A stretch of 33,000 nt of DNA, from NCBI GenBank assembly GCA_011109175.1, contig RDEW01000073.1, forward strand, positions 59,662 to 92,661, written 5' to 3'. The stretch comes from Dicyema japonicum. Lineage: Eukaryota; Animalia; Dicyemida. Below, one piece after another: positions 1 through 33,000 of the stretch (positions within the stretch are counted from its first letter, which is position 1; each line of letters starts with the position of its first letter). Made by a program: the position numbers and the translations under genes. The notes beneath the pieces are model-generated. The model had not been told where the DNA came from, ran no database searches, and saw nothing but the letters and a program-made list of their open reading frames with translations.

Positions 1-79
1 TTTTTGAACATTTTATTTATATTCTGTCTTTTTGCGCGAGCACAGAGACTTCGCTCCAATGAGATCGTCCTGATGTCAG

Positions 80-1640
80 GAGAATCAGAATCTTACAACT
101 GAACATTAATGGGATCACACCAAAACACGTTGAACTAACGGACTCTTTGACAAGAGACAAAATTGATAAGTTTTTTCTGTAAGACTCCAGACTATCCGTC
201 ACCTCATTAATATCTACATTCCGTCTTCATCATGATGCCTTGAATTCCTACTCAACTTCAATTACGTTATCATGACCTTAATGCTAATAACCCACTATAG
301 TATTCGAATCAGTTAACAGACAGCAAAAGAACAAATCGCCTCGAAACTTGTCATACTGAACAACCGCAACCAACACAAAAAATGTGGAAGTGATCCTGGA
401 GATCCAAACACATCACCTGACCTTTCGATATACTCACCCTCGATCACATCGCTGATTAGGTGGAATGTCAGATATGACGTAGCTGTTTGACCCAACCATC
501 GTTGATGAGTCTATTTTCACCACACATAACGATCGGGTGGACCTTCGCAAACTACATGAAAACGAATTGAGGATTATTTTAAGGCTGAAATAGAAAGGTC
601 TTGCATGACTTCTCTATATATAATTTCACGCGCTCAGATAAAGCTGTAGCCTTTTTAACTCTGTTATATTGTCGGCTGAGAAAGAAAGTATTTTCCTAAT
701 ACTTCATTAGACTTTCGCTGTCAGGCAAACAATTTGATGACCTATTATGGCAATACCAGTCACATTCCAATGCCCAAAAATGTTCGATCTAAGAAAGTCA
801 AACCAACACGAGGTACGAGGGTCAAATCCAAGTTCCCGTACCACTAATCTAAAATTCGCGCAACTCTTCCGCCAAAGGCCCTGATGGTCAATGTATCCTC
901 CAATTGAAAGACCTCGGACCTAACGGAATCAATGCTCTCTCGGCCATTGATGAATTCTCAATCAACTCAAGTTTTATTCTTATGTACTGGAAAAAAAACT
1001 AATAATTATCTCTACTCAAAAACATCGAGGATTTTCCTCCCCTTTTTCCTACAGACCTATTTCTCTCACCTCAGCTGTATCAATGGTTTTGGAAATAACA
1101 GTCTTGAACGAGCTCAACCTTTCCAAATCACATAGTGGCTTTCGTTTCTTCACTCAACAACCTCCCATCTATCCACCTTGACACTGTTTATTGCCGATGG
1201 TTTTAATAATTCGAAACCCCTCGAGAGAACTGTTCAGATCTCAATCGACCTGACAAAAGCTTTTGAAGCATTTCTCACTTGGTTTTCTCAAATAAGATCA
1301 GTTTATCAAAAATCCCTCAAGTATGGAAGTCCTGTATCACTAAGATCTTTTCCGGAAGACTGGGTCAAACATGTTTTCATTCCCATGTCCCGATTCCGCT
1401 ATCTTCCCAATGGTGTCCATAGGGATCAATTCTCTCAACATCACTTTTTAACCTATACTTCAGTAACAATTTTTACAACTGACCGAGTATATATATCGAC
1501 AACGAACTTCCCGAAATCCTCAGAGTCACGTTTTAACAAACACGTTGAAGTACTTTACATCGAAGCATAACGAAAAGTAAACATCTTCCGAGTAATAGCT
1601 GGCCACTCAAACGGCCAGCGAAGGAGTGGATTTATAAAGT
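80..1640 (+). mobile_element. Degenerate APE-type non-LTR retrotransposon (LINE) ORF2: AP endonuclease + reverse transcriptase remnant
   Basis: From about 81 the frame reads RIRILQLNINGITPKHVEL...IDKFFL*DSRL, an APE N-terminal motif. SPDLSI follows near 415, GPDG near 878, and FIADGFNNSKPLERTVQISIDLTKAF (RT) lies in ORF 1178-1570. Many stops and frameshifts. Boundaries approximate. Confidence 0.85.
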
Positions 1641-2559
1641 CAAAATAAATTACCCTAATCATTAAATATGCTTGATTTCAAGTAATAACATGGACTATGT
1701 AATGCAAAATATAAGACTAGCGAACATATTGATGACTTATACTTCATAGAAAAAATAAATACCAACAGTGCGATTCGAACAACGCATCCGAAGATAACAG
1801 CACAATAAGTTGTCGCCTTTGACCAGTCTGCCATGTTGGCTCTATAAGTAATTTATCCTCATAGAAGATTAATATAATATTTTACTCATTTTTTAATCAA
1901 ATAGATCAAACAAATATGAGCAACAATTTTTAAAAATTATTGAAAATTCTTTAATTGAACTATTAAAATAATTTTTCGTTTCAATCCAGATAGTCGAGTT
2001 ATTGATTTGTCAAACTGGAATGATGTGAGCTGTAAGCCTACCTTATTCGAAAAGCACGAATAACCGATAAAGTAAAATTCGTTAATGAAAATTTGATAGA
2101 TGAATCAAAATCCAAAAAATAGTTTGAAATTTTATTTAGTGAATTGCATCAAGATGCTGCTGACAAGGACAATAGAGCAAGTTGCTTCGTCTACCATGAT
2201 ACTTCATTCACCTGTATTTAATATAGCAGTCTTCAACAGCGACTTCAAGTAAAGCACGAATTACACTGCAAAAATCAAGCGTAATGAATTGCCTCGAAAA
2301 ATAACATGGATGATTGTGTCTATGATTTTGGTATATGGTAACATTCGTTTATATTCATCCTACATCCGTCCTCTGTTGTTATAATGGGGATTTCTTTTTG
2401 AATCTCGGATAAAGGCTTGGATCTAGCAGACACTCTACAACCTGACTTCTCTCTCTTTCAATTAAAAAAATTTTTTTGTATATTTTTTTTTACAATCTAT
2501 TTGAGTGACTATAAACATTTAAATAAATATTTGAAATATTTATTGAAAAAACCAAGATT

Positions 2560-3809
2560 TATATTAAAGTAATCGATTAGTGTTTTTTTACATTATCGAT
2601 TTTCGTTATTTTTTGAATTTTTACTAAACTTTCAAGCATATTTAAATCAAAATTTTCATCATGCGAAAAATATTCTTTGGGTTCTAAAACACTTTTATCG
2701 CTTTTCTATGTGTAATACATTTTTCTTTCTTTTCACAATCTTCTTCGATTGTTATTTTATGCGAAGGACAATGGTCTACAACCAAAAGTATCCTTCTTTG
2801 TTTTTGTTCGAGATTCATGTCCCATTTATACAGCCATTCGTTGAAAATTTGCATGTTCATCCAAGCCTTTGAAAAATTGTGTATTTTAAATATTTATCAA
2901 CGTTCATGTTTTTGAAACACCTTAGTTTCTTATACTTTCCGATCATCAATGGGGTTCTTTTATCAGATAGTCATATTTGCGCAAAGCATTGATGAAAATC
3001 TAAAGATTAGCTAAAAAATTTAAACCGATCGTTAAGTAATTTCTGTCATGATCTGTGTTTCCTGCATACACATTTTGAAAGAATAGTCTTGTAAAACACA
3101 CCGGTTTCGTCACCATTATAAACATATTCGGCACCATATTCATTTATTTTTGAGAAGATAATTTTTTTAGTCTTCAATTTCTATTTTAAACTCATCCGCA
3201 GTATATCCCAATTCACCATGAAAAATTCGTAATTTTACATTGTGCTTTCTTTAGACGTTTCCAGCCATCCTTTACTGGATTTGAATTCAGAGACTCCATT
3301 TAATGCAGCAAATTCAGTTGCTTTCGATAAAATTATCTTATCAATAAGGCAAAATCCAATTGATTCTATGCAATCCATTCAAGTAATGATTTCAGTATTA
3401 ATTGATAAATATCTGAGTTTCAAAAAACGAGAACTTGTCCCATAAATTGGATTAATTTCAAGAATCTTCTCTTCATTCAATTTAAGATCGCTTATTGCAC
3501 GTCTCGAAATTGATTTTTTGAAACGCATTGAAAAAATTTCTGAGACACGCCTTAAACATATAGAAGAGTTATCAATAGGATAATTTATGATTTCTTTTTT
3601 TGATCATAAGATAATCTAGAACACTTCTTCATGTTACAAAAAAAGACAGGCGGCATAAATATTTGAAAAAACTATTTTTTTAAATAATAAATTTTAATTT
3701 ATTAATGCTAAAACGTGGCGAGTAATGGAATTTCTTTAGTAAAATTGGAATCTTTTTCCATAGAAAAAGATTAGAAATAGAAATGGCGAGCAACAGAGGG
3801 TAAACTGTA
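2560..3809 (-). mobile_element. Degenerate Tigger/pogo-family DNA transposon (CENP-B-like HTH + DDE_1 transposase)
   Basis: Minus-strand fragments read MKKCSRLSYDQKK (from 3631), EFKSSKGWLET...FHGE, VYNGDETGVFYK, PLMIGKYKKLRCFKN and KAWMNMQIFNEWL...RRILLVVDHCPSH. A TA-CAGTTTACCCTC terminus on the minus strand at 3809-3795 resembles a pogo TIR with a TA target site. Confidence 0.88.
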
Positions 3810-4129
3810 TTCAAAAATGTCATAACGAGACGATTATGTATGCGACTATGTATGTAAATTACACTAATAATTGTCAGATGAATATGTATAAATCATATAG
3901 TGTCCGGAAGCTAAACCCCCCCCTCCGTCATCGAGTGTTTCCCAATCAAAATAGACTGATATACGTACCCTGAAAATGAATGGGACGAGCTCCCTCGTTA
4001 AAAGTCGACACGAAATATGCATATATCATCTAAAACCTTGCGTCAAACGGATTGCGGGCCCTTATGGACATCTACCAAGTGACCTTGAACTCAGGAAGAA
4101 AGGAAATAGAGTAACGGTTATATAGAAGG

Positions 4130-4280
4130 TGCCCTGACTGCGTGGCTATTCCCTCTCATGATAGCGAGCGAGATTCGCTCAAATAACCAGCAGCGCTCAC
4201 AAGGGTCTCCTTTTTGCGTAGCGATCCGTTTCCCTAGACGACTTAAGAATTCCTTGAGATTCATTCAACAAGCGAATTAT
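4130..4280 (-). repeat. 3' fragment of a CRE-clade non-LTR element; inverted copy of about 9500-9625
   Basis: The reverse complement of 4131-4200 (GTGAGCGCTGCTGGTTATTTGAGCGAATCTCGCTCGCTATCATGAGAGGGAATAGCCACGCAGTCAGGG) nearly matches 9557-9625. It encodes WLFERISLAIMRGNSHAV, which resembles the CRE C-terminal motif. Confidence 0.8.
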
Positions 4281-4594
4281 CAAGTTCATAGTCTTCCAGT
4301 GTTTCACTGTTTTTAAGAATTTTTAAGTTTCTTTATCGGATATGGGATAATTCTTTTATCGGAGAATTAAGAATAAAGTATTAAGTTATTTTTGAAATCT
4401 TTCTTTTCCGTTCAATATAAATTTGGGTATTCTTTCTGACCACGTAGCATTGTAAGACATTAAATTTAAAAAGTAAATTCATTTACATTTAGAATAAAAA
4501 CAAAATAAATTAATTCGAAATTTTTAATAATTGCCTTTCGGATTGCAGATTATGAAGCTTCGGTCTATTGAAGCTTGTTTCTATGGAAACTTTG

Positions 4595-4645
4595 TAAAAT
4601 TTCGCTGACTCATCGAAATTTTCGGATTAATGAGGGTTTACTGTA
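4595..4645 (-). mobile_element. Isolated pogo/Tigger-like terminal inverted repeat
   Basis: The minus strand reads TA-CAGTAAACCCTCATTAATCCGAAAATTTCG, a typical pogo-type TIR start after a TA dinucleotide. TTCGG subterminal motifs recur at about 4537-4625. Confidence 0.5.
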
Positions 4646-5099
4646 TTATAAACCTTTTAAAGATATTAAGATAATTTCAGTTTAATTAATGGAACTCGCT
4701 GAAACATTCGCTCAGCTTACAAGAACTCAAATGAGTGAATGCCAGAACTGCAGAGCGAGTCTTCAAAACATTGGTCATATAACCATGAAAGGTAACTCTC
4801 AATCAGTTCTGAGTGGTCGTAAATATTGACCCTCCATTAAAATTTTGTTTATTATTAACTTATAAAGTTATATTCGACATGTGCGAAACCCAAAACGATT
4901 TCAATATCATGTTTTATCTCCGCTTGTTGCAGTAAGAAAGCTTCAGAGGACGTTTCGTATTCAAAGCCTTTCATGGTCGAGACTTCGGGTGTGATGAGAT
5001 CATGTTCCCTTACTTTCTAGCAATCCATCAGTGGCTTATTTCAAGGAATAAACGGAGATAACATTTTGTTATTTTATTCATTTAAAAACTAAGAAAAAA

Positions 5100-6380
5100 A
5101 AGATTATTAATGACAAGAAAAAATAATGAACCTTCTAACCAATTTACCACTTGGGCGATTACTGGCTTCTCTCATAATCGAGAACGCACTGCCCAAGACG
5201 ATTTGCAAGAAAATGAGGTTAATTAGGCACCTCCTTTCTCTTCTATCAATTTCCATTTTCGAGATGAGCGATCCAATGCTGTTTAACATGGTCAGTGATC
5301 TTTTTTATTAGTACAAAATAAAAAACTGACCTAATTACCACCGTTACCTGTAATATCATGCATCATCAACTAATTCTCTCTTGGTGATAATAACATGAAC
5401 TATATTTTCTATTATCATAGTTCATATTTTATAAAATGAAATCTAAAACTAAATAAACAAACAAAATTTTATATAACTATTCATTAAAAAAAAGTGCTAA
5501 AAAACTTTTCAAGTTATCAAATGATAGACTGGGTGCAACACATTAACCAGCTCACTATAGGTTCGAGATTTTTATTAAAAATTGAGAAAATCAATTTAAT
5601 CACCTCTTTTTTACTTTTATCATCATTAAAAAACGTTCGAGGAAAGACCTAGAATGAAATAATTAACGGTAATATTTTGATCACAATTACTAAACAGCAG
5701 ATAAATAACACCAACGGCACGTAATCGATTCATCCGAAAACAGCTAAATGTGCAAATAGAACAAACCTTTTTAATTAAATGTGGAAGCATGTTAACTACA
5801 TCAGCACTCATTCCACTATTCCGCAACAGGCAAGCAATTCCTTCCAATTTAAAATTGCCTTACACATAACATCAGTAGGAGTGACATACATTTAGTAAAT
5901 AAACCAATGCAGAATTAATTCAATGTGGCAGTCCTAGCCAATTAAACTTCTGAATATTTTTAAGTCAAGTAGCCTCTATCAAAGAAAACATTTCTTTGTG
6001 GGAAACTGAAGTAAAGTAGCTTGTTTGAAACATCAGCTGGGAAATTCTGGTTAAAATATAATTTTAGTTCTTCCAAATGCAAAGCACTCGGTTTGTCAAA
6101 TTTCCATTTTGTGAACTATTTTAATAAAACTTGGAAATACAGTCACTTGTTTTGTCATGGAACTCGTATTGGCTGGAAAATTCTAAAATTAAAAAGTGGA
6201 TAAACAAATTGTGTATTTCCCTCCTGTTGATCCTCGTCAGAAGTATTCTAAATGTTAAAATTTATCAATTACAATCGTTATTCGTTCTATGCGTCTGAAT
6301 TTCTGAATAAGAGGAGTCGCTTCTTTTTCCAACCCAGATAGACTTTCCCCACCAGTCCGATATTTCAGACTAAAATGAAA
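5100..6380 (-). pseudogene. CKAP5: XMAP215/ch-TOG (CKAP5/Msps)-like fragment covering TOG5; tiny introns, frameshifts and a stop
   Basis: Spliced fragments are FTKWKFDKPSALHLEELKLYF (cf. [21 protein letters not shown]), IELILHWFIY*MYVTPTDVMCKAI (cf. [24 protein letters not shown]), NMLPHLIKK (cf. SFIPYLVVK) and MLNSIGSLISK (cf. ALKEIAVHIGD). GT-AG introns at 6248-6272 (25 nt), 6183-6205 (23), 6116-6140 (25) and 5744-5766 (23). Confidence 0.65.
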
Positions 6381-6399
6381 ATTTCAGAAAACTGTTTAG

Positions 6400-7700
6400 A
6401 TCAACTATCATTCCTGGAATCACTCGATGTAAACGAAATATTCGACTCGGTATCAAGAAAAATTCATTCAAACCGAATGTTGAATATTAAACTTTTACTG
6501 ATCAACTTCCTGAAAGGAATACAAGTCCACTCGTAAAATGGACTAAATATATTAAACCAAGAATCCTTTTATACAATACGATTATTCAAGTCAATACCAC
6601 GTCAAACAACATGGGAGTCATGTTTGATCAGGGACTTCCTTAGCTAAACATGTGAAAATCAGGAAAAAAATGAAAATCTTAACGATGTAGCTTTCGGAAA
6701 CAATGCTGGATCCCTCTCTACTATCTACAGACAGTTTTCCACCCAGTATTGACATATGCGAGTGCAACGTGGTCAATGACAATTTCTACTCCAGATTCTT
6801 AGAGTAAAGTCGACCAGTATTAATTAACAAACTCTCTCAACGAACACCAATAGACCAGAATTCACAGCAGATGGCGGAGATGGATTACGGTCTTGGAGTT
6901 AGGAGCAGTAGAAAATAGACGTGTGGAAAACCATCCGAAATGTTGCAAAGGGAGAAGAAACCTCCCCCGAGGATGACTATACTCAACGAGACGTTAACAA
7001 TTTGATAAAATTCTACACAAAAATTTCGTACAAGGAACACAGGAAGTCGGGAGTGCTTCTCTCCTCATGGAGAAAACTGAAGAAGGATTCTAACCCAGTT
7101 TACTTCTCGGATGAGGACGTGATGAATGAGCTGCATTTTACAAGAACAACGTACTCTGCCGGTCCCGACAACATTCCAGCAGTGTTATTAAAGAACCTTG
7201 GAGATATTGGAGTCGGTTTTCTAACGTCGGTGTATAACTATTCAATTAATTGTAATGTAATACCGTTGTTATGGAACAAGCCAACATACGACCTATACTG
7301 AAACATGGGAAACCTAAGGAAGATCCAGCATCATTTAGACATGAGTCATTGTTATGTTCATATCGAAAATTCTGGAAAGGCTTGTGCTTGTGAGAATCAA
7401 GGCTTTCTTACCAGATAAGGATTTTCAACACGGATTCAAGAGCGATTGTTATACATCAACGTACCTACAGAAATTAACCAACTTTATTAGAGATGGTTTT
7501 TCAAACAAACCAAGGCATTTGAAGACAGTCTTATGTTCCATTGATATTAACAAGGCCTTTGATTCTATTTCGAGAAAAATACTATCAAAGAAAATTTTCC
7601 AGTCCGAGATCCCGGGGAAGCTTAAACTTTGGATAAAAAATTTCTTAAGTGGACGAAGAGGACATGTATGCCTCGGAGGACTGAAATCATATGTTTTTTA
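6400..7700 (+). mobile_element. APE-type LINE reverse transcriptase remnants (at least two fragments)
   Basis: ORFs 6921-7301 (SAGPDNIP...LKNLG) and 7354-7701 (SKILERLVL, FQHGFK, DGFSNKPRHLKTVLCSIDINKAFDSI) are classic LINE RT motifs. 6420-6790 carries a degenerate RT C-terminal part (GVMFD, LTYASATW). Confidence 0.88.
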
Positions 7701-7849
7701 AAATCGTTAAAACTTTCAAAAATATTGTTTTTTGCTAATAATATAAATAGAGTCAAAAATTTGTCAAATTTGATTGAAATTTAATTTTTAGGTCAATAAA
7801 ATCTGTTTTTTATTAACCGCGTACTCTGAATCAATCTTACTTCTCATCA

Positions 7850-9630
7850 TCACGGACTATTCTGGTGAAGATCATCAATGCCGCGCTCCCAGTCGCTGGG
7901 GAGGACCTATCTAGTACGATCGAGGATGCCTTCCTGACGAATTCAATACAAGACTTGGTTCGTCGCGCTGAGACTTAATCGCAAGGGTAACTGAAATGAG
8001 TCTCTCGCTGTCACCATGAAGACAACCATTCGTTTTTATTAAAGGAACCCATTCCTCGGTTAACCAACACCTTTAACAAAATGCGGGAGACGTATAGTCA
8101 GAAGAAGGAAGTAGAAGTGTTCCCTCTCAAGAAAAATGATCGCTCGAAGTTAACCGAAGATGGAACTCGTGCAATCATTAAGGCATTTTTTCTAGCGGAA
8201 CGATCGCATCAACTGATGATATACTCCTTACAATACGGAATTTTGCCCCCAGTAGCAGTGCCGGGTTGGGAGGAATGAGAACTGTTCGTCTAAAAGACCT
8301 GACTTCTTTGTCAGTTGGAGATCAGAACTTTGTCATACGAATTCAGTTACTTCAATTATGAACCGAATTATGCCTGGACTACTTCCCGAAGTGTTCCCTC
8401 ACGTCCTGTTCTCCACGAACCTTATGGCCTCGGATAAAAAAGAAGGTGGAGTACGCCAAATTGTGGTCGGGTTTGTATACAGGAGACTGTTTTTTCAAGT
8501 AAATTCATCTTGGGGGAGAGTTATTCTCAAACTGAAGCATAGAAGATTTCCAAGGAAACTAGACATCAAGAACGCTCAACAATCTGAGAGAGATAATATT
8601 TTGGAAGTGTGTATGGAAAGATGTCTAATATTTTCTGTAGTCTACATTCATCCTTACTCTTCAGAGATACCTAATCCCTTCGTCTTCCAGAGTAAACAAG
8701 GAGATCCTTTGGACATCTGCTATTTTATCTTGCAATCAAAGGATTCACCTAACTTCCCCAATGGCACATAAACCAGTTGTATCTGGATGATGAGGACCGT
8801 CAGATACAGTCCACGTTCAGATGTTAATTCTGGCTTTACAATTGTGGACTTTCAATGAAAAATATTCACAAGTTATGTCATCGTTCATGAATTTGTTTCC
8901 CGGAAGTTTTTCCATCCCCAACGAAGACCTTATATTTCTCGGATCCCCAATCACCATGCGTACAATGGGGGACCATATGGTAAAAACGACGTTACTCTAG
9001 CAGATTCTGGCAGAATTTTCTATTGATCAGGATTTCGGTCATGCACGTGAAGCCTGAAACCGTACCTACCTGTTTTTCCACCTTCCTTGAACTCTTAACG
9101 AGGTCTGGTGATGACGTATGTCGAAAGTTATTTGAAGATCTACTGGTGTCATCTAACCAATGCCGTCGTGCTTGTTCGTTTTTGGGGTCTTCTTCCGAAA
9201 GTGGAACCTGGCTCAACGTCATTCCGAGTGGGGTTTTGACCATTCTCGATGATGAATGTGTTCGCATTGTGATCTCATTACAACTCGGATTGAAAGACTA
9301 TGTACCGCAACCATGGAAATTTGGGGACAAGATTGACTGTTTTGGCCTCATCAACACTCCTGCAGGGAAGAGTGCGAGTAAATATTCCAGACACGTGGAC
9401 TTGACCCAAGTCGTTAGAAGAATTTTGTTCCAAGATCTTCCAGATATCATTCTTTTTGTTTCTTTTACTCGCAATTAAAACTTCCCTTGCGCTACAACGC
9501 TGATTCAATTTCTGAGTCGTTTGGGAATCGGATTTATACACTCACATGAGATCTCCGTGAGCGCTGTTGGTTATTTGAGCGAATCTCCCTCGCTATCCTG
9601 AGAGAAAATAGCTACGCAGTCAGGGGGCTA
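7850..9630 (+). mobile_element. Degenerate CRE-clade non-LTR retrotransposon (RT + restriction-like endonuclease type)
   Basis: Motifs KKEGGVRQIVVGFVYRRL, KLDIKNA, QGDPL, YLDD (about 8780), SGTWLNVIPS...LDDECVRIVISLQLG, KYSRH and terminal WLFERISLAILRENS. 5' boundary approximate. Confidence 0.82.
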
Positions 9631-9869
9631 TTAAATAAATTTGTTTTACCATAAAATCAAAATTTTTATTTGTTAGATTTTAACCGCCTATAATTTATTA
9701 TCGTGAGAGACCTGTATGAATTCAAGATAAGGAAGAAAAGACAAGTGATTCGAATTAGATGAGAAAGAATAAGAATGACTGGCATTCAACTAAATTATAT
9801 GGAGTATAAATTTGGAGAAATTATTAAACACACTTCGAGAAATTGTATTCATTAATATCCATGTTGTGC

Positions 9870-10020
9870 TGCCTGCCCATAGATCCGACAACTTAACGAT
9901 GATGTGGCAATCTCTTTTGCGGCCACACCAACCATCCTGGGAGTGACGTTTGACCAAGGACTTACATTCGCAAAACATATTGAGAATTTGGTGGAACTAG
10001 CTTCCCACAATGTTCGGTGG
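9870..10020 (+). mobile_element. Short LINE RT C-terminal fragment
   Basis: Reads PTILGVTFDQGLTFAKHIENL, the LGVxFD..LTF..H motif of LINE RTs. Confidence 0.65.
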
Positions 10021-10029
10021 ATGACGTTC

Positions 10030-10510
10030 CAGAAGCTTGTCGATTTTAAGATTTTGATAGAATTAATAATTCTTTGTTAAGTTGATAAACTTCTGAATTT
10101 TTAACCTCTCTGCCGTTATCTGAATGCAAAATTGTGGGTGTGCCAAAGTTCATGTATACGTATTCCAAATGGTCTCTAACTTCACTGGATTTTTTTCTCT
10201 CCAGTGCATAGCATCAGGCAAACTTGAGTGAGAATCCATCTCCTCCCATCATTTTGTTCAGAATATAGTCTTATTTATTTGTTAATCCCAGGCTTACAAT
10301 CTTCCGTAAACCCTGCACAAACAGTCACTACTAATTAATCCAAGGAAAGAATCCAAGGAGAACGTCTGCTTGTGCCAACCAAATCCATCCTCCAGCAGTC
10401 CATTACAGGCTTTCGCTTCCAAAGAGAGGTGGATCATGTTGATTCCAGGATGTCCATCTGAATGTTCTTTGATTAAAATTTCCTTAATTTTTTTAAATCT
10501 CAAATTAGCA
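10030..10510 (-). mobile_element. Integrase remnant of Ginger/GIN type (KRBA2/SCAND3-like) or Ty3/gypsy type
   Basis: Minus strand reads KIKEILIKEHSDGHPGIN (start of the HHCC zinc finger) and YALERKKSSEVRDHLEYVYMNFGTPTILHSDNGREVKN (rve core). Confidence 0.75.
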
Positions 10511-10519
10511 AACAACGTG

Positions 10520-11400
10520 TTTGATTAAACCACCAGATTCTCGTTAAAAACAATTGGATATGTTAGTACCCCATGCCGCGCAGCAGTAACTGATTGAGGA
10601 AGCATATATTGGTAGTAAAGATGATCTACTGTTGGGTGGAACCATCTCTTGTAGTATCTTAGTAGCGTTTTTGCCAAGTTTAATTTTCGCTGGGAAGAGG
10701 AGATTATGTCACTCACATGTTTGCTGAAGGTCATTAGTGGTTCATATGTGACCCCCAGTATTTTGGTTGATTGTTATTCCATTTAGAGTCAATGAAGGCG
10801 CCGAGTTAGTCAATCTTCTATTGGAAGTAAAGATCATAGATCACAACTTTTCAGGATTTGTGTGTAGTTGGTTCCTCGTAAGCCAACAGTTCAGGTCATC
10901 CAGTGAATCTTGTAAGCGAGTACCCGCTGTGTGGATGCACTGGCCTATTGTTCCCAGGATTAAGTCGTCGGCGTAAGCAAGGAATAGGATATTGTAGCAG
11001 CTGTAAAAAGGCATGTCGCTCATGAATAGATTGAATAGAATATGAGAGAGGGGGATCCTTGCGGGGCCCTATTCGGTAGAAATTTAGTGTAGGAATCGAG
11101 TTCCTACTGATAGAAAGGTTGTAAATTCTGGTCAAGGCCAAGATGGTGTAGGGGCCTATCTTAACTATAATGTAGGGAATTCCATCTGGACACTTGCGTA
11201 AGACGATTTCTGGTTTTGAATAGCTTTCCGCACGACGTCCATTGAAAGGCTGTTCGAGGTTGCCTCGCGTTTTGGTTGCTGTCACGTCGAATAATGTTGT
11301 AGTCTGGGAAGACAGGGAGAAAGTGGAGGAAGATAGTCTTGTTTCTTTGAAGTAGGTTAATGTCTGTATCCTGTTTTTTCAGACTCTGAGCTCCAGGACC
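10520..11400 (-). mobile_element. Internally deleted APE-type LINE ORF2 remnant
   Basis: INLLQ near 11360, CPDGI, FLAYADDLILGT, DDLNCWLTRNQLHTNPEK and TFSKHVSDII. Same family as 19640-20250 (plus). Confidence 0.85.
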
Positions 11401-11568
11401 TTTATTATTAGTGTTATTATTTTTATTAAAAAAAACTCCATATTGATAATTTAGCTTCGCTTTTATCAATTTCATAATTAATAAATTATAAAAAAAAGTA
11501 ATTTTAAAATTAAAAATAAATTCAAGAAATAAAAAGCGGGCTATATTCTTTGATTTGTGATTGCTGTG

Positions 11569-14508
11569 ATGATCTTGGAAAGATTGAATATTTATCAAAA
11601 GAATTACCATTTAAAGAAATTGCATTGAAACTAAAAGTACATCAAATTTTAATTATTTATAGGAATATTATCAAATTATAGAAGACTTGGATTCAGCTCT
11701 CCCAAGTAAACCTCTAGCACATTTACTTACCTATTGACTTCTTTTTCAATGTCTTCTTTTACAAGAATAAGATCTCTTTTCTGTAATCTTCTCTCAGAAG
11801 GCTTCCGTCTTACTGTTCCTCAATCTCCCTTCGTAGTTCAGTTTACAAATGAGGTTCGATTCAATATTAACTCATAGAAATGATTACATTTGTTTATCGG
11901 TAATATAAAGTGCCTTGATGAGGGAATGCGTTGATATCATCACATGCGAGTGCTTTTTGCATGTTTCTGAGTTTTTTGTTATTTTTACAGAATGGATTTT
12001 ACATTAAGATCGTCGATATAGTGTACACATTCGAAACTCCAAATGATTTTATTTTTGCTCTATTTCGTGGAGTAATCGATCTGGAATGATTTTACATTTA
12101 CTTTACCCATTTAGTAAGTTAAATTATATTGTGAGCGAATATTTGTAAATTCTCTTCCTGTCTCATTTCTGACTCTATGACCATGATCCCATTTTTGACC
12201 AGTTTCTTGTGTGGATAACAACCCCGTTTAAAGTTTTCTCATTAACTTTACTTTAAGCTAAGTAATGAGCACCACGACTTTTAGTTGAATTCCTTATAAG
12301 ATCCCTCGACTTGATATGCTTTTCTCTACAAAATGTTCCTTATATGAATCAATCTTAGTACTGTAAGACTCTCATGTTTAAAGTCAAACCCCTGATCTTT
12401 ATATTCCGTCATTCATGAACTCAGTCTTATTTCTTTCAGTTTTGTTCAGCTTGCTTTACTCCATCTTGATTTTAAATTGGTAGACTACGTGCCCGGATGT
12501 TGAGAAAGTACAGTTTATCCGAATCATTGGCGATTACTTTAATAAAAATTTTCAGGACGATTCCTCATTGGTCCGAATACGCTTCCCTCTGGAAGACTTT
12601 TTGACGTGGTCTTTGCAGTTATTTTAGTTTATAGTTTTAAATCTGACTGTATTAATTACTGTAAAGCCTGCATTGAAAGCGGGAATGAAACTCTATCAGA
12701 ATGATGAAACCTTAAGGATGGGTTTGACAGGTAGGAATAGATTTGATTCTCGTAGATATGAGATTTGTACTTTACATGATGACGAGTCGGTCAGATTAGA
12801 GGTCATCACCTCTGTCAGAATTATTGACAAGTATTTGTTGTCTGTTTTATACTTAACAAGAGACTTTCTGATGAATGCCTAATTTTCCTTTTTTCTTCTG
12901 TTGATTGTCCTGAGAACACTGCTAAACTGTTATATGAGATTTTCAAGGGAAGATCTGACTTCGAAAACGTATTTGTTGTTACTAAAAGCGTCCTAGCTGG
13001 CATTATAAGGCGGAGTCGGAGTATTATAATTATATGTTTGATGATTCTCAAGGATATTACGGACTCTAAGGATCCACTGACTCTATAAATTCCAAAATAT
13101 CAACTTTAACTAGTTTTATTATTTTTAACTAAGAATATCTTTCAACCGGGTGTCCGAAAACTTTAACTTTTCTGATGAAGCTTTTTATGACAGATAATTC
13201 GTCAATTTTTAGGGGAAATTTAATTTTTCTTAAAAATTAAATCAACACCGAATTCAAATTTTCTGTGATTTATTCGTATTAAATGGTTTTTAATATCCTT
13301 TATTATTTTTAATTTATTTATGATTCTTTTTAGAAACGACTAGCTAAATTGGCACGGGTGGAAAATCTTCAGTGTTTCATTAGCTAATTTATTTTCCATT
13401 TTTTACATTCATACATTTGATTGAATATGCTTCCAGTAAAATTATCAGTTCTGTCAGTCTAATGAAAAAGCATTTCAGTCAAATCTAGAAATCCATGTTG
13501 ATTCCCAAAAACATTTGTAATATTATTTATGGAACTATTGAGTTTTTTTTTTACTTTAATTTTAGATTCTTTTTACAAATTTTCCATAATTTTTCCTAGT
13601 GGAGGCATCCTCACAAATTAACGACTTGGTGTGACAGGGAAAGTCGTCATTCTGCATTTTTGTCTATATTCCAGCGATTAATTCGTTGCAGCTTTTACTA
13701 TTCATATGAAATAACATGGAAAGGGACTTTGGGGACAATCTTGAAATTTTATTAACTTATTTTTTCTGAGAAACTTAATGGAAATTCTTTTATGTAAAAT
13801 TTCTTCCCCCAAGTAAACCAGGGAGACTAAAATTGCTTCAAGAATTCTCCACGTGACTTAAGATATTGTTCCTTTGTCGGAAATATATAATGTTGTATTT
13901 ATATAAATACAATTAGTCGATTTCTACTGATATTTCCGTGGACGATGATGACTTTATCCACAAAATGTCACTTGTCGGAGTTGATACATCAGAAAACAGC
14001 GAGATAGTGTCACGGTGAAACATCTCCATTAAATTACACGTGGTACTTATTTCACAAACCAAAATTCGGTGATAAGTATATCTAGCACTTAAATATCTTA
14101 GACATCAGCTATCTTTTTGTCATTTGTACCAGAAGGCCTAATTGTATAATTCGTAAACGTGGGAATGTCCAAGGCTGAAGAACACGTGATAGACTTGTTT
14201 CATCAAAGGTAGCTTGAGACATTGCTGGGATTGAATTGGCCAAATAAAATAGAATGCTTATATAATGCTTGCTCCACTAGTCCTTTGAGTTTCGAAATCA
14301 CTGATTCGAGATGGAGGTTCTTATGACACATATTTAGACTGGAAATGTATACCCCTAATATAGCGATGGGAAGTACTTCGATGAGACTGGAGCAAGTTTA
14401 TGTGGACGCCTACGGGTCACACTTTATGGGACACTTGATGCTGATTTCAAGTACCTCAAAGGAAAAATAAGAGAAAAGGTTAACCATCAAAAAACGAAAA
14501 TAATATAA
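11569..14508 (+). pseudogene. PDS5: Pds5-like cohesin regulator (HEAT repeats); many tiny introns and many single-base indels (pseudogene or error-rich assembly)
   Basis: Colinear segments, with PDS5B recalled from memory: IEYLSKELPFKEIALKLK (VKEISDKISKEEMVRRLK), RIRSLFCNLLSEGFRLTVPQSPF ([23 protein letters not shown]), NGFYIKIVDIVYTFETPNDFIFALFR ([26 protein letters not shown]), VIHELSLISFSFVQLALLHLDFKL (LILELYNIDSHLLLSVLPQLEFKL), LHDDESVRLEVITSV (HDPEEAIRHDVIVSI), ETKIASRILH (QAKYAIHCIH). Introns at 11637-11662 (26 nt), 11854-11877 (24), 11963-11990 (28), 12233-12257 (25), 12335-12358 (24) and 12731-12755 (25). Start and stop are tentative. Confidence 0.8.
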
Positions 14509-14570
14509 TTAATAAAAATAAATTAAACGAAATTAATTTAAAATATATTATAACAAATTATTTCTAAAAA

Positions 14571-14999
14571 TTAATTGAATAGTTCATCATTTTGGAGACA
14601 TTCAGTAACAAAGTTCCTACATATCACTTTGACGGATTCTTCAATTTCACAGTTTTCTTAAATGACAGATATTCCTTACCAAGACTCGACAGATGTTCAA
14701 TATCACTCTTTAGTCTCTCGATCTCTTCCTTAAAGTCCATTTCGATCTCCTCCAACTCGAGGACATAATCATTGGCGTTAACGAGGATGTGGGTCTTGGT
14801 ATACTTAGATTATTGAGTAGCATACATTGTTGTAATAAAGAGGAAGTACAGACTCGAGGGTGTTTAATGAATCAGATATCGTGCTCCTTCTGTGTTTCTC
14901 CCTTATTTTGTGTTCCTCCTTCTTAATTTGCTTTAGTAATATTCAATTTGGTACAATTGCGTTATTTTCTATTTCTTTAGAAATTCTGTAAGTCTCCAT
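14571..14999 (-). CDS. MAX: Max-like bHLH-leucine zipper transcription factor, 119 aa, 4 exons
   Basis: Exons 14999-14955, 14930-14826, 14803-14680 and 14656-14571, with GT-AG introns of 24, 22 and 23 nt. The spliced ORF is intact: METYRISKEIENNAI|QIKKEEHKIREKHRRSTISDSLNTLESVLPLYYNN|YTKTHILVNANDYVLELEEIEMDFKEEIERLKSDIEHLSSLE|NCEIEESVKVICRNFVTECLQNDELFN*. It has the H..E..RR basic region and a zipper. Intron phases 0,0,1 and the 124-nt third exon match Max as I recall it. Exact orthology within the Myc/Max network is uncertain. Confidence 0.85.
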
Positions 15000-15149
15000 T
15001 TAAAGATTTTGTTGGTTCCGCTTTTTTGAATTTAATTTTATTTTAATTTATTTTTTAAATATAAGTAAAATTATTTTAATCAGAAATTTAAATTAACCAA
15101 ATTTTAATTAAAGTTATTCTGGATTACAAAGTAGTTAATTTGAGGAAAT

Positions 15150-15545
15150 GCTTAACGTCGACTATGTAAAAAGGAACAATGAAATTGAGCGATGTCTGCA
15201 TTTCCATTTTGTCGAGATTGTGGTTCAAAAATGAAAGAAAACTTAGGACTCACTCAGTGCAGAGTGTGGTTATCAATGAGAATGTAAGTGTACACCTTCA
15301 CTAAAACTGATTCAATAGTCAAACACAACAAACCAGATCTATTCCTATTTATAAAAGAAGTCTGCATCCACCATGCAAAGACAAAGGTTGTCCCGATTGT
15401 TCTCACTTAGGAAGGTCTGAGACATCTTACGTTTCGAAATATGCAGCCTCATTGAACATAAACAAGATGACTTATGCTTATATACAATCATTATCACTAA
15501 AGAAGACTTTGGAGAGTATGATTGTCTTATATAGACAGCAAACCA
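15150..15545 (+). mobile_element. 3' remnant of an R4/Dong-like non-LTR element (restriction-like endonuclease region)
   Basis: DYVKRNNEIERCLH, RKLRTHSVQSVVINENV, TDSIVKHNKPDLFLF, TKVVPIVLT*EGL and AYIQSLSLKKTLES match the C-terminal REL region of this class. Clade assignment is tentative. Confidence 0.72.
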
Positions 15546-16061
15546 GTCCTTGGGAACACAATATTTGAGTCAGCAAATTGATTAAAGACATTTTTACAAC
15601 CCTGATTTTTAGGAATCCCTTCTCGTTTCTTTTGTCCAATCCCACTTGACAAAGACCCATGTCACATTCTAAACGACAAGCTGTCAGTCATGATAGGATG
15701 GTGGACGAGGCTTTTGAGTTTAATGAGTCTTAATCAAATGAGGAGTTAATCTTATGAGTGGACCTCGGTTAGGTGGATATTTTGTTTACTATTATTTTTT
15801 GGTTTAATAAAACTAAACAAAGTAGTCAATATTGAAATGGTGACGTACCTCTACTTAGCTTTACGATGGATGAAAGTCAGTGTTTTTTTCTTGCGGCCAT
15901 AGAACTGTTCAGGATCCTCAATTCGAATCTTGTCCAACCATAACTTAAGATCTCATGAAAAAGAACTCTTAAGCGTCCCCTGATTGGGTGCATTAGTGGG
16001 ACCGTAGACATGTTGTTGTCTCAGTATCATCTAAATCTCAGTGAATAACAATGAATGTCCA

Positions 16062-16121
16062 TTATGTGTCCACCAGTCTAGATATGTAGGAGACTTTCTC
16101 CGTTATGTGTCCACCAGTCTA
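16062..16121. repeat. Short imperfect tandem duplication (period 41 bp)
   Basis: TTATGTGTCCACCAGTCTA occurs at 16062-16080 and 16103-16121, and the sequences after each copy are also similar. Confidence 0.85.
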
Positions 16122-17671
16122 CAGAAGTAGAGATGAATTCTTTGTGAGAGACCTTTATTTCACCCTTACCCCTGATTTCATCGATGTGGCTCCTGAATGT
16201 AAATCTTTACTTCTACGGATAATTTATAATTTAGAATCGCTCTTTTAAAAACATGTCAAGGAGACCGTTTGGTACGCGACACGTGTAGATTATGTCCCTG
16301 GTTAGATTTACATGCGATCAATGCTAGGTCCAGGGGGAAGATCGCAAACTTCTCTTCCACCAAGAGATCAGCGAACTCCACATTGTTGGGGCTGAATCCA
16401 CTTCTTAAGAGCAATAATTATATAATGTTGATCTCAGGAGGTCTAGGTTCAGTATCTTGTCTCTCCAAGGTTTTTGTGTTATGGCTAGACACAGTCTTCA
16501 CGGTTCTGTTTTTGTGGGGAGATTCTAAGAAGTTTTTTGGAGGTTAGTAATGATCCTGGATGTGCGTGCGGTTAGTGGATTTAAGTAATTTGAAGGCAAC
16601 CGCAGGAATGATTGTTGGAGATACATGAGATATAGAAGGGGTGGTCCCCAATCTCCCAATCAAGATTGTCAATTGAGGAAGAATTCAAACATCAGTCAAA
16701 GTTCTAAGATGAACGATGTGCAAGGACCTTAAATCCTGGAGGCATAAGCGTTGTCCTGATGAATTGGTTAAATAAAAGGGTGAGACATTCCTTAGGTTGG
16801 TCGTGGGGGATCTGGGAGTGTACGTAAAGTAGGAGGTAGGATTGTAGTCGTATTGCTTTTTATCTTAGTAAAAAGGGTTGGAAATATCGATGGGGGTGGA
16901 AATATGATTTTAAACATTATCTGAAGTTGTTTGAATCCTTTATCTTTGGATGAAATGATGAGATCCTCTGTGAGGATAAGAGAGAGTTGGAGGAGTTATG
17001 GGCACTCCAATGATGTGAAGATTTTAAAACAAGGGGGAGGACTGATCTCTGGAGAACTTCTTTGGCAGGTATCGACGTTGAGAATTTAAGAGGGTTTGAT
17101 TCAGACTCCCATAAAGGATGCTTGGGAGGAGGACCTCCAACAGAACTCGTCGTTTTGCAGTTTCTGTCTTCTAGACTACCAAAAGTCAGTCCTCTCTCCC
17201 TGTCCGGGTCCGCCTTCTAATTATGGACTATGCCAGATCCACCATACGGATAACAGAGAAATATTATTTAAAGTAATGGATAATATATGAGCAAAGCTAA
17301 ATAACTGTCTAATGACGTCATTTCACGGGGGAGGACACTCAAATCAGAATATGATCCCCCGTTGGATATTTGGTCTAAGATTTTTTTCTATTCCTCCGTT
17401 TCATTACTTTCCGTGTTAACTAAAGTGGTCTCATGTGATTGACAGTCTGGGGTGGCACGAAAATTATTCACTTTTCCCTCACTGCTTTGGGAAGGTGCCC
17501 GAAAAACAGATGATTGGACATCAGACACCACAAGTTTTGAACAAAAGAAGTGTCGAATCTGACAATCTCAAAAATGAGATGACTGAACGGATCACAAGTC
17601 GAGGGTAACACATGTAGGACATGACAATAACAAAGTCAAATTTTATTCATTAATAAACAAAATCAGTCTAC

Positions 17672-18210
17672 CTAAAACCCACCCACGGAGAATTGTCGTC
17701 TAGTGAAATTTAGATGAAATAACTAAATTTGTTATTTGGGAATACTCGAAGTTTCATATTCAAAATTTCCGCCAAAATATTATCAAAAAAGTGTATGACC
17801 ACCTTGGGACAAAAATAGTAAGCATCCAAATCAAATCTAATATTGATTGGCACGTAAAATAAAATCGAGTCTAAAATTACAATAGACAGCTTACTGATCA
17901 TTAGGTCGTTAAATAAATGACCACGTGATCATAGAAAACTTTATAATGCAAGTTAAAATTAGTATCCTCTTTTTCTTCATTAAACAATCTAAAAGTAAAT
18001 TCGCGTGAATTTTGAATAAGTGGAAATGTGAGAATGATGTCGAATTCTCCCCTCCTAAACCTAAAATGTCTCTAGTAATGTAAAACTAATCAATATACCT
18101 CTTTATTAGGATAAACAGATCTGATAGTAACCTCACCGATGAAAGCACTATAATGGACTAGCATTTTTGATGATTCATTTTCCGTAGATTCACTCAAAAA
18201 TTTCTCAGTT
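17672..18210 (-). CDS. Candidate orphan gene with tiny introns (one frameshift needed)
   Basis: The open frame ...KMLVHYSAFIGEVTIRSVYPNKE is joined across a stop-containing 27-nt GT-AG intron (18072-18098) to RHFRFRRGEFDIILTFPLIQ...YDHVVIY. After a frameshift it continues into ORF 17710-17901, then across a 23-nt GT-AG intron (17723-17745) to TAG at 17672. No homology recognised. Confidence 0.4.
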
Positions 18211-18559
18211 ATTTGAGTATTTTTAATGAATTAAATTAAAATTAATTCCAAAGACCACTGTTAAACCGAAAAAACTAAACTAAGTGATCCCGACGAATTG
18301 AATCAAGGCTCTCATCTTTTCTCGGTGTCGATCTCTTGAGCCTACACAAGTTCGTTGCGGACGAGCACTTTCTTTTTGGTTAGAAGATAAAAAATATAAC
18401 TGCTAATAAATTGTTAATATAACATAGCAATTGTATTATTTGGTCATTTTGAATATTAATTGTATTTTAAATTTATTTAAAAATATATAAAATATAAATT
18501 TTATATTATGTCTTCCATTAATTCCCGGTTCCTCATTTCGTGGTCTTCTAATTTCCCAA

Positions 18560-19640
18560 CTGTTAAACGCCGATGCCTTCAAAGGAACTCGATCTGGGCA
18601 TCTTTCTTTAGGACCGATCGACGTTCTTCAGTACGAGCAATCTTTCGGTAATCTGGTTTTTGATTTGTTGCAGAAACTTAGAACCGAAATCATTTTCATC
18701 TTGGATTCCTCTGAAAGGAGAGTGGGGAGGGAATGTTGTAATCATGTGGGATGCAAACGTCTTCTGATTGAATTCAGTTTGTTTAGTTTACATGAGGATA
18801 TTGTAAACCTCCATGTAGTATAGGTATGTTTAATTGTTGGAACGATGAACTGGCTATAAAATTTAAATATGCAGTCTACAGGATTGAATAGTCTCTTCAT
18901 TATAATTTCCTTTAAGGCATTCACCTTCCGCAGTCCTTTGGTCAAGACTTTTTCAGAGTGATGAGAAAAGGTCATTAGTGAGTCTTTTGTAACCCCGAGA
19001 ATCTTCTGTCCTCGATATGTCATTAGGTTCACGTTTAGACTTCTTATCTAAGGTAAATATTGTGAATTGTATTTTGGCACAGACACCGTAAGAAATTAAT
19101 ATCGAACCAATCACGCACCCTGTTGAGGTGTGATTTGCGAGTGACAGCCGCCAGGATGGGGATCTGTTGTTGGATCATTGATGATATATCTGGATCATTG
19201 ACATTTTTAATATCGGATAAGATTGAGTTATGCAGGCGACAGTGGGGATCATTGTGGCACTCCGTTCTGCAACAGGCGAGATATTGAATTGAGGTAGTCA
19301 TACCCTACTTCCCCACGTCGATCGGAAAGTAAGTTGGTCATCCATGAATAAAAGTCTCAAAATCGAAATAGAACCGAATGTCGTTTGTAGGTTCACAGAG
19401 AGCGAGGCTGTTCGCATATGAGTTTTTTGGTGAGATGAATCCATCAATGAAAAACTGAGACAGATCCAAGATGCGTCGTAGTTGAGCGACCCAGTCTGAA
19501 GCCATGTGGAACGAAGGTGATGTAAGATCCGGTAAAATTATCTTTAGAACAAGTTTTTAATAGTTTAGACATTGTGTATTTAAGGGAGACAGGAGTGTCA
19601 TCTTTTGACTTTCTTTTTTCAGAATAGGATGTCAACTTTC
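18560..19640 (-). mobile_element. Degenerate LINE RT remnant
   Basis: PHGFRLGRSTTTHL (ORF 19444-19635) and KILGVTKDSLMTFSHH...FYSQFIVPTIKH (ORF 18742-19032). Confidence 0.78.
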
Positions 19641-20250
19641 ACCACACCTATTCAATTCTTAAATGATATGCCCTCCTTACCAGTGACGATACTCTGCTTC
19701 TGACATATACGGATGATATAGTCGTGCGTTAATACTGCTGTTTACCGGATGCAAGCTTCATTGGACGATCTGAACTTTTTTCTCGTTAAGAACATTCTAC
19801 ATACGAGTCCCGAAAAGTCTTATACAACAATTTTCACAACAAACAGAAGATTTATAAACTCCGCTCCATGTGTAACCATAAATGGAAACTCAATCCCCAC
19901 GACCAACTTGGTCAAGGTACTGGGCGTAACTTACGACCCACTCTTTACCTTCAGCAAACACATCGACAACGTCATCTCCTCAAGACAACAAAAGCTAAAT
20001 TTTGTTAAAACACTCCTTGGACAATATAAGGGGCGTTTCAACTTAAATTTGTACTCGCTCTACGTGCACTATATTCAACCGTCTCTAACTTACGAGCGTG
20101 TGCTGCATGGGGAACCAAACTATCAAACGCGAATATGGAAAAAATCAACACATTCCAAAAAATGGCCATTAAGGCTCTGCAAAGATTTTCCCAGACATCT
20201 CTAAACCCTACACAATTTTAGGAGTTAATGAGGAGAATCGAAGCCTTATT
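19640..20250 (+). mobile_element. LINE RT C-terminal fragment
   Basis: TYTDDIV precedes ORF 19749-20204, which reads DDLNFFLVKNILHTSPEKS...KVLGVTYDPLFTFSKHIDNV...YIQPSLTY. Homologous to 10520-11060 on the opposite strand. Confidence 0.88.
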
Positions 20251-22360
20251 ACCCTCCAAAATAGTTAGAAACCCCCGCCCATTCTGGAAATGCGTTGGAT
20301 CCCGGAAAGAACCCGAGCAAAAATGAGATGGCTAGTCGAGGCGGCCGGAATCACATGTAGGCTATGTAGTTATTTAATTTGTCGGTGATTTTTAGTTTTT
20401 AATAATAATTTGTTTTCAGAATAGGATGATCAAGGAATTCTTACTGATACTTTGGAAAACGTGTGTGTTGATAGCATAATTGTACAAGTCCGATACTGCA
20501 GCCTTATCCCCCGGTCGAATTGGAGAGGGGAATTATCTTTTTGTGTAATCTTTGGACCATGGATCAATTGGCCGGTGTAATGGTCGAAAAAATCTGTTAT
20601 ATCATTTCCGCGTTATTAGCTAGTACTTTACAGAGTTCCTTGGCGTGTCTAACATTTCTATTTGCTGTGTCGAAAGTCCTGGAAAAACTCACACTTCCTA
20701 TGTGCCCAAAAAGCAACGTATAGTCTCTTAGCGACGTTGTTCACGGATTATCCCGGAGAAAATTTTTAAGGCCTATTGTCTCTTAGTTGACGAGGCCCTT
20801 TCCATCCGATCAAGATGCCTTCCCCCGGACTAATTCGATGTAGGACGTTGTGCGTCTGCTCAGTTTTGCGCTTTCCGCTCTGGGACTTTCTAGAGATTGT
20901 CACCGAAAGGGGTCTCGCTGTTACCACAAAGAAAAAAATGCATTCTTTTGTGCAATTCACTTTACTGATTGCCCTACTTAGTCTGACCGAATAGGAGATA
21001 CTCGGAATTCGAATTAGGAAGTTGATGTTCTTTGCCTCAAGAACTTCCTTCGAAGGTATTCGTAGGTGGAACCCATGCTTCCATCAAGTCAAACACACAA
21101 CACCGTCTCACAATCCGCAATCCGTCACTTTTTTTCTAAAGTGAGAACCCTTACCCTATCACGTTTTGATATTAAGAAAGTCTCACTTTTACTTCTTTAT
21201 TGGAGATTTAAAAGCCAATTTCGTTTTATTCCACTAACAATTTACAGAAAAAAGCTACTTATCAGATCTAACGTGATTCATCCATACAAGAAGTGTGTCG
21301 CTCTCGGAAGGAACACCGAGAAGGGATGAGGGACTGGTTAAGGAGGTCGAGATCACCTGACGGCCCCCAATCTCTTTATTTTGTCGGTGATACTTGATTT
21401 TAAATAAAATAAATAAAACGTGTGCCGGGACAAATTCCTCTTTTAAAGTTTATTAATCGAAAATCGAGGACAGAGAGGCTATTAGACAAATAAATCAGTG
21501 TAAAGGATGTCCTGTACATATTATTCATGGGAAAATTAAGGAATCAGCAGTAATAGACTGTTCCAAACACGCGAAGTGGGAGTTAAACAAGTACAGAGCA
21601 TTAATGGCTGGGAAACAAAAATAGAATCTTTTTCCAAACTCATGGATCTTGGCCGATTCTGATCTCAGAAGGAGCGAAGTGGAGAAGGTAGTCACACAGA
21701 TTACATCTCAGACCAATGATTTTCCGTTTGAATATGGGCAAAGGGTCATTCTTCTGGTTTCTTGTCATCTCTACAATCCAGTCCAACAGGCTCAAATTGA
21801 GCTGGGAAGCCTGCTGCCTCGAGGGTTTGCAGAATGAGCGACCTGCACTTTTATTTCATCAAATATTGAAGATTAAATTTCATGAGATATATTTCATTAT
21901 TCGAAAAAATTGAAGAATTCGGATCAAACCTCGGACTCTCGTTATAGACCACGTGGCCAGGTTTCAAAGGTTAAAGAGGTCGAAAATTTCAATTTTCATC
22001 GTGAAAATATGATTTTGAGAATTAACTCGTCGTTAGGGCTTACGTGTACAGTTCTCCAATATAGAAGAGGTCGAAAGACTTATATTGGGGATGGCACAGA
22101 TAAAGTGTAGTTAAGACAGCAGACATAATAAAAAACGTAATAGCAAAACTCAGTCATATTCATAAAATAGAGGTAACCTCTTTTTAATCCATTCATCTTC
22201 TTCCTTGTCAAGTGTAGTAGCCAAAATAATCTCCAACTCTGATAAATCAGGGTATTCAAAATTCGGGAATTTAGACAAAATACTAAAATCCCTGGAGAAA
22301 GAACAAGAAGTCTGAGGGGCAGATTGCGGACTATGAGTGAACTGACACGTGGAGAGACGT

Positions 22361-24905
22361 TTAGGGAACGACCAAATCAGGAACAGATCTGTTTCCCAAT
22401 CGTTCACATTGCTGCTGAGTCAGAGTTATTGGTCGTATCTCCACTTGTCTCTGTAACGAACTCCCAAACACTTGTTTGCTATCACTCATGTTTTGCATCC
22501 TCCTACGAAGTTGAGCCTGTTCCCTCATTCTCTTTCTGTCCTGTAGGTCATTCGCCCGTCGTTTGAATACACTGCATAATTTGGCTCCACAATGCTCATT
22601 CGTGCATTCTAACAGGTGGGTCTCGTATATCCTGCCCAGACACTTACACAGTCTACACGTAGTCCTGCTCTGACAGACATTATTGAAATGGTGAGGTAAC
22701 AAATGCTCCTTATACTGAATACACAACACACGTGTGCATGTAGAATCATAACAAAATAGAGTGTGGGACACATTCCCTCTAAAGTCATCTATTTCGGGTC
22801 GAGTCTGTGAGGGGGCATGGGCTCCAACTTCAATGAATCCGTGAGGATGTGACACCGTCTTATAGCACTGTTGACACAAATCAAAGTCCTTGCATCTATT
22901 ACAGCAGACCGTATCTGGGATATCTGAATGTGACAGTTATGACAGTTGTAGGAAAAGAAATGTTTGTGCAGTTCTATCACAAAGGCTTGAGTGGAAAAGA
23001 GAGCTCTTCTTAGAGTCGAGAATTCGTAGTTCCTTTCTCTACAGAAGGTTAGGAAGGCATCCCGACTGTCCACTAGCTCACAGAATAGCTCAGGGTCAGG
23101 GTCACTTATGTTGGTTAAGTGGCAATTTAGACGACTAGAGTGAAGTTCAATCACAAAGAATCCATTCCTGTTCTTCTCCAAAGTCCCCAATAAGTCCTGA
23201 TGAGTGGCATCCTCCTCCAATCTAAGAGGCCAAAAGTCGCCATCCATATAAGGGATTTGTGCGGGGGAGGTGATCCCATTATCATGAGCACAGGCATAGA
23301 TATCCTAAATAAAGACATATTCCACCTGGTACGAACGAATAGCTTTCTGATTAATTGCATTATTAAGCATAATTTTGTACCATTCTATCAGTTTCTTAGC
23401 CGTAGGGGTCTTCTGTTCGAAGGGGTGACAGTAAAATATGTAGTCGTCTCTATCACCAGGGGGACACGCCCATATGTGTACCCAGGCGTAACTTATATAA
23501 CCTTAATCGATACCCCAGTTTGCGGACGTAATCCATGTATGATATCAACAGTTCGTGGAACACCCGGGTACGGAGGAACTTTGGGTGGAAGAAGTGGATG
23601 GAATCGAGGTAGGAGATGTAGACACGACTACAGTAATATGTCCAACAACTACCGTTTATTGGGTTCAGGACACTCAGAGTTGTACTCCTGTGTGTGGAAG
23701 GCAAAGAAACATAGTTCAGAGTTCTCCCTTACTTGGAAGGCATACACCGTTTTGGCTCGATAGGGAAGTTTAACCCCCAGCAACTCCTTCATCCGGGGTT
23801 TTATTTCGCACTCTTTCGACACACATGACAGAACACGCACGTGGATGGTCCCACAATCGATCCCACTGCTCTCAGAACGTAGAAAGGCGTTCACTCTATC
23901 CTCAATGTAAGCCCCTAACTGTGTCTGAGGGATGTCTAGGAATTAAACTGGGGGTTACTTTTTACTGAAAACTTTGTCGGAGTTCCACAACGTGTACTCA
24001 GTGGGGTACAGCTCCTCGTGGTATAGACACACACCTGGTGAAACGAACGACCACACTCTCCACAGTCCACCATCAATTCGGGGTCACGGACGTTGTTCTT
24101 AGAAAGAACAAAGTTCTCCTTGGGGATTGGACTGTCAGCAGCCACAACCCCCTCAGCCGCATTATAGCACCTTAACACAGCACACCTGCTCTCCACAAAC
24201 ATAGTAGTCGGCCTCCCCTCCAATTTGACAACTCAGGGGAGTACAACAGTAAAGGACTTTAAGGTTGTATTGATACTTCTTGGAACAACAGTAACCGAGG
24301 GACTTCATAACAACCTCAGCCTCCTGATAGAACTTTGCGGACAACTTTAATAAGTAAGGGACCGACCCTTTGAGCACATCTGGTCACGTTGTTCTTTGGA
24401 CCATTGTAGAGACGGGCGTTGGAGAATATTAGGTCCACAGTCTCGATCAACTCCCAACCGCTGGAATAGGACCGAGCACGTGCTGTGGATATGTCCATTG
24501 GGTTTTTGATAACTGAGTAATAGTCTTCCGCGAAATCCTTGATAGGATCAACGGGATAACGGAACGGAATTGAGTCTGAGCCGGAATTCCAGAGCATGTC
24601 GAAGACGGGGTCAAATGCCTCTTTGATCTCCGCCGGTGTGATTTCTAAGTGAGAAAAACCGTACTTTTGCATCCCCGCGAACTAGAGCCAGTAGGGCGTT
24701 CCTGTACTCTACCTTGAATAATTAATAGAAGGTACTCTGGATGAAACTGTAGTGAATATTTGTTTTTCTTTAGACGACACCCAGTCACCGCGAACCCTCT
24801 CCACACTACTTGATTACTGCCTCTATACAGCCACTTGACGCACTCCTCCCGTTCGAGAGCACTTATTATTGGTTCCTTCTGACAATCCTCATTTGAAGAG
24901 TCCAT
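22361..24905 (-). CDS. CBP: Miniaturised CBP/p300 (KAT3) histone acetyltransferase: short KIX - bromodomain - RING - PHD - HAT - ZZ - TAZ2, about 790 aa after splicing and indel correction
   Basis: Introns at 24806-24828 (23 nt), 24713-24735 (23), 24645-24664 (20), 24345-24366 (22), 23936-23958 (23), 23628-23652 (25), 23492-23513 (22) and 23305-23325 (21). Motifs include SIPFRYPVDP, KNPMDIST, NARLYN, VMKSLGYCC, CGRSFHQVCV, RRVYISYLDSIHFF, HIWACPP, LIEWYK, GDFWP, EFSTLRRA, CKDFDLCQQCY and QAQLRRRM. Single-base indels are needed near 24670, 24172 and 22908, plus a compensating pair near 24026/23990. The 3' end is uncertain. Confidence 0.95.
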
Positions 24906-25479
24906 TAAATTCTTTTTATTATTTAATAAAACACCGACACAACAAAACACTAAAATTATGAATTTATTATGTAAATTTTATTATTTTTGAATTTATAACT
25001 TTTATTCAAAATTAAATTTGATAATTTTACCTACCATTTAAAAATAAATATATATAAAAATCAAATTACACTAGGAACGTCAGATTATATTTAGAAGTCT
25101 GTCCAGGATAATATAAGAAACCTTCCCCTTATTAGAGATTAATCCTGTATTCCAAGGCCAACTGCAGAAGGAAACCTATAGACACCAGGATTACTCAATT
25201 TAGACGTTACTCTTATCTTTTTGTGGTTTATGAGTTAATAATTTAAATTTTTTAAGACGATTTTTATTGACCTTAAAAATTCAAAAAATTGACCTTTATT
25301 GACTGTAAACCCATTTTATCTGCTAAATGAAGATGAGAAGAGGTTAATAAATATGCTAATAAAACAACTTGAGTACAAATGCGTGTATTAAGTCTTCCGC
25401 CTGTATAATTGACGCGGTATTAATTCTCACGATGGCTATCGAGATCAAACGGAGGTCAACTGGGTTTCGTTGACGTCAT

Positions 25480-26040
25480 TGCCTTTGAGTGCCTCCTGAC
25501 ATCCCAGATTCTTGAGAAAAATAAAGACTTTCTGCCTATTTCTCTAGTTTCCTTGAAAGCAATTCTACAGAACATGAGCCGTCTGTGACATTTCTACGAC
25601 GGAAAGGGTCTTTATCACTCTCCTGCTGATGTTATTAAAAGATAGGGAGTCGACACAGATGCCGTCTCATACTAATGGCTTCTCCTCGAACGGAAAGTTA
25701 TGATTCCGTTTGGTTTTTGGTCTCCCCGGTCCAGGTCAGCGGGCTCCAACGTGGAAGGGTATCTAGCAGACTCCAGTGCACGCTTTACGATATTATGTAA
25801 TGAATTATATCTCCCCCCCCCCCGCTTCTTGGGTAAGAAAGAGCATTTTATCCGTAGGCACCTCGCTTCCACCGAATTAGTAATGAAATGCTTTATATAT
25901 TTTCAATCTCAGTCAAATAGAAATCTCGATGCGAACTGTAGCATTGTCGAGATGGGTACCAATACTTCCGATCCCTCGAATCTGTCAACCACTAAACAGG
26001 GCGCCGGTATTGATTCGAGCTTTAAGTGGTATCTTTAATA
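25480..26040 (-). mobile_element. CRE-clade non-LTR remnant (endonuclease region)
   Basis: IGTHLDNATVRIEISI and GRYNSLHNIVKRALESARYPSTLEPADLDRGDQKPNG, the degenerate RH..LN..IKRAL..A..PS.LEP..L.R.D.KRPDG motif. Confidence 0.8.
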
Positions 26041-26976
26041 TACCTTCACATATGATTTTGTAAGTCTTTCTGCTCTGACGACCAAACTTCAAAGTACCTC
26101 GAATTGCTTATCTCCGATTATTCCGTAGGAAGGTGAAGAAACATCTTACTCAACAGCTAACTGGAGTTCAGAGAAGAGACTAGATCTGTCCCAAAGAGGT
26201 TTGGTAAAATTGGTTGGTCCCATCCTTGATAACCGAATGTGACATTCGAGAAACATTAGAACAGAAAATGAGCTAATTCTCGCAAAAACAATGCCCACGT
26301 GGTTCAGGAACAAGTCTTCTTCCATATATTTATTATTTCATATGAATCATCCCCGAATATAAATTTTTATTGGCTCCACTACCTAGATCGAGTTTCACAA
26401 GAATCATCTCATCACTTCACGTACTCCTTATGAATTGCTCAGACGTGGTGCTCCATTGCTGTCGTTTCCTGACCTGTTCTCTTAATGGTAGCCTTTATGA
26501 GGGGAATTCGTGACTTTTCTGGATGTCTGTCCCCGAACATGAGTCGAAGCTTTCCTAACTCGGGAAGTTTTCCCAATTTTGTGATCCTACGGTCACAATA
26601 CAAGTTTACACAGTATAATTGAACGTTCGGATTCGTCTCTAATCCCTTTCTGCCTCCCAAAGGACCACAAGAAGGTCTATCTCTTATCTTGTCCCGGTCC
26701 ATCTTTGATTTCTGCGCCACATCAGATACATGTGACTTGACTCTAAAAACGTCCCTTTTGTTGTCTAAAGCGTCCCATTGATTTCTTTAACTTGAAGTGA
26801 CTGGGGGTAAATAAATAATTGTATTTTCGCCATTATTTCTCAAATTAAAAGGAAAAGGAAGACTTCAACAGGTGAGATCCATTTAAGGAAGGAAGTCAAG
26901 TATGAGGAAGGAAGTAGTGAAGCAACCAAATTTGTAGTAAAAAATTTTAAAAAAGTAACTTTATTTAAAAAATTTA

Positions 26977-27257
26977 TTAAAAATTAAAAATAGAATTATA
27001 ACGTCTATTGATGACCGTTTTCATTTTTTTAAGCATTATTTGTTCCGTTATCTGTTTTTGCTTCAGTGAGTCCGCTTCCAATGCTGCTTCTTTGCATGAC
27101 AAGAAAATAAATTTTCGGACGACTCTATCAACAGCTTTTATAGACTTTGTTGAGACGGTCACATCTTTTTAATTTTCTTAACATTTTGGTAGACTAAATC
27201 TGGTAAGGTCAAACTCTTAGTTTTTTCGTTCAACGAATTCGCCGGTTTGCAGTCCAT
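26977..27257 (-). CDS. Divergent histone-fold protein (H2B/CENP-W/CENP-X-like), 93 aa, one frameshift in an A-run
   Basis: ATG at 27257. Adding one A in the run at 27166-27170 gives MDCKPANSLNEKTKSLTLPDLVYQNVKKIKKDVTVSTKSIKAVDRVVRKFIFLSCKEAALEADSLKQKQITEQIMLKKMKTVINRRYNSIFNF*. This aligns without gaps to the H2B fold (VYKVLKQVHPDTGISSKAM...EASRLAHYNKRSTIT), 13/66 identities by hand. Confidence 0.7.
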
Positions 27258-28479
27258 TACGGTAATTTGCGTGAAACACCCTTTAATAGACGCAATCTTG
27301 ATTCGTTAACCGTTTATTTCCGTAAATAACGTTAATTGATTTTTTGCTCAGTACTTTAGCGGTCCTGGGCTTGATTCCCCCACTGGTTACTTGATTAAAG
27401 GCTTCCTTCTCTTATGGTCCTTATCTTCTCTTGTTTAGTATAGTATCATCATGTGATCAATTTGTGTCAGGTGACGCCTCGTGCTATGAAACACTAAAAT
27501 GGACCATTTGCTCTCCCCCACTCCATTAAAGGGCTCCCACAACTTCAAGGACTTGATGCTTTATTCCCTTTTCACTGGTTATCGATAGAATTGCATGATG
27601 TAGTAAGGTCTCTCTGACTTCTCCACCGTGGGAACTAGGCTTATAATGTCATCGACTTTGTCAACTCGTCCATGGTCACGAGAAAAAATGATAAGGCCTT
27701 CATATTGAAGATTTACATCTCCACCTCAACCTTCCGATCAATTAACCCTAGCTTTACTAACATGGAGGGAGTTGATAACACGAGTCACTTCATGTCGCTT
27801 TCAAGGATCTTTCACAATGACATCAGGTTTTCCAAAGACACAGTTATGTATTATTTTCCTCCAGGTTTGATTATTTGAGGGATCTTTTCTGAGGTCAATG
27901 AAGGTTCTGCGGATGTGTTGCGGTTTTTTGATTCAAAAAGTGGGAAAGTCCAGTGTTTTGGATTGAGAGACTGGTGGAGATAGTGTAGGATTCAAATTTC
28001 TTTTTGATCTCCCAATGGGAGGATCTTTGTCTCCCAGTGCAAGTGGTCAACAGGTGTGGGATCTCTTGTTCCAATTTTTGCAAGATACTGAGTGATGGAA
28101 CAATAATTTAGTCTCTGATGGCTCGTTGTACCTGTCTTCTTATGGTTCAAGCTCCTGGAAAATCGAGCGGGTAATCCGAGGACCGCATTTCGAAGCAACG
28201 GGAAGATCAAAGCATGAAATACGTAAGACTGAAATTCCTGTCCACTTAATCTGCTAGGTCCTTCAGCCTACCTAAGGGTTCATTCTATTCTCTCTTATCA
28301 ACTCAATGATGAAGATCTTGATCAACTCAATATACCAATCTAGAGACATAATTCGGAAATATGTCCAGGTTGTTTCAAGGGAGATTATATTTAATGGGAA
28401 GATCAGACGTGCCACACTAAACAACAGTTAAGTCTTAGATGCAAATCCTGTGCTTAAGGTGAGCATCAAGGTTTCATCT

Positions 28480-29410
28480 GTCTAAAATTAGGCCGATAGA
28501 GCGTAAGGGACCCTACTTTTCGAATACACTTGAATTGGAATGACAAAGGATGAGCTCATTGATAATCTTGGGACTATTGCCATTTCTCCCACTTGGAGGT
28601 TAAACAGCTTTCCAAATCTGGCGAAGACTATGAGGGCGATTGGGAAATTGGTATGGGATTTTATTCCTCTTTTCTCGGTTTTCCGCTATCTTAATATGTG
28701 TGGTCATTCAAAGTCCAACGACAGTGGCTTTCAAACTCTTCTAACTTCAATGTAATGAAAGACCCTCGTGGGAACACTTTGGTAAGAGGAATGCAAATTA
28801 TTCTATGCATGAAGGAAGAATCAAAGCATTTTTGAACACTTAAAAGCTGAGGGAACTGATCGAAAAGTATAGTCAGTTTATAAGCTCCCCCATTTACTTG
28901 TAAGGGAAGAGATCGTTGTCTCATATATTTCACCCAAGGACAAGTCATCAGAACAGATGATTGGATCGTGGAATTATGCAAACCCATGAATCTCCTTGGT
29001 TCCTAAGGTTCTCAAATTTATAATAATCAAGTCCCTCTGAGGTTTCAGAGTTGGAAGGTGATATTTCGTCTTCTGCTCTGGTTTATGTACTATCCACCGT
29101 ATTTATCAATACTGAACAAACCAGGGAGTAAAACTAAATCATTTTTGGGTTTCAGCAATTTATATTCTCTTCAGCTCTATACACGAAGAATCTTCATCAC
29201 GGATTCCTTTGGACCCGATGAGTTTATGCCTACATTGAGTTTATAAAATTCCTGGTAATTGTTGTCATTCGAAGATTTTCCTTTGAGTGTCTCCCGAGAA
29301 GCAAATTACTTAAGCTTATCAAATGGAAGCTCAGAAAGAAGATCCTCGATTTGTTAAATCAGCGAAGGAAGACGACCAGCAGAAGATTTGGGAGGCTTTT
29401 TGGAATAGCC
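28480..29410 (+). pseudogene. HSP90B1: Decayed Hsp90-family gene, Grp94/endoplasmin-like
   Basis: IGMTKDELIDNLGTIA, GFYSSF, DPRGNTLVRG, ELIEKYSQF, LYTRRIFITDSF and PLSVSRE. DPRGNTL and FITD are Grp94-type. It has frameshifts and internal deletions, retains tiny introns at 29008-29031 (24 nt) and 29149-29174 (26 nt), and ends at a gag-like remnant. Confidence 0.8.
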
Positions 29411-29419
29411 GAGGATGAA

Positions 29420-30400
29420 CATAATAGGAAATGATTGTCCGAAATCATTCGATTCCCAAGTTCTCTGGACCCAAATCAGCTCACAACGAAAAGTCGAATT
29501 TCAGGCTGTGGACCCACCTCAACCAATGGAGACTAAATCTGCACTCCCGACGACAGTATGCTGGACTACTGTAGGAAGGAAGTGGAAGTCTGCGGTTTTG
29601 GGATAACCGCAAAACGTGTTGGATTCGGGTCAAGAAACCGCAAGTGGCCCTAAGAAGCCATTTGTAATCCCGAATCTTTCCAGAAGGCACGAGCCAAAGA
29701 GGAACTTCAAGGATCAGGTAAAGATGGGACCTACTACAATAGTGAGGCTGGAGGTCCCGAAACTGGAGTCGGTAGTGAAGCGTAGAGAATCCCAGTTGTT
29801 ACTGGGGTTCACAAAGGAGGAAGACGCCTCAGCTTTTGAAGCTGAGGTGAATAAAAAGGTACCTTTTGGGACCGGGACCTATTCATGTCACGGGTCACCC
29901 CTAATGCGAGTGACTCGGTTGTACTAGTCTTCTGAGTCCCTCTGAACTTCGTTAATGAAGATGTACTGAGAAGATCAAACAGGACTTACTCTCGGCACAC
30001 AAGATTGAGCGTTTCACAAGTGGGAAAAGGAAACTACAGACCATGAAGGTCTTGTTACGTTCTGATTCTGAGGCAGAAAGGATCTGTCTTGAAAAAGTAC
30101 GTATTGGTTACTTTAGGTTCGGTCTGGTAAAAGAGCGACCCATACCAATCCAGTACTACAGATGCCAAGGATTCGGCCACATCAGCTTCCGCTGCACTTA
30201 TAAAGAGAAGTGCCTAAATTGCGAGGCCCACATTCGCGGAAGGCCCGTCAGTCAAAAGACAGGTCTCTCAAGTGCGTGAACTGTGGTGAGTAAAAACACA
30301 GGGCGAGCCATACAAGATCCCCCTGTATCAGAAAGCATCGGATAAGGTACTGCACCCTCCTCTGGGATGATTAGTGATGAAGCACTATCCATCGCATGGT
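29420..30400 (+). mobile_element. LINE ORF1 (gag-like) remnant with CCHC zinc knuckles
   Basis: PIQYYRCQGFGHISFRC..KEKCLNCEAH followed in another frame by KCVNCGE, a triple zinc-knuckle arrangement. Upstream reading frames are broken. Confidence 0.78.
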
Positions 30401-30699
30401 AAAAGGTTATCGCAGCACTACCAAATCTTTTTTCCCTAATGCTTTTAGGGATATCACATTGTGCTACAGGAGAGAGAAGGTACAAAGATGATGCCGACGT
30501 CAGGTCCCTCCAGAGGAAAAGGAAGACTCTTGAGATCTTTTCGATACCCTGGAGGTCGACATCATGGTCCTCAACGAGACTAAGTGTAAGGATTCGGCTG
30601 CTTCAGACTTTAAAGGCTATACTAGTTGCCATCTCTTGGAACGATTACTAGTATCTACTGGAGGACGAATCTCGCAGCATTTGTCCAAGGTACTTCACC

Positions 30700-31900
30700 C
30701 TAACCCCATTGCGAACTTTTAATACGCTTAGGCTTCCCTGTTATTTGGTTATCATTGGGGCAATGTATATCCAAACAGTCGTGCTTTTGTAAGGATCACA
30801 TTAAGGCGTTATATTCGGAGATCTTAATTATAAGCATAATGATTTTGGCTGCGTTAATAACAATACAGGAGATCGGCTCTTCTCAGCCAAATTTCACGAG
30901 ACTCAGTTTAAAAAATTAACAATTGACATCTGTTCGAGAGCAATCTTGGTATCCAAAAAATAAAGTTTCCTTTCAACATTACATTTCGAAAGACAAATAA
31001 AATTCCAGATACCACACATTGTCGAAAGCTTTGGATATACCAAGGCAAGCTACAGTCAAACTTGCTTTACTTTTCAAAGCCTTCACAATTGACGCGTTAA
31101 TACTGTACAAACAATTTCCACAAGACCGACTTTTGCGAAAACCTCACTGGTGATCATTTAATGAATCATTACGTTCTAAGTGTTCAGAGATTCTGTTAAG
31201 CACAATTCTTTCCATAATTCTTGAGATTGTTGGTATAAGGTTTATGGACCTGCAACTGAATGTTAAGTATCTAGGTTACCCAGATTTATGTATCATCCTG
31301 GCCTCCGTCAATTTCCAATGGAAAGGTATATGACCCAACCTGATACTGCAAGACATCTCAGATATTCATAGAGTGCCCGGAGTGATTCCTTGAACAAACG
31401 CATAGCGATTTTGTCCTTTCTATGAGCATTGTCTTTATGAATTTTCAACTTCGGCAGTTATAGGGCTGTAACGTAGTGGTAAAGAACTATGACTTATTTC
31501 AGCTTTTCTTTTAGAGAACTGAGGGCCAAACGAGACAGGGCTCTTCAGGGTTAACCTGCTGTATTTTTGAATGTTCGTCCCCAAACAGGTTAGGATACAG
31601 GAGACCCATCATGTTTTTGCAACAATGGATTCTTTTTTGGATATACTTCCGCTCACTCTGTTACAAAATGCGTGAAGATGAGGTCTTGCTAATCTTGTAT
31701 TGTTTTTTTAAACAGTTTTTTACCCGAGTCAACCAGGTGCCAATAGACAGTTAGATTGCTATAATTAGTCCCTCTTTTCCAAATCCAGGACGCAAGTGGC
31801 AGTTTATGGAAAGGTTGTGGTGGCAGCATACATATATCGCACTAAATGTTTACTTAGCTCATTGGTGGGTGAAAGGCCCTTGTCTACCTTCTCGTAATTT
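30700..31900 (-). mobile_element. Degenerate LINE ORF2 (RT) remnant
   Basis: Minus strand reads GHIPFHWKLTEARMIHKSG*P...SCRSINLIPTISRIMERIVLNRI, then *GFRKSRS and LDISKAFDNVWY. Boundaries approximate. Confidence 0.85.
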
Positions 31901-32279
31901 TGGACGAGGTGAAGCACTCAAGAGGCATCGGGAACATGAAGTTTGAACGAGGGAAGCATCTGATGAGACAGAGTATTCCCACGTGTTGGGTCACAATTAT
32001 ATTATTTTGCATGATATCTACCTCAAGCGAGCTTAATTCAAAAAATTGTCAAATTTGAAAATTTATAATTAAAACGGAAGCACATCTCCCATATAATACC
32101 GCGTGCTCGTTGATGGTTCCTGAGGATCATCAATATGCGCCTGAACTTGAGCCCCAAAAGATGACCCGAGTCGAATGGCTTGAGTAGGTGGATGCTTCGA
32201 GGATTAAGATTCAAACGACGAAAATTGCCAAATTAGGAAATTAGTAAGATTTATAGTAGTCTGTTCCGTTTATTCAGAA

Positions 32280-32693
32280 ATGTACGGAATTTTGAACATT
32301 TTCTTCAGTATAGTGATAGCAGTCGGTACAATCCTTAGTTACTCCCTAGTTGTAATGATTGTGGGAAATATCCCCAACATGATTCCACACAAAAATTACA
32401 ACAAAACAATGACTAATCCCTGCGAGAAGGCTGTATTGGAGACTGATCAGAAGACTCTCGAACTAGTCCTTGATGGAATCACCGACCATAAATGGGCTAA
32501 GTACTCATCAAAGTCCTCAACTAACTCATTCTTTGTATCCGCAACTGGGGATGACATTGGAAAGGATGGAGAGGGAATCTACATTTTGGTCAAAGACAAC
32601 ACATTTTCAAATCCACGTGTTGCACTCAACAACAATCACACGTTTGTTAACCACGAGTTTTCAGCCATCAAGAAACTCAGTTGCTCTAAATAA
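32280..32693 (+). CDS. Intronless orphan protein, 137 aa, N-terminal hydrophobic segment (signal anchor)
   Basis: Intact ATG-TAA ORF followed by AT-rich sequence. Residues about 4-29 are hydrophobic. There are two Cys (one near the C-terminus) and N-x-T sequons (NKT, NHT). No homology recognised. Confidence 0.55.
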   Translation: MYGILNIFFSIVIAVGTILSYSLVVMIVGNIPNMIPHKNYNKTMTNPCEKAVLETDQKTLELVLDGITDHKWAKYSSKSSTNSFFVSATGDDIGKDGEGIYILVKDNTFSNPRVALNNNHTFVNHEFSAIKKLSCSK

Positions 32694-33000
32694 CTTCATT
32701 AATGTCCCTAAGCGGGACTATTATTTATTATAATCTATTTCTTCTTGACTTTATTTTGATGATTATCACGTGCACTGAATCAGAGATCCGATTTCGTTTA
32801 GGGGACTTCGAAGACATTATAAACTGAATTTGCAAGAGAAGATACTGCCTTAGGTGATCCCAGCCTCCCTCAGCAACCACCTCACCTTCCCTCAGTGTCA
32901 CTATACGCCTTCTGAGACAACTACTTCACCTCTGACGTTCCTTGATTCTTAGGACGACCAAGAATCACTCTCCAATCGTTCTGAACGAAGACCTCTAAAT

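Follow-up and report, generated by a model that had tools for sequence, protein, structure and literature searches.

Gene model

The minus strand of a 33-kb stretch of Dicyema japonicum DNA, called the window throughout, probably carries an intact gene for a compact lysine acetyltransferase of the CBP/p300 family (KAT3), which runs through six exons and five introns of 21–24 nt from an ATG at 24905 to a TGA at 22150 and encodes 883 aa. A sequence-only reading of the same DNA had proposed that this locus encodes a KAT3 shrunk to about a third of normal size with the catalytic core kept, and in these respects it was right: the Pfam profiles Bromodomain, RING_CBP-p300, PHD_P300, HAT_KAT11 and ZZ match open reading frames (ORFs) of the exons, and the product has about one third of the usual length of CBP/p300. 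After correction of small insertions and deletions (indels) against short-read contigs, the coding sequence comprises 883 codons without a stop (ATG 24905–24903, TGA 22152–22150) and resolves into six long ORFs, which form clean exons, and five introns. The splice junctions and transcript ends listed here are predicted from homology and ORF structure; a slash marks the joint.

24367–24905, minus strand: exon 1, with the ATG, an N-terminal extension of ~88 aa and the bromodomain (~24606–24370); a continuous 196-codon ORF after correction
24345–24366, minus strand: intron 1, 22 nt, GT..AG; restores the frame, with a gapless joint ..CAQR/LSAKFYQE.. against CBP ..YCTK/LAEVFEQE..
23959–24344, minus strand: exon 2, with the RING (~24311–24198) and PHD finger (~24085–23990); a single 149-codon ORF after correction
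23936–23958, minus strand: intron 2, 23 nt, GT..AG; joint ..TKFSVKN/IPQTQLGAYIEDRV.., equal in length to CBP ..NKFCAKRLQTTRLGCHLEDRV..
23653–23935, minus strand: exon 3, N-terminal part of the HAT; Pfam HAT_KAT11 profile positions 13–82
23628–23652, minus strand: intron 3, 25 nt in the window against 24 nt in the short-read contigs; joint ..EPNKR/RVYISYLDS.., exactly as in CBP
23514–23627, minus strand: exon 4, HAT with YLDS and LRT; Pfam HAT_KAT11 positions 82–122, and alignment
23492–23513, minus strand: intron 4, 22 nt; joint ..RKLG/YAWVHIWACPP.., collinear with CBP ..KKLGYVTGHIWACPP..
23326–23491, minus strand: exon 5, HAT with HIWACPP and EWY; Pfam HAT_KAT11 positions 121–177, and alignment
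23305–23325, minus strand: intron 5, 21 nt; joint ..IRSYQ/DIYACAHD.., collinear with CBP ..IHDYKDIFKQATED..
22150–23304, minus strand: exon 6, with the C-terminal half of the HAT (to ~22966), ZZ (~22953–22830), TAZ2 (~22777–22487), a tail of ~115 aa and the stop; a 386-codon ORF after correction

Correction of exon 2 brings back the segments CYNAAEG and VCVLYHEE, both homologous to CBP, and intron 5 ends with an in-frame TAG. The N-terminal extension (~88 aa) and the C-terminal tail (~115 aa) contain no recognisable domain, and the ESM Atlas returned nothing usable for the N-terminal 77 aa; because the two extensions are without homologues, introns that keep the frame may lie within them, or translation may begin elsewhere (e.g. 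at M79). An Rfam scan of the window returned no match, and a repeat scan around the gene found a single weak 47-nt pair. Among animals, introns shorter than 30 nt are known only from myxobolids and D. japonicum (PMC13644364). Contamination from the octopus host was considered as the origin of the sequence and rejected on the basis of the introns (21–25 nt) and of an identity to Octopus CBP of only 52% over 97 residues.

Domains retained and lost

Comparisons with Pfam, the PDB and full-length CBPs place a bromodomain, a CBP-type RING, a PHD finger, HAT_KAT11, ZZ and a divergent TAZ2 in canonical order along the corrected protein, which aligns with frog CBP at 40% identity over 739 columns. The bromodomain (Pfam E ~5e-13 to 6e-13) retains the acetyl-lysine-binding asparagine, N168, within ARLYN. 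The CBP/p300-specific RING (Pfam RING_CBP-p300, E 3e-8) is inserted in a discontinuous PHD finger, for which PHD_P300 gave E 1e-5 and 25.4 bits on the uncorrected piece, just below the 27-bit cut-off; after indel correction both domains are collinear with CBP. HAT_KAT11 matches three exon pieces (Pfam E 2e-7 to 2e-9), and alignment equates D412 with p300 D1399, R423/T424 with R1410/T1411, W449 with W1436, and W479/Y480 with W1466/Y1467. The motifs reported earlier, YLDS, LRT, HIWACPP and EWY together with the bromodomain LYN, are all present. The HAT is followed by ZZ, identified by Pfam on its second half (E 5e-5) and by the PDB structures of CBP ZZ (1tot/2n1a, E 1e-3).

The TAZ2 that had been named from the sequence is likewise present, but it is too divergent for Pfam, where zf-TAZ gave no match on this region even at E 10. 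A phmmer comparison with the TAZ2 of p300 (3io2) gave E 1e-3 over 97 residues, and hhalign gave E 0.005 with 12 of 12 zinc ligands in register. In the AF2 model TAZ2 has a pLDDT above 90 and the top 12 Foldseek matches in the PDB are all TAZ2, a result toward which the model is biased by the CBP sequences in its alignment. Across an alignment with eight CBPs, every Cys/His ligand of ZZ and of TAZ2 is invariant.

The domain order proposed at first, KIX-bromo-RING-PHD-HAT-ZZ-TAZ2, stands from the bromodomain to TAZ2, which is the only extent over which the 11 full-length CBPs align, and fails at the KIX. There was no match to Pfam KIX or KIX_2 or to a KIX in the PDB, hhalign against an alignment of four KIX domains returned a probability of 0.1%, and AF2 folded the claimed region with low confidence (pLDDT 55) into an alpha-beta-beta-beta-alpha arrangement, not a three-helix bundle. 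The absence of TAZ1 and NCBD, also claimed before, was borne out over all 33 kb: phmmer --max with the 11 full-length CBPs against a six-frame translation of the corrected window found no TAZ1, KIX or NCBD on either strand, and every independent E-value for a CBP match outside the gene was above 0.2. The C-terminal tail gave no Pfam or PDB match and a probability of 0.3% in hhalign against NCBD, leaving neither NCBD/IBiD (Creb_binding) nor a Q-rich C-terminus. The long CBP linkers are gone, in agreement with the linker loss first noted from the sequence, and the lysine-rich autoinhibitory (autoacetylation) loop is missing as well, appearing as a gap of ~60–70 columns against frog and beetle CBP with one lysine left.

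Predicted role, alternative readings and assembly errors

The protein approximates a catalytic core with ZZ and TAZ2, in which an acetyl-lysine-reading bromodomain accompanies a CBP-type RING inserted in a PHD finger. By analogy with p300 it would acetylate histone tails and other proteins. Transcription factors would probably recruit it only through TAZ2, perhaps with the new tails, and the bromodomain and ZZ would provide contact with chromatin. Control by autoacetylation of the loop would be lost, and autoinhibition based on the RING and TAZ2 may persist. One preprint describes TAZ2 as directing H3K27 acetylation (bioRxiv 10.1101/2020.07.21.214338), and an autoinhibitory role of TAZ2 has been described (PMC10475075).

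We tentatively suggest, as a reading with a little under an even chance, that the 883-aa protein is the dicyemid's only KAT3, with enhancer and promoter acetylation carried out without TAZ1, KIX, NCBD or the autoacetylation loop and with recruitment resting on a single divergent TAZ2 plus a pair of lineage-specific tails. Were it the sole KAT3, a multicellular animal would have a natural equivalent of the engineered p300 core; for an animal of ~30 cells and ~5,000 genes, the bromodomain, RING-PHD, HAT, ZZ and TAZ2 would be indispensable, and TAZ1, KIX, NCBD and the autoinhibitory loop dispensable. The same premise would bear on the shrinking of coactivator hubs along with the transcription-factor repertoire, and would provide a naturally compact, loop-less predicted acetyltransferase for comparison with engineered p300 cores.

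The gene could instead encode a core-only, fast-evolving paralogue, with a canonical full-length CBP that carries TAZ1, KIX and NCBD elsewhere in the genome, which we regard as rather unlikely, if the strongest of the alternatives. Several animals have annotated CBP-like proteins that are short and share this domain order, presumably extra copies or partial models, and in a planarian CBP forms a multi-gene family (bioRxiv 10.1101/2020.09.08.287045). The genome that hosts the present gene, however, is extremely reduced, with 5,012 genes (PMC6736024), and a second KAT3-like sequence is absent within the 33-kb window. The C-terminal half of the HAT, searched exhaustively with HMMER against 1.84 billion representatives, did not retrieve the D. 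japonicum protein; the top full matches were distant animal CBPs (at most 48% identity), and none of the 519 matches was a close relative, in a library that evidently lacks the D. japonicum version of the gene. No record was an exact match to the bromodomain ORF.

It is improbable that the compact model is incomplete and that TAZ1 and KIX, or NCBD, are encoded in distant exons past the repeats at 25175–25325 or beyond the window. The mean intron size of D. japonicum (38 nt) exceeds the median (PMC13644364, PMC6736024), which implies that some longer introns exist, and the frame upstream of the ATG is open for 27 codons. Against these observations stand the lack of similarity to the three domains on both strands, an AT-rich region resembling a promoter directly 5' of the ATG, and a clean TGA followed by non-coding sequence.

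More improbable still is that the window is correct and the gene a decaying pseudogene or null allele whose frameshifts and premature stop are real. Read literally, the window does change frame in the RING, in the PHD finger, in ZZ and at the junction of the N-terminal and bromodomain ORFs, and reads that confirmed these frameshifts, along with a separate full-length paralogue, had been named in advance as a sign of a pseudogene; the short-read contigs remove them instead. Over the 4,501 letters compared, seven small indels separate the window from contigs built from three DNA libraries of this organism, which derive from one sample (possibly the source sample of the assembly itself) and behave throughout as DNA, with no joints at introns. 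The indels are as follows.

behind 24672: the window lacks one base (+C in 3 of 3 DNA libraries); with it, the N-terminal and bromodomain ORFs share one frame
24170: one base too many in the window (exon 2)
behind 24026: the window lacks one base (exon 2)
behind 23989: the window lacks two bases (exon 2)
23642/23644: the contigs have one base fewer (intron 3)
behind 22907: the window lacks one base (exon 6); adding it brings back the first CxxC of ZZ
behind 22362: the window lacks five bases (AGCAG on the plus strand)

Four of the seven coincide with frame jumps in the p300 homology, and one abolishes the supposed stop at 22361–22363. The product of ~790 aa ending at 22361 that had been proposed owes its stop to the missing 5-base stretch, beyond which the ORF continues to the TGA at 22152–22150. 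The frame-restoring version is found at full depth in all short-read contigs (e.g. 306.5/306.5) and the window version in none; the corrected ORF is stop-free, and its catalytic and zinc-binding residues are all kept. The non-coding flanks contain indels at a similar rate (25682, 25812/3) and substitutions are rare, a combination that marks consensus errors of long reads. What the window shows as frameshifts and an early stop is not biology but a set of small indel errors from a hybrid short-read/PacBio assembly. This assembly merged Platanus (Illumina) with Falcon (PacBio RS II) sequence and has a GC content of 36.7% and 49% repeats (PMC6736024). The error density here is about one indel per 400–650 bases, and since such indels easily pass for tiny introns where introns are of 21–25 nt, any gene model here should be interpreted only after polishing.

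The model of the sequence-only reading, with eight introns of 20–25 nt and ~790 aa beginning with a KIX, can hardly be right: in the uncorrected window an ORF is indeed regained through GT..AG stretches of 19–20 nt at the frame changes, but in another frame these stretches encode the CBP-homologous CYNAAEG, VCVLYHEE and CHNCHIQ, zinc ligands included, they are less AT-rich (47–60%) than most of the real introns (57–73%), the short-read contigs make them unnecessary so that five introns suffice, and the KIX was rejected in four tests. At least four of the proposed introns had absorbed assembly frameshifts and deleted conserved Cys/His zinc ligands of the RING, PHD and ZZ. The candidates at 24664–24645, 24170–24152, 24034–24015 and 22943–22924 are artefacts that offset 1-base assembly errors, and a 30-nt version of an intron at 23965–23936 offsets the 2-base error. 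We also rejected a model (750 aa, 8 introns of 20–58 nt) obtained by minimising the number of introns in a stop-free reading of the uncorrected window, since it cuts out conserved sequence.

Comparison with known proteins

The supplements of the Dicyema genome paper nowhere mention KAT11, KIX, TAZ, bromodomain or CREB, a literature search found no paper in which "dicyemid" occurs together with "p300", or "Dicyema" together with "CREB-binding protein", and a paper on dicyemids and orthonectids is likewise silent. From the bromodomain through RING, PHD, HAT_KAT11 and ZZ to TAZ2, the D. japonicum protein is collinear with frog CBP (XP_073504360.1, 2416 aa) and beetle CREBBP (XP_072396536.1, 2374 aa). 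It shares with animal CBP/p300 the catalytic and CoA-binding motifs, the bromodomain asparagine and all zinc ligands of ZZ and TAZ2. It differs from them in lacking the N-terminal ~1,000 residues (TAZ1, KIX and linkers), the NCBD/IBiD, the Q-rich C-terminus and the lysine-rich autoinhibitory loop of ~60–70 aa; its TAZ2 lies under the Pfam threshold, the last CxxC of its PHD finger has become CC, and its short N- and C-terminal tails are new.

A core-only KAT3 architecture is not unique to D. japonicum, with examples of 714–1084 aa annotated in a tick, insects and nematodes. The same bromo-RING-PHD-HAT-ZZ-TAZ order is found in Haemaphysalis longicornis (XP_077560859.1, 862 aa) and Romanomermis culicivorax (A0A915L5B2, 1084 aa), and core-only CBP-like proteins of similar size occur in Planococcus citri (XP_065216745.1, 940 aa), Temnothorax nylanderi (XP_071570940.1, 792 aa) and Steinernema hermaphroditum (KAK0412000.1, 714 aa; range in Steinernema 714–738 aa). 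These proteins, which may be short paralogues or partial gene models, are not close relatives of the D. japonicum protein, with ~43–47% identity in the C-terminal half of the HAT. Their HAT domains of ~288–317 residues suggest a longer loop than that of D. japonicum and their TAZ2, where present, passes the Pfam threshold, unlike that of D. japonicum. The same KAT3 core is also found in two parasites, the flatworm Schistosoma mattheei (A0AA85BR26, 1961 aa) and the nematode Soboliphyme baturini (A0A183IGD9, 1967 aa), the former with two TAZ matches. Both of these CBPs remain at ~2,000 aa and keep the KIX; parasitism alone therefore does not give a reduction of the D. japonicum type.

The p300 core constructs engineered for crystallography and for dCas9 fusions contain the same domain set, and the versions made for crystallisation also lack the autoinhibitory loop. 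In comparison with these constructs, the D. japonicum protein, known here from its sequence, is natural and includes ZZ, TAZ2 and two tails of its own.

Identity and reading frame of the gene

A chain of ORF pieces runs along the minus strand from about 24905 to 22150, and within these pieces Pfam matched Bromodomain (E 6e-13), RING_CBP-p300 (E 3e-8), PHD_P300 (E 1e-5), ZZ (5e-5) and, as three pieces, HAT_KAT11 (2e-7 to 2e-9). The motifs YLDS, LRT, HIWACPP and EWY and the bromodomain LYN, noted earlier in a sequence-only reading, were all found there as well. Because these domains and motifs are all present, the locus is, judged by its sequence, a genuine CBP/p300-family gene.

At five places the frame is broken by GT..AG stretches of 21-25 nt, whose excision gives gapless collinearity with CBP (for example, ..EPNKR joined to RVYISYLDS..). 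At four other places, namely the junction of the N-terminal region with the bromodomain, the RING, the PHD and the ZZ, p300 homology runs through the supposed intron in a different frame, and excision would remove conserved Cys/His ligands (CYNAAEG, VCVLYHEE, CHNCHIQ), which suggests frameshifts rather than introns at these four sites. Seven public runs contain the stretch; their years (2017 and 2019) agree with those of the Dicyema studies, as does a second, related organism of 2019, since other Dicyema species were sequenced in a separate study of that year. When the window at 21400-25900 was compared with short-read contigs of three DNA libraries from one sample, the three contig sets behaved as DNA, with no joints at introns, and differed from the window within the gene by few substitutions and seven indels, every one at full depth. 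Four of the seven fall exactly at frameshift sites predicted beforehand from homology.

Indels of the contigs relative to the window, and predicted introns
Behind 24672 (+): +C; N-terminal region/bromodomain junction
24170 (+): -1 base; RING
Behind 24026 (+): +C (T in one library; synonymous GTG/GTA Val); PHD
Behind 23989 (+): +AC; PHD
23642 or 23644 (+): -1 base; inside intron 3
Behind 22907 (+): +A; ZZ
Behind 22362 (+): +AGCAG; supposed stop codon
24366-24345 (-): predicted intron 1, 22 nt
23958-23936 (-): predicted intron 2, 23 nt
23652-23628 (-): predicted intron 3, 25 nt (24 in contigs)
23513-23492 (-): predicted intron 4, 22 nt
23325-23305 (-): predicted intron 5, 21 nt

Putting the contig edits into the window yields six long ORFs and a predicted CDS of 883 codons, from ATG 24905 to TGA 22152-22150 (-); splice sites, start, end and expression are predicted from homology and ORF structure. 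The eight introns and roughly 790 aa of the sequence-only reading arose because assembly errors were treated as introns: five introns remain after correction, and the stop at 22361-22363 is present only because the window misses five bases, with which the frame runs about 70 codons further. Myxobolid myxozoans and Dicyema japonicum are the only animals with reported introns shorter than 30 nt (PMC13644364).

Across 21400-25900, small indels occur about once per 400-650 bases in coding and non-coding sequence alike, with very few substitutions; those in the non-coding flank include 25682 and 25812/3. The D. japonicum assembly merges an Illumina (Platanus) with a PacBio RS II (Falcon) assembly and has 36.7% GC and 49% repeats (PMC6736024). 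We infer that the window indels are unpolished long-read consensus errors; false frameshifts able to pass for 20-nt introns are likely in other genes of this part of the assembly.

The libraries disagree among themselves at 24026 (inserted C or T, synonymous in a Val codon), 23549 (C>T, synonymous in a Leu codon), 24638 and 25134, as would fit a pool of several individuals and silent changes within a constrained gene.

No ORF in the window is longer than one of 187 aa (23200-23763, +) that runs antisense to the HAT exons; it is unsupported and most simply a shadow ORF. A pair of 47-nt direct repeats (21939-21985 and 22030-22076; 70% identical, 91 nt apart) follows closely on the corrected stop.

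Domain content of the corrected protein

The corrected model is collinear from the bromodomain through the end of TAZ2 with frog CBP (P0033, XP_073504360.1) and beetle CREBBP (P0012, XP_072396536.1), with 40% identity over 739 columns in the CBP alignment. All core residues for catalysis, CoA binding, acetyl-lysine binding and zinc binding are retained which, together with the stop-free corrected ORF, argues for a predicted functional enzyme under selection. Where frog and beetle CBP have the HAT autoinhibitory loop, the alignment shows about 60-70 gap columns, and the linker that is left has one lysine.

Of the domains proposed from sequence alone, Pfam recovered Bromodomain, RING_CBP-p300, PHD_P300, HAT_KAT11 and ZZ and left KIX and zf-TAZ unmatched. 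TAZ2, for which Pfam zf-TAZ gave no match even at E 10, is upheld by phmmer (p300 TAZ2 3io2, E 1e-3), hhalign (E 0.005, 12/12 zinc ligands in register), an AF2 model of four helices with pLDDT above 90, and a fold comparison against the PDB, whose 12 best matches were TAZ2 without exception. The KIX was not borne out: Pfam and PDB searches gave no KIX match, hhalign gave a probability of 0.1%, and AF2 modeled the candidate region with low confidence and with strands. The 69-aa stretch of C-terminal tail past the false stop has no similarity to Pfam, PDB or NCBD. The absence of TAZ1 and NCBD held: when the entire corrected window was translated in six frames and searched with 11 full-length CBPs, these matched from bromodomain to TAZ2 only, with no independent E-value below 0.2 in the remainder.

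Several CBPs repeatedly matched, with their TAZ2 region, a 56-aa ORF piece at 3955-4122 (+) that has no Pfam match; these matches are insignificant (independent E-values 2-4.5) and probably reflect chance Cys-rich similarity.

Surroundings of the gene

The window has a GC content of 30-45%, with fragments of retroelements and high-copy repeats in it. Two segments, 21551-21852 and 25175-25325, exceed the gene 10-20 times in summed contig depth (for example, about 4,000-6,200 vs about 300-335 in X2, one of the contig sets), and many short contigs terminate in them; they look like high-copy repeats on both sides of the gene. A reverse-transcriptase fragment at 7354-7698 (+; Pfam RVT_1, E 5e-9) lies amid broken ORFs (6921-9478, +, and perhaps 19749-20204, +), the others of which have no Pfam match, suggesting degenerate non-LTR retroelement copies.

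Predicted regulation and comparison with known CBPs

By analogy with p300, the compact enzyme would acetylate histone H3 tails; H3K27 acetylation is reported to be partly directed by TAZ2 (bioRxiv 10.1101/2020.07.21.214338). TAZ2 is both a docking site for activation domains and an autoinhibitory element freed on their binding (PMC10475075). With TAZ1, KIX and NCBD gone, candidate docking sites would be limited to TAZ2, perhaps joined by the two new tails; with the HAT loop gone, trans-autoacetylation could not activate the enzyme.

Among 1.84 billion representatives there was no near-identical or closely related protein, and the best matches were animal CBPs, about 45-48% identical in the HAT half. 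Unlike the compact protein, CBPs of parasitic flatworms and nematodes keep KIX and reach about 2,000 aa, and Schistosoma CBP has two TAZ matches. A core-only CBP-like protein of a tick (862 aa) has the same six domains, and others are annotated in Romanomermis (1084 aa), mealybug, ant and Steinernema, so a core-only architecture has precedents; the novelty, if true, would be an animal with such a protein as its sole KAT3.

What the first reader, a model, noticed from the sequence alone, without database searches (positions are those of the whole stretch)
23170..23250. HAT autoinhibitory loop cleanly deleted
Seen: GDFWPLRLEEDATHQDLLGTLEKNRNGFFVI runs in one exon. Established: in p300 roughly 60 more residues lie between LEE and KLYATMEK, including the lysine-rich loop whose trans-autoacetylation switches the enzyme on. 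Inference: the enzyme may be constitutively active or regulated only through RING/TAZ2. The deletion is in frame and both flanks align, so a single-base sequencing error cannot explain it.
Basis: partly seen in the sequence, partly recalled or inferred. Interest (0 to 1): 0.8.

Follow-up and report, generated by a model that had tools for sequence, protein, structure and literature searches.

The report
Natural p300/CBP enzyme lacking autoinhibitory loop
A tiny-intron parasite (very probably a dicyemid, Dicyema) has an expressed, conserved p300/CBP-type histone acetyltransferase gene in which the lysine-rich loop that switches the human enzyme on and off is missing, giving a natural counterpart of the loop-deleted enzymes made in the laboratory.

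Summary
On the minus strand, one exon (23304 down to at least 22350) reads ...PYMDGDFWPLRLEEDATHQDLLGTLEKNRNGFFVIELH. Only 22 residues (one lysine) separate GDFWP from FFV. A vertebrate p300 has 85, 47 other homologues have a median of about 93, and none has fewer than 32.

It is not an assembly collapse. Two genomic contigs of the source sample and spliced mRNA contigs from two related species cross the site with no extra bases.

The gene is not dead:
- Its apparent frameshifts are 1-2-base errors of the window assembly; every run laid across each site corrects it.
- The other frame changes are five GT..AG micro-introns of 21-25 nt, and the mRNA contigs remove them.
- 26 of 31 listed differences between the two species fall on third codon positions.
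- Catalytic and CoA-binding residues, bromodomain, RING, ZZ and TAZ2 are present.

The closest relative lies on a contig filed under Octopus sinensis. It has 11 micro-introns, so it is probably dicyemid contamination, and it keeps a 76-residue lysine-rich loop. Fragments of that type occur in the same RNA run as the loop-less type, so the two are probably paralogues.

Constitutive activity is a reasonable inference but untested. I found no paper describing a natural loop-less KAT3. I rate it a new variant of a known kind, of moderate interest.

The parts
23152..23241 (-). The junction: GDFWP, LRLEE, DATH, QDLLGTLEKNRNG, FFV. DATH (23200-23211) stands where p300 residues about 1516-1577 (the autoinhibitory loop) would be.
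   Evidence: Contigs of four runs cross it unchanged.
22350..23304 (-). Last confirmed exon: C-terminal half of the HAT domain, ZZ and TAZ2. After correction the reading frame stays open to the stop at 22150, but below 22350 no reads were laid.
   Evidence: mRNA contigs X5 and X6 remove nothing between 22350 and 23304; corrected ORF.
22955..23935 (-). HAT (KAT11) domain across four exons. Catalytic and CoA-binding residues kept: Y1394, S1396, Y1397, L1398, D1399, S1400, R1410, T1411, H1434, W1436, Y1446, K1456, W1466, Y1467 (human p300 numbering). Changed: Y1414F, R1462K, K1499A.
   Evidence: Pfam HAT_KAT11 on two exon pieces; PDB matches; residue map.
24367..24672 (-). Bromodomain exon; the acetyl-lysine-binding Asn (p300 N1132) is kept.
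   Evidence: Pfam PF00439, E 3.5e-13.
23959..24344 (-). RING_CBP-p300 and PHD region. The RING CxxC is restored once the assembly error at 24170 is corrected. The last PHD Cys pair reads CC instead of CxxC.
   Evidence: Pfam PF06001, E 1.3e-8.
22840..22950 (-). ZZ zinc finger. It is intact (CHNC-x10-CNRC...CQQC) once an A is added behind 22907, as the contigs show.
   Evidence: same spacing as in the L001 protein.
22487..22777 (-). TAZ2 with three HCCC motifs.
   Evidence: Match to p300 TAZ2 structure 3io2, E 0.001.
24345..24366 (-). Micro-intron, 22 nt, GT..AG.
   Evidence: Predicted; left out in mRNA contigs X5 and X6.
23936..23958 (-). Micro-intron, 23 nt, GTAA..TAG.
   Evidence: Read; left out in X5. 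For X6 this is inferred from gap bookkeeping.
23628..23652 (-). Micro-intron, 25 nt, GT..AG.
   Evidence: Read; left out in X5 and X6.
23492..23513 (-). Micro-intron, 22 nt, GT..AG.
   Evidence: left out in X5 and X6.
23305..23325 (-). Micro-intron, 21 nt, GT..AG, in frame and holding a TAG. It sits at the same position as a 25-nt intron of the sister gene on L001.
   Evidence: left out in X5 and X6.
24682..24707 (-). Probable further intron (26 nt) just upstream of the bromodomain exon. The N-terminus is unresolved: the start is Met at 24672 or Met near 24905.
   Evidence: X5 lacks 19 letters in the last bin of the laid stretch; sequence read. Organism B seems not to splice here.

Best explanation
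The window holds a functional, expressed KAT3 (p300/CBP-family) acetyltransferase gene of an animal with micro-introns, very probably a dicyemid such as Dicyema japonicum. The protein is a compact 'core only' enzyme: bromodomain, RING, PHD, HAT, ZZ and TAZ2, about 800-900 residues, with no TAZ1 or KIX detected. The whole lysine-rich autoinhibitory loop of the HAT domain (p300 1520-1581) has been lost by an in-frame genomic deletion, leaving a four-residue connector.

Shown: the loss is real in DNA and mRNA, is shared by two species, and sits in a gene under purifying selection with its catalytic residues intact.

Inferred: because the pseudo-substrate that blocks the active site until it is acetylated in trans is gone, the enzyme should lack the autoacetylation-dependent activation step, and also the loop's RNA binding and its bromodomain-acetyl-loop contacts. 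Control would then be left to recruitment and occlusion through bromodomain, RING, ZZ and TAZ2, and to expression level.

A sister gene with an intact lysine-rich loop probably coexists as a paralogue, so this looks like a division of labour rather than loss of loop control from the organism.
For: - Junction and spacing.
- No insert in two genomic contigs, in an independent-study mRNA contig (X5) or in a second-species mRNA contig (X6); all gap letters are accounted for.
- Five predicted GT..AG introns of 21-25 nt are removed in those mRNA contigs.
- All apparent frameshifts match corrections shown by the contigs; after correction and splicing there is one open frame of 907 codons.
- 26 of 31 listed A-versus-B differences fall on third codon positions, binomial p about 1e-8.
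- Catalytic, CoA-binding and acidic substrate-pocket residues are kept: and direct reading.
- Domains.
- Sister gene L001 has a 76-residue loop and forms a clade with the window protein at 100 SH-aLRT.
- L001-type motifs (RNMGF, HSHPSQQKIP) occur in a second contig of the same RNA run as the loop-less type.
- Role of the loop in p300/CBP: PMC12547938, PMC8322156.
- Introns under 30 nt in animals are reported only from dicyemids and myxobolid myxozoans: PMC13644364.
- Genome features fit D. japonicum: PMC6736024.
Against: - No enzymology. PMC10475075 notes that some studies found deletion of the loop or RING impairs, rather than raises, substrate acetylation, so 'constitutively active' may be wrong.
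- The connector is 6 residues shorter than the linker in the crystallised loop-deleted cores, and no structure prediction could be run to show it closes without strain.
- The last PHD Cys pair is degenerate.
- The N-terminus and the 3' end below 22350 are unresolved.
- Paralogy rests on short loose-end sequences from one run; pooled parasites could be a species mixture.
- Organism names were coded, so the dicyemid assignment is an inference.
Confidence: 0.8

Rival explanations
1. Assembly collapse or misjoin: the loop-coding bases exist in the genome but were dropped by the assembler.
For: The window assembly does contain errors in this gene: indels of one, two and five bases at 22362, 22907, 23989, 24026, 24170 and 24672.
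Against: Short-read genomic contigs X1 and X2, and mRNA contigs from an independent study (X5) and from another species (X6), cross 23150-23250 without any insertion. Every gap letter in those alignments is accounted for elsewhere. X1 and X2 may come from the same sample as the assembly, but X5 and X6 do not.
Confidence: 0.02
2. Decaying pseudogene or retrocopy: the loop loss is one lesion among many (frameshifts, lost Cys pair) in a dead copy.
For: At first reading the frame changes about eight times between 25000 and 22300, with stops between blocks. The gene has fewer introns than its sister gene. The last PHD Cys pair is lost.
Against: Five frame changes are GT..AG micro-introns removed in mRNA. 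The others are assembly errors corrected in the contigs of every run laid across each site. After correction the frame is open for 907 codons. The gene is transcribed in two species. Differences between the species fall on third codon positions (26 of 31). Catalytic residues are intact.
Confidence: 0.04
3. The loop-less protein is an intact enzyme but not a freely active one: without the loop it is weakly active or acts mainly as a scaffold or reader, while the loop-bearing paralogue does the regulated acetylation.
For: PMC10475075 cites studies in which loop or RING deletion impaired histone and p53 acetylation. The connector is very short. Y1414F, R1462K and K1499A substitutions are present. 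A loop-bearing sister gene exists.
Against: The general-acid Tyr, the Trp that guides the lysine, D1399 and the CoA-binding residues are all kept under purifying selection. Crystallised loop-deleted cores are folded; as I recall, and did not check here, they are also active enzymes.
Confidence: 0.14

Closest known systems
Human p300/CBP catalytic core (KAT3A/KAT3B)
   Same: Same order of bromodomain, RING, PHD, HAT, ZZ and TAZ2. The catalytic, CoA-binding and acidic substrate-pocket residues are the same. The flanks of the loop align residue for residue.
   Different: No autoinhibitory loop (22 against 85 residues between GDFWP and FFV; 1 lysine in that stretch). K1499 is Ala. No TAZ1, KIX or NCBD was detected and the mRNA is only about 2.6 kb. 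The last PHD Cys pair is degenerate.
Engineered loop-deleted p300/CBP cores used for crystallography and assays (e.g. 4bhw, 5u7g, 8cnb; the delta-AIL constructs of PMC8322156)
   Same: They are the best PDB matches, and the loop is removed at the same boundaries. This natural protein is in effect such a construct.
   Different: It arose naturally and is 6 residues shorter than the artificial linker. It is fixed in at least two species and kept under selection.
Sister KAT3 gene on Octopus sinensis contig VCDQ01001334.1 (L001; partly modelled as XP_029655242.1)
   Same: Sister in the tree (100 SH-aLRT). 55% identity in the HAT domain and 48% overall. Micro-introns at five shared positions. Same core architecture.
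   Different: It keeps a 76-residue loop with an acidic first half and a lysine-rich second half, split by a 28-nt intron. It has 11 introns where the window gene has 5. It keeps the last PHD CxxC pair.
Other KAT3 homologues with short loops: P0100 (transcript contig of SRR18067501, organism unknown) and P0127 (a EukProt record)
   Same: The spacing from GDFWP to FFV is reduced to 32 and 50 residues. P0100's stretch is also lysine-poor, with 2 Lys.
   Different: They are not close relatives (for P0100). Their loops are shortened, not absent. P0100 keeps TAZ1 and KIX.

Membership tests
KAT3 (p300/CBP) acetyltransferases | HAT_KAT11 domain with the p300 catalytic set (Y1467, W1436, D1399, H1434, R1410/T1411, Y1394-S1400 strand) | tested here: met
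   Pfam PF08214 on two exon pieces. PDB p300/CBP cores at E about 1e-28. All listed residues identical.
KAT3 (p300/CBP) acetyltransferases | Bromodomain followed by the atypical RING inserted in a PHD finger, directly before the HAT domain | tested here: met
   PF00439 and PF06001. The order is seen. The last PHD Cys pair is degenerate (CC).
KAT3 (p300/CBP) acetyltransferases | ZZ and TAZ2 zinc modules directly after the HAT domain | tested here: met
   ZZ Cys spacing is restored by the contig-supported correction at 22907. TAZ2 matches 3io2 at E 0.001 with three HCCC motifs. Pfam gave no hit on these pieces at E 0.01.
KAT3 (p300/CBP) acetyltransferases | Lysine-rich autoinhibitory/autoacetylation loop inside the HAT domain | tested here: not met
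   22 residues with 1 Lys, against a median of about 93 in 47 homologues, including choanoflagellate, flatworm, rotifer, crinoid and vertebrate proteins. This is a regulatory feature, not a fold-defining one, so family membership stands.
KAT3 (p300/CBP) acetyltransferases | N-terminal TAZ1 and KIX, and C-terminal NCBD/IBiD transcription-factor docking domains (metazoan type) | tested here: inconclusive
   tblastn with five homologues found nothing upstream of the bromodomain in the window. The mRNA contigs are only about 2.6 kb. Divergent or distant exons cannot be excluded.
KAT3 (p300/CBP) acetyltransferases | Acetyl-CoA-dependent lysine acetyltransferase activity | not testable with these tools
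   Needs recombinant protein.
Dicyemid nuclear genes | Spliceosomal GT..AG introns under about 30 nt, in a repeat-rich genome of about 37% GC | tested here: met
   Five confirmed introns of 21-25 nt. Window GC is 37.7%. RT fragment present. Literature. Myxobolid myxozoans share the intron trait, so the assignment also leans on the sister gene lying in an octopus assembly.

The most novel reading that the evidence does not exclude
Dicyemids carry two KAT3 paralogues that have split the p300 switch between them. The loop-less enzyme would be an always-open 'starter' acetyltransferase that acetylates, in trans, the lysine-rich loop of its loop-bearing partner. This would replace the transcription-factor-dimerisation trigger used in other animals, a rewiring that might go with the extreme reduction of cell number and gene content.
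Probability: 0.12. Interest if true: 0.75.

Novelty: new variant of a known kind. Interest (0 to 1): 0.55.

Why it matters
The autoinhibitory loop is central to current models of p300/CBP control: trans-autoacetylation after transcription-factor dimerisation, enhancer-RNA stimulation, bromodomain feedback and condensate formation. Papers disagree on what deleting it does.

Here evolution has made that deletion in an animal enzyme, fixed it, and kept it under selection, probably next to a sister gene that retains the loop. This gives a matched natural pair for testing what the loop is needed for. It also shows that a metazoan can run a KAT3 enzyme without it.

As a side result, a 382-kb contig of a public Octopus sinensis assembly, and at least one RefSeq 'octopus' protein on it, are probably dicyemid.

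Tried and rejected
- Retrocopy or pseudogene: this was my first reading of the many frame changes. I rejected it once the contigs showed micro-introns and assembly errors.
- Flatworm origin: considered because flatworms have small introns. Rejected because the flatworm KAT3 proteins are distant and have loops of about 98-100 residues.
- A 19-nt GC..AG intron in the RING and 20-nt introns in the ZZ: rejected. Both sites are single-base assembly errors.
- An apparent second frame in the PHD region: explained by the +C at 24026 and +AC at 23989 corrections.
- The search for homologous proteins with P0003 found only P0003 itself. The protein collection holds neither type from the parasite runs, so it could not settle paralogy.
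- Four literature searches for a natural loop-less KAT3, or for conservation of the loop, found nothing relevant.
- The search of earlier findings never opened.
- Structure prediction was not run. The spliced, corrected protein has no reference and may not be pasted, and a single-exon fragment would not give a meaningful model.
- Pfam gave no hit at E 0.01 for the junction exon or for the ZZ/TAZ2 exon piece taken alone.

Full report
**1. What is at the coordinates**

The finding lies on the minus strand. ORF 22789-23247 reads MDGDFWPLRLEEDATHQDLLGTLEKNRNGFFVIELH.... Around it, from about 24700 down to 22350, lie blocks that match a p300/CBP bromodomain, RING/PHD, HAT, ZZ and TAZ2.

A PDB search with the junction exon gives p300/CBP catalytic cores at E 1e-28 to 1e-22. 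The top matches are the engineered loop-deleted constructs (8cnb, 5u7g, 4bhw). They align across the junction with only a 6-residue gap at their artificial linker.

Between GDFWP and FFV there are 22 residues here. The vertebrate p300 P0040 has 85. Across 47 homologues from a 1.8-billion-protein representative search the median is about 93, and the next shortest are 32 (P0100) and 50 (P0127). The named homologues include choanoflagellate-cluster, schistosome, tapeworm, rotifer, crinoid, mite and fish proteins.

I mapped the region onto human numbering. The HAT motifs of P0040 sit at a constant offset of 212 from the human numbering as I recall it. On that map the missing part is about p300 1516-1577, essentially the autoinhibitory loop (1520-1581). 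The remnant has one lysine, and K1499 is Ala.

**2. Gene structure: micro-introns and assembly errors, not decay**

The reading frame changes repeatedly along the gene, which at first looked like a pseudogene. Inspection showed two causes.

- Several changes are GT..AG inserts of 21-25 nt whose removal gives gap-free alignment to p300.
- Two others, in the RING and the ZZ, looked like single-base indels.

Laying public contigs on 22350-24700 settled it. One 2624-nt contig from an independent 2017 study (X5), and one 2600-nt contig from a related organism at about 93% identity (X6), leave out 22 nt at 24345, 25 at 23628, 22 at 23492 and 21 at 23304. X5 also leaves out 23 nt at 23936; for X6 that one follows only from the gap bookkeeping in part 3. 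These contigs are therefore spliced mRNAs.

The contigs of every run laid across each site correct the window there:

| Place | Correction | Effect |
|---|---|---|
| 22907 | +A | restores ZZ spacing CHNC-x10-CNRC |
| 24170 | one base left out | restores the RING CVKC |
| 24026 | +C | PHD region |
| 23989 | +AC (listed for X2 only) | PHD region |
| 24672 | +C | just upstream of the bromodomain exon |
| 22362 | +AGCAG | extends the open frame at the 3' end |

With these corrections and the five introns removed, one frame is open for 907 codons.

**3. Is the junction real?**

Genomic contigs cross 23150-23250: X1 record 2 (22365-23700, 2 gap letters) and X2 record 6 (22350-23548, 6 gap letters, all explained by the 22362 and 22907 corrections).

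For the mRNA contigs the gap letters can be fully accounted for.

- X5: 142 gap letters = 113 intron letters + 19 at the stretch end + 1 deleted + 9 inserted.
- X6: 123 gap letters = 113 intron letters + 1 deleted + 9 inserted.

Neither leaves room for a 160-190-base insert. The loop is therefore absent in DNA and mRNA, and in two species.

X1 and X2 may be the sample the window was assembled from. X5 and X6 are independent of it. All four runs were available only as contigs, not raw reads.

**4. Is the gene alive?**

- It is transcribed in two species.
- Of the 31 listed differences between organism A and organism B, 26 fall on third codon positions (binomial p about 1e-8).
- Y1394, S1396, Y1397, L1398, D1399, S1400, R1410, T1411, H1434, W1436, Y1446, K1456, W1466 and Y1467 are identical to p300. 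Y1414F and R1462K are conservative changes.
- The acidic pocket motif D-x-R-D and the RING-contacting L-R-R are present (direct reading).
- The bromodomain Asn is kept.
- One oddity: the last PHD Cys pair reads CC rather than CxxC.
- No TAZ1 or KIX was found in the window and the mRNA contigs are only about 2.6 kb. The protein is probably a bare catalytic core, but the N-terminus is unresolved.

**5. Whose gene is it?**

Introns under 30 nt in animals are reported only from dicyemids and myxobolid myxozoans (PMC13644364). The window is 37.7% GC and full of retroelement debris. The holder runs date from 2017 and 2019. The small indel errors I saw would fit a hybrid long-read and short-read assembly. 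All of this fits the published Dicyema japonicum genome: 67.5 Mb, 36.7% GC, 49% repeats, assembled from PacBio RS II plus Illumina data (PMC6736024).

Organism names were coded, so this assignment is an inference. I put it at about 85%.

**6. The sister gene**

The closest protein in the databases is XP_029655242.1, 'CREBBP-like [Octopus sinensis]' (P0003). Its locus is L001, on contig VCDQ01001334.1. The locus encodes a full bromodomain-to-TAZ2 gene with 11 GT/GC..AG introns of 22-30 nt. The contig is therefore most likely dicyemid DNA inside the octopus assembly. The NCBI gene model wrongly skips 10094-10302.

In a tree of HAT domains the window protein and the L001 protein are sisters (100 SH-aLRT). 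They share a long stem and each has a long terminal branch. Identity is 55% in the HAT domain and 48% overall. Five intron positions are shared.

L001 keeps a 76-residue loop with an acidic first half and a lysine-rich second half (...KRPNSKTEAKKSKKTKSKIRRK...), split by a 28-nt intron. So the common ancestor had the loop, and the window lineage lost it, along with about half of its introns.

**7. Paralogue or orthologue?**

Organism B's RNA run holds the loop-less type (record 10). It also holds a second contig (record 11) whose flanking letters encode RNMGF and HSHPSQQKIP. Those are L001-type motifs; L001 has KRNMGF and HSHPPEQKMP, while the window has RKLGYAW and YCHPFEQKTP.

The two types differ far more (about 1.2 changes per site) than organisms A and B do in the loop-less gene (about 7% of bases). 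They are therefore probably paralogues, at about 70-75%. A mixed-species sample is not excluded.

The DNA run X2 also holds a further window-like HAT contig at one third of the depth (record 7). I could not explain it.

**8. Mechanism**

In p300/CBP the hypoacetylated loop acts as a pseudo-substrate that blocks the substrate site. Trans-autoacetylation releases it and raises activity 4- to 10-fold. The loop also binds enhancer RNA and, once acetylated, the bromodomain, and it contributes to condensates (PMC12547938; PMC8322156).

An enzyme without the loop should lack all of these controls. It would then be governed by recruitment and by RING/TAZ2 occlusion (PMC10475075). This part is inference. 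The same paper warns that the effects of loop deletion are context dependent.

**9. Verdict**

- The finding is a natural, selected, loop-less KAT3 enzyme, probably one of two paralogues in dicyemids.
- I found no paper describing such a case, within the limits of the held library.
- I rate it a new variant of a known kind, interest about 0.55.

Noticed in passing
window 22362, 22907, 23989, 24026, 24170, 24672: The window assembly has small indel errors inside this one gene (+AGCAG, +A, +AC, +C, one base too many, +C), corrected by short-read and mRNA contigs. Other genes of this assembly may look frameshifted for the same reason.
   Followed up: yes
L001:8500-11900 (Octopus sinensis GCA_006345805.1, contig VCDQ01001334.1, about 203-225 kb): A KAT3 gene with 11 introns of 22-30 nt sits on a 382-kb contig filed as octopus. 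This is probably dicyemid contamination, annotated as octopus protein XP_029655242.1, whose gene model skips the exon with GDFWP (10094-10302).
   Followed up: partly
window 23399-23493 and 23650-23708 (run X2, record 7, 4339 nt): The same DNA sample holds a second, window-like HAT sequence (about 82-92% identical in the two most conserved stretches, 155 unalignable letters between, one third of the depth). It encodes KRLIEWYKV and FQVRGGREL. It could be a third KAT3 copy or a co-infecting species.
   Followed up: partly
window 23434-23472 (run X6, record 11, 1542 nt): Organism B's RNA run holds an L001-type KAT3 transcript fragment (RNMGF..., HSHPSQQKIP) beside the loop-less type. This is the main hint that the two types are paralogues.
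   Followed up: partly
L002 (Logan contig of SRR18067501), protein P0100: A full-length KAT3 (TAZ1, KIX, bromodomain, RING, PHD, HAT, TAZ2) from an unknown organism has only 32 lysine-poor residues between DYWP and FFV. It is a second, unrelated case of a strongly reduced loop, and sits on a long branch near arthropod-like sequences.
   Followed up: partly
window 23959-24040: After correction the PHD finger ends ...EYTCCGTPTKF. The last CxxC zinc-ligand pair of p300 (CDGC; CKEC in L001) is CC here.
   Followed up: no
window 22350-24700 versus L001:8500-10310: Over the same coding span the window gene has 5 introns and the sister gene 11. Five positions are shared, so the loop-less copy has also lost about half of its introns.
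   Followed up: partly
window 7354-7698 (+), also 6921-7301, 19749-20204, 30043-30279: Reverse-transcriptase (RVT_1, E 5e-9) and other retroelement-like ORF fragments are scattered through the window, in line with a LINE-rich genome.
   Followed up: partly
window 28540-28752 (+): A short ORF (MTKDELIDNLGTIA...) weakly resembles the HSP90 N-terminal domain. All top PDB hits are HSP90-family, but E is only 0.07-0.1. It may be an exon of an HSP90-family gene.
   Followed up: partly
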